From the sequence record HE978309: a stretch of 64,000 nt of DNA; one strand, 5' to 3'. The position numbers and the translations under genes are program-made. Positions within the stretch are counted from its first letter, which is position 1. Every line of letters starts with the position of its first letter. The stretch is from Enterobacteria phage GEC-3S. The notes below the pieces were generated by a model. It searched no databases, had not been told where the DNA came from, and was given only the letters and a program-made list of their open reading frames with translations. Positions 1 to 64,000 of the stretch are shown piece after piece.

Positions 1-70
1 CTGCTTTGAATGCTTCGAACATTGCCTTTTTCATTGCTACGTGGTTTTTACGGAATTTCATAATTAGTCA
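1..70 (-). CDS. hypothetical protein, N-terminal part only (gene runs out of window start)
   Basis: ATG near 68-70 preceded by AGAGGTGA RBS; reads MKFRKNHVAMKKAMFEAFKA leftwards. Confidence 0.35.
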
Positions 71-107
71 CCTCTATTGATTAGTTATTCAGAATATTAA
101 TTACAAA

Positions 108-383
108 TCAGGACATTGCCCTTTTGAATGCGTCCATTATAACAGTGTTATTTGGCTTGTCAACACGTTTTTGAACTTTATTTTTAAATTTTTTGTTGAT
201 GTGGTGTTTACGATAAACAACCTTTTCACGGTTGGCGTAAGCCTCGCGTGCGTCTTTTACCATCAACCATGCCTTAGCCGCATCTTGTCCGCTGATCCCG
301 CCAATCTTCTTAGCAATATCAACAAAATTAAGACCGTGGTCTTCGCGTAGCATGTAAACCATTAACGCTGTTTTCTTGTCCAT
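108..383 (-). CDS. hypothetical protein (~91 aa)
   Basis: ORF track 108..491; probable start is the internal ATG at 381-383, overlapping the stop of the upstream ORF (TGATG coupling). Confidence 0.45.
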   Translation of the reverse strand: MDKKTALMVYMLREDHGLNFVDIAKKIGGISGQDAAKAWLMVKDAREAYANREKVVYRKHHINKKFKNKVQKRVDKPNNTVIMDAFKRAMS

Positions 384-580
384 CACTTCGCCCCATTGAC
401 GATTAACAGGATAGTGATTAGCACCGGAAACTGGATCATGATAGTGCCAATAAACCGGATAAATGCATTTTCTGACTTCCACACATGACATGCGACTAGC
501 TGATAGACCATTGTTGAAACCAGAACTAGGATATAAACCGAAAGCGGTGTAACTTCGATTAGTCGGGAAATCTCATTCAT
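383..580 (-). CDS. small hydrophobic membrane protein (65 aa)
   Basis: ORF track; GAGGTGA RBS before ATG; two hydrophobic segments. Confidence 0.45.
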   Translation of the reverse strand: MNEISRLIEVTPLSVYILVLVSTMVYQLVACHVWKSENAFIRFIGTIMIQFPVLITILLIVNGAK

Positions 581-738
581 ACTTCACCTCATACATTCAT
601 AAACACAACAACGAATAATACAGTAACAGTTATCAACGCCATTTTCAACCCCATATTCATAATATGTTCTTCGCCTCACTATGGACAGTAGCATGTCGAT
701 GCGTGCCATTATAGACATCTAAATCGCTCTGTCAAGCA

Positions 739-770
739 CAAAAACAAAAAAGCCACCCCGAAGGATGGCT
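739..770 (-). terminator. rho-independent terminator downstream of hoc
   Basis: minus-strand hairpin AGCCATCC-UUCG-GGGUGGCU followed by a U-run. Confidence 0.5.
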
Positions 771-781
771 GATAGATTTCA

Positions 782-1996
782 TTAAGCAGGATGCGTTTCA
801 CGAATGCGTAGAACTCGCTCTAACGTATCTCGGTCCAGTTTATGTAACTCTTTGGAATGATACATGAAACCATTGCGAGATTCCATGCAAGTGCAATCAC
901 TATATTTTTCTTCCGCTGCCGCGATTGTCTCCAGATCTTTGGCGTACTTGCTGGTTGAATAAACTTCTCGATCACGCCACTCTAACCCAGACTCATTGAA
1001 TTTAACAATCTCGTCAAATACCCACCATCCAATGTAGATAAATGAAGTTTTGCGCCACGGGATCGGATGTACGTAACGAAACATTTTAACAACTTCCATT
1101 GAACATTTTCGGCTTGTACTTGCTGCAACTTCTACTGTTTCATCTTCGATCTGTTGATATAGTTTAGCAACACACCAGAATTTGGCTGTGTCATCGTAAG
1201 TAGCACTCTCTTTGAACAGATGACCGTCTGGAGTGATAGAAAATCCTTCCAGTGCTTCGCCGACCTCACTACCGATCAGAGTCGGTGACATTTGCCCTTC
1301 GCGCTGCAAATACCAGTTATATTTGATCGTCAAATTAGGCATACCGCTAGAATCGCCTACAATGTTCTCTGACACAACATAATTAAGTAAGATCTCATTA
1401 CCTAGTGCCACGGTCTTTGATTCCACCACATCCTGATCTACGTTCATTGTTGCCAGCATTATTTTAGTCGATGCGCTAGCGGCTGAATCTTCCGACTCGC
1501 CCCACACTTTTACAGTATACACGCCGTTTTTATCTGCTGTAAATTCTTGGATCGTAATATCCTTTTTTGTGTCTATAACGTCATCGCCCTTACTCCAACT
1601 ATAATGTAGTTCATAGTTGTCTGCTGGAGTCTTCCCACCAGAAAAATTTACTGTTGCATGTAATTCTACGTCTTTTTGTGATGATACGTAGAAATGCTGC
1701 GGTTCGGTGATATTTACGATTAATTCAGCTTCTTCCATGAGGAAAACTTCAGATTCTACTGATGTCATCGTATCGGTATCTTGTACCGTTACTTTATAGC
1801 TACCCGCATTTTCACTTGTTGCGTCTGCTACAGTTAGCGTAGCTGTGCTATTTTCATGCGGTTGGTCGTCTTTTGTCCATGTATATGTCAAATTGCTGGG
1901 TAATGGTTCGTCACCCGCTACAGTCGCCGTTAAGGTGAAACCATCTCCAGCAAGAAAACATCTTTTGTTAGATTGTATTGATACTGTGAAAGCCAT
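782..1996 (-). CDS. hoc: Hoc, Ig-like-domain outer capsid decoration protein
   Basis: 404 aa; C-terminal YVHPIPWR...WWVFDEI...ESRNGFMYH matches my recollection of the T4 Hoc capsid-binding region; position upstream of inh/uvsW. Confidence 0.85.
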   Translation of the reverse strand: MAFTVSIQSNKRCFLAGDGFTLTATVAGDEPLPSNLTYTWTKDDQPHENSTATLTVADATSENAGSYKVTVQDTDTMTSVESEVFLMEEAELIVNITEPQHFYVSSQKDVELHATVNFSGGKTPADNYELHYSWSKGDDVIDTKKDITIQEFTADKNGVYTVKVWGESEDSAASASTKIMLATMNVDQDVVESKTVALGNEILLNYVVSENIVGDSSGMPNLTIKYNWYLQREGQMSPTLIGSEVGEALEGFSITPDGHLFKESATYDDTAKFWCVAKLYQQIEDETVEVAASTSRKCSMEVVKMFRYVHPIPWRKTSFIYIGWWVFDEIVKFNESGLEWRDREVYSTSKYAKDLETIAAAEEKYSDCTCMESRNGFMYHSKELHKLDRDTLERVLRIRETHPA

Positions 1997-2091
1997 ATAA
2001 AGCCACTCCCATCGAAAATCCGAATTTAATTAATTGAAATAGTTGATTGTCATCAACCAGATAACCATTGCGAGATTCCAATACATGAGTA

Positions 2092-2256
2092 TTAGAATAG
2101 TGATGCAACGAGGCCGAAATAGTATCGATCTCGTCTGGGTATTTGTTCTGCTATAAAGTCTGCTGTACTAACAACAATCTTTAACAGAAGTGGATGACCA
2201 ACGGAGCCATAAACCGGATCTTCTGTTTGATGTAATACATTGATTTTGTTAGACAT
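2092..2256 (-). CDS. hypothetical small protein (54 aa)
   Basis: ORF track 2092..2280; second ATG has AAAGAGGAT RBS, first does not. Confidence 0.35.
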   Translation of the reverse strand: MSNKINVLHQTEDPVYGSVGHPLLLKIVVSTADFIAEQIPRRDRYYFGLVASLF

Positions 2257-2336
2257 GTAGTATCCTCTTTTTAATTGCATAACGGAACTACAATTAAAAT
2301 TATAACAAATATTTCACAACTTTTATCACCCAAAAA

Positions 2337-3062
2337 TTACTTGAGTGTGTGGAATTGGCTATGTTTAGTCTCTCGCACCTTGACAGACCCATCGCGTTTG
2401 ATATAATAGATCAGTGACTTGAGGGTGTCGTGTACATACGCGTGCGGGAAACGCTCTGGATACTTCTTCCAATCTGGAGTATTAACGATCCAGTCGAAAA
2501 TCCACCACGGGCAGGAGTAGTAACCACGACCGCCACCGATCAAACAAATGGTCGGACGGAAACCAGTAAGATCGCAAAATGAATCAGTGTCATGTGCAGG
2601 AGAACGATGCTCTGCTTCGTCAGAGAAAATGTTTGCTACCGGAGATTTCACTTTAACTTCCGGTGCTTCTTCAACATCTGACTTAACTTCTTCGACCACT
2701 GGTTCAACTGCTGGAGATTCTTCTTTTGTTTCTTCAATGACGATCTCAGGTTCTTTCATTGCTTCAACCAGAGACGGATCAACTTCGTCGAATACTACTT
2801 TATCATCTGCGGTATCTGCTGCCAGAATAAGATCGTTAATACTGGTTCCTTCTGCCGGAGTTTCTTCTTCCATTTCGGAAGCCAGTTTAGTTAATTCGGT
2901 TTCTACGAACTCGATCATGTTCTCTAACGAGAGCGTCTTTTTGACCTTTATATCAAATTGTTTTGCGTAGTCCGCTAATTCTGTTTTAGCGGTTTTCTGT
3001 GCTTCTTTGTCGTCGGACGCCGCAATAGCGCGGAGTTCTTCGAAATATTCTTTATCAAACAT
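2337..3062 (-). CDS. acidic protein, possibly Inh (prohead protease inhibitor) by position
   Basis: 241 aa, Glu-rich centre, Cys-rich C-terminus; lies between hoc and uvsW as inh does in T4; no motif-level confirmation. Confidence 0.4.
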   Translation of the reverse strand: MFDKEYFEELRAIAASDDKEAQKTAKTELADYAKQFDIKVKKTLSLENMIEFVETELTKLASEMEEETPAEGTSINDLILAADTADDKVVFDEVDPSLVEAMKEPEIVIEETKEESPAVEPVVEEVKSDVEEAPEVKVKSPVANIFSDEAEHRSPAHDTDSFCDLTGFRPTICLIGGGRGYYSCPWWIFDWIVNTPDWKKYPERFPHAYVHDTLKSLIYYIKRDGSVKVRETKHSQFHTLK

Positions 3063-3088
3063 GTTATTCTCCTGATTGGGGGTGTTTG

Positions 3089-3096
3089 TATAAATA
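3089..3096 (+). promoter_or_regulatory. T4-type late promoter (TATAAATA) for uvsW
   Basis: exact TATAAATA about 35 nt upstream of the uvsW ATG. Confidence 0.5.
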
Positions 3097-3132
3097 TTTG
3101 TATACTGTATTTATTGAGTGAGGCTATTCGCT

Positions 3133-4635
3133 ATGCAAGATATTAAAATTCACTTTCTGAACTACTCCCATGTTCAAATTGAATGTAGCGATTCAATTTT
3201 ATTAGAAATGCGAGATTATTTTAGTTTTGAAGTCGAGGGAGCAAGATTTCAAAAAAGATTTAAGTATGGTGGATGGGATGGGCGTATTCGTCTTTTAGAT
3301 TACAACGGAAAGCTGCCAATCGGTCTAACTAAAACCGTGGGAATCTTCGCTAAAAATATGGGCTATAGCGTATGGGTAGATCCTCGCTTATTCGAAAAAG
3401 AACAAGTTACAGAAGAAGAAATTACAAAATGGTGTAATGACTTAGAATTATATTCCGGTGCTAACAGGATCACCCCTCATTGGTATCAATCAAAGGCCGT
3501 CTTTGAAGGTATTCATCATAAACGCCGTATGTTAGTTTTGCCTACGTCCGCTGGTAAATCTGCGATTGCTTGTATGTTGTCTCGTTGGTACTTAGAGAAT
3601 TACGAAGGGAAAGTGTTGATCATCGTTCCTACCACGTCGCTAGTGCTGCAAATGCGTGATGACTTTGTTGATTATCGCCAGTTTCCTTATGAAGCAATTC
3701 ATACTATCATGAGCGGTACTAGTAAACACGTAGGTGATCGCCTGATCGTTGTTAGTACGTGGCAATCTGCATGTAAACAACCTAGTGAGTGGTTCCAACA
3801 ATTCGGGATGGTTATTGTTGACGAATGTCACAAGGCTACTGCTAAAAACCTGCTAAACATCGTTACTGATATGGATCATTGCCAATTTAAGATCGGCATG
3901 ACTGGTTCCCCTCGTGACGGGAAAGCTAACATGATGCAGTATGTCGGGCTTTTTGGTGATATTTCTAAGATCGTGAGTATTGACCGCCTGATGGAAGAAG
4001 GTCAAGTGACAAAACTGAAAATTAACTGCCTTTTCCTTCGTTATACCGATGAGGAATGTAGCGCGGTTAAGGGGCGAGAATATGCGGAAGAGATCAAGTA
4101 TATTACATCTAACCCACGACGAAATAAGTTTGCTTGCAATTTGGCGCTAAAACTCGCTAAGAAGGGCGAAAACGTATTCCTGATGTTCCGCAATACTAAG
4201 CACGGAAAACTTATGTATGATGCGTTACAGAAGGTACACGACAAGGTTTATTATATTGACGGTGGAGTTAAGACAGAAGAACGTGATGAATTTAAGAAAA
4301 TGGCGGAGGGTGACACCGGGATCATTTGTGTTGCGTCTTATGGTGTGTTCTCTACTGGTGTTTCAATTAAGAATTTGCACCATGTTATTTTCGGTCATCC
4401 AGTGAAGGAATCAACTATCGTTCGTCAGAGTATCGGTCGTGCATTGCGTAAACATGGTTCGAAAGACATTGCAACGGTCTGGGATCTTATAGATCATCTG
4501 GCGGTGAAGACAAAGAGCAAGAATGCTAAGAAACAGTTTAGTCACCTTAATTATGCTCTTAAACATGCCCTTGAAAGAATAAAAATTTACAATACCGACC
4601 GATTCGAATATGTCACGAAAACCATCGAGATTTAA
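3133..4635 (+). CDS. uvsW: UvsW DNA/RNA helicase
   Basis: ORF track 3118..4635 starts at GTG; the ATG at 3133 gives MQDIKIHF..., matching T4 UvsW as I recall it; Walker A LPTSAGKS and helicase motifs. Confidence 0.93.
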   Translation: MQDIKIHFLNYSHVQIECSDSILLEMRDYFSFEVEGARFQKRFKYGGWDGRIRLLDYNGKLPIGLTKTVGIFAKNMGYSVWVDPRLFEKEQVTEEEITKWCNDLELYSGANRITPHWYQSKAVFEGIHHKRRMLVLPTSAGKSAIACMLSRWYLENYEGKVLIIVPTTSLVLQMRDDFVDYRQFPYEAIHTIMSGTSKHVGDRLIVVSTWQSACKQPSEWFQQFGMVIVDECHKATAKNLLNIVTDMDHCQFKIGMTGSPRDGKANMMQYVGLFGDISKIVSIDRLMEEGQVTKLKINCLFLRYTDEECSAVKGREYAEEIKYITSNPRRNKFACNLALKLAKKGENVFLMFRNTKHGKLMYDALQKVHDKVYYIDGGVKTEERDEFKKMAEGDTGIICVASYGVFSTGVSIKNLHHVIFGHPVKESTIVRQSIGRALRKHGSKDIATVWDLIDHLAVKTKSKNAKKQFSHLNYALKHALERIKIYNTDRFEYVTKTIEI

Positions 4636-4678
4636 TAAATAGGGGATTTAATGCCCCTTTATTCTACGGAGATTAAAA

Positions 4679-4915
4679 ATGATTAGCTTTAAACGTTTTT
4701 TGGTTGAGGCCGCTATTGACGGTTTCATGCGTAAGATTTATTCTTGTAATACTATCGAGGGATTAAATGAACTTGAGGCATATTATGAGAAGCGCAAGAA
4801 AGAAACAGAATTGAAACCTGCTGATGATATTTCGATCCGTGATGCCATCGCTGGACGCCGTAAGCAATTGGAAGCGGACAACGAGCCAGAAGAGGAGCCG
4901 GAAGAGGATTTTTAA
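4679..4915 (+). CDS. UvsW.1-like small protein
   Basis: 78-aa ORF directly downstream of uvsW, same size and position as T4 uvsW.1. Confidence 0.55.
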   Translation: MISFKRFLVEAAIDGFMRKIYSCNTIEGLNELEAYYEKRKKETELKPADDISIRDAIAGRRKQLEADNEPEEEPEEDF

Positions 4916-4916
4916 G

Positions 4917-4945
4917 ATATAAAAAAGCCCCATCAATGATGGGGC
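4917..4945 (-). terminator. rho-independent terminator (minus strand)
   Basis: hairpin GCCCCATC...GATGGGGC with a minus-strand U-run, between convergent genes. Confidence 0.45.
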
Positions 4946-4978
4946 AAAATAAACCAATTAAAATCGGTTATCAACAAA

Positions 4979-5155
4979 TTACATTAACAGCATTGTTTGC
5001 TCTACGAGTTGTTCTTGTTCTTCGCCGTTCGCATCTTCACTAATCGAACGTTCTGTTACTAGCTGTAAGCAGTAGCCAGTGTGAACAACGCCGTTTTCTG
5101 TCTGGACTGATAACGCATCCTCGACAGGTTGTTTACAACAAATACAGATTTTCAT
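4979..5155 (-). CDS. small Cys-rich protein downstream of uvsY (58 aa)
   Basis: sub-60-aa ORF MKICICCKQP...; AGGAGG RBS 6 nt before ATG. Confidence 0.4.
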   Translation of the reverse strand: MKICICCKQPVEDALSVQTENGVVHTGYCLQLVTERSISEDANGEEQEQLVEQTMLLM

Positions 5156-5176
5156 AAAAATTCCTCCTGCATGTAT

Positions 5177-5584
5177 TTAGCGACCAGATTCCAGCATACG
5201 CAATTCTATAGCATTCTTGATCGCAAATCCACGAGATTTAACGATATCAAGTGCGCGACCAGCAAAATCCATTACCATCTGGTAATATGCAATTTTCGTA
5301 TCAAGCGGTAAGATCTCGTCGTCTGCTGCCATGACAACTTTCAATTCTGATTTCTCATATTCAGCACGACACCAGTCATCACTACGGTTAGTGTAAAAGT
5401 CAAGACGATTTTTCATAGCCTTTTTCTTTTTAGCCTCAAGAGCAATCGTCTCTCTTTTCGCCTCGCTGTAAATCCTTAACCACTTTGAGTATACTACCGG
5501 ATTATTCAGCGCCTCCCATTGCAACTTAGTCGCATCGATCTTCATGTCAGCTTCTAATTGTTCTTTCAAATCGTTTAGGTCCAT
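5177..5584 (-). CDS. uvsY: UvsY recombination mediator
   Basis: 135 aa; LQWEALNNPVVYSKWL...KSRGFAIKN resembles T4 UvsY as I recall it. Confidence 0.9.
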   Translation of the reverse strand: MDLNDLKEQLEADMKIDATKLQWEALNNPVVYSKWLRIYSEAKRETIALEAKKKKAMKNRLDFYTNRSDDWCRAEYEKSELKVVMAADDEILPLDTKIAYYQMVMDFAGRALDIVKSRGFAIKNAIELRMLESGR

Positions 5585-5631
5585 AATATCCCCTTATTCA
5601 CACTAAGACCTATATCATATCACACACAAAA

Positions 5632-6030
5632 TCACTTTGCAAGTCTTATGCGTAGTTGTTCAAGATCATCTGGGTTATCTATTACTGAAAAGTAGATTGA
5701 TACTATGATTGAGTTATCGTCGTACTGCGGGGTTACTTCTACTGTCAGGTTTCGGACCCGTGGTTCATAGTTTCGGATCGCCTCATTGATGTTTTTTGAT
5801 AAGGTATCCACTGTCAGTGGGTTCATGTTCTCAAACAGTGATTTATTGAGATCGCATCCAAACAGTGGATCAAATGGACGAGATCCCTTGCGAGTAGTCA
5901 CGATCAGTAGAATAGAATCTTTAACCGCTTTAATCCCTATGTTCTTTTTAACGTCGTTATTCCACGATCTGGATATATTGAGATCCAAATCAGTATACAT
6001 CTGATTAATAGTTGCCATGTTATACCTCAA
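5632..6030 (-). CDS. 25: gp25 baseplate wedge protein
   Basis: 132 aa; TTRKGSRPFDPLFGCDL...NYEPRV...FSVIDNPDD matches T4 gp25. Confidence 0.9.
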   Translation of the reverse strand: MRYNMATINQMYTDLDLNISRSWNNDVKKNIGIKAVKDSILLIVTTRKGSRPFDPLFGCDLNKSLFENMNPLTVDTLSKNINEAIRNYEPRVRNLTVEVTPQYDDNSIIVSIYFSVIDNPDDLEQLRIRLAK

Positions 6031-6656
6031 AGAATTTTAAGGAAACTGGATAGACCTGATAATGAATATACACCAGATTCCCCGCATTCGCACTTGATCG
6101 GTACTGCCAGCGTGATTTGATTTCTTGTTAGCTCGTCGATCACTTCTTCCACTTTATCCGTGGTAAGCATATCCAGCACGCGGTCAAAGTCCTGTGCGTT
6201 CAGGTCGTCTATATTGAATTGCTGATCGCCGATCACGATATATTCGATACATGCAATTACCATCTGCATAATATCAACATCTTCTGTAAACTTAGGTTGA
6301 CGAAACTTGATTTTTACTTGTCCTAAGTCCAGAATATACGGTTCAACTTCTGGTATCTGTGTGCGTGAAACATCAAGAGAGTATACTTTCTCTTTATTGC
6401 ATACACCACACACCCAAGTAGCATCAATTTTCATCTTATTGAGGCTGTGACACCATAAGAGAAGAAAAATATATTCTGCTTCGCATTTCTCTAGCTCTAA
6501 TGCATTGACCCCCGTACATTCATGTATGATCTCTATAACAACCTCTGACAGCTTGCCAGTCTCTTTTGCTGCTACCAGTTTTTGAAATTCGCCGAAGGTG
6601 AAAGCACGGGCGTGTATCAACTTTTCGCCTAATTGGATCTTGAAAAAGTATTGCAT
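6027..6656 (-). CDS. 26: gp26 baseplate hub protein
   Basis: 209 aa; position between 25 and the divergent gene 51, start overlaps gene 25. Confidence 0.7.
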   Translation of the reverse strand: MQYFFKIQLGEKLIHARAFTFGEFQKLVAAKETGKLSEVVIEIIHECTGVNALELEKCEAEYIFLLLWCHSLNKMKIDATWVCGVCNKEKVYSLDVSRTQIPEVEPYILDLGQVKIKFRQPKFTEDVDIMQMVIACIEYIVIGDQQFNIDDLNAQDFDRVLDMLTTDKVEEVIDELTRNQITLAVPIKCECGESGVYSLSGLSSFLKIL

Positions 6657-6698
6657 AATAAAACACCCTTTATAAACACATAGAATTATTTAGTATTT

Positions 6699-6706
6699 TA
6701 TAAATA
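6699..6706 (+). promoter_or_regulatory. T4-type late promoter (TATAAATA) for the 51-27-28-29-48-54 block
   Basis: exact TATAAATA about 20 nt upstream of the gene 51 start. Confidence 0.55.
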
Positions 6707-6726
6707 CCCGAAAGGGGGATTATACC

Positions 6727-7497
6727 ATGAATATTATCAGAATAAAACTACCGGAAGGTGTGCAGAGATTTAAACCATTCACGGTAAAAGATTATAGAGA
6801 TTTCCTTCTGGTGTCAACTGAAATTAAGATGAATCCAGAAGAAGAACAAACGATTCTTGATGAGCTATTAGAAGAAATATATCCAGACGTAGATCCGGCA
6901 TTTCGTGAATATATTTTCCTGAATGTCTTTACTAGTTCAATTGGTAAAACTAAGATACCGCTTTGTTTTACTTGCCCGACTTGCAACAAAGAAAGAAAAA
7001 TGTTGCTTAACTTACAGATTGAAGCACTAAAACCAATCGTTCTAGAGGCCGCAGGGCTTAAAATAACTTTCCGGTATGTTAAACCATCAACCGACTATGC
7101 AAAAACGTTTCTGGATGCGATAGAGCGTGTATCTGATGGTATTAATGATTATCTATGGACTGAATTACCGGAAGAAGTTAGAGAACAGGTTATCGATTCA
7201 ATCTCATTTGCTGAATTTGAAGAAGTTGTCAAGCAGATGCACACAATCAAGATCGAACAAAAGATATCTTGTTGTGAAAGTCATGACCTGAAATACATAG
7301 GTCTTCTTCCATTATTCAAATTGTTGTTGAATCCAGATGAGTTATTCATCTTTTATCGAATAAACCATCTATTGGCAAAATCAAATTATTCTATCAGTGA
7401 TCTTATGGATATGTTACCGGTCGAGAGAAACATTGCACTGACACTGGTCGAGAAAGACGTAAAAGAGGCAAATAATGCAAAGAACGGGGTTTCCTAA
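6727..7497 (+). CDS. 51: gp51 baseplate hub assembly protein
   Basis: 256 aa; synteny, divergent from 26; CxxC...C motif. Confidence 0.7.
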   Translation: MNIIRIKLPEGVQRFKPFTVKDYRDFLLVSTEIKMNPEEEQTILDELLEEIYPDVDPAFREYIFLNVFTSSIGKTKIPLCFTCPTCNKERKMLLNLQIEALKPIVLEAAGLKITFRYVKPSTDYAKTFLDAIERVSDGINDYLWTELPEEVREQVIDSISFAEFEEVVKQMHTIKIEQKISCCESHDLKYIGLLPLFKLLLNPDELFIFYRINHLLAKSNYSISDLMDMLPVERNIALTLVEKDVKEANNAKNGVS

Positions 7498-8257
7498 TGT
7501 CTCAATAAAACTTTATGCTGTTAATAACGTAACTAGCATGATTGATGCCATCTATAAGGAAGTTCCTTTATGGAAACCTACTATAAAGGGTGATAACGTT
7601 GTTATTCCTCGTTGTCCGTGGGTTAGTACCATAAATGACTATATGGATTTTGTGAGGGCATACGGGCAAAGCGTAGAAACAGAGTCTTTCGTGTATTGCT
7701 GGGAAGATTTTGATGGTATAACGATAGCTGGACACGATACAATATTAAAAAATGAGCCAATACCAGCTATAATCTGTGAGCCTAGACTCATGGGGCAATT
7801 TATTGATATGTCGCCTAATCTGATGGTTTTTAATTTCGAGTGGCAGACTAAGAGCAATGCTAAAGTTAAAAATTCATTTAGCAATGTGACATACACAACT
7901 ATTGATTTTGTTACTAAGCAGTATAATAAAATTATTGTTGGTAATGGGGATAACATTGCACACTTTGTTCATGGTGGCGCTTATGGCGATTTAACTTATA
8001 AGAATGCGTTTTTGGAAGGTTCTAAACTTGCCACAATAGAACAATATGATTCATATGCTACCGCCGTGTGTCACGGTAATTTTTCGTTGCGCCCCGGTAT
8101 GGTTATTCGATTCTTTGATGAGAAGCAACAAGCACGCAATGATTTTATTGTTGACGAAGTGGTGCATGAAATTAGCCGAGAGCAATCATTAACTCACCTG
8201 TATATGATCGGTAACAGCGAAGAATTACAGGAAGTCAAATTTGAAGGTAAGATATAA
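7475..8257 (+). CDS. 27: gp27 baseplate hub protein (short form, 260 aa)
   Basis: N- and C-terminal similarity to T4 gp27 (PNVSIKL..., ...VDEVVHEIS...THLYM); synteny between 51 and 28. Confidence 0.7.
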   Translation: MQRTGFPNVSIKLYAVNNVTSMIDAIYKEVPLWKPTIKGDNVVIPRCPWVSTINDYMDFVRAYGQSVETESFVYCWEDFDGITIAGHDTILKNEPIPAIICEPRLMGQFIDMSPNLMVFNFEWQTKSNAKVKNSFSNVTYTTIDFVTKQYNKIIVGNGDNIAHFVHGGAYGDLTYKNAFLEGSKLATIEQYDSYATAVCHGNFSLRPGMVIRFFDEKQQARNDFIVDEVVHEISREQSLTHLYMIGNSEELQEVKFEGKI

Positions 8258-8775
8258 TGACAGAAACTAAACCTATGTTAAAATTTGTTGTTCCTGTAAA
8301 AAAATTAGATATAAACGGGAAACATATCAAGATCCCAAAAATGGGGATTAAGCAACATCGATTATTAAAAGATGTTCGTAGCTGTGATGAAACATTAAAG
8401 ATTCTTCTTGATTCAATCTGTCCTGGGTTAAACGCTGCCGAGTCTGAATTGGTTATGCTTAACCTTTGTGCGTTTAATGGTAAGTGTCTGGAAGAAAAGG
8501 ATGGTCTTAAGCTGTCTGATGTGTATATTTGTACAGAGACTGAATTTACTTTAAATGGTAAAGTCTTTAAATTTAAAAATCCAATGTATACTTCTGACCC
8601 CATTATCGATGACGCTGATTTCTTGAGTCATCATTATCACGATCCTAGTGTAGACTTCCATGATTTCCCAGCTTTTATTATGGATTGGGCTACAGGATTA
8701 AGAAAAACTATTGCACTGGATACACCGGAAGGTACTATCTATGGTGGAATTAACATATTGGATCGCCTATCATGA
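8257..8775 (+). CDS. 28: gp28 baseplate hub distal subunit
   Basis: 172 aa, synteny, translationally coupled to 27 and 29. Confidence 0.7.
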   Translation: MTETKPMLKFVVPVKKLDINGKHIKIPKMGIKQHRLLKDVRSCDETLKILLDSICPGLNAAESELVMLNLCAFNGKCLEEKDGLKLSDVYICTETEFTLNGKVFKFKNPMYTSDPIIDDADFLSHHYHDPSVDFHDFPAFIMDWATGLRKTIALDTPEGTIYGGINILDRLS

Positions 8776-10505
8776 ATGACGCATTAACATCATTTCGCGG
8801 GATGCGCAAGGAAGCGGAAGAAAACCCGATTGATAAACTTAACAAATTAGATAAACTTGATTCTATTGATAATTTGCAAGCCGCTACCGAATTGGTGGCG
8901 GAGACAGTAGAACAAAAATCTAATGAAGTTGTTGGTGCGGTAGAGGATAACACCGCAGCCAATGAATTGACGGCAGAAAATACACAATCTACCGCTGGCA
9001 ATACCAAAAAAACTTATGAAGAATTGCAAAAACTCAATAATTTCTCTTCTCAGATGAATGAGAAATTACGTGGTTTTGGTGTTATGATGGAACGTAGATT
9101 TGGTGTTGTCAGTAAAATGGCTAGCGGTATTGGTGCGATTGAAGAAGCACTGAAAAAACCGGAACAACCGCAAACAATGCCATCACCTCAGCCAGTTTTG
9201 CCTACTGTGCCGGAACAGCCTAATAATGACAACTATCAAGGTCTTCCAAAGAAAAAACCAGATGTTGAGGAACGGAAGAAAAAGAACGCCACAGATAAGC
9301 GTAATGCCGATTCTATGGAAAATCTTCTTAAAGTTGTTCGTGGAGGATTTAAAGAAACCATAGGTATCTCTAATAAGGTCTTAGGGATGTTATTTAAGAT
9401 CACCTTGACCGCTATGGCAGAAGCCGCAAAATGGGGCGCTATTTTGATGGGTATTGTTTTTGCCATTGATACCCTTATGATTCATTTCAGATATTGGAGT
9501 GATTTATTCGAAACAAAATTTGATGAATTTATGGATAAAGCCGGAGAATGGGCTGGACCAATTAGTGATATTCTAACAACTATTCGTCAAGTTCGAGATT
9601 ATTGGTCTAAAGGCGAATATGGAGAGTTAATTAAATCTCTTGTTATGGGTATTGGTGATGCATTCTATAAAACCTTTATCCAACTTGATCGAATTATCAC
9701 TACTGGTATTGCTAAAATTCTTCGCATGATCCCTGGTATGGGTGATTATGCCGATAAGTTAGAATACGGTGCTTTAAAGTCTGCTGTCGCTCAAGGCTAT
9801 ACTCCAAATGAAAGAGAACTCGAATTAATGGATAAGGTCGAGTCTGAACATGAAGAAGACAAATATGGAGAGCGTACTGGTTGGACCGGAAAAGCCCGTG
9901 ATATTGGCGAAGCTATTGGGGATTCTATTAAGGATAAAGTTAACGAAGGTCTTGTTAGTCTGGGCTGGCGAGATCAAAAGGATGTTGACGCAGAGAAACG
10001 ACAAGAAGAATTAAAACGCGGGGAATATAAGTCTGTTTCTGCTGAACAACGATCTGCTAGTCGTAAACTTAGAATTAAAAGCGAGGGCGCGATCAATAAT
10101 ATTAATGAAGTTATGGAGAATTTGAGCGGTGACTATGACAAAGAAAGAATGGGAGAGTTGAAAAAGGATATTGATGTTTACCGTGAGCAAGTTCAAGATC
10201 CTACATTAGTTGAAAGTGATCGTTCTCAGTTAGAGCGTCTTATTGAAAAATTTGATGAGATGTATGCTGATAAAACTAAGGGTGCGGTTCCAACTAATCC
10301 TGTTCCTGCAACTGAAACGGAAACAGCAAAACAAGCGGAACGTACTGAACAAATGCAGAAACAAGCTGCAATCCAGCAACAAACGACAAATCAGACCTCA
10401 AACGTAAATAATACACAAATTGTAACAAACAATAGAACTGTTAAACAGGGTGCACCAACAACTAGAATTGATGCCCCCGGTACAATTAATATGGGGAACT
10501 TTTAA
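8772..10505 (+). CDS. 29: gp29 baseplate hub / tail-length determinant
   Basis: 577 aa, synteny, size close to T4 gp29 (590 aa). Confidence 0.8.
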   Translation: MNDALTSFRGMRKEAEENPIDKLNKLDKLDSIDNLQAATELVAETVEQKSNEVVGAVEDNTAANELTAENTQSTAGNTKKTYEELQKLNNFSSQMNEKLRGFGVMMERRFGVVSKMASGIGAIEEALKKPEQPQTMPSPQPVLPTVPEQPNNDNYQGLPKKKPDVEERKKKNATDKRNADSMENLLKVVRGGFKETIGISNKVLGMLFKITLTAMAEAAKWGAILMGIVFAIDTLMIHFRYWSDLFETKFDEFMDKAGEWAGPISDILTTIRQVRDYWSKGEYGELIKSLVMGIGDAFYKTFIQLDRIITTGIAKILRMIPGMGDYADKLEYGALKSAVAQGYTPNERELELMDKVESEHEEDKYGERTGWTGKARDIGEAIGDSIKDKVNEGLVSLGWRDQKDVDAEKRQEELKRGEYKSVSAEQRSASRKLRIKSEGAINNINEVMENLSGDYDKERMGELKKDIDVYREQVQDPTLVESDRSQLERLIEKFDEMYADKTKGAVPTNPVPATETETAKQAERTEQMQKQAAIQQQTTNQTSNVNNTQIVTNNRTVKQGAPTTRIDAPGTINMGNF

Positions 10506-11563
10506 TGAAAATTAGTGTTATCAATGATGCCGTTGATAGCTTTAAAGCGGGGGTTAAAACCTCCGCTGGTTTTACCTCAAAAAATAAAGGAAAAACATTA
10601 ACCGCTCAATTCCCCGCTGAACGTGCTAGCGGTAATGATGCTAGCGGTTATTATATCAACGACTTATATAATAATGGTCTGTTATTCACTGCATACGATT
10701 ATACATCTCGTACTACTGGATCGTTGCGTGATTTCAGGAAAAAGAAAAATGTTGCTAGCGGTTTTGGCGGTAGCGTTAATATCGCTGGTTTTGATTTAAA
10801 TTTGGGAGGGAGAAATGCTGCATTTGACCGCGAGGCAATTGCTAATATTCTTCTTCCTCGTAGTCAATCTGACGTTGACGCTGCTAGCCATAAGTTTAAT
10901 GATGTTGGTGAATCTGTCATTTCTCGCGGCGGTGGTACTTTAGGCGGTGCTCTTTCTAATATGGCATCTACTGCCGTTTTTGGTGGTATCGAAAGTATTA
11001 CTGGTGGATACCTTGCCGATCACGGTGAACAGATTTATAATACTGCGCGAAGCATGTATGCGGGTGCTGACGCACGAACTAAAAACTACGTATGGCATTT
11101 AACCCCACGTAGTATTGAAGACCTTCGCAATATTCTGATCATATACGAAACGTTTTTAGAATTGTCTTATGGATCTAGTGGTATTTCCAGCACCGCAAAA
11201 GAATTAAAAGCGGAAGTTGATGCGTGGTATAAAAATACACTATTGAGAAAATCCACCCCAGAGGAAGCGAAGAGAAATGATACTCTGTTTGAAGGGATCA
11301 CCGATTTTCTATCAAACGCAATTACTGTATCTAACCCGACAATATGGATGATCTCTAACTTCGGTAAGCGTACATCGTTTGAAGGGCGTAGCGATGCATT
11401 TGGTCCCGCTCAGATCTCAAGTGTACGTCTGGACAAGTCGCCGGATGGTAAGTTTAATGGCCTTGCTATTTCTCCTAACTTGCCGAGTACCTTTGTTCTG
11501 GAAGTATCATTTAGAGAGATCTTGACACTTTCCCGTGGTACTATATTTGGGAGTGCGGTATAA
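10505..11563 (+). CDS. 48: gp48 baseplate tail-tube cap
   Basis: 352 aa, synteny. Confidence 0.8.
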   Translation: MKISVINDAVDSFKAGVKTSAGFTSKNKGKTLTAQFPAERASGNDASGYYINDLYNNGLLFTAYDYTSRTTGSLRDFRKKKNVASGFGGSVNIAGFDLNLGGRNAAFDREAIANILLPRSQSDVDAASHKFNDVGESVISRGGGTLGGALSNMASTAVFGGIESITGGYLADHGEQIYNTARSMYAGADARTKNYVWHLTPRSIEDLRNILIIYETFLELSYGSSGISSTAKELKAEVDAWYKNTLLRKSTPEEAKRNDTLFEGITDFLSNAITVSNPTIWMISNFGKRTSFEGRSDAFGPAQISSVRLDKSPDGKFNGLAISPNLPSTFVLEVSFREILTLSRGTIFGSAV

Positions 11564-12495
11564 TGTTTGATTTAAATGATTTTAACGAACAAGCCGCTAA
11601 CCTTGACTTTCAGCGATCCAACTTATTCAGCGTGGCATTTGCCACCACTCCAAGTAATAAGACACAAGCGATCCTAGAAAGTATGGGCGGTGCGGTATAT
11701 GATATTATACCAAATGCATTAAATGACTATTTCGGGATTACTCGTGGTGATTATACTGACGCATTAACAAATCTTGCTGTACAGGGTGTTAGGCGTGCTG
11801 TTGATTCATCCGGTGTCAAAAAGTATCTTTTAGGTGCAATGTCATCCCGCGTAGTTCAATCTCTTCTGGGGCAATTTGATGTTGGTACATATGCGCTTGA
11901 CTGGTTCAATATGGCATATAAGACAAGCGGTCTTCTGGTGTATGCTGTTAAGGTTCCAGAAAACAGATTGAATTATGAAATGGACCGTAACCACAATGCG
12001 CCAAACATTCGAATTACCGGACGTGATTTTGATCCGCTTGTGTTGAGCTTTAGAATGGACTCTAGCGCATCAAACTATAGAGCAATGCAGGATTGGGTTA
12101 ACTCAGTAGAAGACCCCGTCACAGGGCTTCGTGCGCTTCCTGTTGACGTTGAAGCGGATATTCAGGTCAACTTACATAACCGAATGGGAGTCCCTCACAC
12201 GATTATGATGTTTAATGGTTGTGTTCCTGTTGGTGTGAGTGCACCGGAATTAACCTATGAAAACAACAACGAAATTACAACATTCGATGTTACTTTCGCA
12301 TATCGTTCTATGCAAACTGGTGCTGTAGGAGAGCAAGCCGCGCGAGAATGGATTGAGGATAAGGCAATAAACGCAATAACAAACACTTTCGGCAATAATT
12401 TACTTGATAGTGGGTTATCTGCTGCTGGTAATGCTTTATCGCGTCTAAATGGCGTTGGTGGGCGTGTGGTGAATACTGTCACTAACTGGTTCTGA
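11563..12495 (+). CDS. 54: gp54 baseplate tail-tube initiator
   Basis: 310 aa, synteny. Confidence 0.8.
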   Translation: MFDLNDFNEQAANLDFQRSNLFSVAFATTPSNKTQAILESMGGAVYDIIPNALNDYFGITRGDYTDALTNLAVQGVRRAVDSSGVKKYLLGAMSSRVVQSLLGQFDVGTYALDWFNMAYKTSGLLVYAVKVPENRLNYEMDRNHNAPNIRITGRDFDPLVLSFRMDSSASNYRAMQDWVNSVEDPVTGLRALPVDVEADIQVNLHNRMGVPHTIMMFNGCVPVGVSAPELTYENNNEITTFDVTFAYRSMQTGAVGEQAAREWIEDKAINAITNTFGNNLLDSGLSAAGNALSRLNGVGGRVVNTVTNWF

Positions 12496-12504
12496 TAAGC
12501 GAAA

Positions 12505-12533
12505 GGCGGGGATTATCCCCGCCTTTTTATTTT
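12505..12533 (+). terminator. rho-independent terminator after gene 54
   Basis: hairpin GGCGGGGAT-TATCCCCGCC followed by TTTTTATTTT. Confidence 0.6.
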
Positions 12534-13012
12534 GCTAAATCATTGCAATATTTTAGTGCCTTAGTTTGAAATTCTGCGCTGTTAAGTTCTTCATAACGGT
12601 CATAATCACCGTTTAATGCTGCCTTTCTTGCTTCTTGCTCTATCTGCATGTCAGACATGATAATACAGCGATCCCGTGCTTTCATCTTCTCAAGTTGTTT
12701 AGACTCTTCTTTCTGCTTGCGCAATTCTTCTTGACGCTTCTTTTCTTCTTGTTCTTTCTCTTCCCGCGCTTCTTTGATTGCATCCTTGAACATCTGCGTT
12801 TGTGGTGCTAAACCAACTTTAACGCGATCCACGTCTCGACGTTCCATTTTAGAAATAAAGCATGATTCGATCTGGTCATCACTTGCATATGCTGCTTTAC
12901 ATTCACGAAGCAAGAAAACCGGATCTGATTTAGCATTCATCATAGCTTCCATGTTGGTACAACCAGTAAGCATGAATGCAGCCGCAAGACCAATCAGTTT
13001 AATCATTTTCAT
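12527..13012 (-). CDS. phage lipoprotein with coiled-coil region
   Basis: 161 aa; signal peptide ending in lipobox LTGC; Lys/Glu-rich repeat region. Confidence 0.6.
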   Translation of the reverse strand: MKMIKLIGLAAAFMLTGCTNMEAMMNAKSDPVFLLRECKAAYASDDQIESCFISKMERRDVDRVKVGLAPQTQMFKDAIKEAREEKEQEEKKRQEELRKQKEESKQLEKMKARDRCIIMSDMQIEQEARKAALNGDYDRYEELNSAEFQTKALKYCNDLAK

Positions 13013-13833
13013 TTAGTCACCTCACCGAAAATTGTAAATTGTCTACGATTCTCATCGCCGAAAGATTCTACTACGTCGTTTACCTTGACGCAAGTCCCGC
13101 GCGGTAAAATTACTTCACATTCGCAAGGGTTCCATGCAATTGATCCAACAACAAAACCTTTATGATCTTTTACGTCAATTACCCATGATACATTACAAGA
13201 ATGTTGCATCTTTCCGGTCATGGATTCATATCGATTCTCACAATAAAGGCTAGTGCTATTTGAAAGCCAGCCTCCAAAGATGATTGGTGTCATGCTGGTC
13301 GATACAAAGTTTTTAAAGGTAAACTCCTTATCTTCAATAATACGCTCTATTGTCTGAATGTCAAGATGTTGACCGCGATAAAGAGTACCGTTTAACTTTT
13401 CGGTTTTATCCATGACACAATCCATCAAATCAACAATCTCTGATATCTCATCGGTCATGTCTTCTTCCCCTAAGAGAGCACCATTTACCCATTCGTATTG
13501 TTCAGACACATAATCACAGATTGCATTATATTCTGCTGGGGTTATGTTGTTATGTTTGTAATGTTTGAATACATTATCTCCAAAGTCTTCGGAGTGTACT
13601 TCATACATCACATTAATGATTTTCTTGACAAATCCATAATCTTGTGTCTCGCGCTCAAGGAAGCGGATAACCTTCACATAATCATCAAAGTTAATCTGAT
13701 CGCTGATCATCTCAGTGATCATGTAACCATTAATCCCCTCAATGTCATATGTTTCGATGTAATTATCCATACGTTCCATCATTGATTCGCGTGATTCTTC
13801 TGAAAGACGAAAATCCTGTAATTTCTTGAACAT
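13009..13833 (-). CDS. ADP-ribosyltransferase, short Alt/Mod-like paralog
   Basis: 274 aa; R (LYRG), STS (FVSTSM) and ExE (CECEV) ART motifs aligned with the Alt C-terminus. Confidence 0.7.
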   Translation of the reverse strand: MFKKLQDFRLSEESRESMMERMDNYIETYDIEGINGYMITEMISDQINFDDYVKVIRFLERETQDYGFVKKIINVMYEVHSEDFGDNVFKHYKHNNITPAEYNAICDYVSEQYEWVNGALLGEEDMTDEISEIVDLMDCVMDKTEKLNGTLYRGQHLDIQTIERIIEDKEFTFKNFVSTSMTPIIFGGWLSNSTSLYCENRYESMTGKMQHSCNVSWVIDVKDHKGFVVGSIAWNPCECEVILPRGTCVKVNDVVESFGDENRRQFTIFGEVTK

Positions 13834-13862
13834 TTTAAACCTCCCATATAACAGAAAACGGG

Positions 13863-13904
13863 GCTAGTATAAAACTAGTCCCCGTTTGAGTCAACCATTA
13901 TTTC
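13863..13904 (-). promoter_or_regulatory. terminator-promoter cassette between alt and the alt-like gene
   Basis: minus strand TTGACT, 17-nt spacer, TATACT; 11-bp stem-loop spanning spacer and -10. Confidence 0.4.
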
Positions 13905-13911
13905 TTAAAAA

Positions 13912-15963
13912 TTACATTTTAAATTTATCTGGCATTGCGTCTACAGATACCAGATCAGCGATAAGCTGACGTAGAGTTGCCTTATCTGCTTTCTTACGTT
14001 CGGTTTTAGCTTCGCTAATGAAGCTGGAGAAAGACAGGTCAGAAGCAGGTTTAACAACACCCTCACGGATGAATGCATCACCGTCCGCGATCATCTCGCC
14101 AGATTCTTGTAATGCTGCCAGTTCACTTTTGTTCATAATATGTGCCTCAATGTAATAAGTTTCTTGTGAATCCGTAGATGCCGTAGCACGAGTTACCGTA
14201 TCAAAGGATAACACAACACCGCGAGGAAGTAAAATCTCGCATTCTTTGTAAGCAAATGCTTTGTTACCTACTGGCAATACAGGGATGTTTTCCGCGCCAG
14301 CAATGGAGAAAGCAACATTAGCGCCACCTTCACCGCGAGATCCAGCCATAGAATCTACCCCAGCAACGGCACTAGCCACGTTTGCATTCCAGCCGCCAAA
14401 AATGTTAGGTGCAAGGGAAGTGCTCACGTAGTTTTTAAAGTAAAACGCTTTTTGCTTACGTGCAGTTTCCCACATTTGAGACCGGAAGTCCATACCACGA
14501 TACAGAATAGTACCCGGATCAAGTTTAACGCCATAGTTAGAGAAGGCATTATCCAGTGCATCGCACATCTTGACCAATTCTTCTGGATCTGCGATTCCCT
14601 CAAACTCTTCCAGCTTGCGATCAGTTAGGAAGTTGTTCATATTGATGTATGCTGCATCGGCATATTCGCTCAACACAAAACCTTCCGCGCCCGGCAGATC
14701 AAGATCAATATCTGCCATCATTTCACCCATGTTGCTAGCAATTGCTTCAAACATACCGGAAGCAACATTACGAAGGGCATCGGTTTTAATCTGGGTGATA
14801 TGACTACGCAGCATTTCAGCTTTTACATCTGCTGGCATAGACTGGTCTACTCGATCCATTGCCAGGGCGGTGATCTTGTTTTCGAATACTTCCTCGCTCA
14901 TGATTTCTTTTAAGCGTTTGATTGATGCTGCGATAACTTCCGCAGACAACGGATCATATTGATCCTGAACTTTTACCAGTTCGCTTACTGCGTATTTTGC
15001 ATCGGCTTCGCTTTCAAAAATAGTACGCATGAAACCATAGCGAGTGATAATATCACTTGTCCAGTCATTCAGAGAACGGGCGGTTGAACGTTCTAAGGCT
15101 TGACGGTCAATCAGAGTATTAAACTGTTTCTTAGGTTCTGCTTCGGTGATATCTTCTTCCGGTTTAAGATTAATTTTTTCTGGATGATTCACATAGTCGC
15201 TGTTATAGGTCGCTTGAGTTTTCAGCATTTCTTCTTTAGTCAAACGAGATTTAGCCGCTACGCGTTGTTCTGCTTCCGCGTTTCGTTCTTCTTCTGACAC
15301 AAGACTAGCCGCATATGCCTCATCTTTAGTCAGAGATTCACCAGTAGCCTTAGATACCCAGCGATCACCTAAATCACTTTCTACTTTAGTGAACAAGGAT
15401 TCATCAAGTTTAATCCCTTTAATCTTATCAATCGCCATCCCGCGACGCTTGACAACAACTAAAGCGATCTTTTTGCTGGTCATTACTTCCTGCTGGAATA
15501 CTTCAAACTTCGGTGTACGACGCACCAAACGCTCTATAACGCGCTTAACCAGTTCGGTCTTACCTTTCATGCGGGATACGTTAAAACGGAACATAACAGC
15601 GTCTAATTGCGCTTTACGGGCTGTTTCCATAACCACATCAAACGCACTTGCCATAACTGCAATCGGGTTATCGCCTAGACCATTTTTAAGCTGTACAATA
15701 CGACCGCTTTTGTTCATTTCGCACAGTACAACATGTGCGGTCTTGTCGCCCATACGAATGATTTTAGGTGTTTTGTTGGTGAAGTTACAAAGACGGACAA
15801 TCACATCTTTATCGCGTGTCTGTACTGCAAAAAGCTGTTTAGGATTCTGCTTAGGCTTTAAGCACTGTACCGGAGCAATACTGCCAAAGTTTTCTTCCTC
15901 TTCCGTCAACAGCCATTTCTCGAAAGATTCAATCATTAGATCGTCGATTTCTAAGTTAAACAT
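13912..15963 (-). CDS. alt: Alt ADP-ribosyltransferase
   Basis: 683 aa (T4 Alt is 682 aa by my recollection); ART motifs ILYRG, YVSTSL, KECEIL; position after gene 54. Confidence 0.85.
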   Translation of the reverse strand: MFNLEIDDLMIESFEKWLLTEEEENFGSIAPVQCLKPKQNPKQLFAVQTRDKDVIVRLCNFTNKTPKIIRMGDKTAHVVLCEMNKSGRIVQLKNGLGDNPIAVMASAFDVVMETARKAQLDAVMFRFNVSRMKGKTELVKRVIERLVRRTPKFEVFQQEVMTSKKIALVVVKRRGMAIDKIKGIKLDESLFTKVESDLGDRWVSKATGESLTKDEAYAASLVSEEERNAEAEQRVAAKSRLTKEEMLKTQATYNSDYVNHPEKINLKPEEDITEAEPKKQFNTLIDRQALERSTARSLNDWTSDIITRYGFMRTIFESEADAKYAVSELVKVQDQYDPLSAEVIAASIKRLKEIMSEEVFENKITALAMDRVDQSMPADVKAEMLRSHITQIKTDALRNVASGMFEAIASNMGEMMADIDLDLPGAEGFVLSEYADAAYINMNNFLTDRKLEEFEGIADPEELVKMCDALDNAFSNYGVKLDPGTILYRGMDFRSQMWETARKQKAFYFKNYVSTSLAPNIFGGWNANVASAVAGVDSMAGSRGEGGANVAFSIAGAENIPVLPVGNKAFAYKECEILLPRGVVLSFDTVTRATASTDSQETYYIEAHIMNKSELAALQESGEMIADGDAFIREGVVKPASDLSFSSFISEAKTERKKADKATLRQLIADLVSVDAMPDKFKM

Positions 15964-16004
15964 TTTATATCCTCTAGTTGATAACCTATAAACCTATATT
16001 TATG

Positions 16005-16030
16005 AAAAAGGGGCTTAACGCCCCCTTTTA
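16005..16030 (-). terminator. rho-independent terminator
   Basis: hairpin GGGGC-GTTAAG-GCCCC(U) then U-run on minus strand. Confidence 0.45.
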
Positions 16031-16243
16031 TTATAATGCACCATCGAGCAATTGCTCTAAGGTGTATCCTGAATAGTCTTTTTCAATCAGGGTATATTTT
16101 CCTACTCGTTTAATACAACCGCGCATTTCCACGTATTCTGTGTAGTTGATGGTACGAGTTGTTCCATCTTCCAGTAATGCAGTACCGATTTCGTTAATGC
16201 GGTCATAAGTTACGTCGGTAATGATGATTTCGATGTTAGCCAT
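16031..16243 (-). CDS. hypothetical early protein (70 aa)
   Basis: ORF track; GGAGTATCAA RBS; promoter cassette upstream. Confidence 0.5.
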   Translation of the reverse strand: MANIEIIITDVTYDRINEIGTALLEDGTTRTINYTEYVEMRGCIKRVGKYTLIEKDYSGYTLEQLLDGAL

Positions 16244-16277
16244 TTGATACTCCTTAGTAGTTCGTTTCGGTATGGGT

Positions 16278-16318
16278 GTATTATGATATACACCCTCTGT
16301 TATGTCAACAACTTTTTA
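16278..16318 (-). promoter_or_regulatory. early promoter cassette (PeSL-like)
   Basis: minus strand TTGACA, 17 nt, CATAAT; stem-loop GGGTGTAT...ATACACCC. Confidence 0.55.
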
Positions 16319-16495
16319 GAACATTTTTGAAATTAATTTTGCTTTGATTTCGCAGAGAACACCTAAAGATTTCTCGTCACCCGCTTTTGCTGCTTCTGAT
16401 TGCATTTTTGAAATGGCTTCAATGTCAGTGCAATTATAAGCCGCTTGAACTTTAGCGATTGCGATGATTGCCGATTCGATGGTTAAGTGTTTCAT
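16316..16495 (-). CDS. hypothetical small protein (59 aa)
   Basis: sub-60-aa ORF MKHLTIESAIIAIAK...; GGAGAATCAAAC RBS; own promoter cassette. Confidence 0.45.
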   Translation of the reverse strand: MKHLTIESAIIAIAKVQAAYNCTDIEAISKMQSEAAKAGDEKSLGVLCEIKAKLISKMF

Positions 16496-16524
16496 GTTTG
16501 ATTCTCCTTTCGTTTCGGTATGTG

Positions 16525-16566
16525 TGCATTATAGGGGATCACCGATCCCCTGTCAACAACTTTTTA
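16525..16566 (-). promoter_or_regulatory. early promoter cassette (PeSL-like)
   Basis: TTGACA, spacer GGGGATCGGTGATCCCC (17-nt palindrome), TATAAT. Confidence 0.6.
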
Positions 16567-17082
16567 GTTATTTTTTAATTGCTCATCTTGCAATAGGGAA
16601 ATCACATGCTGGCGATGTTCTTCCGATTGAGGAACACCGAAAAAGTTTGTTTTGTAGAAATACTCTAATCGGTCTTCTCGTGTGCTCTCTTCCATCATGA
16701 TCGCGGGTAGTCCGAGATTTCGGAAACGTCGCTTTTCTGCTGGCGTAAAATCACTGTAATACAACATAGAATCATCATTACCCGCAATGCTAAATTCATC
16801 CTTCATAAAGGAGAATATTGCGTTTAAACGCTGTTTACCGTCCACGATTTCGATCTCATAGCGAGATCCATCATCAATCTTAGCCATTGCGATAGCACCA
16901 ACCGGAAAATCATTAATCAGGTTTTCGATAAACATACGTTTGTTTTCGGTGTCCCATACCAAAGGACGCTGATAATCTGGGTTCATGTTGATATAGCCAT
17001 CTTCTAACCACGCCTCATAAACAGAGATGACAAAGTTTTTAGTATTGGTATAGTAACGGCGTTTAGGCGTTAAACGGTTCAT
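16564..17082 (-). CDS. DUF262 (ParB/GmrS N-terminal-like) domain protein
   Basis: ORF track 16564..17118; start ATG coupled to upstream stop (TAACATG) with AGGAGA RBS; motifs PDYQRPLVWD and IVDGKQRL. Confidence 0.6.
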   Translation of the reverse strand: MNRLTPKRRYYTNTKNFVISVYEAWLEDGYINMNPDYQRPLVWDTENKRMFIENLINDFPVGAIAMAKIDDGSRYEIEIVDGKQRLNAIFSFMKDEFSIAGNDDSMLYYSDFTPAEKRRFRNLGLPAIMMEESTREDRLEYFYKTNFFGVPQSEEHRQHVISLLQDEQLKNN

Positions 17083-17083
17083 G

Positions 17084-17416
17084 TTATAGTCTCCTGAATG
17101 GATCATCACGTAAATCAATATCTTTTAAGAACTCATCCCATGAATGGCGGATATTGTTCTTAATTCTCCAGATAAGCGCAGGGATTGAACGCTCTCCCAT
17201 CTGGAAGTAGGGATCATATGATCCGTATGCCCAATATGCTACTACAATTCCACAATCAGCGCAATAGTATTCTATTTCACTTGCTGGCGACCAAATTCCA
17301 TCAATATGATCGGTGATCCTGCTTTCGATGTTATGGCTATGGCAATCAGGGCAACGGATGCAATGACCTTGTTTATCGTAATTTGACGTTAGCGAATACT
17401 TAAACAATCTCATCAT
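17084..17416 (-). CDS. zinc-ribbon protein (two CxxC pairs)
   Basis: 110 aa; CIRCPDC...CADCG. Confidence 0.5.
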   Translation of the reverse strand: MMRLFKYSLTSNYDKQGHCIRCPDCHSHNIESRITDHIDGIWSPASEIEYYCADCGIVVAYWAYGSYDPYFQMGERSIPALIWRIKNNIRHSWDEFLKDIDLRDDPFRRL

Positions 17417-18129
17417 AGATCCTTATTGGCTTCAAATACTGCCTTTGCGAATCCTCGCGGGGTAAGTGACCTGATAGTCTTTGTTCTGGTTCCTTTCCCG
17501 CCTAGCTTAGAATGCTGTTTACTGTACCCTTTATTAATATGCAACGGTTTCTTTTCTGGCATTATAAAGCCTTGTCCGGTCCATAAGCAAGTCTTTTTCG
17601 GGTACATATCACGGGCGGCGATATACTCAGGAAACGTAGGATGTTTATCATCTTCCGGCAAATAACCGCCATATTCCCACGGATGGAACATGTAATCAGG
17701 CTTACGCCACATACTAGAGATAACGCTTACAGGATTCTCTATCATGTAGGGAACTCCTAGCCATTCACCCAAATAAGCGGTTATTTTAGCTGCCCGTACA
17801 TCATGAACTTGAATCAACGGTCCTTGTTCTCGTTTCTTTCGTTCAAAGTGTGCAGCGCCACTAACAGCTAAATTGGTACACGGTGGGAATGCAAAGATAA
17901 TATCCGGTTTCCCCCATTCAAGGTCCATTGCTCTTTCCAGCCAGTTCAAATCAATCCAGGTGTTTACATAGGTAATGTTTGGATGTTCAAATCTGGTATT
18001 ATACTTTTTGTATGTACCGTGGTCGGCGTCATCCGCATTAAAGCAGACTACCTTATGACCTGCTTTAGCCCATTCTAGACCCATTATCCCCGATCCATCA
18101 AAGTTGCAGAATATTAATTTTTGTTTCAT
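17413..18129 (-). CDS. C5-cytosine methyltransferase-like SAM-dependent enzyme (compact, no obvious target-recognition domain)
   Basis: 238 aa; motif I-like FCNFDGSGIMG, PC motif FPPCTNLAVSG, ENV-like MIENPVS, C-terminal RSLTPRGFAKAV. Confidence 0.5.
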   Translation of the reverse strand: MKQKLIFCNFDGSGIMGLEWAKAGHKVVCFNADDADHGTYKKYNTRFEHPNITYVNTWIDLNWLERAMDLEWGKPDIIFAFPPCTNLAVSGAAHFERKKREQGPLIQVHDVRAAKITAYLGEWLGVPYMIENPVSVISSMWRKPDYMFHPWEYGGYLPEDDKHPTFPEYIAARDMYPKKTCLWTGQGFIMPEKKPLHINKGYSKQHSKLGGKGTRTKTIRSLTPRGFAKAVFEANKDL

Positions 18130-18371
18130 ATACGACCCTTTAACCCAGCACAGATTTTAGTCGGTTCTTTACCGTGCCACATTAAGTAAAGTCCGTTAAT
18201 GCGACCTTGTTTTGTGTGTGATTCTTTTCTGATCTTCTTATAGTGTCGTGCTTCCTCAACTGATTGTTTAGAATACCAATCATAAAGGAAGAGGCACAAA
18301 GGCCAACCATTAGCGGCCTTAATGCAGTTATTAAGAAATTCCTTATTGCGTTTAATTAATTTTCTTTTCAC
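18126..18371 (-). CDS. hypothetical early protein (81 aa)
   Basis: ORF track; overlapping start/stop with neighbours. Confidence 0.5.
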   Translation of the reverse strand: MKRKLIKRNKEFLNNCIKAANGWPLCLFLYDWYSKQSVEEARHYKKIRKESHTKQGRINGLYLMWHGKEPTKICAGLKGRI

Positions 18372-18619
18372 GCTGCCCCCGTTGGTTTGATAGTAACAGA
18401 ATCTAAAAGACCTTTGTTAGCCAGTTCGCGGCAAGTTTTCAGATCCGCAACTTCCCAGCCAGCCGCAATCAGGTTATCAATCAGGCTGTTAGCAACTTCT
18501 TCGCTCATGAAAGAGCACTGTTTGCCGATGGTGTAGCGTACACGCTGTAATTTCAGTTTACGGAAGCCTTTAACGTTCAGGTCTTTAGCGATTTTCTTTG
18601 CGGTTTCGATGTTAGCCAT
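18368..18619 (-). CDS. hypothetical early protein (83 aa)
   Basis: ORF track; first gene after a promoter cassette; GGAGAATCAAAC RBS. Confidence 0.5.
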   Translation of the reverse strand: MANIETAKKIAKDLNVKGFRKLKLQRVRYTIGKQCSFMSEEVANSLIDNLIAAGWEVADLKTCRELANKGLLDSVTIKPTGAA

Positions 18620-18656
18620 TGTTTGATTCTCCTAAGTGGTATCTCGTCTTGATGGT

Positions 18657-18698
18657 TGTATTGTAGGGGAGTTATCCTCCCCTGTCAACACTTTTTAT
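18657..18698 (-). promoter_or_regulatory. early promoter cassette (PeSL-like)
   Basis: TTGACA, spacer GGGGAGGATAACTCCCC palindrome, TACAAT. Confidence 0.55.
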
Positions 18699-18702
18699 AA
18701 AA

Positions 18703-18870
18703 TTATTTGTTAATTTCTGGTGCGTTGCTAGGATAGTAACCTTCTTTAACTCCGAGGTATTTCGCAACCATCCCTACAATCTTCTGTGCTACTACAATGT
18801 CAAATTTCAGATAATCTTCGCCGTAGGTTTCAATGATATATGCTTCACATGCTGCTTTAGTCTCGAACAT
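18703..18870 (-). CDS. small protein, copy A of a duplicated gene (55 aa)
   Basis: MFETKAACEAYIIETYGEDYLKFDIVVAQKIVGMVAKYLGVKEGYYPSNAPEINK; about 85% nt identity to 21979..22146. Confidence 0.5.
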   Translation of the reverse strand: MFETKAACEAYIIETYGEDYLKFDIVVAQKIVGMVAKYLGVKEGYYPSNAPEINK

Positions 18871-18902
18871 TTTGATTCTCCTATATTTCGTTTCGGTATG
18901 GG

Positions 18903-18944
18903 TGTATTATAGGGGATCTCCCGATCCCCGTCAACAACTTTTTT
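18903..18944 (-). promoter_or_regulatory. early promoter cassette (PeSL-like)
   Basis: TTGACG, spacer GGGATCGGGAGATCCCC, TATAAT, conserved leader. Confidence 0.6.
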
Positions 18945-18948
18945 AAAA

Positions 18949-19230
18949 TTATTCGTGATTAGTTTCGATGTTGTGCATTTTGCACCAGTTCAGCCAATCG
19001 ACCAGGTCTTGATAGTTGATGCTTTTATCTGCTGCCATCGTTTTTGTCTTGATACCCATATGTGCGTTATGAGTAAGCATTTTTACAGTGAACTCAATTT
19101 TATCGCCTTTAGCTTTAACATCAACCAGTTTGGTCCACTGGCTACCAGCGCCGCGAATGTTCATGCCAACGATGTTTCCGATGTATGCTTCTTTGTTTTT
19201 CAGGATTTCGGTTGCTTTGATGAATTTCAT
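18949..19230 (-). CDS. hypothetical early protein (93 aa)
   Basis: ORF track; GGAGAATCAAA RBS. Confidence 0.5.
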   Translation of the reverse strand: MKFIKATEILKNKEAYIGNIVGMNIRGAGSQWTKLVDVKAKGDKIEFTVKMLTHNAHMGIKTKTMAADKSINYQDLVDWLNWCKMHNIETNHE

Positions 19231-19261
19231 TTTTGATTCTCCAGTTCGTTTCGGTATGGGT

Positions 19262-19303
19262 GTATTATGCTATGTTCTTACTTTGGTGTCAACAACTTTT
19301 TTA
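19262..19303 (-). promoter_or_regulatory. early promoter cassette (PeSL-like)
   Basis: TTGACA, 17-18 nt, CATAAT, conserved leader ACACCCATACCGAAACGAAC. Confidence 0.55.
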
Positions 19304-19570
19304 GATATTTTCAGAAATAAATTTTAAAACTTGACGTAAATGTTTCTCATCTTTGATAGTCGCCGGAAGTTCTTCTTTTACTTCCTGTGCAAGATAGATA
19401 TTTCCGTTCCAAGTGAAAGATCCGTCTTCGTTTACGCGATAGCTGAACATCCACTCGCAATCATTTTCGATTTCATATACACATAGAAGAGTATAATCTT
19501 CAAAGCTATTGATTTCAAGGTCGAAGCCGTGACGTTTTGCAAAGTTGGTAGTGGTTTTAGTCAGTGCCAT
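19301..19570 (-). CDS. hypothetical early protein (89 aa)
   Basis: ORF track; GGAGAATCAAAC RBS. Confidence 0.5.
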   Translation of the reverse strand: MALTKTTTNFAKRHGFDLEINSFEDYTLLCVYEIENDCEWMFSYRVNEDGSFTWNGNIYLAQEVKEELPATIKDEKHLRQVLKFISENI

Positions 19571-19606
19571 TGTTTGATTCTCCTAAGTGGTATCTCGTTT
19601 CGATGG

Positions 19607-19648
19607 GTGTATTATGCTATAGGCGTGATCTGGTGTCAATTCTTTTTT
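19607..19648 (-). promoter_or_regulatory. early promoter cassette (PeSL-like)
   Basis: TTGACA then CATAAT-like -10, conserved leader variant. Confidence 0.5.
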
Positions 19649-19659
19649 TAAATTTTATG

Positions 19660-19687
19660 CAATAAAAAAGCCGACGCTATGGTCGGC
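19660..19687 (-). terminator. rho-independent terminator
   Basis: hairpin AGCCGACC-AUAGC-GUCGGCU then UUUUUUAUU. Confidence 0.5.
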
Positions 19688-19695
19688 TAATAAAA

Positions 19696-20004
19696 TCATT
19701 TAGACAAATAATCATTCAGTGCAATCCGGTCGGCGTATGCTGGTGTTACGTCAATCGCAATCACTTTAACGCGTGCTTTCTTGCGACCTGGGTTTTCACG
19801 TAACCAGTGCTCATGACCGTGAACATTTTTATACTGCGATGCTTCTTCGAAGGTACGGATCGGACCTGGGTAATCAGCGTAAAGGATCTCTAGATCTTCG
19901 GTGATGTAAAAATATACATCGTAATTGCTGTTCTCTAGCTTAAGCAGAGACTTTCGGAACATTGGGAGATTTTCGCGGGTAAATTCAAAGATATTATCTT
20001 TCAT
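19696..20004 (-). CDS. HxHW-family small protein, paralog 1
   Basis: 102 aa; YDVYFYITEDLEILY...HGHEHW...VIAIDV. Confidence 0.55.
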   Translation of the reverse strand: MKDNIFEFTRENLPMFRKSLLKLENSNYDVYFYITEDLEILYADYPGPIRTFEEASQYKNVHGHEHWLRENPGRKKARVKVIAIDVTPAYADRIALNDYLSK

Positions 20005-20026
20005 AGTATTATCCTCAATAGTTGGA

Positions 20027-20049
20027 TGAAAAGGGGCGTTAACGCCCCC
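20027..20049 (-). terminator. hairpin, weak terminator
   Basis: GGGGCG-TTAA-CGCCCC with a short U-run; near-copy of the 16005 hairpin. Confidence 0.3.
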
Positions 20050-20054
20050 ATATA

Positions 20055-20342
20055 TTAAAACAGTCCTTCCTGTACACCGTAGTAGAGTTCGTCGCTGATA
20101 ATTTCATTAATGCGACGGTGTGCATATTCCTGATTTGCGAAGTTGTCAGCAAGTTCTATTTTAGTTTCGCCGTCATGAGTCCATTTAGTGATAACTTTAC
20201 CATCTGCAAATTTGAAGTTGAACTCTTTAGCTACTGCATCGCGTACCAGACGTGCAAACTTATTGTTGCGGATTGCATTGTCGGTTTCGTGTGCAGCGTG
20301 AGCAAATTTGTTAACTTTCAGAGTGATAGTGATGTATGCCAT
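20055..20342 (-). CDS. hypothetical early protein (95 aa), related to 23382..23693
   Basis: ORF track; shared segment ...RNNKFARLVRDAVAKEFNFKF vs ...LIREVRKALAKEFNTKI. Confidence 0.5.
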   Translation of the reverse strand: MAYITITLKVNKFAHAAHETDNAIRNNKFARLVRDAVAKEFNFKFADGKVITKWTHDGETKIELADNFANQEYAHRRINEIISDELYYGVQEGLF

Positions 20343-20385
20343 AATTTGATTCTCCTAGTTAGAAAGTGTATCTCGTTTCGATGGG

Positions 20386-20427
20386 GATATTATGCTATAT
20401 CCCCGATCCGGTGTCAACACTTTTTAT
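20386..20427 (-). promoter_or_regulatory. early promoter cassette (PeSL-like)
   Basis: TTGACA; -10 CATAAT lies inside hairpin GGGGATAT...ATATCCCC. Confidence 0.5.
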
Positions 20428-20702
20428 AAAATAATTTTTTGATATTTTTCTATGATGTTCGTGTAAGTCACATCAACCGCTAGCACTGTTGCTTCGAATC
20501 CACCGTTTAGCCAATGGCTATGATCATGGTCGTGAAAGAAACCTAGACCAGTACGAAGACCTTCTTTATATTCTGCGCGTACATTCAGTTTGTCGTCGAT
20601 AAACAGATAAAACCATGAATTTTTACTAGGATTGATGATACAACCTTTCAGATTAGGGAGAATATCACGACTAAGAATAAACTTATCACCTACTTTGAAC
20701 AT
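20424..20702 (-). CDS. HxHW-family small protein, paralog 2
   Basis: ORF track 20424..20717; start ATG with GAGGA RBS; WFYLFIDDKLNV...HDHDHSHW...VLAVDV. Confidence 0.55.
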   Translation of the reverse strand: MFKVGDKFILSRDILPNLKGCIINPSKNSWFYLFIDDKLNVRAEYKEGLRTGLGFFHDHDHSHWLNGGFEATVLAVDVTYTNIIEKYQKIIL

Positions 20703-20706
20703 AATA

Positions 20707-21027
20707 TTAGTCCTCACTTATAAGGTCAAACCAATTGTTTTTCGCATAATGCTTAATGCGTGCTTGATCTGCTTCCGCTGGTGATAGATTCCATGCAACC
20801 ACTACAACTTCTGACGCATCGTCATCAGTTTCCGATACCCAATGATTGTGATTCATACAGTTATTTGCTATCGAGTGAGCAAATGATTTCATCACTGGAG
20901 ACGTATAATCATAGTAACGGATTTTCAGATTTTCATCAACATACAAATAGATCGTATAAGGTTTATATTCAGTAACAAGTAACAGACAGTTACGCAATTC
21001 TGGGAAAATCTTTTTAGTTAATTTCAT
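20707..21027 (-). CDS. HxHW-family small protein, paralog 3
   Basis: 106 aa; YTIYLYVDENLKIRY...NHNHW...VVVAWNL. Confidence 0.55.
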   Translation of the reverse strand: MKLTKKIFPELRNCLLLVTEYKPYTIYLYVDENLKIRYYDYTSPVMKSFAHSIANNCMNHNHWVSETDDDASEVVVVAWNLSPAEADQARIKHYAKNNWFDLISED

Positions 21028-21229
21028 ATTCTAGTTCTCCGTAATACACGGTAATCCATTTTTCTTCATATTTTGTATCTTTCCAGCACACAATACCGTT
21101 TACTGTGCAATCTTTGGAATTGACGAATGATTCATATTGTTCCGCATCTTCCATCATTTCATGAGCGGTCTTTTCATCGAATATATCGCAGATCGCTTTA
21201 TATGCTCGATAATCTTTAAATTTGCTCAT
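21014..21229 (-). CDS. small protein, tandem duplicate (copy 1)
   Basis: MSKFKDYRAYKAICDIFDEKTAHEMMEDAEQYESF..., paralog of the adjacent upstream gene. Confidence 0.5.
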   Translation of the reverse strand: MSKFKDYRAYKAICDIFDEKTAHEMMEDAEQYESFVNSKDCTVNGIVCWKDTKYEEKWITVYYGELEYEIN

Positions 21230-21231
21230 AA

Positions 21232-21441
21232 TTAACACCACTCAAGAGTTTTTGAAAACACATCTATCCATTGTTGAGTATATGCGGTTTCTTTCCATGA
21301 TACAATACCAGTCGAATAATGGTTTTTGTTTCCAGAAAAGGACGGGCATTTTGATGCATCTTCCATCATCTTTTCGGCGAACTCTGGTTCGTATACTCGC
21401 AAGATCTGTTGATATGCTTTATAATCTTTAAACTTACTCAT
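21232..21441 (-). CDS. small protein, tandem duplicate (copy 2)
   Basis: MSKFKDYKAYQQILRVYEPEFAEKMMEDASKCPSF... Confidence 0.5.
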   Translation of the reverse strand: MSKFKDYKAYQQILRVYEPEFAEKMMEDASKCPSFSGNKNHYSTGIVSWKETAYTQQWIDVFSKTLEWC

Positions 21442-21722
21442 AACAACACCACCGATACATCGTAATCATTCGCGACCTTATCGGCTTCTTCAACCGACAT
21501 AATACCTTCTGCGACAATTGGCATAGGGTGATCGTGATTCCACCAATGGTCATGTATATCAATTTCAGTTTTGCCGGAAAATGAATCATGTTTGACGTTT
21601 TTCACTTTATACCCGATGTGACCGTCGTGGTCAATAAAGATATAGTTTCCGAAAATCGGTGTCTGTAAAATCATACCGAAAAATTTTTCTTTGTTGTTCG
21701 GGTCGAGTGTAATCATTTTCAT
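21438..21722 (-). CDS. HxHW-family small protein, paralog 4
   Basis: 94 aa; NYIFIDHDGHIGY...HDHWWNHDH. Confidence 0.5.
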   Translation of the reverse strand: MKMITLDPNNKEKFFGMILQTPIFGNYIFIDHDGHIGYKVKNVKHDSFSGKTEIDIHDHWWNHDHPMPIVAEGIMSVEEADKVANDYDVSVVLL

Positions 21723-21734
21723 AATATATTCCTC

Positions 21735-21914
21735 TTAGAAAGGGATGGTCATTTCTTGAGCTTGTACATTCTCGTTAGGATTAAACTTCATCCAACCGAT
21801 ATTGTCTACCAGCATATGCACATTTTTATCATATCCTACGTGAGTAGTCAACACTAAATGTGCTTTACATTCAACGATGATTTCCATGTACTTCTGAACT
21901 TCGATAGCTTTCAT
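21735..21914 (-). CDS. hypothetical small protein (59 aa)
   Basis: sub-60-aa ORF MKAIEVQKYMEIIVECKAHL...; GGAGAATCAAA RBS; promoter cassette upstream. Confidence 0.4.
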   Translation of the reverse strand: MKAIEVQKYMEIIVECKAHLVLTTHVGYDKNVHMLVDNIGWMKFNPNENVQAQEMTIPF

Positions 21915-21943
21915 TTTGATTCTCCGTTTGTTGTCTTGATGGG

Positions 21944-21985
21944 AGTATCTTACTACTCCCTTTAATCATTGTCAACGATTATTTG
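21944..21985 (-). promoter_or_regulatory. early promoter cassette (PeSL-like)
   Basis: TTGACA, spacer containing GGGAGTAGTAAGATACTCCC hairpin, weak -10. Confidence 0.45.
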
Positions 21986-22146
21986 TTAATTTCTGGTGCG
22001 TTGCTCGGATAGTAACCTTCTTTAACACCCAGATATTTTGCAACCATTCCGGTGATCTTCTGTGCTACTACGATATCGAATTTCAGGTAGTCTTCACCGT
22101 GGTTTGCTACAATGTATGCTTCGCATTCTGCTTTAGTCTGGAACAT
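21979..22146 (-). CDS. small protein, copy B of a duplicated gene (55 aa)
   Basis: ORF track 21979..22212; start at MFQTKAECEAY... with GGAGAATCAAAA RBS; duplicate of 18703..18870. Confidence 0.5.
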   Translation of the reverse strand: MFQTKAECEAYIVANHGEDYLKFDIVVAQKITGMVAKYLGVKEGYYPSNAPEINK

Positions 22147-22177
22147 TTTTGATTCTCCTATATCTCGTTGGTATGTG

Positions 22178-22219
22178 TGTAGTATAGGGGATCGGTGATC
22201 CCCTGTCAACAACTTTTTT
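22178..22219 (-). promoter_or_regulatory. early promoter cassette (PeSL-like)
   Basis: TTGACA, spacer GGGGATCACCGATCCCC, TATACT. Confidence 0.55.
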
Positions 22220-22526
22220 ATTCTTCATCTTCATTTTTATCTTTATATGCGTACTTCATAAATTTGTCTGCTACTTTGTCCGCGTTTTCAGGTTCTACGT
22301 CTGACGCTAGGACAACAGCTAGTTCGGTTTTGTCGTTTCCGTCATACCAATGATTATGAGTGTCGTTTTCTTCGATATAAAACGAATCATTTGGAGTTGT
22401 TCGACAATATACGTCTAAATTCCCATCGATATAAAAGATCCAATCCGAATACAAAATGATTGCTTTAGCCAGATTTTTATTGTCTCTTACAAAAGGTTCC
22501 GCGACAAATAGCTTAGTTTGTTCCAT
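22218..22526 (-). CDS. HxHW-family small protein, paralog 5
   Basis: ORF track 22218..22583; start at MEQTKLF... with GAGGAAAA RBS; WIFYIDGNLDVY...HNHW...AVVLASDV. Confidence 0.55.
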   Translation of the reverse strand: MEQTKLFVAEPFVRDNKNLAKAIILYSDWIFYIDGNLDVYCRTTPNDSFYIEENDTHNHWYDGNDKTELAVVLASDVEPENADKVADKFMKYAYKDKNEDEE

Positions 22527-22542
22527 AATATTTTCCTCAAAA

Positions 22543-22734
22543 TTATACAGCTTCGTAAACTTCCCAATGTTCAGCGCCAACACGCTTAACGAAAAGGTTT
22601 TCTTTGATGTTATTCATAAACGTCTGGATAGATTTAATGCGGTTGGAAGGTTTCCAGTCTTCGTTGGCATTGCGGCGATACATAATAACATTACCAGTTC
22701 GCTTATATTCAGCAACCATTTTAAGATCACACAT
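22543..22734 (-). CDS. hypothetical early protein (63 aa)
   Basis: ORF track; GAGGATAAT RBS. Confidence 0.45.
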   Translation of the reverse strand: MCDLKMVAEYKRTGNVIMYRRNANEDWKPSNRIKSIQTFMNNIKENLFVKRVGAEHWEVYEAV

Positions 22735-22779
22735 AATATTATCCTCAATTTGTGGGAGAGTATTACCCCTCCCAATGAT

Positions 22780-22821
22780 TGTTATGTTATATCACACAAA
22801 ATGGCGTGTCAATGCTTCTTT
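22780..22821 (-). promoter_or_regulatory. early promoter (sigma70-like)
   Basis: TTGACA, 17 nt, TAACAT; overlaps the 3' end of the upstream ORF. Confidence 0.4.
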
Positions 22822-23112
22822 TGCGGTTCCGCTAAGACTTTCGATCTCGCCTGGCATAACATCAACCGCCAGAACTTCGACAACATCCTCGGACCCTAAC
22901 CAGTGAGTATGGCCTTTGTAGAACTTGATAACCAGACTACCTTCCTCATCCCATTTAACGCTATCGCTAGCCCACCACACATCACCGTCGATAAAGTTGA
23001 TGTAAAGCACACTACGCCACATTGAATTAATTACTTTCAATACTGCGCCTTTCATCTCTTCCACGGTATGGTCTTCCATTTTGAAGACCTCACCTACCTG
23101 AACTTTTGCCAT
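22792..23112 (-). CDS. HxHW-family small protein, paralog 6
   Basis: 106 aa; VLYINFIDGDVWW...HTHW...VLAVDV. Confidence 0.55.
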   Translation of the reverse strand: MAKVQVGEVFKMEDHTVEEMKGAVLKVINSMWRSVLYINFIDGDVWWASDSVKWDEEGSLVIKFYKGHTHWLGSEDVVEVLAVDVMPGEIESLSGTAKEALTRHFV

Positions 23113-23129
23113 TTAGTCACCTCTCTTTA

Positions 23130-23309
23130 TTACATAACAATCACGCCAGCCGTTGAAAGTTGATGTTTCAACTGAGCATTTTCTGCTACCGTCAAATCAA
23201 TGATTTCTTGTGACGCTGCAATCATATATCCATTGGTGATATTGTTTTGCATCAGTTCAATGGTTTCTTCGTTGTAGCGGATTTTAGCGATGATTTCGTT
23301 GAAGTTCAT
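23130..23309 (-). CDS. hypothetical small protein (59 aa)
   Basis: sub-60-aa ORF MNFNEIIAKIRYNEETIELMQ...; GGAGAATCAATC RBS. Confidence 0.4.
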   Translation of the reverse strand: MNFNEIIAKIRYNEETIELMQNNITNGYMIAASQEIIDLTVAENAQLKHQLSTAGVIVM

Positions 23310-23341
23310 GATTGATTCTCCTAGTTCGTTTCGGTATGTGT

Positions 23342-23383
23342 GTATTATAGGGGATCTCCCGATCCCCTGTCAACAACTTTTTT
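23342..23383 (-). promoter_or_regulatory. early promoter cassette (PeSL-like)
   Basis: TTGACA, spacer GGGGATCGGGAGATCCCC, TATAAT, conserved leader. Confidence 0.6.
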
Positions 23384-23693
23384 AAAGTTTTTCCATGATA
23401 ACGGTCATAATTACATCTTCTGCGCGAGCGGTCAGATTATCAGCGTCAGCATGTGGGCGGTTGGTTGTTACAGAGATAGCACCGTTGCGCACTGGTTTGA
23501 TATTGATATCAAGATGATCCGCGAAACGTTCGCCAGTTACAGAATGAATTTTGGTGTTAAATTCTTTTGCCAGTGCCTTGCGAACTTCACGAATCAGGGT
23601 AGCGTTTTTCAGTTGGTTCTCCGCGCTCATGGTCTTCTGGGTGTTCATGGTTCCGTCGAAGTCAATCATTGGCAGCGTTACGATGTATTTCAT
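23382..23693 (-). CDS. hypothetical early protein (103 aa), related to 20055..20342
   Basis: ORF track; GGAGAATCAAAA RBS. Confidence 0.5.
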   Translation of the reverse strand: MKYIVTLPMIDFDGTMNTQKTMSAENQLKNATLIREVRKALAKEFNTKIHSVTGERFADHLDINIKPVRNGAISVTTNRPHADADNLTARAEDVIMTVIMEKL

Positions 23694-23736
23694 TTTTGAT
23701 TCTCCGTTTAAGAAAGTGTGTTTCGTTTTGATGTGT

Positions 23737-23778
23737 GTATTATAAGGGGATCACCGATCCCCTGTCAACAACTTTTTG
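23737..23778 (-). promoter_or_regulatory. early promoter cassette (PeSL-like)
   Basis: TTGACA, spacer GGGGATCGGTGATCCCC, TATAAT. Confidence 0.6.
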
Positions 23779-23780
23779 AA

Positions 23781-24257
23781 TTATTTTTCTTGATGCTCGC
23801 GCTCGTACTTTTCGAAATAAAATTCTACTGGCTGATCGTGGATTGAAAGCAAGCCAAAGCGTTTAGCCGCTCGCAATCCCATATTGCGCTGAATGTACTT
23901 CTGGAAGTTCTCGCGTATACACTTACGCCAGTATTCTAAGCCCATACAGCTTTTATAAAGATTGCATTGCACACACGCCGGATTCATGTTATCAAGTATA
24001 TCATGTTCCGGTTTATGCATTCCTACAACCTTATACTTCCACGATCCATCATCATTACGGGCAATTCGTCCATTTTCATCATAGACTACCTTTGAGCGTC
24101 GCAATACTGGTTTGATATGGTCTGCGTGCCAGCGATCCCCTAGTTCCTCGCCACAATAGGCACAACGCCCACCGTATTTCATTTTCAGGATCTGGCGTTG
24201 CTCTTTCTTTGACAATTTTTTAGGTTTAGGGGCTTTCGCCCCTTCATTATCACACAT
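23781..24257 (-). CDS. HNH endonuclease (free-standing, homing-endonuclease-like)
   Basis: 158 aa; CAYCG...HADHIKP...N...ACVQCN HNH motif; start overlaps ligase stop. Confidence 0.65.
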   Translation of the reverse strand: MCDNEGAKAPKPKKLSKKEQRQILKMKYGGRCAYCGEELGDRWHADHIKPVLRRSKVVYDENGRIARNDDGSWKYKVVGMHKPEHDILDNMNPACVQCNLYKSCMGLEYWRKCIRENFQKYIQRNMGLRAAKRFGLLSIHDQPVEFYFEKYEREHQEK

Positions 24258-25752
24258 CGAATACCTCTTTTACTGTATTTGCCGTGGTCTTGTCGTAGCG
24301 AATACGTTTGATGATCGGGAGAAATAAAGAGAACTCCGGTTCATCTTCTTTACGTGATTTGCTGCGAATGTACCCGTTGCATGTCATCTCAATGACTTTT
24401 CCGACCAGGTTATGCCGTTCAGCCCATAACATTTCTCGGTCAAGTTCATTTCGACGATCGAACGGAATTACACGTTCAGTACCATCATCACCTTTTTCGG
24501 TTGTAGTGTCGGTTAATCCCGATCCGGTGTTAGTCATCATTCGTCCGCACGCACTACGGACAGTAAAACCGCCTACCTTATTGGGGTCTTTACTATGCGG
24601 ATATACATCAACAATTTCCGCGTCGAAGTCAATAACTTCTTTAAATTTAACCTGATCTTTACTGCGACGATCTTCAAATACACCATGTAAATTTTTAAGG
24701 ATAATACCTTCTAAGCCCATGTTTACATAGCGATGATATACTTCGCGAGCTTCATCGATATTGTTAACTACGGTATTTTCGATTATCTGAACACGAGGAT
24801 CGTTAAGTTCTTCAACAATCTGTTTTAGTTCTTCGAATCGATCTTTATATTGCTTCGTTGCTTTCTCGTTTCCGTAATACACATCACGGTCGATAACATC
24901 CCAGACAGTGTAAACAATACATTGGGCTTCTTCTTTTGGAATAGTTCCTTTCAGTGATTTGTTGAGGATACCATTTCCGGTCTGACGATCTGCAACAACG
25001 GATTCTTTCACCGCTTCCGCTACTGGCGTTAATGGCATTTCCTCTTCTTCAAATATCCATGACAGAGTACCATCATAAACGCTCTCAACGAAGTTCTGCG
25101 CTGGTGTTTGCGAAAGGGTAGGCATATATACCAATTCGCCATCTAGAACAATTCCACGGCCTCGTAGACGCTCTAAAACCGCAAACAAATCATCAAGCCC
25201 TTGATAGGTATTACCTGAGCGGGTATAGATTGCTAATGTTTCCCCGTCAATATCAGCCATACCACGAGCGCCATCGCTTTTAAGTTGTGCATACGCCGGA
25301 TACTTGATATTAGAAATAGTCTTATCAGAACATGACGATGCAAGGTGGCACGGTTGCTGAGGGATCAGTTTCTTCCATACCTTGTTTGCAGTGGTAGCGG
25401 AACAACCGCATTCCAGGTCACGATTCAGGACCATCATTGCAACTTTAGCATCATCCTCTGACAAGCAAGTCAGAGTATCGGTAACTAGCTGTAATGCTGC
25501 GTTGCCAGTTACTTGACGCGTGGCAAGTTTATTTTTAAAGACCTGTAATGCACCGGATAAAGACAATACAGACGAATAGCGAGATGGTTTATCGTATTTC
25601 TTTACGCCAAACGTAACCTGTTTGCAATATGCCAGATAAAAGCATTCTTTCAGCGTTTCATTGCTCGCGGATTCTTTCAGAATCTTTTCTTTCAGCGATG
25701 TTTTGTCTGTTGCTGCAAGCTGATTAATGATATTAAGAATTGACATTTTCAC
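24250..25752 (-). CDS. 30: ATP-dependent DNA ligase
   Basis: 500 aa; KSDGARG adenylation motif and flanking similarity to T4 gp30. Confidence 0.9.
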   Translation of the reverse strand: MKMSILNIINQLAATDKTSLKEKILKESASNETLKECFYLAYCKQVTFGVKKYDKPSRYSSVLSLSGALQVFKNKLATRQVTGNAALQLVTDTLTCLSEDDAKVAMMVLNRDLECGCSATTANKVWKKLIPQQPCHLASSCSDKTISNIKYPAYAQLKSDGARGMADIDGETLAIYTRSGNTYQGLDDLFAVLERLRGRGIVLDGELVYMPTLSQTPAQNFVESVYDGTLSWIFEEEEMPLTPVAEAVKESVVADRQTGNGILNKSLKGTIPKEEAQCIVYTVWDVIDRDVYYGNEKATKQYKDRFEELKQIVEELNDPRVQIIENTVVNNIDEAREVYHRYVNMGLEGIILKNLHGVFEDRRSKDQVKFKEVIDFDAEIVDVYPHSKDPNKVGGFTVRSACGRMMTNTGSGLTDTTTEKGDDGTERVIPFDRRNELDREMLWAERHNLVGKVIEMTCNGYIRSKSRKEDEPEFSLFLPIIKRIRYDKTTANTVKEVFDV

Positions 25753-26212
25753 CTCGTTTTGTTAAACGTTCACGAATATCATTGAGGATACTACAAAATT
25801 CCGATTCAGTCAATATAGTCTTTAACGGATCTGTTCCACCTATACTATGACGCAATTTCTTATTTCCGGTAGCGAGTAATGCTTTACAAAATTCTGGGTT
25901 ATTCCGTGCCATCGTAACAAATGCCAGATGTACCAGTCTGTAATAATGCTCACTCATTCGATGAATCGGGCGACCCTGAAAATATAGCATGTGATTCTCT
26001 ATCTTTTCAGTCCTTCCGGTTCTTTTTGCTTTGCCACCGTGCATCAAAAAGATTTCTCTTTGTCTCTGGGGGTTCTTGAATCTTAATCCCTGTAAAAATC
26101 CTTCTGTGCTGTTAATATCGCAACCAAATAGACGGAATGGTCTTTTATTGAAATTACTCAATTCACCCGATGGATAAGGTCCACCCGCATAGATATCAAT
26201 TTCATAAGTCAT
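25733..26212 (-). CDS. NADAR (DUF1768, YbiA-like) domain protein
   Basis: 159 aa; IDIYAGG...LSNF...F..G...STEGFLQGLRF...ALLATGNKKL pattern of NADAR proteins. Confidence 0.55.
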   Translation of the reverse strand: MTYEIDIYAGGPYPSGELSNFNKRPFRLFGCDINSTEGFLQGLRFKNPQRQREIFLMHGGKAKRTGRTEKIENHMLYFQGRPIHRMSEHYYRLVHLAFVTMARNNPEFCKALLATGNKKLRHSIGGTDPLKTILTESEFCSILNDIRERLTKRGENVNS

Positions 26213-26366
26213 TGAAACTAATCTCGCTAATCAGAGAGAACGGATCATAATCGTCATTAGGAATATCGATAGTAATCGAATGAGGATTTACCCATACACC
26301 AAACTGGTCTTCTTCGGTGAATACTTCGGTATGGATTTCGTGGATGTTTACATTCATAGTTTTCAT
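26202..26366 (-). CDS. hypothetical small protein (54 aa)
   Basis: sub-60-aa ORF MKTMNVNIHEIHTEVF...; AAGGAA RBS; stop overlaps the NADAR start. Confidence 0.35.
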   Translation of the reverse strand: MKTMNVNIHEIHTEVFTEEDQFGVWVNPHSITIDIPNDDYDPFSLISEISFNDL

Positions 26367-26408
26367 AATAAAATTCCTTAATAATCAATAACTTACAAAA
26401 TCATATAG

Positions 26409-26437
26409 CCAAAATATAGGCGGGATTATTTCCCGCC
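26409..26437 (-). terminator. rho-independent terminator after gene 31
   Basis: hairpin GGCGGGAAAUAAUCCCGCC then UAUAUUUUG. Confidence 0.45.
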
Positions 26438-26449
26438 GTTTAAAAATCA

Positions 26450-26773
26450 TTAACCGTAAACTACCACAATATTCTGTTTGTGCGTTACAGTCCATTTCAG
26501 GTCGATCTCTTCTTCCTTCTTAACGCCGTTAATAACGTCTGGATGAGGAACTTTATTCATCTTTCCGTGTGGCAGTAGAACAGTTTTACCCAGCAATTCT
26601 TTATCTACAGTTTCACCAATATCAATAATCTTACCTACCAGCGGAATCTCGCCCATAGTGCGCTTTTGCTCAATAATGATCCCCATAGAGCTTTTTACTT
26701 CGGTCCCTGCGCTTTCTGCTTTAGCTTCGATAATTACATAATCACCAAGTGCTTTAGGAGTTTTAACGGTCAT
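26450..26773 (-). CDS. 31: gp31 co-chaperonin (GroES-like)
   Basis: 107 aa; LGDYVIIEAKAESAGTEV...NKVPHP... similar to T4 gp31. Confidence 0.8.
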   Translation of the reverse strand: MTVKTPKALGDYVIIEAKAESAGTEVKSSMGIIIEQKRTMGEIPLVGKIIDIGETVDKELLGKTVLLPHGKMNKVPHPDVINGVKKEEEIDLKWTVTHKQNIVVVYG

Positions 26774-26814
26774 AATTTTATTACCTCTTCAAATCAATAC
26801 AGTTTAATGATGAA

Positions 26815-27135
26815 TTATTTATAAATTTCGACGATCTGTGCTGGAGTCAGCCCGTCTACATTAATCAGACTATCAAGCCCAAAACTACGGAAACCTTCAA
26901 CTGCAATTTCATATACGGGCAAAGATGTTTCTGATTCTTTACGCGGTTTTTCTACATTAGGAACTAACCACTTTTCGTATGTTTCAAACGGCATCAGTGC
27001 CGGATCTCGCGTGGCGATCATCTCGCGGACAGTACCATCTTTCTTAGTAAACTGCAAAGAGTGAGTACCGACCGAAAACATTTTCTTTAGTGCTTCACGA
27101 ATTGCGATATTATCAATTTGTTCAGTCATTATCAA
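26815..27135 (-). CDS. hypothetical protein (106 aa)
   Basis: ORF track; between cd and 31. Confidence 0.5.
   Translation of the reverse strand: MIMTEQIDNIAIREALKKMFSVGTHSLQFTKKDGTVREMIATRDPALMPFETYEKWLVPNVEKPRKESETSLPVYEIAVEGFRSFGLDSLINVDGLTPAQIVEIYK
26816..26823 (-). promoter_or_regulatory. T4-type late promoter (TATAAATA on minus strand) upstream of gene 31
   Basis: plus-strand TATTTATA about 43 nt upstream of the gp31 ATG, overlapping the stop region of the preceding ORF. Confidence 0.4.
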
Positions 27136-27628
27136 TACCCTTCAAATCAGTCAATAATGCTTTTGGAATACGCGTAACCGTAATGTCGGCTTTATCCAAA
27201 ATATCAGCCCAATCACGCCCACCATTTCGATCATATGTGTCGCAATAATATAGATGTTTAATTCCACTGTTTGCAATTGCTTTAGCGCAATCTGGACATG
27301 GTGAAGCAGTACACCACATACTAGCGCCTTCAATCGATACACCGCTACGGGCAGCAAACAAAATAGCATTTAATTCAGCGTGGATCTCGTTTTTCTGTGA
27401 CCATGCACTATGCTCTGACCGTTTTTCAGGGATCATTTTACCTTCATCATCCAGCCAACCGCTTTTATGTGCATGACAGCTACAATTTACTTGCCCTGCT
27501 GGAGTTCCATTAAATCCAGTAGAAATGATTCGCCCGTCTTTTTCAATTAGTGCGCCTACCTTCCACGAAACGCATTTAGAGTTCTTTGCGATTAGATAGG
27601 CGATCTGCATGTAAGTTTGTGACAACAT
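27122..27628 (-). CDS. cd: dCMP deaminase
   Basis: 168 aa; HAELNAI and CTASPCPDCAKAI zinc-binding CDA motifs. Confidence 0.9.
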   Translation of the reverse strand: MLSQTYMQIAYLIAKNSKCVSWKVGALIEKDGRIISTGFNGTPAGQVNCSCHAHKSGWLDDEGKMIPEKRSEHSAWSQKNEIHAELNAILFAARSGVSIEGASMWCTASPCPDCAKAIANSGIKHLYYCDTYDRNGGRDWADILDKADITVTRIPKALLTDLKGIDND

Positions 27629-27649
27629 AATATAATCCTCACATATTAA

Positions 27650-27853
27650 TTAACCGTATACGCGAAAGTATTCTACTGATCCGTCGCTATACTGTTTTAC
27701 ATTGAATGTATTCACACCATGATTATTGCTCATAATGACATATACACTACGACGCTCATCGCTAAACGGGTTAACTGGTGCGGGTTCAATTTCAACATTA
27801 AAACCACGTTTAGCAAGTGCTTCGCCTAATTGCTTGAGTTTATCGGTAAACAT
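27650..27853 (-). CDS. hypothetical protein (67 aa)
   Basis: ORF track. Confidence 0.45.
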   Translation of the reverse strand: MFTDKLKQLGEALAKRGFNVEIEPAPVNPFSDERRSVYVIMSNNHGVNTFNVKQYSDGSVEYFRVYG

Positions 27854-28731
27854 TAAAAGTCTCCGTAGTTAACCTGAAAACATTCTACACCAATTGCGCG
27901 GTACATGTCAACCACTTGATCACGGTCATCTACTGCCAACACAACATGATAACGCGGTGCAATTTCAGAGAAGAAAATCTCTTTCTTCACTTCATGGTCA
28001 GGACGACGATCATTAGTTTCACGTTGAAAGTGATCACTAGGTTCAATACCCTGTTCACGCAGCCATTGCAGAGTATCTTCTTCGCAAACATCCTCACGCC
28101 CTGAGCATGTAATGATACGATAACCATTATCACGATACAGTTTAAGCATTTCGATCACTTGCGGACGCGGTTTATCTTCTTTGACCTTTGTCCAGTCAAA
28201 CGGATGACGACCGCCCTTATCCGCTAATGTCCCATCAATATCAAAGATCACTGCTTTCGGCAGCATGGTATTCGGTTTGTATACTTCTTGACCCATATAT
28301 TCCTGCATCAGATAAAATTGGTTGCGCAAATGAGAAAGTGGAATTGCTTTCTCTCCGCGATAGAAATTACGTTTCTTTAGTGTCTCAAATGATTCATTGA
28401 ACACTTGTTCAGTATACACCGCGTTAAATTCTTTTGCAAGTTTTTTGTAGAATACACGATGTTTTTCTTTCAGGTTAGTATCAGAGATAATGATACTTAA
28501 TCCGCGTGATAGAGTCTCACGAGCAATCATTCTCTGAATAGACTCTACCAGCTTTTCTTTTTCCTTAGTATACTTGTATTTCAAATGTGAGTCAACACCA
28601 AACAACATAAGACGAAGGTCATCACGATTCACATTACGATAATTACTAAACCGTTTACATGTCTCCATAGCCCATGTAGTTTTACCGGACCCAGAACAAC
28701 CAACGGTTAAAATCACTTCACATTTCGGCAT
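27853..28731 (-). CDS. pseT: polynucleotide 5'-kinase/3'-phosphatase
   Basis: ORF track 27853..28752; P-loop GCSGSGKTT near N-terminus and HAD motif FDIDGT in C-terminal half. Confidence 0.85.
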   Translation of the reverse strand: MPKCEVILTVGCSGSGKTTWAMETCKRFSNYRNVNRDDLRLMLFGVDSHLKYKYTKEKEKLVESIQRMIARETLSRGLSIIISDTNLKEKHRVFYKKLAKEFNAVYTEQVFNESFETLKKRNFYRGEKAIPLSHLRNQFYLMQEYMGQEVYKPNTMLPKAVIFDIDGTLADKGGRHPFDWTKVKEDKPRPQVIEMLKLYRDNGYRIITCSGREDVCEEDTLQWLREQGIEPSDHFQRETNDRRPDHEVKKEIFFSEIAPRYHVVLAVDDRDQVVDMYRAIGVECFQVNYGDF

Positions 28732-29183
28732 TATTTCTCCTTCGGTTTGCACCGTTCCTCATTAAGTTCTTTGCGATAATAACACATGATCAACTTACTT
28801 TCAAGTGTATATCTCTTAATATCCGCAAGCCAGACTCTGAATTTTTGGGAGTCCTCCCACGACATAGAAACTCTAGGTTTACCGTCTATTGTATCCACTT
28901 TCAGGTCAATGTCAACTTTTTCTATTGGTGCTGGTAGTGGAGGATGTAATTTCGGTTCTTGTGAATAATGGTCCATTGTACACGAAGAAAGCACAAATAC
29001 AATAGGCACAGCGAAGACATGGATTATGGAGGTCTGAAAATTCTTGTGTACTTTCTTAAACATCCAGTGTATCACGAAAATTGAAAACACCATCAGAATA
29101 ATAATGCTTGCACCTATCCACAAATAATCAACCAGATTAAAATTGCTTATCTGCTCTTGCGTAGGCAATATTTCTATGCTCAT
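28731..29183 (-). CDS. o-spanin (outer-membrane lipoprotein), start uncertain
   Basis: lipobox VFVLSSC after a hydrophobic segment, Pro-rich mature region; probable start near 29063 (MFKKVHK...); adjacent to pseT as T4 pseT.2. Confidence 0.55.
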   Translation of the reverse strand: MSIEILPTQEQISNFNLVDYLWIGASIIILMVFSIFVIHWMFKKVHKNFQTSIIHVFAVPIVFVLSSCTMDHYSQEPKLHPPLPAPIEKVDIDLKVDTIDGKPRVSMSWEDSQKFRVWLADIKRYTLESKLIMCYYRKELNEERCKPKEK

Positions 29184-29503
29184 TTAGTAGCCTCCTTTAA
29201 TTCTTCGGTAAACTCCTTAAATGAGTCATTAAGCTGTTTCTCTACCAACTTGGGTTTTTGTGCTACTACATAGCCTCGTGTAGCGTCTTTCATTGCTTTG
29301 TTTTGTTCTTCTGCAAACTTAGTTCTTATTCCGTACATCTCCTTTTGCAGCGAGTCTACAATCTTCATCTTTTCATCTGTCTTTTTCTTATACTCTGTAA
29401 ATTCCTGATTCAGTCGATCTACCTCCTTTTTATTTTCCCACCACATATTTCCACCTACCCCCAGCAACACAGAGATGATAACAATGTATATCAGCTTTGA
29501 CAT
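29180..29503 (-). CDS. i-spanin (N-terminal TM plus coiled coil)
   Basis: ORF track 29180..29554; start MSKLIYIVIISVLLGV with GGGGGT RBS; position as T4 pseT.3. Confidence 0.55.
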   Translation of the reverse strand: MSKLIYIVIISVLLGVGGNMWWENKKEVDRLNQEFTEYKKKTDEKMKIVDSLQKEMYGIRTKFAEEQNKAMKDATRGYVVAQKPKLVEKQLNDSFKEFTEELKEATK

Positions 29504-29513
29504 ATTACCCCCA

Positions 29514-29541
29514 ACGACAAAAGGCGGGGAACTAGCCCCGC
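29514..29541 (-). terminator. rho-independent terminator after rnlA
   Basis: hairpin GCGGGGCUAGUUCCCCGC then CUUUUGUCG. Confidence 0.4.
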
Positions 29542-29547
29542 TTATTA

Positions 29548-30717
29548 TTACCAATCAATCTTATCTGCCGGAATCAGTTTCTTATAATTCCGTAGATAGT
29601 AAGTTTTCATTGAATCCAGAATACGGTCATAATCAAGACCATCGAATGCAATCATCAGACACATGAAAATATATGCTTGTGCATCACCATGTTTACGCGA
29701 TTCGATAGTCGCATTGGATGCATATGTCTTTCTGTCTTCTCCCGCGTGTTCGTTATAAAACTCTGTTGCTGTCGTAAAGGCATTGCGAAGAATAGACCTG
29801 AATGCTTCCTCGAATAACTCGATTCGTTCCAGTGCTTCCGGTTCGCCTTCATATGCAGCACGCAAATCATCGGTTTCGCTTTCTACGACATAGTAGATCA
29901 GGTTATTAGGAAACATCGATGTGTTTTTAATGTTATGCACACCAATATACCATTCACTCTTCACTTTGAACAGTTGACCGTCTTTAGTGCGTGCAACAAT
30001 TCCTTCGATACCTTCTGCGGTCCGAACTTCATCAAGAATATTGCTAAAACGCGCTGAATCAACCTGTAACGCATTTACCAGATGAGGACGTAGGATTGAA
30101 TCGGCGAATAGCATTTGATGCGGTACATACTCTCCTGTGACGTTATGGCGTACATTCAGAAGTGTTAGCGACGGTTCAGAATATTCTACAACAATTCGGT
30201 TGCTGGGTGCTGTATATTCAAAGTTGAAAGTATAATCAGACCCAATATCGGCGATCTTAGCGCGTAGATCCGCATACTTCTCGGAATACAGAAGACCGTT
30301 TGCTCTCTCTGCCTGGCTTGAGTATAAGGCCGCTTTAGACTTCAACTGAACATAGCCGTTATCAATGTATGTGCTTACTAGACTACCGTCCATTTTGTCC
30401 ATGACCATTTCCACATCTTCCGGCTTAAAGCGAGCGCGATCATTCTCACCTAAATTAAAAAACTTCTCCATAGGACGAGATGCAATGCGGACCGGACTAC
30501 CTTTATCGTCAATTTCAAACATGATCCCGCGACACTCTAACGCATCTGGTTTATTCCACATTTCCGGTTTGCTCAAGTACAGATAACTAAAAATGCGCAT
30601 ACGGGTTTGCATCGCCGTAATTTCATCTTTGTAATAGAACGTATCAGATCCGTCACATAGTGCCATCAGATTTTTGAACAATGCTAAAACTTTTTTGTTG
30701 TTTTCTTTTGTTGACAT
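29548..30717 (-). CDS. rnlA: RNA ligase 1
   Basis: 389 aa; LECRGIMFE...VRIASRPMEKFFNL matches T4 gp63/Rnl1. Confidence 0.9.
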   Translation of the reverse strand: MSTKENNKKVLALFKNLMALCDGSDTFYYKDEITAMQTRMRIFSYLYLSKPEMWNKPDALECRGIMFEIDDKGSPVRIASRPMEKFFNLGENDRARFKPEDVEMVMDKMDGSLVSTYIDNGYVQLKSKAALYSSQAERANGLLYSEKYADLRAKIADIGSDYTFNFEYTAPSNRIVVEYSEPSLTLLNVRHNVTGEYVPHQMLFADSILRPHLVNALQVDSARFSNILDEVRTAEGIEGIVARTKDGQLFKVKSEWYIGVHNIKNTSMFPNNLIYYVVESETDDLRAAYEGEPEALERIELFEEAFRSILRNAFTTATEFYNEHAGEDRKTYASNATIESRKHGDAQAYIFMCLMIAFDGLDYDRILDSMKTYYLRNYKKLIPADKIDW

Positions 30718-31114
30718 AATTTGTGTTCCATTCTGGTTTAAATTTGGTGATCAAAACAGGTTCTTCGATATCGGCAGTGCTTATAATATCCTTACCCGTT
30801 GGATTCTCAATATATAACTCAAAGCACTGGCGGTAATAGAATGTTACTGTCTTACCTTCCTCTAGCGCCTTATGAATATTCTTACTCTTGCGAGTATCCG
30901 CTGTTGGTGTTTGTCTGTTAATGCTAGTCCGGTAATAATTGATCCGCTTTCTGAGATTGACAGTCTGACCAATGTATACCAGTTCATTATCAACCGCAAT
31001 AGCGTAAAGAACATTTAAACGGTTCTTCTGAGGCGGTAGAATAACGTCACCATCTTTACACTCTAAACATGAATATTTAACGAATCCATAGTTTTCTATT
31101 AGCTCATTAATCAT
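30653..31114 (-). CDS. denA: endonuclease II (GIY-YIG)
   Basis: 153 aa; VLYAIAVDNELVYIGQTVNLRKRINYYR matches T4 DenA. Confidence 0.85.
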   Translation of the reverse strand: MINELIENYGFVKYSCLECKDGDVILPPQKNRLNVLYAIAVDNELVYIGQTVNLRKRINYYRTSINRQTPTADTRKSKNIHKALEEGKTVTFYYRQCFELYIENPTGKDIISTADIEEPVLITKFKPEWNTNYVNKRKQQKSFSIVQKSDGTM

Positions 31115-31129
31115 TATCCTTTCCTCACG

Positions 31130-31157
31130 TCACAACAAAGGCGGGATTTCTCCCGCC
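31130..31157 (-). terminator. rho-independent terminator
   Basis: hairpin GGCGGGA-GAAA-UCCCGCC (GNRA loop) then UUUGUUGU. Confidence 0.45.
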
Positions 31158-31164
31158 CACCTTA

Positions 31165-31563
31165 TTAACTTTCCAGAATATCGCGAGCTTCGTTACGCTC
31201 CTTGATGATTTTCAGGACAAATTCCAGTTTTTCTTTGTTTAGTGTTCCGTTTTCCATTGCTTCTTTGACGGTAAACACTCCGCCACCTTGCCCGTATACA
31301 GTGACAGTGATTTCACCTAACATCGTGGTATGAAAACCGCCAATTTTCGGTGATTCGAAAGAAACAATTACCTCGCGGACAGTATTACCGTCGTTGATTT
31401 CTGAGAGGGTAATGTCGTTTTTGTAGGCGGTTGCTTTAACCATACGGATCAGCATAGTCTGATCTGGGGAGATGGTCATTTTGTCCATTGCATGTTGCAA
31501 TGCAGCGTAACCGAAAACTTTAACGAAGTCCAGAACGTCTTTGCGAGTTTGAAATTTAATCAT
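31165..31563 (-). CDS. hypothetical protein (132 aa)
   Basis: ORF track; own promoter cassette. Confidence 0.5.
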   Translation of the reverse strand: MIKFQTRKDVLDFVKVFGYAALQHAMDKMTISPDQTMLIRMVKATAYKNDITLSEINDGNTVREVIVSFESPKIGGFHTTMLGEITVTVYGQGGGVFTVKEAMENGTLNKEKLEFVLKIIKERNEARDILES

Positions 31564-31593
31564 CTTGATACTCCTTAGTTGTTTTAGTATTGG

Positions 31594-31635
31594 AGTATCT
31601 TACTACTCCCGTGATATGCTGTCAACTGCTTTTTT
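31594..31635 (-). promoter_or_regulatory. early promoter cassette (PeSL-like)
   Basis: TTGACA, spacer with GGGAGTAGTAAGATACTCC hairpin. Confidence 0.5.
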
Positions 31636-31783
31636 ATGCAACCGCAAACATCAACATTTGAACATTCTTGGCTGTCTGGCTTTCAAAGTTCTGACATTCT
31701 TTGATAATGTCCTCTACTTTCTCTCCGGAGATCTCCGCGTAAGTTTCGATTGCCATTTTCAGTACCGCGTCAAAGTTGTTCAT
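31634..31783 (-). CDS. hypothetical small protein (49 aa)
   Basis: sub-60-aa ORF MNNFDAVLKMAIETYAEISGEK...; AAGGAGAATCAA RBS. Confidence 0.4.
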   Translation of the reverse strand: MNNFDAVLKMAIETYAEISGEKVEDIIKECQNFESQTAKNVQMLMFAVA

Positions 31784-31818
31784 TTGATTCTCCTTAAAGT
31801 GTATTTCGTTTCGATGGG

Positions 31819-31860
31819 GGTATATTAATACCCCCGTTATTCAGTGTCAACTACTTTTTA
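31819..31860 (-). promoter_or_regulatory. early promoter cassette (PeSL-like)
   Basis: TTGACA; hairpin GGGGGTAT-TAAT-ATACCCCC over the -10 region. Confidence 0.5.
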
Positions 31861-32069
31861 ATGACAAGTTCGAATTTTGCTACCTTGCGTCCGCGTTTAT
31901 TGAAAGCAACCCACGGACGGTTTTCAATGTAGAACAATTCTTCGCCAATAATGAATACTGGCTGATTGTAAAGTCGACCCATCAGGTCACGTTGACGAAT
32001 AGTAGTAGATTCGTATACTTCGCCCACTACAAAGTGTTTGTTGATAGAGTCGGTGCAAATAAATTTCAT
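31851..32069 (-). CDS. hypothetical protein (72 aa)
   Basis: ORF track; AGGAGAATCAAA RBS. Confidence 0.5.
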   Translation of the reverse strand: MKFICTDSINKHFVVGEVYESTTIRQRDLMGRLYNQPVFIIGEELFYIENRPWVAFNKRGRKVAKFELVIKK

Positions 32070-32096
32070 TTTGATTCTCCTTTGTTTCTTGGTGGG

Positions 32097-32138
32097 GTAT
32101 ATTACTACCCCCGTTATTCAGTGTAAACTACTTTTTAC
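32097..32138 (-). promoter_or_regulatory. early promoter cassette (PeSL-like)
   Basis: GTTTACA -35 (T4-type), hairpin GGGGGTAGTAATATACCCC. Confidence 0.5.
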
Positions 32139-32353
32139 TTGTTGTATTCATTCCACCATTGGGTGAGCTTATCAATTATTTTTGTGTTTCTATCCAACTT
32201 ATCCCACCGTTTTCGAGGGTTTATCAACCGGAATAGGTAAGGTGTACTTGTTAAGTGAACTCGGTCAATATAGTGATTGATGTACTGCTTTTCGATTCTA
32301 AGTTTCATCTTTTTACGATGAAAATATGCAATAACTTGTTCTTCTGTTTCCAT
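32135..32353 (-). CDS. hypothetical protein (72 aa)
   Basis: ORF track; GGAGGAACAT RBS. Confidence 0.5.
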   Translation of the reverse strand: METEEQVIAYFHRKKMKLRIEKQYINHYIDRVHLTSTPYLFRLINPRKRWDKLDRNTKIIDKLTQWWNEYNK

Positions 32354-32374
32354 ATGTTCCTCCGTCTCGATGTG

Positions 32375-32416
32375 CGTATTATGCTATGGTAAGATCCGAT
32401 TGTCAACACCCAATAA
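32375..32416 (-). promoter_or_regulatory. early promoter (sigma70-like)
   Basis: TTGACA, about 17 nt, CATAAT; immediately follows a terminator hairpin. Confidence 0.5.
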
Positions 32417-32442
32417 CAAAAAAGTCGCCACTATGGGCGACT
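32412..32442 (-). terminator. rho-independent terminator
   Basis: hairpin AGUCGCCC-AUAGU-GGCGACU then UUUUUUGUUAUU. Confidence 0.5.
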
Positions 32443-32453
32443 TTGAACAAACA

Positions 32454-32930
32454 TTAATCATGACCGTGATTTGCAATATCCGCTCGCGTCTTATCTTTGT
32501 GATTTCCTACGTCAAAAACACGATAACCATTTTCACGCAAAACTTTAATCACTTCTGGGTTATCCTCAAAGACTCCGACAACTTCATCTTTATCAAAGGA
32601 TTTAATTACCTCTAATTTGATGTGATAGTCTTTACGGGAGTCTGTGCGGCCTCTCATAAAGATTTTATCAAAACACACCCCGTTAGAAATTAACCAATCA
32701 ATTGTTTCCATGTAAGCATGTGAACTTCGTCCGGTGAGGATGTAAATCAAATGCCCGTTATCGGAAAGAGCATTAATAACACGAATTACATCGTAAATGG
32801 GGGAATCTCCCCCACATGCCTTGTTATATTCGATCCATGACTCAACTTTATCAAGATTTTCGGTTGGCATCTTTGTTAGTCGATGTGTTGGATCTGTGAT
32901 CGTAAAATCTAAATCGACAAAATATATCAT
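32454..32930 (-). CDS. HAD-superfamily phosphatase (possible deoxynucleotidase)
   Basis: 158 aa; motif I FVDLDFT, motif II ILTGR, acidic motif FEDNPE. Confidence 0.5.
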   Translation of the reverse strand: MIYFVDLDFTITDPTHRLTKMPTENLDKVESWIEYNKACGGDSPIYDVIRVINALSDNGHLIYILTGRSSHAYMETIDWLISNGVCFDKIFMRGRTDSRKDYHIKLEVIKSFDKDEVVGVFEDNPEVIKVLRENGYRVFDVGNHKDKTRADIANHGHD

Positions 32931-34087
32931 AGATATTTCCCGAATCGGTTGTAGTCATCGTCTGTTAAATCGGTATTAACCTGAGATACCAGATACATAA
33001 TCTCTACTTCCTGCGCTGCATTCTGTACTTCGTCAGAGTTCAACCATTTACGCATCCACGGTAACGGATGACGACGAACACTAAACGGGCTTTTCAGTCC
33101 GGCAGCACGCATACGGGAATCTGCCAGGTATTCTACATAGGTTTTCAGAATTTCCGGTGACAGGTTAGGAATTGCCCCCATTGCGAATAGGTGGTCTACC
33201 CATTCTTTTTCTTGCTCGACAACATCCAGAAAGATTTTCGTTGCTTCGCCTTCAAGTTCTTCCGCAATCTGTTTCCACTCATCACCATCAACCCCCGTTT
33301 GCCATTGACGAATAATGTATTGTGTGCCTTTTAAGTGAAGTTGTTCATCACGCGCAATAAATTTCATGATCTTCGCGTTACCTTCCAGTAAACCACGTTC
33401 GGCAAAGCTGAAAGTACATGCAAAGGACACATAAAAACGAATTGCTTCCAGTGCATTGACGCAGTGTGCACACAGATAAATCGAAGCCATCAGATCTCGT
33501 TTTGTATCTTCAAAAAATCTTCTTGCATCATCTAATGCTGTCTGGTCGTCTCGTTCTTCCCAATAGCGGAGATCTTCTTTTGCATTCTCATACTTACGAA
33601 TCCAATAAAGAACATCATCATAATATTTCCCGATAGATTCCGCTCGCTTCATGATAGCAGGGTTATCGATGATCTGGTCGAACTCACTAGCCGGATCAAT
33701 GAAACAGTTACGCATAATGTGTGTATAGCTTCGGCTATGAATCGTTTCGCTGAATGTCCATGTTTGCAACCATGTATCGAGAGTTGGATCAGATACAATT
33801 GGACCAAATGCTGCGGACGGTGCGCGTCCTTGAATAGAATCAAGTAATGTCTGATACTTCAAATTTTCGGTAAAGAAACGCTTTTCAACGTCACCCATAT
33901 TAAGATATTGAATGCGGTCGGTTGCAAGTGAAATTTCTTCGGGGCGCCAAAAAAATGACAATTGCTTTTCGATCAGTTCTTCAAATACTTGATGACGCTG
34001 AATATCATAGCGAGCGATACCCAACCCACTACCCAGAAACATTGGTTCGTTCATAATATCAACATGTTCGCGGTTAAATACGCTCAT
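32927..34087 (-). CDS. nrdB: ribonucleotide reductase small subunit
   Basis: 386 aa; ferritin-like di-iron motifs; uninterrupted ORF. Confidence 0.9.
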   Translation of the reverse strand: MSVFNREHVDIMNEPMFLGSGLGIARYDIQRHQVFEELIEKQLSFFWRPEEISLATDRIQYLNMGDVEKRFFTENLKYQTLLDSIQGRAPSAAFGPIVSDPTLDTWLQTWTFSETIHSRSYTHIMRNCFIDPASEFDQIIDNPAIMKRAESIGKYYDDVLYWIRKYENAKEDLRYWEERDDQTALDDARRFFEDTKRDLMASIYLCAHCVNALEAIRFYVSFACTFSFAERGLLEGNAKIMKFIARDEQLHLKGTQYIIRQWQTGVDGDEWKQIAEELEGEATKIFLDVVEQEKEWVDHLFAMGAIPNLSPEILKTYVEYLADSRMRAAGLKSPFSVRRHPLPWMRKWLNSDEVQNAAQEVEIMYLVSQVNTDLTDDDYNRFGKYL

Positions 34088-34102
34088 TAATTCACCTCAC
34101 TA

Positions 34103-34270
34103 TCACTTTTTAACACAAAAGAACTTAGTATTTCTGTTAACTTCGCTATCCTGCTGCAATTCCTGCACAGCTTCAAAACAATTTTGATATGATGAAAACT
34201 CTACGCTGGTAACAGTTCCTTTATTATATACGCCTACGCTAACGGAAAGCAATAACCATAATGTAGCCAT
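34103..34270 (-). CDS. small hydrophobic N-terminus protein, tandem paralog 1 (55 aa)
   Basis: MATLWLLLSVSVGVYNKG...; AAGGTGA RBS; TAATG stop-start overlap with paralog 2. Confidence 0.4.
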   Translation of the reverse strand: MATLWLLLSVSVGVYNKGTVTSVEFSSYQNCFEAVQELQQDSEVNRNTKFFCVKK

Positions 34271-34443
34271 TAGTTCACCTTTTGTTTTTCAACGCAATAT
34301 AGATTCATAAAGCGTTTATTGTCTTCGCGGATAATCTCGCGAGCTTTAACGCAATCCTGCTTTGTTGCAAATTCAATGCTTGACATATTTCCGTAATTAT
34401 ACATTGAATTGCTGATTGCAATCAATAACCATACAGTAGCCAT
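34270..34443 (-). CDS. small hydrophobic N-terminus protein, tandem paralog 2 (57 aa)
   Basis: MATVWLLIAISNSMYNYG...; TAATG stop-start overlap with upstream ORF. Confidence 0.4.
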   Translation of the reverse strand: MATVWLLIAISNSMYNYGNMSSIEFATKQDCVKAREIIREDNKRFMNLYCVEKQKVN

Positions 34444-34631
34444 TATTCGACAACCTCAAAGCATTTATCATCAGGAAGAATAGCCCATTCTATGCCGTAT
34501 TCATCCTCAACGTAGTAGCAAGCCCCATCATGTCGAGCATCATATTCATCACGTCGAGCATCATATACATCACCGACAACAAAGCTATCAGCTAGCTCAA
34601 AATCTACAGCAACACATTTTAATTTGGTCAT
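34443..34631 (-). CDS. hypothetical acidic protein (62 aa)
   Basis: ORF track 34443..34694; start MTKLKCVAV with GTGAGGAT RBS. Confidence 0.45.
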   Translation of the reverse strand: MTKLKCVAVDFELADSFVVGDVYDARRDEYDARHDGACYYVEDEYGIEWAILPDDKCFEVVE

Positions 34632-34659
34632 AATAAAATCCTCACTTGTTTTTGATGGT

Positions 34660-34701
34660 TGAATTATAGCGGGGATTTCTCCCCGCGTCAACACTTATTT
34701 T
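34660..34701 (-). promoter_or_regulatory. promoter with palindromic spacer, just downstream of nrdA
   Basis: TTGACG, spacer CGGGGAGAAATCCCCGC, TATAAT. Confidence 0.5.
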
Positions 34702-36943
34702 ACAGCTTGCAAGATGAGCACTCGCTAGAGTCTTCCGTACCATCTGCACCGTCGCGAACGTTCGCATAATACAGGGTTTTCAGACCGTAATATTGAGCAA
34801 ACAACATATCATCTAAAACATCAGCAATATCGACTTTACCCGTCTTATAAGTGCTTGGGTCGTAGGATGTATTGGAACTAATCGCCTGGTCTACAAACTT
34901 CTGCATGATCGCTGCCAGTGTCAGATAAGGCTTGTTACCTTTCTTGATCAGTGTCCAAAGCAGGTCAATAACATCAGCATTATTCTCTACGTTCGGAATA
35001 ACCTGATTAAATTGCCCTTCTTTCGATCCTTTAACCGATACAATCCCGCGAGGCGGTTCAATACCGTTTGTGCTGTTAGACACCTGAGAAGACGACTCAC
35101 AAGGCATCAGCGCCGAAAGCGTACTGTTACGAATGCCATATTTTTTCAGGTCTTCGCGCAGTTCTTCCCAATCCATCTCATACACCGGATCAACCAGTTC
35201 ATCTACTGTCTTTTTGTACCAGTCGATAGGAAGTTCACCGCGACCATAGCGTGTTTCGTGCATCAGTTCGCAAGCACCCTTCTCTTTTGCTAGCTGCACA
35301 CTAGCTTTAATCAGAGCATATTGCAAGCGTTCAAACGTTTTATGCGTAAACTCGTTAGCGTCTTCATATGTGAAGAAATTATCTGCTAGATATGATGCAA
35401 AGTTAGTCACACCAACACCCAGAGAGCGACGTTTTTTGGCTGTCAGAGCTTGTTCTACAGGATAATCCTGGTAATCTAACAGGTTGTCAAGTGCACGCAC
35501 CATAACCATAGCAATGCGTTCTACTTCTTCCATATTTTCGATATCAAAGTTTCCTAAAACATATGCTGCCAAAGTGCATAGGCTGATCTCTGAATCATCA
35601 CGACCCATCGGTTTTGTAGGCAGAGCAATTTCACAACACAGGTTGGATTGTTTAATCGGTGCTACATTACGAATAAACGCCCCGTGATTGTTCATGTTGT
35701 CTGTGAACGTTGGGTAGATTCGACCAGTGTTAAAACGTTCAATTGCCACCGCTAAAAACAGGTCTTCGGCTTTAACACGAGTTTTACGAACACTCGGATC
35801 TTTTTCCAGTTTTTCGTAAAGCTGGCGGAAACCTTCCTCATCTCGGAAGTATAGATCCCACAACAAGCCACCTGCAACATCTGGACTAAACAGAGTAATG
35901 TAATCCCGTTTAAGGAATCGCTCTACCATCAGGTTATTAATCTGTACGCCGTAGTCAAGATGGCGAATGCGGTTATCTTCCACGCCCTTATTGTTCTTTA
36001 ACACAATCAGACTTTCAAACTCTAAATGCCACATTGGGTAATAGAGAGTCGCCGCCCCGCCACGAATACCGCCTTGTGAGCATGACTTAACGGCAGTCTG
36101 AAAATGTTTCCAGAATGGGATAACGCCAGTATGACGAACTTCACCATGCCCGATCTTAGATCCTTCCGCGCGAATCATGCCAGCGTTGATACCGATACCC
36201 GCACGCTTGCTAATATACTTGATGATTGCATTTGCTGTTTCGTTGATGCCCTGCAATGAGTCATCACTTTCAATCACCACACACGAACTAAATTGGCGTG
36301 TTGGGGTACGCACACCAGCCATAATCGGAGTAGGCAGAGAGATTTGCTTATTCGAAACAGCATTATAAAAATCAATCACATGTTCAAGTCGATTTTCTGT
36401 CTCTTCTTGATGCAAGCACATACCGATCAGCATATACGCAAATTGCGGTGTTTCGATGATTTTCTTAGTGCTGCGATCCTGAACAAGATATTTCTCTTTT
36501 AACTGCATCGCACCAGCATAGGTCATTTTAAAATCAAGTTTATGGTCGATGAATTTCTCCAGATATTCCACTTCTTCACGGGAATACTTTTGCAGAATTT
36601 CACGATCATATTTTCCGGTTGCAATATTACGCTCAATATGGCTGTAAAAATCAATCGGTTGGAATTGACCGTATACTGATTTGCGAAGCGCGAACATTGC
36701 AAGGTTACTTGCTACATATTGATAATCGGGTGTTTCTACAGTAATGTTATCTGCTGCGACCTTAATCAATACTTTCTGGATATCATTGGTAGACATACCT
36801 TCTGTCAGAAGTGGTTCAACCATATCAAACAATTCATATGGATCAACGTTATGACCTTCGGCTGCCGCTTCCAGAATTTTCATTACTTTTTCTTTTTCAA
36901 ACGGAACAGTCAGACCGGAAGACTTAACAACATTTTTAATCAT
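34700..36943 (-). CDS. nrdA: ribonucleotide reductase large subunit
   Basis: 747 aa; class Ia RNR alpha features, synteny with nrdB. Confidence 0.9.
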   Translation of the reverse strand: MIKNVVKSSGLTVPFEKEKVMKILEAAAEGHNVDPYELFDMVEPLLTEGMSTNDIQKVLIKVAADNITVETPDYQYVASNLAMFALRKSVYGQFQPIDFYSHIERNIATGKYDREILQKYSREEVEYLEKFIDHKLDFKMTYAGAMQLKEKYLVQDRSTKKIIETPQFAYMLIGMCLHQEETENRLEHVIDFYNAVSNKQISLPTPIMAGVRTPTRQFSSCVVIESDDSLQGINETANAIIKYISKRAGIGINAGMIRAEGSKIGHGEVRHTGVIPFWKHFQTAVKSCSQGGIRGGAATLYYPMWHLEFESLIVLKNNKGVEDNRIRHLDYGVQINNLMVERFLKRDYITLFSPDVAGGLLWDLYFRDEEGFRQLYEKLEKDPSVRKTRVKAEDLFLAVAIERFNTGRIYPTFTDNMNNHGAFIRNVAPIKQSNLCCEIALPTKPMGRDDSEISLCTLAAYVLGNFDIENMEEVERIAMVMVRALDNLLDYQDYPVEQALTAKKRRSLGVGVTNFASYLADNFFTYEDANEFTHKTFERLQYALIKASVQLAKEKGACELMHETRYGRGELPIDWYKKTVDELVDPVYEMDWEELREDLKKYGIRNSTLSALMPCESSSQVSNSTNGIEPPRGIVSVKGSKEGQFNQVIPNVENNADVIDLLWTLIKKGNKPYLTLAAIMQKFVDQAISSNTSYDPSTYKTGKVDIADVLDDMLFAQYYGLKTLYYANVRDGADGTEDSSECSSCKL

Positions 36944-37011
36944 ATTACCTCACTTCATATTTTAGCAGGAACAAGTTTATCCTCCATATTGGGGGCTTTC
37001 GCCCCCTTTGT

Positions 37012-38235
37012 TTATACTGCCATTTGAGCGGTGATCGCTGGATGGCTTTGATAGTTGTGAATTTTAAAATCTTTCGGAGTCTTTGTCAATACCTCATCTA
37101 AAGATTTAAATTCCGGCAACTCAATTGTTGGTTTATCAAACGGAACACGGCTTAACTGTTCCATAACTTGATCAAAATGGTTTTTGTAAATGTGGCAATC
37201 CCCACACTGATAAACCAGTTCGCCAACTTCTAACCCGCAAATCTTCGCGATGATATGCGTTAACAGTGCATAGCTCGCTACGTTGAACGGATTCCCTAAA
37301 AAGAGATCATTCGAACGCATGAAAAATAAACAACTCAATTTGTTGTCGTTGGAAACATAAAACTGTACCATCGGATGACATACACCTAACACAGCATTAT
37401 GCGTTTCCTGTACGTTCCATGAATCAATGATAATACGACGACTATACGGATCATTCTTGATCATGTCAATAACTTTTTGTAACTGGTCTTCCCAAATCTT
37501 CGGGCGATAGACATATTCTTCATCGTCTTTAGTGCTTGATGTGTCTACGTCCATACTAACAAACATCGTGGTATCCGGTGCTATAATATCCCCACCCAGA
37601 TAATCACTATCAAGCAGATAACCGAAATAACCATCATCTACCCATTCCTGGAATCCCCACAAGCAATATGCATCATTAACAAAATTAGATTGAGTCTTCC
37701 AGTGGTCTGCTACCAGAATATAATCAAACTCTTCATAACGCATACCACGCCAGATAGCACATAAACGGTCTTCTGTGTCATTGGTTGGCGTAAAGTCTTC
37801 TACCCACGGGTGCTTAAATGTATGTGTATATTTGCTCTTAACGCGCTTAATTTTGATTTCACCATGTGGATGAATCGGTTTGCGTCGCCACGCCATACCA
37901 TACATATTGCCGACATTATAACCATTGAATCGCAAGGGATTCTTTTCTTTCATATCAAGACAGTTGCCGCGCCAAATATCAAAGGCTTCCTCGTCAAACT
38001 TGCCGCGTGTAATTTCCTGTAAGCGACGGCGGTCAAGTGATCCCTCCATAAACCATAGCAATTCGCCAATCACAGAGGCTGTAGCCATCTTTTTAGTGGT
38101 CAGTAATGGGAAACCCTTGCTTAAATCAATTCGCATCTCTGCGCCGAATTTAGAGAGCGTACCTACCCCCGTGCGGTCTTCACGAGGACAGCCATTATCA
38201 AGAACATCACGCAACAGTTTCAAATATTCTTTCAT
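37012..38235 (-). CDS. td: thymidylate synthase with a large internal insertion
   Basis: 407 aa; conserved DRTGVGT, catalytic CHPMVQFYV, SNDLFLGNPFNVASYALL; roughly 120 extra residues between YGMAWRR and DPYSRRII; no intron. Confidence 0.85.
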   Translation of the reverse strand: MKEYLKLLRDVLDNGCPREDRTGVGTLSKFGAEMRIDLSKGFPLLTTKKMATASVIGELLWFMEGSLDRRRLQEITRGKFDEEAFDIWRGNCLDMKEKNPLRFNGYNVGNMYGMAWRRKPIHPHGEIKIKRVKSKYTHTFKHPWVEDFTPTNDTEDRLCAIWRGMRYEEFDYILVADHWKTQSNFVNDAYCLWGFQEWVDDGYFGYLLDSDYLGGDIIAPDTTMFVSMDVDTSSTKDDEEYVYRPKIWEDQLQKVIDMIKNDPYSRRIIIDSWNVQETHNAVLGVCHPMVQFYVSNDNKLSCLFFMRSNDLFLGNPFNVASYALLTHIIAKICGLEVGELVYQCGDCHIYKNHFDQVMEQLSRVPFDKPTIELPEFKSLDEVLTKTPKDFKIHNYQSHPAITAQMAV

Positions 38236-38476
38236 CCCACATCACCTTTTTCTTGTTGATTGCTTTCTTACGCAGTTTTGCTACTGTCTCGTCAATATCG
38301 ATAAAGACAACGCCACGGTCGAATATAGTAGCAGGTCTTGAGATATCGCTATTTTCTTGCACAGGAAGCCATGATGCGCTCGCTTCATCATAGAGATATT
38401 GTAAACCGTAATAATCTACGGCTACTGCGTAGTTTTCACTGGTAGCCGTCCATAATTGAATAATACCGACTTTCAT
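38207..38476 (-). CDS. hypothetical protein (89 aa)
   Basis: ORF track 38207..38503; start MKVGIIQLW coupled (TAATG) to the upstream mini-ORF. Confidence 0.45.
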   Translation of the reverse strand: MKVGIIQLWTATSENYAVAVDYYGLQYLYDEASASWLPVQENSDISRPATIFDRGVVFIDIDETVAKLRKKAINKKKVMWDERIFETVA

Positions 38477-38568
38477 TATTGTTCCCGTCCGCAATGTAAG
38501 CACCGACTACCAGCAAACATCAAAGATTCACCACAATGTTTGCACTCATAATCTGTAAGAATTTTCAT
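38476..38568 (-). CDS. zinc-ribbon mini-protein (30 aa)
   Basis: MKILTDYECKHCGESLMFAGSRCLHCGREQ; AAGAAGGCG RBS; coupled to the frd stop. Confidence 0.35.
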   Translation of the reverse strand: MKILTDYECKHCGESLMFAGSRCLHCGREQ

Positions 38569-38569
38569 G

Positions 38570-39139
38570 TTACGCCTTCTTACGTTCTAAAATTTGTTCG
38601 CTGATCAGGTAATTATCAAGGAAGTAATTATGTTCTTCTTTGGTTACAAAGTCAAAATACAATTCCTGAATCATTTCCTTAGAGATACCAACATCATATT
38701 CAAATGGATCGTTGATCCCTGAACGTTGAACATACGTTAACACAATACGGTCCGCAAAGTCAACCGCTTTTTCAATCAGGGAAGGTCCGCCGATAACACT
38801 TACCAAACCTTGCGTTTTCTCCAGGACTTTTAACAGATCCTTTAATTCAATTCCAGTATACACATTAGGCTGGTCGCCGTTTTTGGCTTTCGGTGTCGGC
38901 TTGCTGGCATCGGTACTAATAACCACATTAAGACGACCTTCCAGTGCTTTAGGGAGACTTTCAAAGGTATTACGTCCCATTACAACCGCCGCAAGATCAA
39001 CATCTCCCATAGTGCGCATTTTAAAGTTTTCCATGTCCTTTTTAATTGGACGCCCCCACGGTAAACCGCCTTTAAAACCAAAAGACCATTTTTCATCTGA
39101 CATTTTAGTGTCACCAATAGCAAATACACATTGAATCAT
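38570..39139 (-). CDS. frd: dihydrofolate reductase
   Basis: 189 aa; GLPWGRPIKKDMENF...VVMGRNTFESLP DHFR motifs. Confidence 0.85.
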   Translation of the reverse strand: MIQCVFAIGDTKMSDEKWSFGFKGGLPWGRPIKKDMENFKMRTMGDVDLAAVVMGRNTFESLPKALEGRLNVVISTDASKPTPKAKNGDQPNVYTGIELKDLLKVLEKTQGLVSVIGGPSLIEKAVDFADRIVLTYVQRSGINDPFEYDVGISKEMIQELYFDFVTKEEHNYFLDNYLISEQILERKKA

Positions 39140-39154
39140 AATATAAATCTCCCA

Positions 39155-39484
39155 TCAAATCAGTTTGAAATAGTTTTCGTTTACATTTTCTTCTGTGATT
39201 GCTGTCTTAAATTCTTGACCGTTATCCGGTGTGATGAAATAACGGTCAGAATAATCACGAAAACGTTTTAAGTGAGATACCCCAACATTAACACCATTTT
39301 CCCAAAAACGAAAGGTAATCATTTTTGGTTCATATCGATAGTCGCTGGTTAACACAGTACCATCACCGCGACGGGCTTCATAAACCGTAATACATTCACG
39401 ATTAGCGGCTTTAAGGCATTCTTCAATAGTGCCGCATGAGATAATACTTACTTTTTCATCTACGATTTGTTCTACAGTCCACAT
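39155..39484 (-). CDS. hypothetical protein (~109 aa)
   Basis: ORF track 39155..39517; the first ATG lies inside the promoter -10; second ATG has GAGAGGAT RBS. Confidence 0.45.
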   Translation of the reverse strand: MWTVEQIVDEKVSIISCGTIEECLKAANRECITVYEARRGDGTVLTSDYRYEPKMITFRFWENGVNVGVSHLKRFRDYSDRYFITPDNGQEFKTAITEENVNENYFKLI

Positions 39485-39512
39485 AATATAATCCTCTCTT
39501 TGTTTCGATATG

Positions 39513-39554
39513 TGCATTATACACTATTGCGTTACGCTGTCAACTCTTTTTCAA
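39513..39554 (-). promoter_or_regulatory. early promoter (sigma70-like)
   Basis: TTGACA, about 16 nt, TATAAT. Confidence 0.5.
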
Positions 39555-40710
39555 AAGATTTTACGATATACATGATGGTGCTCAATTCGGACGGCGCTAC
39601 TGTCTCTGTGTAGCCATCCGGCATATCTTCTTTCGAGATATAGGAAGTTTTACCTTTCATTGCTTCCTTGATTTTGTTCTCTAATTCTAAGATCTTTTGA
39701 CCGTCTTGTAAAGTCAATTCATAAAAGATCTCATGATCGAACTTTGAAACACGAGATTGGTTTCTCATGCGCTCATGTGTTTCTTTGTTTGTTATTCCAA
39801 ATTTCACGCCAACAAAGGAATCATTGTTGGTTAATTTCTGTATATAAAGAGTTCCTGTCTTTAATGCCTGATAACCATGCTTAGAACACAACGGGCAGCG
39901 TGTTCCGCGATTAACAAAATTATCAATAGTTACATCCCATTCATGGTTACGTTCGCATGTCAGAAGTATTCTTGTTAATGCACCTTTCCACTTTCCTGAA
40001 ATCCCAATAAATTTTAGTCTGTTGGTTTCGCATATTTTTTCAATTTGTTTTAATCGGTCACTTTTTGTTATTGGTGCTGTTCCGCTACATTTGCGACACC
40101 GACGACCTAGTTTGAACTTATCATAACTTTGTTCGTAAATGTGATTATTAGGACACTCAAATTTAAGTTTAGTTTTTGTTCCTCTCCATTCCCCAATTAT
40201 ACCCAAAAATTTATAATCTCCTTTATTTTCATTTATATAAGATAAGGAATCTTCTTTATCATGCATCTTGCCCCCGTTACATAAAGGACATCTTGTTTTT
40301 TGATGAATGAAATCTGTATATGTTGGTTGGTATGTGTGTCCGTTTGTACAGTTCATAATGAGTCTTGTTCTGCTATTTTTATACTCCCCACCAACAAAAC
40401 CAACAAATACATCGTTTGTTTCTTGTTTTATTCTTTCTATCACATTGTTTGGGTTTAATCTTTGAGAATCAACCACACATTTCTTACACGAAACTTTTTT
40501 CCTGATATTTGCTAGAGTTGATGTGTATTCATGCTTGTTATTACATAATATAAGAGCTTTTGTTTTGAGACCAGACCATTCTCCAACAAACCCCATGAAA
40601 GAATAACCAACTTCCAAACATGATTTTTTTACAACATTTTCCCAATAGAAGGGAGTTTTCGTGTTTCCTTTTATTTCTATACGAATCTCATGTGCTTGAC
40701 GTACTAACAT
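39532..40710 (-). CDS. protein with four zinc-ribbon repeats and a C-terminal T5orf172/GIY-YIG-like domain
   Basis: ORF track 39532..40755; start MLVRQAHEIR with GGAGGA RBS; four repeats of G..G.W.G..TK....C...H.Y...(F)....RC..C; C-terminal GTLYIQKL...VGVKFGITN. Confidence 0.55.
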   Translation of the reverse strand: MLVRQAHEIRIEIKGNTKTPFYWENVVKKSCLEVGYSFMGFVGEWSGLKTKALILCNNKHEYTSTLANIRKKVSCKKCVVDSQRLNPNNVIERIKQETNDVFVGFVGGEYKNSRTRLIMNCTNGHTYQPTYTDFIHQKTRCPLCNGGKMHDKEDSLSYINENKGDYKFLGIIGEWRGTKTKLKFECPNNHIYEQSYDKFKLGRRCRKCSGTAPITKSDRLKQIEKICETNRLKFIGISGKWKGALTRILLTCERNHEWDVTIDNFVNRGTRCPLCSKHGYQALKTGTLYIQKLTNNDSFVGVKFGITNKETHERMRNQSRVSKFDHEIFYELTLQDGQKILELENKIKEAMKGKTSYISKEDMPDGYTETVAPSELSTIMYIVKSFEKELTA

Positions 40711-40737
40711 ATTTTTATCCTCCGTTGTTTCGATGAT

Positions 40738-40779
40738 TGTATTATACATTACCACATCAGCATGTCAATACATTTTCAT
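40738..40779 (-). promoter_or_regulatory. early promoter (sigma70-like)
   Basis: TTGACA, 16-17 nt, TATAAT, directly after the gp32 terminator. Confidence 0.5.
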
Positions 40780-40789
40780 AAAATTTTAG

Positions 40790-40820
40790 GCAATAAAAAA
40801 GCCTTCCCGAAGGAAGGCTT
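40790..40820 (-). terminator. rho-independent terminator after gene 32
   Basis: hairpin AAGCCUUCC-UUCG-GGAAGGCUU then UUUUUUAU. Confidence 0.55.
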
Positions 40821-40829
40821 TAAAATTCA

Positions 40830-41804
40830 TTACATCGCTAACAGAGAGTCAAGGTCATCCAGATCAGAAGCGGAGGAAGTACCGCCACCCAGGTCCAGAG
40901 ATGCCATCAGGTCATCAGCGGAAGAATCTAACGCCGTGCTAGCTGCGTTAATACCAACTACAGTGCTAGCTGCGGTAATACCAGAGTCGAATGCATTCAT
41001 CTGTGCGTCAAAATCGTCAAGCTGACTGTTAATCGCTGCCGCAGCACTGGAAGCCGCAGCACCCGCTACCATAGAAACGCCCATAGTTTTCTTAAATTTG
41101 GTTTCCAGTTCATCGAACGGTTTAAACTGGCTAGGCGCTACAATCTCACTCAGATCAACCATGTTTTCCATCAGATATTTCTGATATGCTTCGTCTTCAA
41201 TCTTCGGAAGCTGTGATTGCTGCATGAAACGAGAATCATCATAGTTCTGGTGTTTATCAACCTTCTTAGCTTTCAGGAGGAAGTTAGCACCGGAGAACAC
41301 ACAAGTTACATCTACCGGAACTTCGCCCATGTCGGTATTCACGTTCACCATTGCAACGATCTTATCATAAATTTTCTGACCGAATCGGAATTTGAATACT
41401 TTACCTTCATTTTCTGGTGCTTGAGGATCTTTCAGTACAAGAATGTTTGCGTAGTAAGACGCTTTACGCTTAATCAGTTGCCATTCGGTTTTATCGGTAT
41501 TGTATAGGTCTTTTTCGTTAATATATTTGCACACAGGGCAAGAATCAAAATCACCGTGGGTGCTGGAGCAGTTTTCCCAATACCATTTACCATTAACTTT
41601 GAAGGAATGGTTTACCAGTTTCACAATCGGCAGACCGTCTTCTGTCTTAGACGGCAGGAAGCGAATCAGGGCTTCACCGTTACCTGCTGCATCAGTCTTA
41701 ATCTTCCACTCTTTCGGATCTTCTTTTGAGAAACCGTTGCCACCTTTCAGTGCGGCCAGTTGAGCTTGCAGTTTGGAAGAATCTTGGCGTTTAAACATAT
41801 TCAC
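40830..41804 (-). CDS. 32: gp32 single-stranded DNA-binding protein
   Basis: 324 aa; zinc-binding C/H cluster and acidic Ser/Asp-rich C-terminal tail as in T4 gp32; synteny. Confidence 0.9.
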
Positions 41805-41858
41805 TATTCCTTCTTTTGATTAATTTACTAGACTATTATACAGATTTAAATTTACTTG

Positions 41859-42539
41859 TCAACTATTTGTTTCGGCTTTTAATTGAGATATTTCTTTACA
41901 CTCTTTAACTACTTTAACAAATAATGCTCTTGCTTTTGCGGCGTCAATAACAAGTAGTTTCTTGTACGCCTTCATTTTAACACTATAAGTTTGCCAAATC
42001 AAGTCTTTGGCTACCTTGTCGTGTTCGTCGATTATATTTAGAAAGCTATCTAACAACATAAACGACTCAAACGATATAATCCGATTTTGCAGTAGTTTAA
42101 AGATACCGCTAGTTTCGGTTGCGGGATTGTATGTAATTAGCTCTTTAAGAGTAACCCCGCGTTTCTCGGAGAAGTATACCAGACTTTTAATGTCATCGTC
42201 AAATCTTGTTGCTGCATCGGTTATCTTTCCTATGTATTCCATATAAAAGCCGTATGCGTCAACATCAGTGATTTCACCTACCCATGCATCGGTATTAGCT
42301 ACCAGATTGCTTAGGAATAAGAAGTATAATTCTCTTAGATTGTACTTTTCCGCTAATTTTGCGAAATAATACTTATCTCTGCGTTTATTGAATGCGGCAT
42401 CAGACAACCGCATCCTCCAATTGTATTTTACGCAATCATAACGCCCGTTCATATGAGCTTTCATCATGCAATATAACATATACACAGATTTAGCATTAAT
42501 TCGCATATCTGGATCTGGAGGAAGACGGTTTCTGATCAT
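41859..42539 (-). CDS. 59: gp59 helicase loader
   Basis: 226 aa; KSVYMLYCMMKAHMNGRYD...YNWRMRLSDAAFNKRRDKYYF matches T4 gp59. Confidence 0.9.
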   Translation of the reverse strand: MIRNRLPPDPDMRINAKSVYMLYCMMKAHMNGRYDCVKYNWRMRLSDAAFNKRRDKYYFAKLAEKYNLRELYFLFLSNLVANTDAWVGEITDVDAYGFYMEYIGKITDAATRFDDDIKSLVYFSEKRGVTLKELITYNPATETSGIFKLLQNRIISFESFMLLDSFLNIIDEHDKVAKDLIWQTYSVKMKAYKKLLVIDAAKARALFVKVVKECKEISQLKAETNS

Positions 42540-42548
42540 ACATACCCC

Positions 42549-42803
42549 TTAAATATCGAGAGTGTTGGTCGGTTCGTCGATCACTCCCTTCCTGAGCGTT
42601 CTATTTACTATACATTCTTGTGTGATCTTGTCAATAATGGACACCGGAATATACTTCTGATAGTGACCATATTCTATAGAGTTTTCCTCGACAAACTGAG
42701 TTGTCGCTTCAAGATAAGTCAATCCCTCTTCAACAACCAGTTTTTCGATTGCAAGACCGTTTGCTGTTTTATTCGCGGCTTTTACCGCATGTTCATTAAG
42801 CAT
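42549..42803 (-). CDS. 33: gp33 late transcription co-activator
   Basis: ORF track 42549..42818; IEKLVVEEGLTYLEATTQFVEENSI...PTNTLD matches T4 gp33. Confidence 0.8.
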   Translation of the reverse strand: MLNEHAVKAANKTANGLAIEKLVVEEGLTYLEATTQFVEENSIEYGHYQKYIPVSIIDKITQECIVNRTLRKGVIDEPTNTLDI

Positions 42804-43071
42804 TGAACACCCGATCATAGAGTTCTACCGCTTCATCGCGTTCTGCTTCGAAGGTTTCGCGCTGTTGCTGGTGATACAGTTTAAACAGAATGCCCCACAT
42901 TTTACCATCTACACCTAATTCTTCTTTAGCACGCTGTTTGATCTCTTTGATCTTATCGCCATATGCTTCTTGAATGGTTTTCTGATCGCTGGCTTCTTTA
43001 ATCAGTTGTGCCAGGGTATTTCCGTGCGCTGCTTCGTCAAATACTACTTTTTCTTTTTTCTGTTCAGTCAT
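42796..43071 (-). CDS. small protein in the DsbA (dsDNA-binding) position
   Basis: 91 aa, size and position as T4 dsbA; no motif confirmation. Confidence 0.4.
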   Translation of the reverse strand: MTEQKKEKVVFDEAAHGNTLAQLIKEASDQKTIQEAYGDKIKEIKQRAKEELGVDGKMWGILFKLYHQQQRETFEAERDEAVELYDRVFNA

Positions 43072-43075
43072 AATA

Positions 43076-43672
43076 TTAACCCTCTTTCGTCATTAATTGA
43101 AAACCACGTTCAGCTTTTGAAATTTCGCTAGGACTTAAATCGTCACCCACATATTCTAGCATCATTTCTCGGATAATGTCAAGTGCTTTTTCATCGCCTG
43201 ATTTTAACTCAAACTCAAGTTCATAGTGAGCATCTCCCATTACTTCGCCGACTTTGCAATAATAGAAAGTGTCTCTGCACATTTCCACTATACCACAACC
43301 CATATCTAGAGTCAATGACTTGCGGTATGTCATTACTTGAAGTAAAGGAACGATAAGGTCGGAGTTTACGCCTAGACTATCAACATAGTGATAGAAATCA
43401 TCCATTGTTGAAAAAGTAATTTCTTCTCGGTTGAATAGTCCAGATTCACCATCACCTATTTTGACCATGATCAATGATCTATTAACGTCAAGTCGTGCAT
43501 AAATTCCTTTTTGACGTAGAGCATGATCTTTGGTATCATAATAAAATTCGTGTTTTATAATGTTATCTCGGTCTACGAGATTGTACCCGTCATACATTGC
43601 TACCCACAAATCACAGATTGTTTCGACGCCAATTTGTGAGTGTGCATAGTATTTTAATTCAAGTTCTTTCAT
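43076..43672 (-). CDS. CYTH-domain (triphosphate tunnel metalloenzyme-like) protein
   Basis: 198 aa; N-terminal ELELKYY (ExExK), EFYYDTKDHALRQKGIYARLD, YELEFELK. Confidence 0.5.
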   Translation of the reverse strand: MKELELKYYAHSQIGVETICDLWVAMYDGYNLVDRDNIIKHEFYYDTKDHALRQKGIYARLDVNRSLIMVKIGDGESGLFNREEITFSTMDDFYHYVDSLGVNSDLIVPLLQVMTYRKSLTLDMGCGIVEMCRDTFYYCKVGEVMGDAHYELEFELKSGDEKALDIIREMMLEYVGDDLSPSEISKAERGFQLMTKEG

Positions 43673-43682
43673 GTGTCAACCC

Positions 43683-44630
43683 TTAGAACTCACCAATTTT
43701 CTGCAACATTTTAACTAACGCATTTGTTACAAAATAGTTATAAATTTTACCGCGTGGTGCTGGTTTAGATTTTTCCCATGACTCCAGAATCTGAGTCTTA
43801 ATATTGTCTGGGATGTAATCGAAATCAATAAGTTCGCGGTTTTCGTCAAAGCGTCGTGCTTCTTCCTCTGTCATTAAAGACTTTGGATCTTCGGCATCGA
43901 AAATTTGCTCTAACCATTTGGTTGCAACCGGTTTAGCTCGTTCCCCTTCCAGTCGAGAGATAATGAAATCACTACGACACTTGACAGAAGCCACACCGTC
44001 TTTTGCGTCACCCTTAACACATTTTACCATAAGGTCTTTGTAAGGGCTACCATATTTGCATTTCTTCCATGCTTTCTGTACTGGCGCCCACTGTTTCACG
44101 TTTTTGTATTTGTGCAACTGCGTGTAGTCACCATCACCGGAGTTGATCAGCACCTGGCGACCTTCTACAGAAAACTTTTTAGTTAATACAGCGATTATAT
44201 CATCCGCTTCAACTTTGTCAACCTTAATAACGTGATAAGGCATATTCTCTTTAAACTCTTCGGTGATCTTATTGATCGCAGCAAAGATCATCTCCCAATC
44301 ACGCGGATCTGCGTCTCGCTTTTCCTTACGGTTGCGTTTATAGTAAGGGGCGATATCACGTCGCCAGTAACCTTTGCTTGAATCAAAAGCAAGTACCGTA
44401 ATAGGGTATTGCTCTTTGAATTTTGTCATATTATAACGCATGGTGTCAAGAATAAGATGACGGATCATGCCTTCATTAATAGGATCTTCCGGTTTAAATG
44501 TATGCGAGATAGTAGCAATCATAAGCTGTGACATATCAATCAAATGCACACCTTCCGGCAGTTTATCTTCTGGATCATCGAAGAAATCATTAAGTGTAGC
44601 GGTAGTTTTTGTAAACGGGTTATATGTCAT
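43683..44630 (-). CDS. rnh: RNase H (5'-3' exonuclease / flap endonuclease)
   Basis: 315 aa; SKGYWRRDIAPYYKRNR, INSGDGDYTQLHKY, DFDYIPDNI match T4 RNase H. Confidence 0.9.
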   Translation of the reverse strand: MTYNPFTKTTATLNDFFDDPEDKLPEGVHLIDMSQLMIATISHTFKPEDPINEGMIRHLILDTMRYNMTKFKEQYPITVLAFDSSKGYWRRDIAPYYKRNRKEKRDADPRDWEMIFAAINKITEEFKENMPYHVIKVDKVEADDIIAVLTKKFSVEGRQVLINSGDGDYTQLHKYKNVKQWAPVQKAWKKCKYGSPYKDLMVKCVKGDAKDGVASVKCRSDFIISRLEGERAKPVATKWLEQIFDAEDPKSLMTEEEARRFDENRELIDFDYIPDNIKTQILESWEKSKPAPRGKIYNYFVTNALVKMLQKIGEF

Positions 44631-44632
44631 AA

Positions 44633-44818
44633 TTAAGTTCTCTCCACTCTCACAACAACATATTCGCCAAACGAGTTAGATACTTCACGATCATAACCGT
44701 ACTTCTCCATAACTCGCAGAATTGCATTGTTTAATTCGGCGCGGAAATAATTGTAATCCTTATCAGGGATTCTGTCAACTACCCATTTTGCACCGTCTGA
44801 CAAATCAACTTTAACCAT
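44633..44818 (-). CDS. hypothetical protein (61 aa)
   Basis: ORF track; coupled to rnh. Confidence 0.45.
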   Translation of the reverse strand: MVKVDLSDGAKWVVDRIPDKDYNYFRAELNNAILRVMEKYGYDREVSNSFGEYVVVRVERT

Positions 44819-44856
44819 AATATATCATCCTCTTTTGTTTCTATCAAGCCTTATTT

Positions 44857-44864
44857 TATAAATA
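44857..44864 (+). promoter_or_regulatory. T4-type late promoter (TATAAATA) for gene 34
   Basis: exact TATAAATA about 29 nt upstream of the gp34 ATG; AAAGGAGA RBS. Confidence 0.6.
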
Positions 44865-44892
44865 TGATCATACTATAAAAGGAGACCCAATA

Positions 44893-47800
44893 ATGGCAGA
44901 TTTTTCTCAACATTTCAAGGCCACATTTGGCTTTGACGCTGGTAATGAAAAGGTCGTCAATGTAGCATTGGCTGATAAGAATGTCAACACCGATGCGGTC
45001 AACGTTGAATTTTTCAATTACCATAATGGTATTACTCAGTATGACACAACTCGCGGTTATGATCAATACGGAACTACAATCTATCAAAACCGTCCGTATT
45101 ATGCAAAAGAAGATATCACAAAACCAGCAGGTGATTTTGACCCGACTAAATGGCAAGCACTGCGCACGGACCCACGTTGGGATTATATTGCAGCAACTTC
45201 CGGTGATACTCCTTTACAGTCTGGTGATTATATCGCAGCAGATGGTCAATTTGCAAACTTGACTTTCTCTATGCCAACTAAACCAGCAGAGGGAGACACT
45301 ATAACAGTAAAAGATATCGGTGGCAAGTGTGGTGTTAACGAATTATCGTTCTTGAGTTCAGGACATGAGTTTTACCATAACGGTAATGTGTATAACCGAA
45401 AATGGTATTGCACTACCCCGTATGCAATGAACTATTTCATCTTTGTTCGTAATCGTTGGCATGTTTATCAGACAGGAACAGAGCCACGCGGTGTGTACGC
45501 ACAGCCAGCGATTGATGCTATTCAAATGCAGAATGGTGATCAGGTCTTTCGTCGTAGTTCGTTGGGTAATATTACCTTAGTGCTTCCTAAGTTTGCCAAC
45601 AATGGCGACATGATCCAGACTACAGACCTTGACGGATTAACCGCAACCAACCACGTTACGGTTAAAGTTCATGAGCACGCAGAAGAACAATCAATTGGCA
45701 CGTCCGGTCTAAAAGAGATTATCGGTAAGCGTAGCGGTCATGGTGTATTCATCTTTGACAAGACGGAAAACTTATGGCGTTTGTGGGATGGTGATCAGTC
45801 TGTTCGTCTTAAACCGATCATCGATGACACTCGCTTGCAACCTAATAGCTATGTTGCCGTATTTGGTGATCGTGATGTTACTCTGACGCTGCCGACCAAT
45901 GTCGAGCCGGGTGATCGTATTCAAGTTTCTATGCAGTATATGCACGGAAACCAGAATTGCCGTATTATCACCGCCACAGAGGATACAAAAATCCTTATGC
46001 AGAAAAACATGGTTCAGTTTCCTAAGCGTAGCGAGTACCCATTCAATGGGACCGATACATGGACGGGAGTTTCTGAATTGTCTTTCAACGCTGCAAATGA
46101 TTATGTACCTTATCTGGAGTTCTCTTATTCAGAAGGTGATGATGGTAAGAAATACTGGTTGGTGGCACATGCTCACCCGATTGTAGAACGAGTAGATCCG
46201 ACTCGTAAAGACCGTGTTGGTGTAATTGCACTGGCTACCCAGGATGAAACAAACAAAAACCATGAAGATAATCCTAGCGACGAAGTTGCGGTGACTCCAA
46301 AGGTTCTGGCTAATAAAACAGCCAACGAAACTCGACGCGGTATTGCTCGCATTGCGACTCAAGCGGAAACGCATCAAGATACTGGTTCTAACTTCCTGGA
46401 TGATGTTATCGTTACGCCTAAAAAGTTAAATGACTGTGTTGCTACCGAAGCCCGTCGTGGTGTGATGGAAATTGCAACCCAGCACGAAACCAATGAAGGT
46501 TTAGACGATACCCGCGCTATTACTCCTAAGAAATTAGAAGAACGTCGCGCTTCCGAAGATCTCGCTGGTATTGCTGAAATTGTTCAGGTTGGCGGTAGTG
46601 CTGCCGCTCGACGTGGCGAAGCTGGTACAGGGATCTATAACATCAATGACCATGCTAAAATTGTTACGCCAAAAAACATCAACGAAGTCAAGGCGACCGA
46701 AACTTCCCGTGGTGTTGGCTATCTGGCAACTGACGCGGAAGTGCAAGGGGCTACAGAATCAACCCCGCAAGATGCTTTACTAATCACTACTCGCACGCTA
46801 ACTAAACGTACTGCTACCGAATCGCGCACTGGTATCGCTGAAATTGCAACTCAGGAAGAAACAAACTTAGGTCAAAGTGATAACCATATCATCACGCCTA
46901 AAAAGCTGCATACTCGCCGCGCAACGGAAACTTTACATGGTTTAGCAGAAATTGCAACTCAACCGGAGTTTGACGCAGGTCTTGACGATGCTCGCATTTC
47001 TACCCCATTGAAGATTAAAACCTTCTTTGAGAATGCACAGCGTTTGAAAGTAGATCCGACTCAGGGGCTTAACCTTACTGGTGATTTGTGGCAAGGTATC
47101 ATGATCAGCGGTCTGGATGCAACCGAAGACACAAAAGGTGTCGCTAAAGTTGCTACTACTCAGCTTACGGATGCTGGTCAAGATGATACTACAATCATCA
47201 CGCCTAAAAAGCTGCAAGGCAAAAAAGCCACCGAAGGTAAAGAAGGTATTATCCGCGTTGGTACTCAAGCCGAAACCGTGGCTGGTACACTGGCTAATGT
47301 AGCAATTTCTCCGAAGAACTTCAAATATGTTGTTCAGACAGAGGATACATGGAAAGCAACCGAAGCGCGTCGTGGATTCTTGAAAGTTGCTACTCAGGAA
47401 AACTGTTTTGTTGGTGACAATCTGCAAGGTTCTACTCAAGAACTAGGAAACTACCAGCATGACGGAATTGCTGTTACCCCGAAAGGATTAAACTATGCAC
47501 TTGCTAATTTCTTACCTAAGATGGCAACCGCTCAGAATAGTTTGAAATTGGGTAACGTAGAGGCCGCTAAATGGGCGCGTAGAGACATTGACCAGACCAT
47601 AGAGAGCAATTACACGTTTAATAAAAACGTTAACGTGAAGGGCGATTTAGGGTGCTTAAAATCTGGTTCCTTTGAAACTCTTTCTGTGACTAAGAACTCT
47701 ACTGATGTTCCGAGTAATGGTCATCTGGTGTTGGGTAAGCGTGGAGTTGACGGTCACACCGGAATTACTCTGCATGGTACAACCGCATCGGAAGGCATGA

Positions 47801-48633
47801 AAAACTCGTGGTCTATTATCGTTGGTGGTACTGGAACAGCGCAAGTTGTTGATAGTGATGCTATCGCTTTCGGTCAAATCAATGATGGTGGAGTCGTCGA
47901 GCATTACGCCTTTGCTGTGGAACACAATGGCGACGCGACAGCATATAGAGACTTTATTGCAGGTCGTAACCTGTATGCGAAACAAGGCGGTTTATACATT
48001 GTTGACCAGTCTAATCCGGCAATGACTCGTTCCCAAGATGGTATGCTGAATATCGGTCACGGTGGAAGTGTTAACATCAAGGCAGGTTCTCAAAAGTTAA
48101 CTACAGAGATCGCCGGACAGAAATATCAGATCGTACACGCAGGAAACGCCGACGAAGTTCTTAACCGTCAGTTTGTTAAGAATGCTGGCGATACAATGGT
48201 CGGTAAGCTGACTATGGATAATGCGCCTATTGTTTCTGTTAAGCATGAAGCTAGCGCGGCAACCGCTCCGGCAATCGGTAACATCGGTTTCTGGAATATG
48301 CGAGTTACTACCCAGAACATCAAAGAAACTTATCCAGAGAAGAAAAACGGTACTCTGATGCAATGGGGTACTGACGCGGACGGGCTTACCCAGCTTTGGT
48401 CCCCTGATGGTACTCATAAACATTATATCCGTTCCGGTACTGGTGGTCAATGGACCGCATGGGGTGAAATTTACACCAAACAGAATAAGCCTACCGCTCA
48501 GGAAATCGGGGCAGTAGTTGCAGAAGGTGGTTTAATGAACTCTATGACGGTTCGTGATTGGATCAAAGTTGGTAATGTTAAAATCATCGCCAATAATCTG
48601 ACTCGTACCGTAGACTTTATCTGGGAAGACTAA
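44893..48633 (+). CDS. 34: gp34 long tail fibre proximal subunit
   Basis: 1246 aa; N-terminus similar to T4 gp34; synteny after rnh. Confidence 0.9.
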   Translation: MADFSQHFKATFGFDAGNEKVVNVALADKNVNTDAVNVEFFNYHNGITQYDTTRGYDQYGTTIYQNRPYYAKEDITKPAGDFDPTKWQALRTDPRWDYIAATSGDTPLQSGDYIAADGQFANLTFSMPTKPAEGDTITVKDIGGKCGVNELSFLSSGHEFYHNGNVYNRKWYCTTPYAMNYFIFVRNRWHVYQTGTEPRGVYAQPAIDAIQMQNGDQVFRRSSLGNITLVLPKFANNGDMIQTTDLDGLTATNHVTVKVHEHAEEQSIGTSGLKEIIGKRSGHGVFIFDKTENLWRLWDGDQSVRLKPIIDDTRLQPNSYVAVFGDRDVTLTLPTNVEPGDRIQVSMQYMHGNQNCRIITATEDTKILMQKNMVQFPKRSEYPFNGTDTWTGVSELSFNAANDYVPYLEFSYSEGDDGKKYWLVAHAHPIVERVDPTRKDRVGVIALATQDETNKNHEDNPSDEVAVTPKVLANKTANETRRGIARIATQAETHQDTGSNFLDDVIVTPKKLNDCVATEARRGVMEIATQHETNEGLDDTRAITPKKLEERRASEDLAGIAEIVQVGGSAAARRGEAGTGIYNINDHAKIVTPKNINEVKATETSRGVGYLATDAEVQGATESTPQDALLITTRTLTKRTATESRTGIAEIATQEETNLGQSDNHIITPKKLHTRRATETLHGLAEIATQPEFDAGLDDARISTPLKIKTFFENAQRLKVDPTQGLNLTGDLWQGIMISGLDATEDTKGVAKVATTQLTDAGQDDTTIITPKKLQGKKATEGKEGIIRVGTQAETVAGTLANVAISPKNFKYVVQTEDTWKATEARRGFLKVATQENCFVGDNLQGSTQELGNYQHDGIAVTPKGLNYALANFLPKMATAQNSLKLGNVEAAKWARRDIDQTIESNYTFNKNVNVKGDLGCLKSGSFETLSVTKNSTDVPSNGHLVLGKRGVDGHTGITLHGTTASEGMKNSWSIIVGGTGTAQVVDSDAIAFGQINDGGVVEHYAFAVEHNGDATAYRDFIAGRNLYAKQGGLYIVDQSNPAMTRSQDGMLNIGHGGSVNIKAGSQKLTTEIAGQKYQIVHAGNADEVLNRQFVKNAGDTMVGKLTMDNAPIVSVKHEASAATAPAIGNIGFWNMRVTTQNIKETYPEKKNGTLMQWGTDADGLTQLWSPDGTHKHYIRSGTGGQWTAWGEIYTKQNKPTAQEIGAVVAEGGLMNSMTVRDWIKVGNVKIIANNLTRTVDFIWED

Positions 48634-48666
48634 TTAAAGGGGGCGAAAGCCCCCTATGGGGTTATT

Positions 48667-49806
48667 ATGACACAAGAGATAGAATTACGCAACACTGGAA
48701 TTAGGTTTGCGCATTTCGACGAAGACTCTGCGACATTTACCAGCATTTCAGAAAATAACTCTGTGATGTATAAGCTGGAAGTGCGCGGATCTAATGCGGA
48801 TTCTACCAAACCAGCAAGGATTAGATTTAATGGAGTGGAGATCGTTGGCACTGGCTATGAAAATGGCCTAAATTTTAAAGTTCTTACTCCAACTGGACAA
48901 TTACACGAAGAAAAGGTATTCTATGGTCGCGGTGCTGTTTTGGCAATGCGTGATTATCTTTCTTTGCTGAAAGGTGACTATATCATTGCGATGGCAACGC
49001 ATGGAGAATTGTTTGCAGATCCGGTAAGTGATGTTGTATTTTCTAAGCTGGGATCTGTATCATTCCCGAATCACATTTTGTTACAGCAAATGCCTCGTGT
49101 ATCATATGCAGCAATTTATTCTACGAAAATGGGTAAAATTGTGTGCGAAGGGATGCAAGCAACTCACGGGGAAGGACAAGATTCATCTATACAAATTGAG
49201 AAAGTCTATGATACTATAGATGATCTTGCTATAACAGGAACACCGCAACGATTTTTAGATTATCCGGTTGAGTATGTTAGCGAAGATGCCGAACATTTCG
49301 AGCTAATACAATGGCCTCACGATGAGATCAGCGCCCCACTTGAGGATTTTAACATAAAGGCAGGTGACAAACTATCAATATCCTTTGAATTGTTCCGTGA
49401 TAGTGCCGCAGCCGCAGCCAACGTAACAGCGCGTTTCTATCACAACTACTTCACCGATGGACAATATCAAACTGGTGTTCGATACAATGCCAGCAAAAAA
49501 GATCAATGGGAAAAGTTTGAAGCAGTCTATACCGTACCGGAAGGTGTCGATAGTGTAGTAACTGGTTGTATCAGATATCCAACCAACTCAAGTGAAGGTA
49601 TTGTTAAAATTAGAAACATACTAATAACGCCGATCAGTGGAGTCGTCAAAACTACTGGTCCTACTTCATTTGGTGTTAATGGTGTTAGAACAACTCATAT
49701 TCAGGATAACGGTGATTTTACTAACCCTGTAATGAGTCTTCTTAAGCTGCCTAGAGACAATAAACATATCACATCCAACAACTTTAAAGAGTTCGATGTT
49801 GATTAA
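48667..49806 (+). CDS. 35: gp35 long tail fibre hinge
   Basis: 379 aa (T4 gp35 is 372 aa by my recollection), synteny. Confidence 0.8.
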   Translation: MTQEIELRNTGIRFAHFDEDSATFTSISENNSVMYKLEVRGSNADSTKPARIRFNGVEIVGTGYENGLNFKVLTPTGQLHEEKVFYGRGAVLAMRDYLSLLKGDYIIAMATHGELFADPVSDVVFSKLGSVSFPNHILLQQMPRVSYAAIYSTKMGKIVCEGMQATHGEGQDSSIQIEKVYDTIDDLAITGTPQRFLDYPVEYVSEDAEHFELIQWPHDEISAPLEDFNIKAGDKLSISFELFRDSAAAAANVTARFYHNYFTDGQYQTGVRYNASKKDQWEKFEAVYTVPEGVDSVVTGCIRYPTNSSEGIVKIRNILITPISGVVKTTGPTSFGVNGVRTTHIQDNGDFTNPVMSLLKLPRDNKHITSNNFKEFDVD

Positions 49807-49816
49807 CATTTTTAAC

Positions 49817-49848
49817 AAGCCGATCCATGTGGTCGGCTTTATTTTTAT
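49817..49848 (+). terminator. rho-independent terminator after gene 35
   Basis: hairpin AAGCCGA...UCGGCUU then UAUUUUUAU. Confidence 0.55.
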
Positions 49849-49968
49849 ACAGTTGGTTAAAATGTAACCAAAACGAAGAAAGATCTTTAGAATAATAGAA
49901 AATTTGTTTCGGTTAAAAATTAGTCAGTGCCTCCGGCACGTCGCGAAGCGATATTTTTGTTAACATTC

Positions 49969-49976
49969 TATAAATA
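49969..49976 (+). promoter_or_regulatory. T4-type late promoter (TATAAATA) for gene 36
   Basis: exact TATAAATA about 34 nt upstream of the gp36 ATG. Confidence 0.6.
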
Positions 49977-50009
49977 CTCGGAACTATAACTAATTTTTGA
50001 GGTTACTTT

Positions 50010-51500
50010 ATGGCAGATTTGAAATATGGATCTACTGTAGGTGGATCTCCCATTTGGACGCAAGGAAACTTGACGATCCAGCCAGCGGGGGATCAGCTTT
50101 TCTACAAAGGTCATAAAATCTATACCGCTTTTGATAGACCTTCGGCTACCGATTTTGATGCTGTTAGTGCATCCGAAGGTGGCACATTTCAAAAGCAAGT
50201 TCATTTCGAGGAAGGTTTAAGCGTAGGTAGCGCATCGGCTGGAGAAACTAAAAAGAATGGTATCTTTAAAGGTCAGAGTGACGCTGCTAATTTTGACGGT
50301 GTAAGCTGGGGTTTGCATTCATGGAAGTCAATCGGCTTTGTTAATGCCCGTGATGGCGTTATTATGGCGTATATTGACACCACAACTGGCGAATTTAAGT
50401 CTAAAGGGACTATCGAAGGGACAACCATTAAAGACACAGGTCAACGCGTCTATAGCCCTGTTAATAAACCAACGAATAATGATTTAGATTTGGTGTCTCG
50501 TCGCGGTGATACTCTCACAGGAACATATAATTTAAACACCGTCACTGTTAAACTATCGGTTGATTCGAAATTAATTGCAAGGGAACGTGATTTAATTAAT
50601 TTTGATGCGACTAAGATCTATTATGGTAACGTTCTTGATACGTTGGTCTTCCGAAGTAAAGATGAGCCTACCATTTTTGTTAATGGCAAAGAAGGTCGTT
50701 TTTATCACACCAACAATAAACCAACTAAAGCCGATGTTGGACTAGGCAATGTCACCAATGATGCACAGGTTAAACGTGCTGGTGATATTATGGAAGGTAA
50801 CTTGCAAGCGCCTAGAATGTTGGCGACAAACGATCCTGCTGGTCCTAATGAATTGGTTCGTTTGAGCTACTTTGAGAGAAAATCAATGGTAGCAAATCCA
50901 ACCATCATTGGAAACGTTGATTGGAACACTCTTATTAATCGCGGTATCTATCGTGTGGAAAATGCTGGATCAGGTACTAATAAACCGTCTGATAGCTATT
51001 ATAACGGCGTTTTGATGGTATATCGCCCAGAAGATGCGGTCGGTACTCGTCGAATTGTTCAGGTGTATTATCCTGAATCTATTGACCATCCGATGTGCTG
51101 GCGTTCTTGTTCTAATGAATCATGGACTGCATGGAACTATGTAGATCACCGTAAATTAGCCGATATTCGCTATGTTAACGTAACTGGCGATACCATGACA
51201 GGACCGTTAACTGTTCCGGCTGCAAACGGTGTTAGAACAGCTAAAACTAACTATAACGGGGATAACTGTTATGCGGCGTTAAGCGGTGCTGATGGTACTG
51301 CTATGATTCACCGCATTAGTGATATTAAAGGGACCGAAAAGCTGGGGATCACCCACGACTCAAAGGTCGTGTTTTTCCGTTCTAGAAACAATACTCAAAC
51401 CGTGGATCGCTATCAGCTTTATCATGAAGGTAATAAACCTACTCCGGCTGATGTTGGAGCGGTTCCACTTAATGCGGTGATTGATTTTGGTACTTTCTAA
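50010..51500 (+). CDS. 36: gp36 long tail fibre distal connector (expanded, 496 aa)
   Basis: N-terminus MADLKYGSTVGGSPIWTQGN similar to T4 gp36; more than twice the T4 length. Confidence 0.8.
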   Translation: MADLKYGSTVGGSPIWTQGNLTIQPAGDQLFYKGHKIYTAFDRPSATDFDAVSASEGGTFQKQVHFEEGLSVGSASAGETKKNGIFKGQSDAANFDGVSWGLHSWKSIGFVNARDGVIMAYIDTTTGEFKSKGTIEGTTIKDTGQRVYSPVNKPTNNDLDLVSRRGDTLTGTYNLNTVTVKLSVDSKLIARERDLINFDATKIYYGNVLDTLVFRSKDEPTIFVNGKEGRFYHTNNKPTKADVGLGNVTNDAQVKRAGDIMEGNLQAPRMLATNDPAGPNELVRLSYFERKSMVANPTIIGNVDWNTLINRGIYRVENAGSGTNKPSDSYYNGVLMVYRPEDAVGTRRIVQVYYPESIDHPMCWRSCSNESWTAWNYVDHRKLADIRYVNVTGDTMTGPLTVPAANGVRTAKTNYNGDNCYAALSGADGTAMIHRISDIKGTEKLGITHDSKVVFFRSRNNTQTVDRYQLYHEGNKPTPADVGAVPLNAVIDFGTF

Positions 51501-51504
51501 TTTT

Positions 51505-51529
51505 AGCGGGGATTATCTCCCCGCTTTTC
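51505..51529 (+). terminator. hairpin, weak terminator after gene 36
   Basis: AGCGGGGA-UUAUC-UCCCCGCU then UUUC. Confidence 0.4.
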
Positions 51530-51570
51530 TAAATAATATTATTCTAATAACCGTTTAAGGATTTTATAAA

Positions 51571-54339
51571 ATGGCAGATTTAAGCAGAATCCAATTTAAA
51601 CGCACTAGCACTAAAGGTCGTAAACCTGATGCTAGTACGATGAATCCGGGGGAATTGGCAATCAACCTTGCGGATCAATATCTTCTTACTAAAAATGATT
51701 CCGGTGCTATTATCAATTTAAGTTGCCCTCCGGTGTATGACCGTGATGTTACAATGGCGGGTAAGGTTAAAGGTAATAATTATATCTTAGGTAAAACCGC
51801 CAACTATCTGGAAGATCAGACAGCGCGAGATCTTAACTACTTTGGTGCTTTCCGTACCAATGGTCTTGATGGTTTTCTCGAACTCACGCTAAACGTTCCT
51901 CATTCTTCTGGTGTTCAGCATGGTCGAGGATTTACTTTCCAGTATGGACACACAGGAAACCGTGTAGAAACTTATGGTTATAATAAAGAAGGACAAAAAG
52001 CATTTAGCTATAAAATGTATCACGAAGGTGATAAACCAACACCCTCAGAATTGAACGTTTACAGCAAACAAGAAGTTGACCGTATGTTTGTTAAAAACGT
52101 TAAACTTGCTACAGTTCCTGGTGATATAGTTGACGGTTATTTTAAATTAGCAACTGCAATGATTCCGCAAAGCGGTCGTAGTGTATTTTTCCGTATTCAT
52201 GGTGGTAACGGATATAACGTTACTGCATACGATCAAGTTGATATTGTAGAAATTGTTATTCGCAGTGGAAATAATCGTCCTAAAGGTGTTAACGTTATTG
52301 CATATCGCCGAAATACAAACAAAGCATTTGATGTTTTGGCTGTTAATACTTCTGGTGATAACTATGATATCTACGTGAAATATCAGCGTTATACTGATAA
52401 CGTTATTGTTGAATTTGGTAAAAGTGTTGATGTTAATCTGGTAGTCCATGACGTTCCAGACTTTGTTGTTGATCGTCCTGCTGGCGATAATGTTATTGGC
52501 GGTCGCGCGGTAACTCTTTTTAACACCGAAAACAAACGAGGTGTGTTGAGTTTTGACGATAACACACAAAATAGTTATGATATTGTTCACTTGAGTAATG
52601 ATAGGGGTACTGGACGAAAATATATTCGTAAATTCCGTAGTAACTATAATGAAATGATCTGGCACGAGACGGTTCAAGGCGCCAGCTATCGTCTGGCTAC
52701 TGGTGCAACTGATGTTCAGGAGATTCTAACCGTTGAATCTGTTAGCTCAATTGCTGGAACTCATAAAGGTAATATTACTTCTGGCCGTATGCTGTTAAAT
52801 GGTGGTAGTAATGTTATTACCTTGCGGCGTCCTGCTGGTCAATCCAACCATATTGCGTTTCAAGATAATCGTACTGGAGATATTACCCGTCAAGGATGGA
52901 TCGGTTATGCCAATGCTGATACTAACGTTTTTGAATGGTATAGTGATGTAGGTGGCAGTTCTATTCGTCAACATATCGACGGACAGATCGAATTTCAGAC
53001 AGGTAGCATGAAGCGAGTTTATACTAACGGACAATTCATTTCATTATATGCCGATGGCTTCCGTACAGTATATGGAAACTATGGTTCATGGTGGCGAAAT
53101 GACGGTAGTAACGTTTATCTGATGAGCACAAAATCAGGCGACACTATGGGTCCGTGGAATACCTTTAGGCCGTTCATATACAGTCTCGCCAATGGAAACG
53201 TTACTCTAGGTGGTAGCGATGCTGGCAACCATTTAATGCGTCTCAATAATGAAAATCGTCAAGTAGAAATAAATGCAACAACACATTTAGGGTCTCGATT
53301 ATATTGGGAACGTAGCGAAGGATCGGCATCTAGATTTTTTATTAAGAATTGGGGTAATGGATCTTCTCGCGCTCAAGTGTGGGAACTTGCTGACGAGACA
53401 GGTTATCATGTATATTCTCAGCGAAACGACGCGGGTGTTCTTCAATTCCGTACTGCTGGTAATTTTGAGACTGGTGGTGATGCTCAAGTAAACGGGACTT
53501 TACGTGTCACCAATGTTCTTCGAACAGATAACCAAATTCAGATTTATCGCGATAACAACAAAGAACTCTGGTTTAAGGATGCTAATGGTACTAACCGTGG
53601 TGTTATCTGGGGTGATAGCACAGGTCAAATGCGCATTCGAAACTATAACAGCGGAGAATTTGACCATGTTTTCCAGACTGGTATGATTCGCTTAGAACGT
53701 GGGTATGCAAACGGTAGCGACCGTGGTTTGATTCGCGGAGAAGTACAAGGTGGTGCTTGGTCAGAATGGAAAACTCGCGCTGCTGGCTTATTGGTTGACT
53801 GTCCAGCTGCTCAAACTTCCGCATATAACGTATGGAAAGCGACCAAATGGGGTTTAGACCACATCGCGGCAATGGGCGTTCATGTTCCTAGTGGCGTTAT
53901 TACTAATGCTATGGCACGTCTTCATATTCATACCACAAACTTTGACTTTAACGCCTCCGGTGATTTCCAAGCAGGTCGTAACGGTAATTTTAACGATGTG
54001 TATATTCGTTCTGATGCTCGCCTTAAAATCAATAAGGAAGAGTATAAGGAGAATGCCACCGATAAAGTTAATCGCTTGACGGTATACACCTATGACAAGG
54101 TTAAATCTTTAACCGACCGTACTGTCATTGCTCATGAAGTTGGTATTATTGCTCAGGATCTTGAGAAAGAATTGCCGGAAGCCGTAACAACTTCTAAGGT
54201 CGGCGATCCTGATAAGCCAGAAGAGATCTTAACAATTTCTAACTCTGCTGTCAACGCTCTTTTAATTAAGGCGTTTCAGGAAATGAGCGAAGAACTTAAA
54301 GCCGTTAAAGCTGAACTAGCGGAACTTAAAAAGAATTAA
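51571..54339 (+). CDS. 37: gp37 long tail fibre distal subunit with C-terminal intramolecular chaperone (peptidase S74-like) domain
   Basis: 922 aa; N-terminus MADLSRIQFKRTSTKGRKP similar to T4 gp37; C-terminal about 110 aa begins SDARLKINKE. Confidence 0.8.
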   Translation: MADLSRIQFKRTSTKGRKPDASTMNPGELAINLADQYLLTKNDSGAIINLSCPPVYDRDVTMAGKVKGNNYILGKTANYLEDQTARDLNYFGAFRTNGLDGFLELTLNVPHSSGVQHGRGFTFQYGHTGNRVETYGYNKEGQKAFSYKMYHEGDKPTPSELNVYSKQEVDRMFVKNVKLATVPGDIVDGYFKLATAMIPQSGRSVFFRIHGGNGYNVTAYDQVDIVEIVIRSGNNRPKGVNVIAYRRNTNKAFDVLAVNTSGDNYDIYVKYQRYTDNVIVEFGKSVDVNLVVHDVPDFVVDRPAGDNVIGGRAVTLFNTENKRGVLSFDDNTQNSYDIVHLSNDRGTGRKYIRKFRSNYNEMIWHETVQGASYRLATGATDVQEILTVESVSSIAGTHKGNITSGRMLLNGGSNVITLRRPAGQSNHIAFQDNRTGDITRQGWIGYANADTNVFEWYSDVGGSSIRQHIDGQIEFQTGSMKRVYTNGQFISLYADGFRTVYGNYGSWWRNDGSNVYLMSTKSGDTMGPWNTFRPFIYSLANGNVTLGGSDAGNHLMRLNNENRQVEINATTHLGSRLYWERSEGSASRFFIKNWGNGSSRAQVWELADETGYHVYSQRNDAGVLQFRTAGNFETGGDAQVNGTLRVTNVLRTDNQIQIYRDNNKELWFKDANGTNRGVIWGDSTGQMRIRNYNSGEFDHVFQTGMIRLERGYANGSDRGLIRGEVQGGAWSEWKTRAAGLLVDCPAAQTSAYNVWKATKWGLDHIAAMGVHVPSGVITNAMARLHIHTTNFDFNASGDFQAGRNGNFNDVYIRSDARLKINKEEYKENATDKVNRLTVYTYDKVKSLTDRTVIAHEVGIIAQDLEKELPEAVTTSKVGDPDKPEEILTISNSAVNALLIKAFQEMSEELKAVKAELAELKKN

Positions 54340-54381
54340 GGAAAACTCCCAGGGAAGGGAAACTACTAAGGAGAAACGGCT

Positions 54382-54621
54382 ATGGTCTATAATATCGTCA
54401 TTGGTGCTTTGTCTAGTTTCGGAATGAAATTATTGTCAAAGTTAATTAGTGAAAAGATGCTCACTAAAATTTTCTTCTATTGCGCTCGTCGTCTTGCGGC
54501 TTATACCAATACGCCAATTGATGATCGTTTTGTGGAAGAACTTTATAAGGAGTTTAATAAAGATCAGTCAGAAGATAGTAACGAGCAAGAGAAACCTAGT
54601 GATAGTCAACTACCTAAATAA
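54382..54621 (+). CDS. small protein with N-terminal hydrophobic helix (79 aa)
   Basis: ORF track; AAGGAGAAACGGCT RBS; sits where gp38 lies in T4 but shows no resemblance. Confidence 0.45.
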   Translation: MVYNIVIGALSSFGMKLLSKLISEKMLTKIFFYCARRLAAYTNTPIDDRFVEELYKEFNKDQSEDSNEQEKPSDSQLPK

Positions 54622-54654
54622 GAGTACACTGTCATAGTTATCTTAGGGCATTAT

Positions 54655-55311
54655 ATGCAAGTTTCTGAAAAAGGGAAAGACTTTGCTATCTCAAATGTCC
54701 TGCGCGCTATTTTCACAACTAAAAGCACGGAGTTGCTCGTACTTCGTGTTTTTGCTGCCGTCGTGTTGTCCATATTGGCATTTGTCGTTTATAGTAAAAA
54801 CGAGTTGTTTGCGCTTTATAAAGAGACTCGTTATGAGACTTATGCTCACATTCTCCAGGTAGAGAAAGACCGCAATTTTGATAATGCAGCACAGGAGCAG
54901 TTACAGATAGTTCATGTGTCGGCTGATGCCGATTTTTCTGCTGTTTTTAGTTTTCGTCCGAAAAACCTAAACTATTTTGTTGATTTGGTGGCATATGAAG
55001 GAAAGTTGCCGCATACAATCGATGAAAAAAATTTAGGCGGATTCCCTATCAATAAAACGAGTGAAGAATATCGTAGGCATCTTTTAGGTAAATCATATTT
55101 TACCGATAAAGATTTCCAGTATATTCCATCAAGAGAAAAGAAATTAGAGAATATCGATATAGGTTTCATGTATTCTTGTCCTATATTCAATCTCGATAAT
55201 GTCTATTCTGGTAGTATCGCCATTTCATGGAAGAATAAACCGGATATTGACATTGAGAATTTAGATACTCTTTGCAATCAATCTGCCAGAATCCTCGGAA
55301 GGATTAGATAA
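54655..55311 (+). CDS. t: holin
   Basis: 218 aa; ETRYETYAHILQVEKDR...LQIVHVSADADFSAVFSFRPKNLNYFVDLVAYEGKLP...SARILGR matches T4 holin T. Confidence 0.9.
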   Translation: MQVSEKGKDFAISNVLRAIFTTKSTELLVLRVFAAVVLSILAFVVYSKNELFALYKETRYETYAHILQVEKDRNFDNAAQEQLQIVHVSADADFSAVFSFRPKNLNYFVDLVAYEGKLPHTIDEKNLGGFPINKTSEEYRRHLLGKSYFTDKDFQYIPSREKKLENIDIGFMYSCPIFNLDNVYSGSIAISWKNKPDIDIENLDTLCNQSARILGRIR

Positions 55312-55315
55312 CTTA

Positions 55316-55347
55316 AAGGGGAAGCCTTTCGGCCTCCCCTTCTTTTT
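55316..55347. terminator. terminator between convergent genes
   Basis: hairpin with UUUC/GAAA loop followed by TTCTTTTTATT. Confidence 0.55.
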
Positions 55348-55594
55348 ATTGGCGCATAGAAGCCCCTGAATCACATTTTGACGCTGTATGATGAAAACAG
55401 GTAGCGTACCAGTCATCGGCTTGTTTGTCTTCGTCAGAAAACGCGTAATTGCGTTGTATGCCGTTTTCTACTTTGACCAGTGCAATAGCTGTTTCTGGAA
55501 GATCAATCAATCGGACAAAATCACCATCTTCCCACTCTACACGAGCAATATCATAGCCCATCTCAAAGTATACAATCGCTTGTTCTAATTTCAT
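55346..55594 (-). CDS. DUF2829-like small protein, candidate Tad2-type anti-defence sponge
   Basis: 82 aa; pattern ...YDIARVEW...DKQADDWY resembles DUF2829/Tad2 as I recall it. Confidence 0.4.
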   Translation of the reverse strand: MKLEQAIVYFEMGYDIARVEWEDGDFVRLIDLPETAIALVKVENGIQRNYAFSDEDKQADDWYATCFHHTASKCDSGASMRQ

Positions 55595-55914
55595 TCTGGA
55601 AACTTCCCGTAAACATTCTCTGCCAGCTTACGTGCATCTTTTACAATATCTTTCATGTAGTGACTATAATTTTTAGCTAGATCAATGATGCAATCAACAA
55701 AGAAGTAATAGCGTCGCAGTGCTACCAGCTCAACATCTTCAAGATGACCATTTTCTCCAATCGCTGAAATATGTTTAAATTCCTTTCGGATCGCATCCAT
55801 CGCTACATTAACTTCTTTTATAATATCTTTCGTATTATATGCACCTCGACTAATCAAAATTTTGGTTAGGTCTTCTGCTTTTTCGTGAAAGTTGTCAATT
55901 TCAAACTCGATCAT
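55591..55914 (-). CDS. hypothetical protein, paralog pair member 1
   Basis: ORF track 55591..55920 starts at GTG; ATG with GAGAGGTGA RBS; C-terminus ...ENVYGKF. Confidence 0.45.
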   Translation of the reverse strand: MIEFEIDNFHEKAEDLTKILISRGAYNTKDIIKEVNVAMDAIRKEFKHISAIGENGHLEDVELVALRRYYFFVDCIIDLAKNYSHYMKDIVKDARKLAENVYGKFPE

Positions 55915-56028
55915 AATCACCTCTCATAATTTCACGCTGTTGTTTCAACATTTTTTCGTGGTTTGCTAATTCTATACCTTGTAATAGCATAACCAGTGCA
56001 ATTTTCAATGATTCATCATCTTTCATAA

Positions 56029-56361
56029 TCAAAATTTACCGAAAATATTCTCTGTCATAATTCTTGCTTCGTCGATTATTTTCGTCATGTTCATGGTGTA
56101 GTTATGATCATTTAATGCCTTAATGACAACGAGCAAGGAATCTAAAAACACTCGATACCGGGTATATTCTACGCTATTTGTGAATACCGATGTTTTCTCT
56201 ACTTTATCGATCAGATAGCCTAAAACCGATAGCGCCTCGTTTACTTCCCTTGTTACTTTATCGGCGCTAAACAACACCGGATAAAGACGCGGTGTGATTA
56301 ACCGCGCTGCCTCTTTCAATTCGGTCGCTTTCCATGATTCATATTTGTCATAGTTAAACAA
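56029..56361 (-). CDS. hypothetical protein, paralog pair member 2
   Basis: 110 aa; C-terminus ...ENIFGKF. Confidence 0.45.
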   Translation of the reverse strand: MFNYDKYESWKATELKEAARLITPRLYPVLFSADKVTREVNEALSVLGYLIDKVEKTSVFTNSVEYTRYRVFLDSLLVVIKALNDHNYTMNMTKIIDEARIMTENIFGKF

Positions 56362-56373
56362 TGTATAATCTCC

Positions 56374-56706
56374 TTACAGATGAAAACCTGTTACAATCAC
56401 CGCATCGATCATACCGCTAGGAATAAACGGTTCGCCCTCTTTTATTTCAACTTTGAATTGATGCCATTTCGCTAATACTTCTTCCGGTACACCCAGCGAT
56501 TCGGCGTCTGCTTTAGTTTCATCCATAATCCAACTAGGCTGCATGAGAGCATAGTTTACATAGTCCATTTCTGGGGTCATGTCATCAATGTTAATATATT
56601 TGCAGTTGACGCGTTTCAGAATTTCAAATTCTTTATTGTCAACCTGTACCATGTATAATTCAGTAGTTTCTGGAATCAGTTCCCACACAATCAGTACATT
56701 TTTCAT
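56374..56706 (-). CDS. hypothetical protein (110 aa)
   Basis: ORF track. Confidence 0.45.
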   Translation of the reverse strand: MKNVLIVWELIPETTELYMVQVDNKEFEILKRVNCKYINIDDMTPEMDYVNYALMQPSWIMDETKADAESLGVPEEVLAKWHQFKVEIKEGEPFIPSGMIDAVIVTGFHL

Positions 56707-56714
56707 AGTTCACC

Positions 56715-57083
56715 TCACTTAACAAAGATTTTCTTTAATGCTTTCAGGATCGTTGCTTCCGGCGCTTCTTCCGGTGGAGGAAGCAATTCTACCACTTCCT
56801 CTTCCAACTCGATATAGTCTACCAGATATTCTACATAGAATGCAAGTGCTTCCATGAAATTAGATGCTACATCCGATTCGCCACACGCGCCCACATGCAT
56901 TGTATAAACATCACTGCGATCAAGTTTGTGGATGCTCCCCAGATAGTTTCGGTTATACCAGACTTCCCACACTTTCAACTTTCCGGTTTTGGTTGCTGTT
57001 TTATAATCGGTTTCGTAATGATGCAATTGACGTTGCAGATCATTGATAATAACACATTTTTCGTAATTGTTTTGAATTTCCAT
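56715..57083 (-). CDS. hypothetical protein (122 aa)
   Basis: ORF track. Confidence 0.45.
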   Translation of the reverse strand: MEIQNNYEKCVIINDLQRQLHHYETDYKTATKTGKLKVWEVWYNRNYLGSIHKLDRSDVYTMHVGACGESDVASNFMEALAFYVEYLVDYIELEEEVVELLPPPEEAPEATILKALKKIFVK

Positions 57084-57093
57084 GATGTAATCC

Positions 57094-57285
57094 TCACTTA
57101 TCGTTAAGAAGTTCTAAAACTTTCTGTCGTACTTTGTCAATATTAGTTGATTCAAAAACTGTACGGTATCCCCAACCTTGACCGTATGATCGCGAGCAAT
57201 CCCCATATCCCCATTGTTCAACCTGATAGTATTCAAGGAATTGGTGCTGCCGAACTATGATACCATCGCGATTAAAAATTACCAT
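57094..57285 (-). CDS. hypothetical protein (63 aa)
   Basis: ORF track. Confidence 0.4.
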   Translation of the reverse strand: MVIFNRDGIIVRQHQFLEYYQVEQWGYGDCSRSYGQGWGYRTVFESTNIDKVRQKVLELLNDK

Positions 57286-57308
57286 AATATAATCCTCACG
57301 TCAACAAC

Positions 57309-57590
57309 TTATTTTCGGTTGTAATTCTGCCACTTTCGGTAATACTGCTTGTAATATTGTTTAATGTTTGGTGGTTCGTCACTATACATGTTATCAACCA
57401 TCATGTCAATAAGACCTTCCGGTGTTTGATAGTTACCCGCTCGAATGAGTTCCTTAATCAAAAGATCTTGTGTCGCTTTATACTTGACAATAACAACTGT
57501 CTTTTCTGCCTTTCCAATTCCGATCCGGTCGTTAGCTCTCATAGCATCCCACCAATCTTTTTTAAACTTCATGTTGTTAAATTTCATCAT
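57309..57590 (-). CDS. hypothetical protein (93 aa)
   Basis: ORF track. Confidence 0.4.
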   Translation of the reverse strand: MMKFNNMKFKKDWWDAMRANDRIGIGKAEKTVVIVKYKATQDLLIKELIRAGNYQTPEGLIDMMVDNMYSDEPPNIKQYYKQYYRKWQNYNRK

Positions 57591-58391
57591 TTAACCCTTC
57601 TTATATTCGCAAACATATTGAGTACCATAATCATAGCTAATGCGACCTTTCTCGATGACTTCAAAGCGGATTTCATCGTTTTCCCCTACCCACATTTTGT
57701 ACTCGTTGAAGTATCCTGCTACATCCGGTTTGCTCATACCAACAACCATATTTTTATATTGTTTGCTGCGTGTCAGATTTGATTTAAACACTTCGCGCTC
57801 ATCAACATATACGAAAGAAGACAATTCACCTTCGGTCATGGTCATTTTCAGCTTGCCGCCCTTGTTGCCATAAGTAGAGTTGCCATACAATGGATCTTTG
57901 CGGCTGTCTGTTTCAATACCATCAATGATTTTCCATGTAAATTTTGCAATGCACTGATAAGTGATAGATCCAGAGATTTTCTCTTCTTTCTTCTGTTCTT
58001 CCACCACTTTTTCTTCCTGTTTCGGCTGTTCTTCTTCAACCTTCACGGAAGTCTCTGAATCGATTTCTGACGCGGTTTCTTCTTTAGGTAATACATTCAT
58101 CAAGTTTTGGATTTGAGCGTTATATACAGCCTCCAGTGGCTGGATCTGCCCGATATTGATCATTGTATCACGAACAGTTTTATTCCAGTTGCGTTGCTCT
58201 TGTTTAAGAGACGGATCAATCTTAACAGCCTTAACATATACTTCATGAAGTTTCGAATCCAGTGCGGAGATTGACTCATTAGCACAAATAAACTTCTCTG
58301 ATTTGGTAGTAGCTTTAGCGCAATCAAAGGACGCAGCATTAGCACCGAAAGCAGTAGCAGAAAGAACGATAGCAGCGATAATGTTTTTCAT
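57591..58391 (-). CDS. secreted protein with DUF1311 (LprI-like) N-terminal domain
   Basis: 266 aa; signal peptide MKNIIAAIVLSATAFGANA; FDCAKATTKSEKFIC...LDSKLHEVY. Confidence 0.5.
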   Translation of the reverse strand: MKNIIAAIVLSATAFGANAASFDCAKATTKSEKFICANESISALDSKLHEVYVKAVKIDPSLKQEQRNWNKTVRDTMINIGQIQPLEAVYNAQIQNLMNVLPKEETASEIDSETSVKVEEEQPKQEEKVVEEQKKEEKISGSITYQCIAKFTWKIIDGIETDSRKDPLYGNSTYGNKGGKLKMTMTEGELSSFVYVDEREVFKSNLTRSKQYKNMVVGMSKPDVAGYFNEYKMWVGENDEIRFEVIEKGRISYDYGTQYVCEYKKG

Positions 58392-58421
58392 AATATATTC
58401 CTCAATGTTTTTCTTGATGGG

Positions 58422-58463
58422 AGTATCTTACTACTCCCTTAATCCGGTGTCAACTACTTTTTA
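58422..58463 (-). promoter_or_regulatory. early promoter cassette (PeSL-like)
   Basis: TTGACA with GGGAGTAGTAAGATACTCCC hairpin. Confidence 0.5.
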
Positions 58464-58673
58464 ATTTTTACCCACTCGTGCATTAATGCGCATTTTCTGC
58501 ATAGCCATGATCTGGTTTACTGCTTCTTCTTTACGTTCTTGCGTGATAACGTGACCAGATTCCGCAAACTCTCCAGCAACTTCTTCTACGATCTCGCGAA
58601 CTTGAGAACGTCCAAAGATGCGGTTTCCTTCGTAGCTCATAAATTCAGTCACTACTTGCTCAATAGATTTCAT
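58461..58673 (-). CDS. hypothetical protein (70 aa)
   Basis: ORF track; GGAGAATCACATG RBS. Confidence 0.5.
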   Translation of the reverse strand: MKSIEQVVTEFMSYEGNRIFGRSQVREIVEEVAGEFAESGHVITQERKEEAVNQIMAMQKMRINARVGKN

Positions 58674-58703
58674 GTGATTCTCCTTCTTTCGTTTCGGTGT
58701 GGT

Positions 58704-58745
58704 AGTATGTTAATACTCCCATTTCTTTACGTCAACCAGTTTTTA
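58704..58745 (-). promoter_or_regulatory. early promoter cassette (PeSL-like)
   Basis: TTGACG then TAACAT-like -10, conserved leader. Confidence 0.45.
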
Positions 58746-58985
58746 GAAATTTTTCGCTTCTTCTTCGGTCATCATCACCGCGCATTCGTGCATAACTTTG
58801 AAAACCGGGTCAATCATATCGAATGCTTCGCGGGACAGTTTACGAGAAGCGATTTTGACTGCTTCAACGTCTTCTACTACAGGAACAAAAACAGTTTTCA
58901 GTTCGTCGAGCATGGCAGCTTCTTTTTCATTCAGGAAGATTCCAGCGTCGTACAATGCAACTTCGATAACATTAACTTTAACCAT
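58743..58985 (-). CDS. hypothetical protein (~80 aa)
   Basis: ORF track 58743..59048; start MVKVNVIE with GGAGGAAATAAAA RBS. Confidence 0.45.
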   Translation of the reverse strand: MVKVNVIEVALYDAGIFLNEKEAAMLDELKTVFVPVVEDVEAVKIASRKLSREAFDMIDPVFKVMHECAVMMTEEEAKNF

Positions 58986-59016
58986 TTTTATTTCCTCCAG
59001 TTCGTTTCGGTATGGG

Positions 59017-59058
59017 AGTATAATACTACCGATGACCTTTGGCGTCAACTAGTTTTTG
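59017..59058 (-). promoter_or_regulatory. early promoter cassette (PeSL-like)
   Basis: TTGACG, 17 nt, TATTAT-like, conserved leader ACTCCCATACCGAAACGAAC. Confidence 0.5.
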
Positions 59059-59249
59059 TTATTTTCGTGAAAATTTTTCGTCGCCTCATGTGCTTTTCTC
59101 TGGGCTTCTTGTTGTGCTTGCTGGCGTGCTGCCTCTTGCGATGTCATAACGGAAGCATTTGCAGCAGTTACAGCCGCGACCATCGCTGCGGTATTAGCAT
59201 TTACAGTACATGCACTAGCCAGCAAAGCAATTGCAATCATTTTCTTCAT
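59049..59249 (-). CDS. small secreted/periplasmic protein (66 aa)
   Basis: signal peptide MKKMIAIALLASACTVNA; Gln/Ala-rich mature part. Confidence 0.45.
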   Translation of the reverse strand: MKKMIAIALLASACTVNANTAAMVAAVTAANASVMTSQEAARQQAQQEAQRKAHEATKNFHENNKN

Positions 59250-59416
59250 AGTTTCCCCTTTAGGTTATCTTCGACCTTCATCCATTCCGCGTATTCTTGC
59301 GCGGCTACTTTCGGATTTAGTCCGTCTTCGTACATTGCTTCAAGTAATTCTTCGTCGGTGGGCTTATACCCTAGATAAGCCTCCACCTGATTTTTCCAAA
59401 TTTTATACCAGTTCAT
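59246..59416 (-). CDS. hypothetical small protein (56 aa)
   Basis: ORF track 59246..59485; start MNWYKIWKNQ with GGTGATAAT RBS. Confidence 0.4.
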   Translation of the reverse strand: MNWYKIWKNQVEAYLGYKPTDEELLEAMYEDGLNPKVAAQEYAEWMKVEDNLKGKL

Positions 59417-59420
59417 ATTA

Positions 59421-59693
59421 TCACCAGTCAAGAGCGCGTGTCTCTGCGTCTTCCCATGCTTGATCCATAACAGCCTTGAAAACATATTCTAAAGTATCAT
59501 CTTTAGAGAATCCGAAGACCTTAGACGGGATATCTTCAATTGCTACTCCCGCAACTTCTGCATTACGCGCTTGGCAATAATGCAACTCTAAGTTATCGAG
59601 ATAGCGACCGCCTAATTTCTCCATATCATCCCAGCATTTCCAGTAACCTACTTTATCTGCAATTGCTAACACTTTGCTGTTTTTGTTGCTCAT
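59421..59693 (-). CDS. hypothetical protein (90 aa)
   Basis: ORF track 59421..59783; start MSNKNSK with AAAAGGAGAATCAAAG RBS. Confidence 0.45.
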   Translation of the reverse strand: MSNKNSKVLAIADKVGYWKCWDDMEKLGGRYLDNLELHYCQARNAEVAGVAIEDIPSKVFGFSKDDTLEYVFKAVMDQAWEDAETRALDW

Positions 59694-59721
59694 CTTTGAT
59701 TCTCCTTTTGTTTGGTATGGG

Positions 59722-59763
59722 TGTATTATGCAATGCTGGATTTGTGAAGTCAACAACTTTTTA
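59722..59763 (-). promoter_or_regulatory. early promoter cassette (PeSL-like)
   Basis: TTGACT, 17 nt, CATAAT, conserved leader ACACCCATACCAAACAAAAGGAGAATCAAAG. Confidence 0.55.
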
Positions 59764-59793
59764 AAATAAAAAAAGCCGACCACAAGGATCGGC
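59764..59793 (-). terminator. rho-independent terminator
   Basis: hairpin AGCCGAUCC-UUGU-GGUCGGCU then UUUUUUUAUUUU. Confidence 0.55.
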
Positions 59794-59804
59794 TTAATAA
59801 TCAG

Positions 59805-60200
59805 TTACTTACTAAATTTCTTTTTGGCTTCGTCTACTGCATGAGATGCCAGTACCGCAGCCGCATGTGCACTTTTATCTGTGTTGCAGAGAACACCCAG
59901 ATAAACATCACGCCAAAGTTTAATCATCTCGTAGATCATATCAATATCATTTTCTTGTTTGTTGGCGATGCTATTCGTCGTTATCTGGTAAGGCAACGGC
60001 TTGATCTGTACTGGTTCCGCCATCGGGCTAATCGGTTTCGGATCAGTCATAATAGGTGCTGTTGTGGGCGGTGTTTTCCATACGCCATTATTCCACGGTT
60101 TAATTGTTGTATCGTAAAGTTTATAAGGGTTTTTGTCTGGGTCAACCATCCATGCATGATGAGTACCCAAACCATTTGAAGTGATGCGTCGTTCAGTCAT
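59805..60200 (-). CDS. hypothetical Pro-rich protein (131 aa)
   Basis: ORF track. Confidence 0.45.
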   Translation of the reverse strand: MTERRITSNGLGTHHAWMVDPDKNPYKLYDTTIKPWNNGVWKTPPTTAPIMTDPKPISPMAEPVQIKPLPYQITTNSIANKQENDIDMIYEMIKLWRDVYLGVLCNTDKSAHAAAVLASHAVDEAKKKFSK

Positions 60201-60215
60201 AATTTATTTCCCCTC

Positions 60216-60407
60216 TTAAAATTCTTTCATCAAGCTATCGATCTTTGCTCTGTGTTCTGGCGTGTTTGTCATCTCTGCTAATTTGCTCAGAGATTCACTG
60301 GTGATCCGGTTGGATTCTTCCAGTGTTTCAACGACCATTGGCACAATCTTTTTATTGTTGTACAGAAATGCAATATAACCGCCTTCTGGATATTCTTTCA
60401 TAATCAA
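60216..60407 (-). CDS. hypothetical protein (63 aa)
   Basis: ORF track; overlaps gene 52 stop. Confidence 0.45.
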   Translation of the reverse strand: MIMKEYPEGGYIAFLYNNKKIVPMVVETLEESNRITSESLSKLAEMTNTPEHRAKIDSLMKEF

Positions 60408-61765
60408 CCCTTCTTAAGTTCTTTAAGATCTTTCTTATATTCCTTCATTGCGGTCGTCTTTGTCCAATACTCATATTCACTATGATGTTTATCGGCATCT
60501 TTGACCAGTCGATCATACTCTTCTTGAGTAACGCTATACAATGGCATAGAAACTAGCTTATCGGCGTATGAACGTAGTTTTTCATGTCCATTGATGGATT
60601 GCATTACCTCGGCCTTTTTCTTGCCCTGTAGCTCGATTTCGCCCTTAATTACGCGATCGATAAATTCGGCTTTAGCCATTGCATAATTGTATGCTTCCAG
60701 CGTTTCCGCTTGCATCAATTCAATGCGTTTATCGACATACCCTAATCGGATTTCGACGAATCGACGGATCAGATCGCTCGCTTTCTCGAATACTTCTACT
60801 AAACCACGTTCGTTAACTACCACGATATTCTGGGCTACTAACTGCGTTAGTTTAAAATCCTTCATGATTTGCTCGTGTCGAGCGGATTCATCTTCGCTTT
60901 TGAAATAATCGCGTTTCAGTGTTACTTCAAATCTGAATCCGTCCTTAGAGCAACGGTCATTATATGAGACAATCAGATCTTTTTCTTCCAGTGCATCCAG
61001 TACCGCTACATATTCTTCACGATCGAACTTATAAGGAACTTCTGATATTGTTAGTTTAGTCTTGCCGTTTAGTTCATATGTACCCTCAAGGATCACCCCA
61101 TCGCGATCATCTCGCGGGATAACTTTACCCGTGAATTTCGGGAATTGAACACTAGGTTCTTTATCCAGTTTTCCGGCAAGTGCTAGCTCTGTGCATTCAA
61201 TGAGGCTTTCCAGTGAATGCGGTAAAATGTCAGTTTTATACCCTGTAGCAATACCACTAATACCATTAGCCAATACCATCGGCACAACTGGCAAGTAGAA
61301 CGCTGGCGGGATGTGTTCCAGATCTTCGTGCTTAGGTGCGCAATTCATATCTTTATAGATTTTAAAGAAGTTTTCATGCACACGAGCAAAAATATAACGT
61401 GCTGCACCTGCTTTCTGGACTAAACGCGATCCGAAGTTACCTTGACCGTCAAGCAGTGGAGTATTATTGCTCCATGTATTCGCCATGAGTGATCCGGCTT
61501 CTACGGCATTAGTTTCGCCGTGGTGATACCCCAACTCAGCAACACCAGATCCAATATCTGCCATCTTACGGAATTTCTTACGGTCGCCTTTACTCTTTTG
61601 CAAAGCACATTCCATAACAAAGCGTTGCACTGGTTTAAGCCCATCCACTAATTGAGGAATCCCGCGTTCCTCGGCAGAATAGATCGCATATTCCTTAGCT
61701 TCATTATGTACAATGCTTTCAAGGCTACGGTAAGTAACTGATTTATTCATCTTCACCTCATACAC
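60404..61765 (-). CDS. 52: gp52 DNA topoisomerase II medium subunit
   Basis: 453 aa; GyrA-like N-terminus LVDGLKPVQRFV, active-site region AARYIFAR. Confidence 0.9.
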   Translation of the reverse strand: MYEVKMNKSVTYRSLESIVHNEAKEYAIYSAEERGIPQLVDGLKPVQRFVMECALQKSKGDRKKFRKMADIGSGVAELGYHHGETNAVEAGSLMANTWSNNTPLLDGQGNFGSRLVQKAGAARYIFARVHENFFKIYKDMNCAPKHEDLEHIPPAFYLPVVPMVLANGISGIATGYKTDILPHSLESLIECTELALAGKLDKEPSVQFPKFTGKVIPRDDRDGVILEGTYELNGKTKLTISEVPYKFDREEYVAVLDALEEKDLIVSYNDRCSKDGFRFEVTLKRDYFKSEDESARHEQIMKDFKLTQLVAQNIVVVNERGLVEVFEKASDLIRRFVEIRLGYVDKRIELMQAETLEAYNYAMAKAEFIDRVIKGEIELQGKKKAEVMQSINGHEKLRSYADKLVSMPLYSVTQEEYDRLVKDADKHHSEYEYWTKTTAMKEYKKDLKELKKG

Positions 61766-62120
61766 GCTTACAAATCACATTCTTTACTTTATCAGATTTA
61801 TCAGCCCAATCCAATAGCCATTTTAACGGAAGGATTGAAACAATAAACGGGGCAGCAATCAAAGCAAACATGATACATCGGATAATCAGGAAAGCGCAAG
61901 TAACAAAGCTAGCGATAGCGATCCCGACAAAACAAAATACCATAGAAAACAGAGTAATGATATAGAAAGGCCAGAATACCCACTCCCGCATCTTAACGCC
62001 TTTGTATTCTCTGAATTGCTTAAAATCTACAAACAACTCTCGGATAGACGCGTACAGGACCGAAAAATCATCTTTCATTGCTCTGAATGAGCAATCTTCT
62101 ATTTTAGAATGACCTAGCAT
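61758..62120 (-). CDS. membrane protein (120 aa)
   Basis: ORF track; two to three hydrophobic helices. Confidence 0.45.
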   Translation of the reverse strand: MLGHSKIEDCSFRAMKDDFSVLYASIRELFVDFKQFREYKGVKMREWVFWPFYIITLFSMVFCFVGIAIASFVTCAFLIIRCIMFALIAAPFIVSILPLKWLLDWADKSDKVKNVICKRV

Positions 62121-62122
62121 TA

Positions 62123-62416
62123 TTAACCGCCTTTCATCATTGATACTGGAATTGTTTTCTGATTTGTGTATAATTGGCCTACTTCAATTTTTTCTTGAAT
62201 CACCACGACGTTACAATATCCACTGTCTTTAAGTTTTCTGATAATAACTCGCTTTTGTTCGTCGGTGATAGGATTGACTGTTCTCACCAATTCACCACAA
62301 ATAATAGCACCATCTTTACAATTACCAGTAACTTTCATGCTACGACCGTGAACAACAACCACATCACCGCAAATCACATTTTCGTCGTCGTATTTGGTAA
62401 TAACCGTGACCGTCAT
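62123..62416 (-). CDS. hypothetical protein (97 aa)
   Basis: ORF track. Confidence 0.4.
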   Translation of the reverse strand: MTVTVITKYDDENVICGDVVVVHGRSMKVTGNCKDGAIICGELVRTVNPITDEQKRVIIRKLKDSGYCNVVVIQEKIEVGQLYTNQKTIPVSMMKGG

Positions 62417-62461
62417 AATGTATTCCCTCTAAGAAAGGCCGCGCAAAGCGGCCTATGTTGA

Positions 62462-62788
62462 TTATTGTTCTACAGTATAACCGTTGTTTTCAAGCCATGC
62501 AATAACAATCTTCTCACCAATTTCATCGAGCATTTCATCAGCGCCATATTCTTTGATGAAAATCGATGGATCATTATTGCTTACTACGTGCTGGATCACA
62601 ACATGTTCAGGAATTGCGTCTAGCAGTTCGCTATGATCATACTCATTAACGATATCTTCAACACTAACATTATTAACCAAATCAACATCATCCATAGTCA
62701 CAGTAACGCGACCGGACGGACGCAATGAATATTGGCTACTTTCAACTTCAACATGTGCACTTTCGCAAGTAACTTTCATATCAACCAT
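62462..62788 (-). CDS. hypothetical acidic protein (108 aa)
   Basis: ORF track. Confidence 0.4.
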   Translation of the reverse strand: MVDMKVTCESAHVEVESSQYSLRPSGRVTVTMDDVDLVNNVSVEDIVNEYDHSELLDAIPEHVVIQHVVSNNDPSIFIKEYGADEMLDEIGEKIVIAWLENNGYTVEQ

Positions 62789-62802
62789 AATTAATTCCTC
62801 TG

Positions 62803-63804
62803 TTAGTAATGGCTAAAACCTTCGGTTACATCTTCAACCACATAGTAACGATGACAGCGCATTTTGGCATTCGCATAATCTTTCGGGATACTTACAACGT
62901 GACGCGGATCAACTTTGCATTTAATGATTCGGCCTCGCCCACCGCCATAGTGCGGAATATAGTGTTTCGCTGCAACATGGAGGCCATTAGAGCAAGTGCG
63001 ATCATCATCTGGGTCCACGTCTTTACGCTTCATTTTAACCGTGCGCCCTGGGCTATTATCAAACGTATGCGTAAAGAAATCTTTATAATCAACATCAACA
63101 CGTTTCCATGCATAGAAACAACCATCTTCCCCGATCTCAATGTCGTTGTGTTCTAAGAAGTCAAACAGACGATCTACGGCCTTACGGCTAGGGTTTTTCT
63201 TGCACTTCTCAAAGAAGTTCAGATAGTGCGTATATGGCTTATTCTCTTTAATAGACTCAACAACTCGACGAGTCAGATTATTATCAAGAACAATATTATG
63301 ATAATACACAATACCATTTTCGATACGGAAAGCGCCGTGATAATATACTTCAACCGCTTTCTTAATGTCAATCAGCGTAATTGCTTTAATAAAATCATTC
63401 TGCTTAACTGCTTCCAGTGCTTCATTAAAGTTGACATGTGATGGATCAGCAGTATAAACAATGTCACCACATGTAATAGTAATAAACTTAGTTGAGGCTA
63501 TGGCTACGATTTTTGAGGAAGTAGTCACGGGCTTTTTTGCGCGTTCACCGCCTTTTCCTTTACTGGTTTTACGGCGTGCTTTACGTTTTTCTAGTGCCTT
63601 GCGGCCTTCCGCTACTGCGTCTTTCTGGATCAGTAATACACGGGAGGCAGTACGACGAGATACCCCAAATGCTGCCGCAAGTGCTTCGCGGGTAGTAAAC
63701 TTACCTTCGCCCCACTGTTTAGCCAGTTTGATTTGTTTTTCAGAATCCAGGCATTGAACGTTACGGTCAGAGACGGTGATTTTTGCTTTAGTCATAGTAT
63801 TCAT
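62803..63804 (-). CDS. hypothetical protein with N-terminal helix-turn-helix-like segment (333 aa)
   Basis: ORF track; TTREALAAAFGVSRRTASRVL HTH-like; basic linker. Confidence 0.45.
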   Translation of the reverse strand: MNTMTKAKITVSDRNVQCLDSEKQIKLAKQWGEGKFTTREALAAAFGVSRRTASRVLLIQKDAVAEGRKALEKRKARRKTSKGKGGERAKKPVTTSSKIVAIASTKFITITCGDIVYTADPSHVNFNEALEAVKQNDFIKAITLIDIKKAVEVYYHGAFRIENGIVYYHNIVLDNNLTRRVVESIKENKPYTHYLNFFEKCKKNPSRKAVDRLFDFLEHNDIEIGEDGCFYAWKRVDVDYKDFFTHTFDNSPGRTVKMKRKDVDPDDDRTCSNGLHVAAKHYIPHYGGGRGRIIKCKVDPRHVVSIPKDYANAKMRCHRYYVVEDVTEGFSHY

Positions 63805-63857
63805 TCCTCTATTAGTTGGGCGACTATCGCCGCCCGATTCACATCATTATACCAGAA

Positions 63858-63989
63858 TTATTTTGCTTCGACAACCTTGCGGATTGTGCGGTCTGATACA
63901 TTATAGATTCGTGCCAGTTCGCCTTTAGTCAAGCCGCGAGCGTATTGTTTACGGATGGTTTCTTTCTGGATAGCGGTCAGTTTAGTCAT
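63858..63989 (-). CDS. small HTH protein (~43 aa), coordinates approximate
   Basis: MTKLTAIQKETIRKQYARGLTKGELARIYNVSDRTIRKVVEAK read from the reverse complement; lies at the window edge. Confidence 0.3.
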   Translation of the reverse strand: MTKLTAIQKETIRKQYARGLTKGELARIYNVSDRTIRKVVEAK

Positions 63990-64000
63990 AATATCACCTC

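What the first reader, a model, noticed from the sequence alone, without database searches (positions are those of the whole stretch)
55591..56361. Paralogous pair of about 110-aa proteins downstream of the DUF2829-like gene
55591..55914 and 56029..56361 share a C-terminal ...(D/E)AR...EN(V/I)(Y/F)GKF and similar predicted helical organisation. They occupy the asiA/arn/motA neighbourhood of T4, but none of the three could be recognised.
Basis: seen in the sequence. Interest (0 to 1): 0.3.

Follow-up and report, generated by a model that had tools for sequence, protein, structure and literature searches.

The report
Shuffled paralog pair in RB49-like phage
Two neighbouring early genes of an RB49-like E. 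coli phage are true diverged duplicates encoding small four-helix proteins of unknown function; they form one of the few swap-prone, highly variable spots in otherwise near-identical phage genomes, which suggests (unproven) a host-interaction or counter-defence role.

Summary
Both ORFs are on the minus strand at the coordinates given: A, 55591..55914, 107 aa; B, 56029..56361, 110 aa with a TTG start. They are orthologues of RB49p256 and RB49p257, annotated "hypothetical" in every record.

- **Paralogy:** BLASTP gives E 6e-8 over the C-terminal 43 aa. Both match phrog_9457 over their full length, and both are predicted as four-helix proteins (pLDDT 86 and 91).
- **Not AsiA, MotA or Arn:** I found no sequence or fold similarity to any of the three, and none of them is detectable anywhere in the window.
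- **Distribution:** the family is confined to Krischvirus. An exhaustive profile search of 1.84 billion representatives found four clusters.
- **New finding:** the locus is a recombining polymorphic cassette.
  - Flanking proteins are 98-100% identical between Krischvirus genomes.
  - A occurs as at least six allele classes (28-70% identity).
  - B occurs as two classes, or is absent.
  - dN/dS is 0.04-0.37 and dS between classes is about 1 or more, so these are old, functional alleles that get shuffled.
- **Linkage:** A always lies directly upstream of, and overlaps by 4 nt, an invariant Tad2-like (Thoeris anti-defence) gene.

My best guess, which is inferred and not shown, is that these are early cytoplasmic protein-binding modulators, probably counter-defence. 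Interest is moderate.

The parts
56029..56361 (-). Paralogue B (110 aa, TTG start; orthologue of RB49p257 / RB49ORF255c). Optional member of the cassette: two allele classes, or absent.
   Evidence: ORF. phrog_9457 E 2.7e-43. AF2 model with four helices, pLDDT 91.4, pTM 0.85. RB49 annotation. 97% identical in SSG23, 68% in kvi, absent in ECD7 and in L011. The start codon is ATG in the five relatives compared and TTG here.
55901..56026 (-). Small 41-aa ORF between B and A (orthologue of RB49p256.1, phrog_17009). It overlaps the start of A by 14 nt and is dispensable.
   Evidence: phrog_17009 E 1.2e-32. Annotated in RB49 and TB34. Present in SSG23 as 36 aa; absent in kvi, ECD7, L004 and L011. 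No match to the A/B family HMM.
55591..55914 (-). Paralogue A (107 aa; orthologue of RB49p256). Present in all 57 phage records that carry the family and highly polymorphic, with at least six allele classes.
   Evidence: ORF. phrog_9457 E 7.9e-57. AF2 model with four helices, pLDDT 86, pTM 0.80. 57 of 57 Krischvirus records by tblastn: 42 at 95% or more, 15 below 60%. Allele identity matrix 28-70%. Ribosome-binding site GAGGTG 5 nt before the ATG.
55591..55638 (-). Last 15 codons of A (DARKLAENVYGKFPE) plus the stop codon. This is the conserved C-terminal motif, and DNA identity returns to about 100% from about here. The stop overlaps the Tad2-like start (ATGA).
   Evidence: Sliding DNA identity across four genomes: about 60% through A, rising to 25-30 of 30 from sense coordinate 1071. 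B keeps the same motif with different codons. The distant allele A6 and the L014 copy keep it through synonymous changes. Overlap sequence ...CCAGAATGAAA.
55346..55594 (-). Downstream gene, likely translationally coupled: 82-aa Tad2-like (DUF2829) protein. Last gene of the transcription unit and essentially invariant.
   Evidence: PF11195 Tad2-like, E 3.4e-6, 27.9 bits against a cutoff of 25. 97.6-100% identical in the same 57 records that carry A. Same A, Tad2-like, holin arrangement in the more distant contig L003.
57381..57409 (-). Best sigma-70-type promoter-like site upstream of the gene chain 57285..55346 (TTGACA, 17 nt, TATAGT).
   Evidence: 11 of 12 consensus match. This is a pattern match only. 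No late-promoter TATAAATA on the minus strand anywhere near the locus. Gaps between genes from 57285 down to 55346 are 12 nt or less, or the genes overlap.
55318..55339 (.). G+C-rich hairpin between the convergent genes t and Tad2-like. Likely end of the transcription unit.
   Evidence: Sequence GGGGAAGCCTTTCGGCCTCCCC followed by TTCTTTTTATT. The equivalent site is annotated as a terminator in phage TB34. The simple scan did not list it, which may be because the stem has one mismatch.

Best explanation
The finding is a tandem pair of diverged duplicates of one ORFan gene family restricted to Krischvirus (phrog_9457; RB49p256 and RB49p257). Each encodes a soluble protein of about 12 kDa predicted to fold into four helices, with no relative among characterised families or solved structures. 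They appear to be transcribed on the minus strand as part of a tightly packed early-type gene chain: 57285 to 55346, genes g6957, g1594, g4658, B, small ORF, A, Tad2-like. The chain ends at the hairpin shared with the holin gene t. The locus behaves as a polymorphic cassette. Old, purifying-selected allele lineages of A (at least six classes) and B (two classes, or absent) are swapped by homologous recombination into backbones that are otherwise about 98% identical. One boundary lies at the g4658/B junction and the other inside the conserved last 15 codons of A. Proposed mechanism (inferred, not shown): A and B are early cytoplasmic protein-binding modulators of a variable partner, most likely a polymorphic E. 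coli/Shigella immune or stress component, i.e. counter-defence. In this view the conserved helix-2 (E/D)(V/I)N motif and the helix-4 A(R)..EN.(Y/F)G motif hold the scaffold, while the variable helices 1-3 and the loop between helices 2 and 3 set specificity. The anatomy, paralogy, distribution and cassette behaviour are shown (about 0.95 confidence). The counter-defence function is a guess from context, and the confidence given here refers to it.
For: Paralogy and reality of the genes; AF2 models; cross-match to the B orthologue in BFVD. dN/dS is 0.04-0.37 in all 12 pairs where it could be estimated (the 13th was saturated at synonymous sites), with dS about 0.8-2.7 between classes. A is intact in 57 of 57 phage records.

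Restricted family: only 4 clusters at 50% identity among 1.84 billion representatives. Every phage record is a Krischvirus infecting Escherichia or Shigella. No Pfam or NCBIfam family matches. No PDB sequence or fold neighbour.

Cassette behaviour: Tad2-like is 98-100%, g4658 99% and g1594 98-100% identical between genomes, against 49-53% for A and 68%, 97% or absence for B. The DNA identity boundaries are sharp. This locus is one of about 11 islands below 80% identity in 64 kb against ECD7, where the median is 98%; another such island is the gp37 receptor-binding tip. Allele combinations B1+A1, B1+A4, B1+A5, B2+A3, B2+A4, none+A2 and none+A4 all occur.

Context pointing to host interaction or counter-defence: the chain looks early-type, with a sigma-70-like promoter and no late promoter. 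A overlaps the start of a Pfam Tad2-like gene by 4 nt, in Krischvirus and in the more distant L003. The same t-to-52 interval in T4 holds asiA, arn (anti-McrBC) and motA. The proteins are hydrophilic, with GRAVY -0.31 and -0.14.
Against: No experiment or homology links either protein to any defence system. No paper mentions them. Sitting next to a Tad2-like gene is weak evidence, because almost every gene in this hyperplastic region is a packed ORFan. Other neighbours are just as polymorphic, for example g15915 at 47%, so variability may reflect the region rather than this family's function. dN/dS below 1 shows no positive selection. The alleles differ by age and exchange, which would also fit neutral modular shuffling of dispensable genes (Arbiol et al. 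2010, PMC2839356). Neither protein is strongly acidic (net charge -4.1 and -0.4), so a DNA-mimic anti-restriction role like Ocr or Arn is unlikely.
Confidence: 0.4

Rival explanations
1. A and/or B are the Krischvirus functional analogues of AsiA (or of the AsiA-MotA pair): small helical early proteins that bind sigma-70 region 4 or another RNA polymerase surface to shut off or redirect host transcription.
For: Similar size (107-110 aa against 90) and an all-helical prediction. Early-type operon in the t-to-52 interval where T4 has asiA and motA. No motA orthologue was found in RB49, and RB49 is not among the phages listed as having AsiA (PMC1524935), and none is detectable in this window. That leaves open how, or whether, RB49 remodels sigma-70.
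Against: No sequence similarity: hhalign probability 0.4%; HMM against T4 ORFs best E 0.23; no Pfam hit. AsiA and MotA structures do not appear among the listed Foldseek matches. The proposed target (sigma-70 region 4, RNA polymerase) is essentially invariant in E. coli, from my own knowledge. That fits badly with six allele classes at 28-70% identity and an optional B. Attempts to find a middle-promoter consensus in RB49 were unsuccessful (PMC1524935). The slot next to t, where asiA lies in T4, is taken by the Tad2-like gene.
Confidence: 0.07
2. A (with or without B) works together with the Tad2-like protein, for example as a partner subunit, a chaperone, or a second sponge for immune signalling nucleotides.
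For: A and the Tad2-like gene occur in exactly the same 57 phage records and are always adjacent, with an ATGA stop/start overlap. The adjacency persists in the more distant L003, where Tad2-like is only 48% identical. Known sponge proteins are small oligomeric phage proteins (from my own knowledge, and the abstracts listed).
Against: The Tad2-like protein is invariant (97.6-100%) while A varies from 28 to 70%. Obligate partners would be expected to co-vary. Tad2 is known to act alone as a homo-oligomer (from my own knowledge). Foldseek shows no fold similarity to Acb2, Tad1 or Tad2 structures. B is dispensable.
Confidence: 0.12
3. The family acts in phage-phage competition, for example superinfection exclusion or immunity-like proteins, so allele classes mark incompatibility groups among co-circulating Krischviruses.
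For: A tandem array of small, helical, highly polymorphic paralogues resembles immunity-gene arrays in general terms. Old allele lineages are maintained side by side in near-identical backbones. That pattern is what balancing or frequency-dependent selection would give.
Against: No toxin-like or nuclease gene is recognisable next to the pair, since all neighbours are PHROGs of unknown function. There is no membrane segment, unlike T4 Imm and Sp (GRAVY negative; comparison from my own knowledge). No data exist on exclusion among Krischviruses.
Confidence: 0.12
4. The genes have no specific selected role. They are dispensable ORFans that drift and are shuffled as passengers of the hyperplastic region.
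For: They lie in a known hyperplastic region of RB49-like genomes, where ORFans are inserted, deleted and replaced (PMC2839356). B and the small ORF are absent from some genomes. One metagenomic copy of A is split by a homopolymer indel. B has a weak TTG start in this window.
Against: dN/dS is 0.04-0.37 within and between classes. A is intact in all 57 isolates. The C-terminal motif is kept at protein level through synonymous changes and in both paralogues. The predicted folds are confident.
Confidence: 0.1

Closest known systems
phrog_9457 / RB49p256 and RB49p257 (RB49ORF255c for B): hypothetical proteins of Krischvirus
   Same: Both window proteins are full-length members. They are 93-100% identical to annotated proteins of RB49, JSE, Phi1 and others.
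   Different: Nothing differs. This is the family itself. It has no assigned function and no paper mentions it.
T4 AsiA (anti-sigma-70, 90 aa, PDB 1JR5)
   Same: A small, all-helical early protein encoded in the interval between t and gene 52 on the same strand.
   Different: No sequence similarity and no fold match listed. AsiA lies directly next to t, where this phage has the Tad2-like gene. AsiA is conserved among the phages that have it (from my own knowledge), whereas A and B are highly polymorphic.
ORFan cassettes of the hyperplastic regions of RB49/phi1, shuffled through PeSL promoter/stem-loop motifs (Arbiol et al. 2010, PMC2839356)
   Same: Same phage group and the same phenomenon: ORFans replaced, deleted or inserted between near-identical genomes through short patches of homology.
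   Different: No PeSL can flank these genes, because the gaps are 2-12 nt or the genes overlap. One exchange boundary lies inside the coding sequence of A, in its conserved last 15 codons. A is replaced by homologous alleles rather than gained or lost.
T-even internal-protein (ipI/ipII/ipIII) polymorphic locus, including IPI*, the inhibitor of the GmrSD restriction enzyme
   Same: A comparison from my own knowledge: small accessory proteins of T4-type phages with a short conserved terminal peptide on an otherwise very variable body, exchanged between close relatives. At least one of them is a counter-defence protein.
   Different: Internal proteins carry an N-terminal capsid-targeting sequence and are packaged in the head. 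Here the conserved peptide is C-terminal and forms part of helix 4. There is no late promoter and no sequence relationship. This comparison was not tested with tools.
Tad2 / DUF2829 (PF11195), Thoeris anti-defence sponge
   Same: The gene immediately downstream of A matches this Pfam family and always accompanies A.
   Different: A and B do not match PF11195 themselves. They are predicted all-helical and have no fold match to sponge proteins. Whether the Krischvirus Tad2-like protein is active is unknown.

Membership tests
phrog_9457 (Krischvirus ORFan family) | Significant full-length match to the family profile | tested here: met
   A: E 7.9e-57, residues 1-107 on profile positions 1-107. 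B: E 2.7e-43, residues 7-110 on profile positions 1-105.
AsiA (anti-sigma-70 of T4-type phages) | Sequence similarity to AsiA or its Pfam family | tested here: not met
   No Pfam family at E <= 0.01, nor for any of the 17 aligned members at E <= 10. hhalign of the family against T4 AsiA gives probability 0.4% (AsiA sequence verified against 1JR5). tblastn of AsiA against the window gives a best E of 7.5.
AsiA (anti-sigma-70 of T4-type phages) | AsiA-like helical fold | tested here: not met
   Foldseek of both models against the PDB, which holds 1JR5, 1TLH and 6K4Y, gives no match at E <= 0.001, and AsiA is not among the 50 listed matches.
AsiA (anti-sigma-70 of T4-type phages) | Binds sigma-70 region 4 and inhibits -35-dependent transcription | not testable with these tools
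   Needs binding or transcription assays.
MotA (middle-promoter activator) | Protein of about 211 aa with an N-terminal activation domain and a C-terminal double-wing DNA-binding domain, plus sequence similarity | tested here: not met
   A and B are single four-helix domains of 107 and 110 aa. No Pfam hit. tblastn of MotA against the window gives a best E of 1.5. The family HMM against T4 motA gives E 4.4.
Arn (anti-McrBC DNA mimic) | Sequence similarity and a strongly acidic, DNA-mimicking surface | tested here: not met
   tblastn of Arn against the window gives a best E of 1.0. The HMM against the T4 ORF containing arn gives E 0.23. Net charge is only -4.1 (A) and -0.4 (B).
Tad2-like / DUF2829 (PF11195) | Match to PF11195 above the gathering score | tested here: not met
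   A and B give no hit. Only the downstream 82-aa gene matches, at 27.9 bits against a cutoff of 25.
PeSL-flanked ORFan cassette (Arbiol et al. 2010) | Early promoter plus stem-loop motif in the intergenic spaces flanking the ORFan | tested here: not met
   The spaces around B, the small ORF and A are 12 nt, 2 nt, a 14-nt overlap and a 4-nt overlap. No promoter- or terminator-like site lies between 56373 and 55594 on the minus strand.
Polymorphic (allelic) cassette in near-identical backbones | Flanks nearly identical, homologous but highly diverged alleles between them, sharp boundaries, independent assortment | tested here: met
   for the pattern. dS of about 1 or more between classes, in backbones about 98% identical in DNA.

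The most novel reading that the evidence does not exclude
A and B found a new anti-defence (or host-takeover) protein family with a previously unseen four-helix fold. Each allele class would neutralise a different variant of a polymorphic E. coli/Shigella immune protein. Together with the invariant Tad2-like gene they would form a small counter-defence operon whose specificity module is exchanged by recombination between co-circulating Krischviruses.
Probability: 0.25. Interest if true: 0.6.

Novelty: new member of a known kind. Interest (0 to 1): 0.35.

Why it matters
RB49-like phages (Krischvirus) are common candidates for coliphage therapy, and the literature read here identifies neither AsiA nor MotA in them. 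Most of their early genes are unexplained ORFans.

This work marks out one compact locus with four properties. It is always present. It is among the few strongly variable spots in genomes otherwise about 98% identical, alongside the receptor-binding tail-fibre tip. It is under purifying selection. It is physically coupled to a Tad2-like gene. Natural allele swaps in isogenic-like backgrounds already exist among sequenced isolates, so the question "does this cassette set host range or defence evasion?" can be tested directly by comparing or exchanging alleles.

If the answer is no, the locus is still a clean example of modular exchange that does not depend on PeSL motifs and has a crossover point inside a coding sequence.

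Tried and rejected
- **Chance similarity:** rejected.
- **AsiA, MotA or Arn identity:** rejected by Pfam, hhalign, the family HMM against T4 t-ndd ORFs, tblastn of the T4 proteins against the window and Foldseek.
- **Any known family:** Pfam, NCBIfam and PDB sequence searches gave only noise. The best were glutaredoxin 2 at E 0.018 and 3-dehydroquinate dehydratase at E 0.054; neither is credible.
- **Fold neighbours:** the best PDB matches are designed helical repeats at E about 1 and TM 0.5 or less. In BFVD only family members match, plus one Aeromonas phage 226-aa protein at E 0.36, which I did not follow up.
- **Wider relatives:** the exhaustive profile search found 4 clusters. Protein-seeded scans of IMG/VR found nothing confirmable. 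A degenerate DNA pattern for AENxYGKFPE found 2 viral loci and 1 metagenome locus, all Krischvirus-like.
- **A third paralogue in the window:** none.
- **Diversity-generating or in-place hypermutation:** rejected. Divergence is spread across the gene, with dS near saturation and dN/dS below 1.
- **DNA-mimic anti-restriction protein:** unlikely, given the modest charge.
- **Literature:** no paper names these ORFs, and two papers on Tad2 and sponge proteins do not mention RB49-like phages.
Full report
**What the window is.**
The 2.1 kb around the finding is 98-99% identical to RB49, JSE, Phi1, KFS-EC and dozens of other Krischvirus (Straboviridae) coliphages. Gene order is gp37, Dc5-like and holin t on the plus strand. 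A long minus-strand run of small genes then leads to gene 52 and rIIB. In T4 this t-to-52 interval holds asiA, asiA.1, arn, arn.1-4 and motA.

**Checking the observation.**
Both ORFs exist at the stated coordinates, on the minus strand.
- A is 55591..55914 (107 aa, ATG preceded by GAGGTG).
- B is 56029..56361 (110 aa, TTG start preceded by AAGGAG).
- They are the orthologues of RB49p256 and RB49p257.
- A 41-aa ORF (RB49p256.1, phrog_17009) lies between them.

The C-terminal motif is as described. BLASTP aligns the last 43 residues at 37% identity, E 6e-8. In 5000 shuffles none reached the local score (z = 9.6). The N-terminal two thirds are not significant pairwise.

Homology still extends over the whole length:
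- Both proteins match phrog_9457 end to end (E 7.9e-57 and 2.7e-43).
- The family alignment shows shared (E/D)(V/I)N (helix 2, N invariant), Y..F.D (helix 3) and A(R)...EN.(Y/F)G (helix 4) positions.
- Intermediate alleles such as kvi A3 and P0030 begin MFN.D/N like B.
- AlphaFold2 gives four helices in the same order for both: A with pLDDT 86 and pTM 0.80, B with pLDDT 91.4 and pTM 0.85.
- The A model matches the BFVD model of the JEP8 orthologue of B at TM 0.71.

The paralogy is real.

**What they are not.**
- Neither protein, nor any of 17 aligned family members, matches a Pfam or NCBIfam family credibly.
- A family profile finds no PDB sequence (best E 0.054).
- Foldseek finds no PDB structure for either model (best E about 1, TM 0.5 or less, mostly designed helical repeats).
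- hhalign against T4 AsiA gives 0.4% probability.
- The family HMM finds nothing among T4 ORFs from t to ndd.
- T4 AsiA, Arn and MotA find nothing in the 64-kb window, while gp52 does at 2e-147.

This matches Nolan et al. 2006, who could find no motA orthologue or middle promoters in RB49 and do not list RB49 among the phages with AsiA (PMC1524935). The proteins are hydrophilic and only mildly acidic or neutral, so they are not DNA mimics of the Ocr or Arn kind.

**Distribution.**
An exhaustive HMMER search of 1.84 billion representative proteins returned four clusters: B, A1 and two metagenomic A-like alleles. The word-indexed searches gave 4 and 24 proteins. In GenBank phages the family is in 57 records, all Krischvirus from Escherichia or Shigella. 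Every source calls them hypothetical, and no paper in the library names them.

**The main new result: a polymorphic cassette.**
I compared the window with ECD7, kvi and SSG23.

| Gene | Identity to the window protein |
|---|---|
| Tad2-like | 98-100% |
| g4658 | 99% |
| g1594 | 98-100% |
| A | 49-53% |
| B | 97% (SSG23), 68% (kvi), absent with the small ORF (ECD7) |

DNA identity falls from about 100% to about 60-70% exactly at the g4658/B junction. It returns to about 100% in the last 45 nt or so of A and continues into the Tad2-like gene.

Against ECD7 the window has a median identity of 98%, and only about 11 islands fall below 80%. This locus (55601-56400) is one of them, and the gp37 tip is another.

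With metagenomic contigs added, A falls into at least six classes (28-70% pairwise identity) and B into two (69%). The combinations B1+A1, B1+A4, B1+A5, B2+A3, B2+A4, none+A2 and none+A4 all occur, so recombination also happens between the two genes.

dN/dS is 0.04-0.37 in every comparison where it could be estimated. dS between classes is about 0.8-2.7, while the surrounding backbones are about 98% identical in DNA. These are therefore old, functional allele lineages that are exchanged, not genes that diversified in place and not decaying ORFs.

The C-terminal motif is constrained at the protein level:
- B encodes it with different codons.
- The distant allele A6 keeps it, although its neighbouring Tad2-like gene is only 48% identical.
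- Two A4 copies differ there by several nucleotide changes, of which only one changes a residue (V to I).

**Operon context.**
From 57285 down to 55346 the genes are separated by 12 nt or less, or they overlap. A's stop overlaps the Tad2-like start (ATGA). The best promoter-like site is TTGACA-17-TATAGT at 57409..57381 (a pattern match only). No late-promoter TATAAATA lies nearby. A hairpin shared with the convergent t gene closes the unit, and TB34 annotates the equivalent site as a terminator.

The last gene matches Pfam Tad2-like/DUF2829 just above threshold. It occurs in the same 57 records as A at 97.6-100% identity. The A, Tad2-like, holin order also holds in a more distant contig.

RB49-type genomes are known to shuffle ORFans through PeSL promoter/stem-loop motifs (Arbiol et al. 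2010, PMC2839356). There is no room for such motifs here, and one boundary lies inside a coding sequence, so this exchange uses coding homology instead.

**Interpretation.**
Shown: a genuine tandem paralogue pair of a genus-restricted family of small four-helix proteins. It sits in what looks like an early operon, is under purifying selection, and forms a recombining polymorphic cassette coupled to an invariant Tad2-like gene.

Inferred: the proteins probably act by binding a variable partner. A would be the constant slot with exchangeable specificity, and B an optional second copy. Counter-defence is the most economical guess given the timing, the neighbour, the analogous T4 interval and the polymorphism. 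I put it at about 0.4.

The AsiA-analogue idea is attractive because of position and size. It fits poorly with the extreme polymorphism of A and B, since the target would be invariant, and no similarity supports it (about 0.07). The remaining alternatives are partnership with Tad2-like, phage-phage competition and functionless passenger ORFans. The tests that would refute each are given under the rival explanations.

**Verdict.**
The pair is not an overlooked asiA, motA or arn. It belongs to the known class of hyperplastic-region ORFans of T4-type phages. What sets it apart is its allelic-cassette behaviour and its fixed coupling to a Tad2-like gene. Interest is moderate (0.35), and the function remains to be shown experimentally.

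Noticed in passing
window 55346..55594 (-): This 82-aa gene matches Pfam Tad2-like/DUF2829 (Thoeris anti-defence 2), at 27.9 bits against a cutoff of 25. It is 97.6-100% conserved in all 57 Krischvirus records and occupies the slot next to t where T4 has asiA. Whether it binds gcADPR is unknown.
   Followed up: partly
window 56359..56361 (-): B starts with TTG in this window. RB49, TB34, SSG23, kvi and a metagenomic copy all have ATG at the same position. This single A-to-T change may lower translation of B in this phage.
   Followed up: partly
window 57309..57590 (-): The 93-aa gene (phrog_15915) two genes upstream of g4658 is also polymorphic. It is 47-48% identical to the ECD7 and kvi versions, while the genes on the side examined are 95-100% identical. 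It looks like a second allelic cassette in the same early region.
   Followed up: no
window 57591..58391 (-): This 266-aa protein has a signal peptide and a faint LprI (PF07007) hit. Its C-terminal half is replaced by unrelated sequence in the ECD7-like contigs L010 and L011.
   Followed up: no
window 56715..57083 (-): The 122-aa product (phrog_1594) is annotated in RB49 as similar to a T4 12.8-kDa protein of the asiA-motA region. Its metagenomic copies carry a precomputed PF26821 (Phage_T4_Y16F) hit, yet my own Pfam scan gave nothing at E <= 0.01.
   Followed up: no
window 16201-16600, 31601-31800, 39401-40800, 53001-54000, 58601-59800: These are the other islands below 80% DNA identity to phage ECD7, in a window whose median identity is 98%. 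53001-54000 is the distal part of gp37 (receptor recognition). I did not examine the others.
   Followed up: no
L014 1844..2159: A metagenomic copy of allele A4 is split into 34-aa and 77-aa ORFs by one extra A in a run of six. This is either an assembly error or a natural frameshift.
   Followed up: no
BFVD entry A0A5B9N3B2 (Aeromonas phage 2L372X, 226 aa): This is the only match to the A model outside the family with a notable Foldseek probability (0.92, E 0.36, TM 0.53). It could be a distant two-domain relative in another T4-type phage, or it could be noise.
   Followed up: no

Follow-up and report, generated by a model that had tools for sequence, protein, structure and literature searches.

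The window analysed here is a 64,000-nucleotide stretch of Enterobacteria phage GEC-3S (sequence record HE978309). The genome around the gene described below is of the Krischvirus type (Phi1/RB49-like, a T4-like coliphage). The gene encodes a 266-aa protein on the minus strand, a detail that the preliminary description of this DNA did not give. Its Krischvirus position is between the topoisomerase gene 52 and the holin gene t, which is 2.3 kb away, and small phage ORFs are its other neighbours. Coordinates of the features are given in Table 1. The orthologue in Phi1 is ORF262 (98% amino acid identity), the allelic counterparts in RB49 and JSE are ORF260c and EpJSE_00265, and PHROG 14799 matches the protein over its full length (E = 1.7e-156). 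The ORF is coding, as judged from dN/dS ratios of 0-0.26 in the N-terminal domain (all pairs compared) and 0-0.29 in the C-terminal domain (pairs within an allele class).

Table 1. Features of the locus, in window coordinates.
Feature	Coordinates	Strand	Details
PeSL early promoter and stem-loop	58419..58453	(-)	28 nt upstream of the ATG
Shine-Dalgarno GAGGA	58399..58403	(-)	7 nt upstream of the ATG; read from the sequence
CDS, 266 aa plus TAA stop	57591..58391	(-)	ATG start; complete
Predicted Sec-type (SPase I) signal peptide, aa 1-19	58335..58391	(-)	MKNIIAAIVLSATAFGANA, cleaved before A; hydropathy, -3/-1 rule, no lipobox
Constant module, aa 20-105, DUF1311/LprI-N type, predicted helical	58077..58334	(-)	Pfam PF07007
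Acidic E/K/P-rich disordered linker, aa 106-139	57975..58076	(-)	Length varies; pLDDT <50 for aa 100-137
Variable module, aa 140-266, predicted eight-stranded all-beta, class A allele	57594..57974	(-)	AF2 pLDDT ~85
Downstream ORF, 93 aa, phrog_15915	57309..57590	(-)	Function unassigned; ATG at 57590, directly after the stop, no gap

The promoter element belongs to a class known from phi1 and RB49, where PeSLs are strong sigma70-type promoters joined to stem-loop terminators (PMC2839356). The copy ahead of the 266-aa gene is an exact TTGACA-N9-GGGAGTAGTAAGATACTCCC, composed of a -35 box (TTGACA), a 17-nt spacer, a -10 box (TAAGAT) and the hairpin GGGAGTA-GTAAGA-TACTCCC (-13.3 kcal/mol, z = -2.5). 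Two further copies are present in the window, one exact over 35 nt (21941..21975) and one with a single mismatch (31591..31625), against a chance expectation of 0. A sigma70-type promoter fused to a stem-loop directly upstream is what defines a PeSL gene, and the 266-aa gene has this arrangement. The placement of the gene in the early region, proposed at the outset, is supported by these sequence features.

The 93-aa ORF that abuts the stop codon is 92-95% conserved at the DNA level between the window and RB49, JSE, ECD7 and Makalu. These phages represent the cassette classes compared (window, RB49/ECD7/Makalu and JSE), so the downstream ORF is not a co-varying partner there, and its conservation rules out a toxin-immunity pair in the phages compared by DNA. 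Two metagenomic contigs, A2 and B2, have downstream ORFs that differ in length. A Tad2-like ORF, a candidate counter-defence gene, is located 2 kb from the gene in the same early cluster. The 266-aa protein itself has no PADLOC match.

Signal peptide and DUF1311 module

The N-terminus opens with an MK n-region; residues 4-16 form a hydrophobic core with a Kyte-Doolittle mean of 2.3, and a predicted cleavage site, ANA/ASFDC, follows with A-N-A/A at -3/-1. Klebsiella, Aeromonas and lambdoid phage homologues keep the A-x-A/ASFDC motif. A lipobox was sought at the cleavage region FGANA/ASFDC and is absent; the first Cys, at +5, follows F-D. The mature protein has no second hydrophobic segment (maximum 19-aa hydropathy 0.5). 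The cleavable signal peptide that had been proposed is therefore upheld as a prediction by hydropathy, the -3/-1 rule and the conserved cleavage motif, and we infer that the mature protein is periplasmic and carries disulfides.

The constant module matches Pfam PF07007 (LprI, equivalent to DUF1311) at aa 24-77 and profile positions 1-72 of 106, with E = 5.3e-5. The match is real but marginal and partial: its score of 24.0 bits passes the gathering cutoff of 22 narrowly, and three divergent phage homologues are also above the cutoff (23.1, 25.2 and 30 bits). The motif quoted in support of the suggested DUF1311 assignment, FDCAKA...EKFIC...LDSKLHEVY, is present (...AASFDCAKATTKSEKFICANESISALDSKLHEVY). 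The ORF, the Pfam match, the PeSL and the signal peptide accordingly support the view that an early transcription unit encodes a secreted-type protein with DUF1311. The reading of all 266 residues as one LprI-like protein stands for the N-terminal third, which is DUF1311, and fails for the predicted C-terminal beta-barrel, which had been missed.

The module contains an invariant Cys24/Cys36 pair and a QRxW...R motif. It has no Cys other than these two, so that the second pair of the family is absent; the PF07007 family description, as quoted in PMC7933661, lists four conserved cysteines. AF2 places helices at aa 30-58, 62-78 and 83-100 with pLDDT of only 50-65, low because the alignment has no variation there. 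PDB sequence searches returned no relative.

Calling DUF1311 the domain of periplasmic lysozyme-inhibitor-like proteins was an overstatement, as DUF1311 by itself is not a demonstrated inhibitor of lysozyme. Mycobacterium tuberculosis LprI has an MliC domain as well, and PMC7933661 describes this domain as sufficient for lysozyme resistance. Deletion of the periplasmic DUF1311-only protein ScwA left lysozyme susceptibility unchanged (PMC7933661). The "lysozyme inhibitor" label is weak because ScwA, the only DUF1311-only protein to have been tested, had no effect.

Salmonella ScwA also offers a different model, in which DUF1311 would alter how much of host peptidoglycan hydrolases such as MltD is present, or how active they are, and so condition the sacculus while the phage infects or persists as a lysogen. 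ScwA is periplasmic and disulfide-dependent, and it sets murein hydrolase levels in the host, its over-production lysing cells (PMC7933661); a periplasmic location and disulfides are predicted for the phage protein too. The DUF1311 of ScwA is, however, C-terminal in a different, all-helical architecture, and the model predicts no balancing diversity and leaves both the polymorphic barrel and the sharing between lytic and temperate phages unexplained. We consider a ScwA-like role in envelope homeostasis quite unlikely.

The variable module, a predicted barrel

The C-terminal module is confidently predicted to be an eight-stranded beta-barrel, bracketed by the invariant Cys147 and Cys261. For both class A and class C barrels the best Foldseek matches in the PDB are the NHBA C-domain (6cuj), TbpB/LbpB and lipocalin barrels. 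These matches score weakly (E ~3e-3; TM ~0.43, relative to the target), and identity is 9-13% to NHBA and 5-14% over all barrel matches. The models point to a resemblance at the level of fold only, and no Pfam family is shared. Searches of Pfam, NCBIfam, PADLOC and PDB profiles gave no match, and the barrel is not assigned to any known sequence family. An exhaustive profile search against 1.84 billion representatives yielded nothing beyond the protein's own cluster and PKD-repeat proteins; the latter were rejected as homologues, since the matches are a local W-x3-DG hairpin motif summed over repeats and not domain homology.

A lipocalin-like fold would suit an anti-defence protein or small-ligand sponge that sequesters a periplasmic defence effector, a hydrophobic ligand or a signal, and a Tad2-like sponge gene belongs to the same early cluster. 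The nearest structures are nonetheless protein-binding barrels of surface lipoproteins (TbpB and NHBA, at the weak E-value given above), no ligand-binding motif was identified, and the infecting phage would gain little from a periplasmic anti-defence protein that is produced once its DNA is inside. This role is extremely unlikely.

The barrel could instead be the active part of a two-domain lysozyme inhibitor of the LprI style, an MliC/PliC analogue for which DUF1311 would be a mere scaffold. Each cassette would then fit another class of muramidase (animal c- or g-type, phage GH24 or T6SS), and the prophage copy described below would be a lysogenic-conversion factor. MliC, too, has eight strands in a barrel, the phage barrel is predicted with confidence and lies between paired Cys residues, and discrete conserved alleles would fit discrete enzyme targets. 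The architecture parallels that of M. tuberculosis LprI, which is likewise exported and has an N-terminal DUF1311 followed by MliC as its second domain (PMC7933661). LprI differs in being a lipoprotein with a recognisable MliC domain, whereas the phage protein has an SPase I signal, no lipobox and no MliC signature. In four cassette classes there is no Pfam match to MliC/PliC (PF09864) at E <= 10, MliC/PliC chains are absent from the top 50 Foldseek PDB matches of two classes, and a PDB profile search with the barrel found nothing; identification of the barrel as MliC/PliC is not supported. The bona fide inhibitors cited in PMC7933661 are lipoproteins, which the protein is not, and blocking animal lysozyme is without obvious benefit to a lytic phage in one infection cycle. 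An inhibitory barrel is therefore unlikely.

Cassette exchange between phages

The N-terminal module is 94-100% identical in amino acid sequence in all of 21 relatives, and the same range holds across 38; barrel identity, in contrast, is 15-45%. The barrels of the 38 relatives fall into 14, 8, 6 and 2 clusters at 90, 70, 50 and 30% identity, and the two groups have no detectable similarity to one another. DNA similarity ends in the linker and returns at the 3' end of the gene; the DNA cassette that is exchanged spans about 57621..57990. By comparison of blastn break points, the 5' junction lies in the linker, where similarity stops between 57978 and 58021 according to the phages compared; an AAGAAGA micro-repeat is present at 57982..58001. 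The class A cassette of the window has no DNA similarity to RB49, JSE, ECD7 or Makalu, although the surrounding DNA is 95-97% identical. This cassette-like hypervariability had escaped the preliminary description, as had the copy in an E. coli prophage.

Synonymous divergence is saturated between classes and dN/dS within a class stays in the range given above; ongoing hypermutation and positive selection were rejected on these values. The selection pattern on the two modules is typical of specificity determinants. Sequence homology between the JSE-type (class C) and A/B-type cassettes was rejected (hhalign probability 3%). A common fold is nevertheless plausible, because both are modelled as eight-stranded and have the same best PDB neighbour, 6cuj. 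Variation shows no clear concentration in the loops of one barrel end: strands average 0.42 identity and loops 0.31, with the highest variability at aa 209-253.

Cassette exchange resembles the PeSL shuffling described for the same phage group (Arbiol et al. 2010, PMC2839356) in that the gene stands behind a canonical PeSL in a hyperplastic region. PeSL shuffling, unlike the exchange seen here, moves whole ORFs between PeSLs; here half a gene is replaced, and the junctions fall within the linker and at the stop codon. The main text of PMC2839356 makes no mention of ORF262, p262 or 260c.

We compared the cassette classes with two other proteins of the same phages. There is no co-variation with the gp37 receptor-binding tip: the tip of the window matches those of the class B phages JK32, ELT4 and JEP8, and class A tips are only 73% identical. 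Nor do the classes follow the lysozyme domain of the same phage's gp5, since it does not vary (99-100% identity in every class).

The comparison with gp37 bears on the possibility of receptor masking, in which the barrel would bind an outer-membrane receptor from the periplasmic side and close it to later adsorption, and the classes would correspond to different receptors. T5 Llp provides a precedent for exclusion proteins that act from the periplasm (PMC9586334), and both a variable binding module and the moron position in the prophage would fit. The cassette class is nevertheless unlinked to the gp37 tip, the protein is not a lipoprotein as Llp and Cor are, and the conserved DUF1311 module is left with no role. 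Masking of the Llp/Cor type is quite unlikely.

Carriers and candidate functions

The gene is present in 26 of 5,426 complete E. coli genomes (~0.5%), carried by a temperate prophage of ~35 kb inserted in hicB. Each of the five regions inspected has it as the final prophage gene, a moron, beside the interrupted hicB and the attachment site; its other neighbour is a small acidic ORF, possibly the terminase small subunit. Nine IMG/VR prophage contigs carry it at the contig end. The DNA of the N-terminal module is 94-96% identical to that of the window. The two copies begin to share DNA at 58397, which is 6 nt ahead of the ATG and just past the GAGGA, and the prophage retains a 25-codon remnant of the 93-aa downstream ORF. 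The annotated genes of the hicB prophage are not T4-like, and a T-type holin is absent from the annotation of the regions inspected. The same two-module architecture is found in a lambdoid phage, in the accessory region between ea22 and xis/int, and Marfavirus has both a Spackle gene and a two-module DUF1311 gene. A nearly invariant head, a swappable tail and a copy in a temperate prophage together suggest a role in envelope-level protection or exclusion.

The preliminary description had offered modulation of lysis timing or of envelope defences. For the first, the protein would set the timing of the phage's own lysis, or lysis inhibition, by binding the endolysin, the periplasmic domain of holin T or an antiholin; its probable periplasmic location, the nearby holin gene and a family name that hints at lysozyme binding would be in keeping with this. 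A role in lysis timing in this phage is nonetheless very unlikely, because the same gene is found in an unrelated temperate prophage with no T-type holin annotated in the regions inspected, and because its promoter is early, not late. The barrel is moreover hypervariable against flanks that are 95-97% identical and a gp5 lysozyme domain that scarcely varies.

Envelope defences are the best general reading. By analogy, we tentatively favour a periplasmic exclusion or immunity factor with a Spackle-like role as the most likely function, and regard it as a candidate. In this proposal an early, Sec-exported periplasmic protein of two modules would shield a cell, whether infected or lysogenic, against enzymes or machinery that breach the envelope from outside; a superinfecting phage's tail lysozyme is one example, and T6SS muramidases may be another. 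The constant DUF1311 module would engage a conserved target, one candidate being the GH24 lysozyme domain of gp5, and the exchangeable barrel would add a second, type-specific binding activity. The barrel comes in numerous old and discrete alleles, whose cassettes are swapped by recombination within the acidic linker and at the gene's 3' terminus, and the gene circulates between virulent Krischviruses, where it is early and PeSL-driven, and the temperate hicB prophage, where it is a terminal moron. The proposal draws on the export signals and the Cys pair of each module, the early PeSL, a selection pattern like that of specificity determinants, carriage by phages of both lifestyles and the Tad2-like neighbour.

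T4 Spackle (Sp, gp61.3), a single helical domain of about 97 aa, is the functional precedent. Here too we see an early phage gene for a protein with a signal peptide and, from sequence features, a periplasmic location. The two proteins differ in that they have no sequence relationship, belong to different PHROG and Pfam families, and one of the two modules of the protein described here is hypervariable. Spackle, which is small, soluble and made early, acts in the periplasm; it inhibits gp5, the tail lysozyme of a superinfecting phage, and causes superinfection exclusion (PMC7677548, PMC7650644). Neither sp nor imm is annotated at the syntenic sites of RB49, whose gp5 has a Phage_lysozyme domain, and a lenient tblastn search of RB49 (1-45 kb) and the window with Marfavirus Sp yielded nothing above noise. 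There is no recognisable Krischvirus among 60 listed of 247 Spackle-bearing records. Simple complementarity with Spackle is weakened, since Marfavirus has both genes, so that the two proteins are not simple substitutes.

Immunity proteins of type VI secretion systems provide a second analogy. The DUF1311 protein Etsi4 of EHEC rescues the toxicity of periplasmic Etse4 (PMC12981562), and orphan immunity genes predicted beside lysozyme-like T6SS effectors encode LprI-domain proteins that have signal peptides (PMC9796082, PMC12135965). Etsi4 and the Pantoea orphan proteins share DUF1311 and a signal peptide with the phage protein, and their known or predicted role is to neutralise cell-wall toxins active in the periplasm. 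They are single-domain proteins with an adjacent effector, whereas the phage gene has no adjacent effector, a polymorphic barrel and a phage context. Counted against an exclusion role are the ScwA deletion result, the marginal and partial Pfam match, the missing second Cys pair, the presence of both genes in Marfavirus, the lack of co-variation with gp5 or gp37 and the lack of a PADLOC match.

A more specific version of the exclusion proposal envisages a polymorphic immunity system in the periplasm, shuffled by recombination and common to virulent and temperate coliphages. DUF1311 would be a constant "warhead" that neutralises the invariant Krischvirus GH24 tail lysozyme, and the exchangeable, TbpB-like barrel would direct a further specificity at other invaders. 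A Krischvirus would have been the source from which the hicB prophage acquired the gene, as the persisting stub of the neighbouring Krischvirus gene suggests in this version, and lysogens would be protected against that lytic phage. We regard this version as rather unlikely. If true, it would amount to superinfection exclusion independent of Spackle and to a first function for a phage DUF1311 protein; our literature search found no published functional test of any phage DUF1311 copy, this protein and its close homologues included.

If the protein is an exclusion factor in the broader sense, it would explain a superinfection block by Krischviruses, which are often used in therapy cocktails, and the ~0.5% of E. 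coli strains with the prophage moron might resist Krischviruses. The allelic series would then be a natural library for specificity mapping. A constant and a swappable module, occurrence in lytic and temperate phages, and a genus in which neither a Spackle nor an Imm homologue was found at the syntenic sites provide a testable handle. If it is not an exclusion factor, "lysozyme inhibitor" is an annotation in name only. Secreted DUF1311 proteins are common in enterobacterial and Aeromonas phages, and their records are automatically labelled "lysozyme inhibitor LprI family".

A predicted exported protein in an early gene cluster

The window derives from a Krischvirus, one of the pseudo-T-even coliphages grouped with RB49, Phi1 and JSE. 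The gene under study belongs to a cluster of small ORFs, all on one strand, that is flanked by gene 52 (topoisomerase II) and holin t, the 52-t locus. Phi1 ORF262 and the counterparts in E26 and MIZ, all annotated as "hypothetical protein", match it at 98-99% identity.

Features of the locus and of related proteins
Feature	Position	Strand	Remarks
266-aa CDS, ATG to TAA	57591..58391	minus	ORF reading
Shine-Dalgarno GAGGA	7 nt 5' of ATG	minus	sequence reading
PeSL element TTGACA-N9-GGGAGTAGTAAGATACTCCC	58419..58453	minus	28 nt 5' of ATG
Second PeSL copy	21941..21975	minus	exact
Third PeSL copy	31591..31625	minus	1 mismatch
Constant N-terminal part	aa 1-105		94-100% aa identity in 19/20 homologues; homologue P0020, 89%
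C-domain	aa 140-266		15-45% aa identity across allele classes
25-codon stub MKFNSMKITKDWWDAMKANHQNDIN (then stop)	L009:7774-7848 (E. coli H2) vs window 57521..57587		putative footprint of capture from lytic phage
Klebsiella Marfavirus protein	L008:2501-3253 (phage PWKp18)		250 aa; above Pfam threshold
Marfavirus Spackle homologue	L008:140-421 (phage PWKp18)
Aeromonas Ceceduovirus protein			239 aa; above Pfam threshold
Lambdoid phage ev099 protein	between ea22 and xis/int		232 aa; above Pfam threshold
82-aa ORF, Tad2-like	55346..55594	minus	adjoins holin t
Paralogous ORF	55591..55920	minus	~110 aa
Paralogous ORF	56029..56361	minus	~110 aa
ORF noted with the 66-aa ORF	58743..59048	minus
66-aa ORF	59049..59249	minus	lipoprotein-like signal

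The ORF of the preliminary description is confirmed, as are the features of its cleavable signal peptide. The predicted Sec/SPase I signal (MKNIIAAIVLSATAFGANA, followed by ASFDC) has a basic n-region, a hydrophobic core of 13 residues with a mean hydropathy of 2.3, and Ala at -3 and -1. The signal contains no lipobox, and no further hydrophobic stretch occurs along the mature protein. A Pfam search returned the proposed LprI/DUF1311 family (PF07007) at 24.0 bits (E 5.3e-5), barely exceeding the curated cutoff of 22 bits. The assignment holds for aa 24-77, which match profile positions 1-72 of 106, and does not extend to aa 140-266, a separate C-domain that had been overlooked. The whole protein matches phrog_14799 and its first 140 aa also match phrog_4675, both without assigned function; an NCBIfam search gave nothing significant. 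DUF1311 membership is already in public annotation: a weak match of RB49ORF260c (E 0.2) has been on record since 2006 (PMC1524935), and homologues now appear in UniProt and NCBI as "LprI-like N-terminal domain-containing" or as "lysozyme inhibitor LprI family protein". Our literature search found no functional study of the protein or its homologues.

The gene had also been placed in the early region. Directly upstream lies a PeSL element, which in phi1 and RB49 comprises a strong sigma70-type early promoter and a stem-loop and is a hallmark of hyperplastic regions (PMC2839356). Its hairpin has a predicted energy of -13.3 kcal/mol (z -2.5), and the window holds two other copies where 0 are expected by chance. 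Judged from this element, early transcription of the gene is well supported.

A constant N-module and an exchanged C-domain

We found 21 homologues among 5.8 billion clustered proteins, 20 of which could be compared by region. Identity drops abruptly between the two modules, within a linker that is acidic, rich in E, K and P, and variable in length. In DNA comparisons, RB49, JSE, ECD7 and Makalu are 95-97% identical to the window until about 57990 or 57978, blastn finds no similarity inside the cassette, and similarity returns at 57621 or 57600, ten or three codons from the end of the gene. A stretch of about 370 bp, exactly the C-domain, has thus been exchanged as a cassette. Between allele classes the C-domain dS is saturated (>1.7) and that of the attached N-module is 0.04-0.21; within a class, C-domain dN/dS is 0-0.29, indicating purifying selection. 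These values rule out ongoing hypermutation: the C-domains are old and discrete alleles that recombination has joined to a homogenised N-module. In 38 sampled sequences the C-domains fall into 14, 8, 6 and 2 clusters at 90, 70, 50 and 30% identity. Among isolate records, nine have the class A of the window (at least 99% identity), and other A/B-type alleles, at 31-38% and mostly of RB49-type class B, occur in 46; the remaining records, JSE included, gave no match to the class A cassette.

The modules also differ in their AlphaFold2 models. The N-module is modelled with low confidence as three helices (pLDDT 50-65, from a family alignment without covariation signal there), the linker is disordered at aa 100-137 (pLDDT <50), and the C-domain is confidently predicted as all-beta with eight main strands (pLDDT ~85). 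Cys147 in its first predicted strand and Cys261 in its last are invariant, as are Cys24 and Cys36 of the N-module; a single Cys pair in each module would fit an oxidising compartment. No Pfam family matches the C-domain, and a profile search of the PDB gave no sequence relative. Among 1.84 billion representative proteins its profile found only its own cluster and PKD-repeat proteins of 946-2632 aa (E 3e-7 to 8e-4, scores summed over 3-7 repeats). We rejected homology to PKD domains as local motif convergence, since only a W-x3-DG hairpin (aa 151-158, FTWKIIDG) matches. Foldseek against the PDB gave weak but coherent neighbours, the eight-stranded barrels of NHBA, TbpB and lipocalins (NHBA 6cuj, E 3e-3, TM 0.43 relative to target). 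By sequence, the class C (JSE-type) cassette shows no kinship with the A/B types (hhalign probability 3%); its model again has eight strands (pLDDT 60-84), and its top Foldseek matches also include 6cuj and TbpB. All cassettes probably share one fold. In BFVD, the barrel also occurs in a few stand-alone small phage proteins (130-160 aa).

Three other phages encode the same layout of signal peptide, AASFDC...DUF1311, hydrophilic linker and an unrelated Cys-containing C-domain, which in the Marfavirus protein is helical. DUF1311 thus behaves as an unchanging secreted module that phages combine with different C-terminal domains.

Copies in temperate prophages

The gene has copies in 26 complete E. 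coli chromosomes out of 5,426. From 6 nt 5' of the ATG to the linker, these copies match the window at 94-96% DNA identity, with four different end positions. In each of the five regions inspected, the gene comes last in the prophage and adjoins an interrupted hicB, which is a classical moron position beside the attachment site; where more prophage is visible, a terminase gpA gene, a Rha regulator or DUF2163 and DUF6950 tail genes are present. The gene also lies at one end of nine IMG/VR contigs, 23-36 kb long (L022-L031 apart from L028). In these and in chromosomes L009-L012 and L006, a prophage of ~35 kb splits hicB, the antitoxin gene, with hicA intact beside the truncated copy.

Prophage copies fall into cassette classes A2, B2 and C, all also found at the 52-t locus of Krischvirus-type genomes; within these classes lytic and temperate versions are only 52-71% identical. 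The 67-76 nt directly behind the stop codon of the prophage gene match, at 79-84%, the beginning of the next Krischvirus ORF (window 57587..57521) and encode a stub truncated to 25 codons, MKFNSMKITKDWWDAMKAN... From this stub we infer that a lytic Krischvirus-like phage was the donor of the gene and a temperate phage the recipient.

Candidate functions

The protein is early, exported and built of two modules, a DUF1311 head that stays constant and a Cys-bracketed barrel that is exchanged, and both virulent and temperate coliphages carry it; this anatomy and evolution are solid. New here are the two-module anatomy, the cassette polymorphism at domain level, the lytic-temperate sharing with a directional footprint and, from modelling, a probable TbpB/NHBA-like fold of the variable module. 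For a periplasmic protein useful both in the first minutes of lytic infection and in the lysogen, one module of which has many discrete conserved alleles, exclusion or immunity fits best. Signal-peptide DUF1311 proteins are predicted immunity proteins beside lysozyme-like T6SS effectors (PMC9796082, PMC12135965), and EHEC Etsi4 (DUF1311) relieves the toxicity of Etse4, a periplasm-acting cell-wall effector (PMC12981562), linking the domain to neutralisation of cell-wall toxins. We tentatively propose, at somewhat less than even probability, that the protein would act against incoming phages or other envelope-breaching enzymes and take the niche of Spackle in Krischvirus.

In T4, the early periplasmic protein Spackle inhibits the gp5 tail lysozyme and brings about superinfection exclusion (PMC7677548, PMC7650644). 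RB49 has neither an annotated sp between genes 61 and 41 nor an annotated imm beside gene 43, a lenient local search of RB49 1-45 kb and the window found no Spackle, and no recognisable Krischvirus was among the 60 listed of 247 Spackle-bearing records. RB49 gp5 does contain a Phage_lysozyme domain. This domain is 99-100% identical in all Krischviruses irrespective of cassette class, so the barrel does not co-evolve with it; only the N-module is similarly invariant. Marfavirus, whose Spackle and DUF1311 genes lie ~2 kb apart near the primase gene, has both, which counts against the analogy. There is a moderate chance that this phage genus, which is used for therapy, holds a polymorphic, Spackle-independent superinfection-exclusion system.

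Other roles have lower probability. The "lysozyme inhibitor" label goes back to LprI of M. tuberculosis, a protein with an additional MliC domain; MliC alone is enough for lysozyme resistance, and PF07007 is without evidence as an inhibitor (PMC7933661). MliC and PliC are absent among the barrel's top structural matches, and an LprI-like inhibitor with the barrel as its active part seems unlikely. Deletion of the periplasmic DUF1311 protein ScwA left lysozyme susceptibility unchanged; ScwA, which is disulfide-dependent, controls murein hydrolase levels (PMC7933661). ScwA-like control of host hydrolases by the phage protein is improbable, and control of the phage's own lysis quite improbable. 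Masking of the receptor is a poor candidate, as the class of the cassette shows no linkage to the gp37 tip, only 3 kb away. A toxin-immunity pair with the downstream ORF was rejected, that ORF being conserved across classes in the phages compared at DNA level. A PADLOC search for known defence systems gave no match. We regard an anti-defence role or a ligand sponge as very improbable.

Several neighbours of the gene are of separate interest. The 66-aa ORF begins with MKKMIAIALLASAC, followed by TVN, and its signal contains A-S-A-C; PHROG and Pfam searches of it gave no match. Its ~500-bp segment (about 58757..59258) is missing in Phi1, RB49, JSE and ECD7 and present in Ec_Makalu_001. The ORF may represent a second accessory gene directed to the envelope. 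The 82-aa ORF of the same early cluster matches the Tad2-like domain PF11195 (Thoeris anti-defence 2; 27.9 bits, GA 25, Pfam), also flagged in its orthologue on metagenomic Krischvirus contigs, and is a candidate anti-Thoeris sponge. Two further ORFs are diverged tandem paralogues, 37% identical over their C-terminal 43 aa (E 8e-8) with a shared end ...EN(V/I)(Y/F)GKF.
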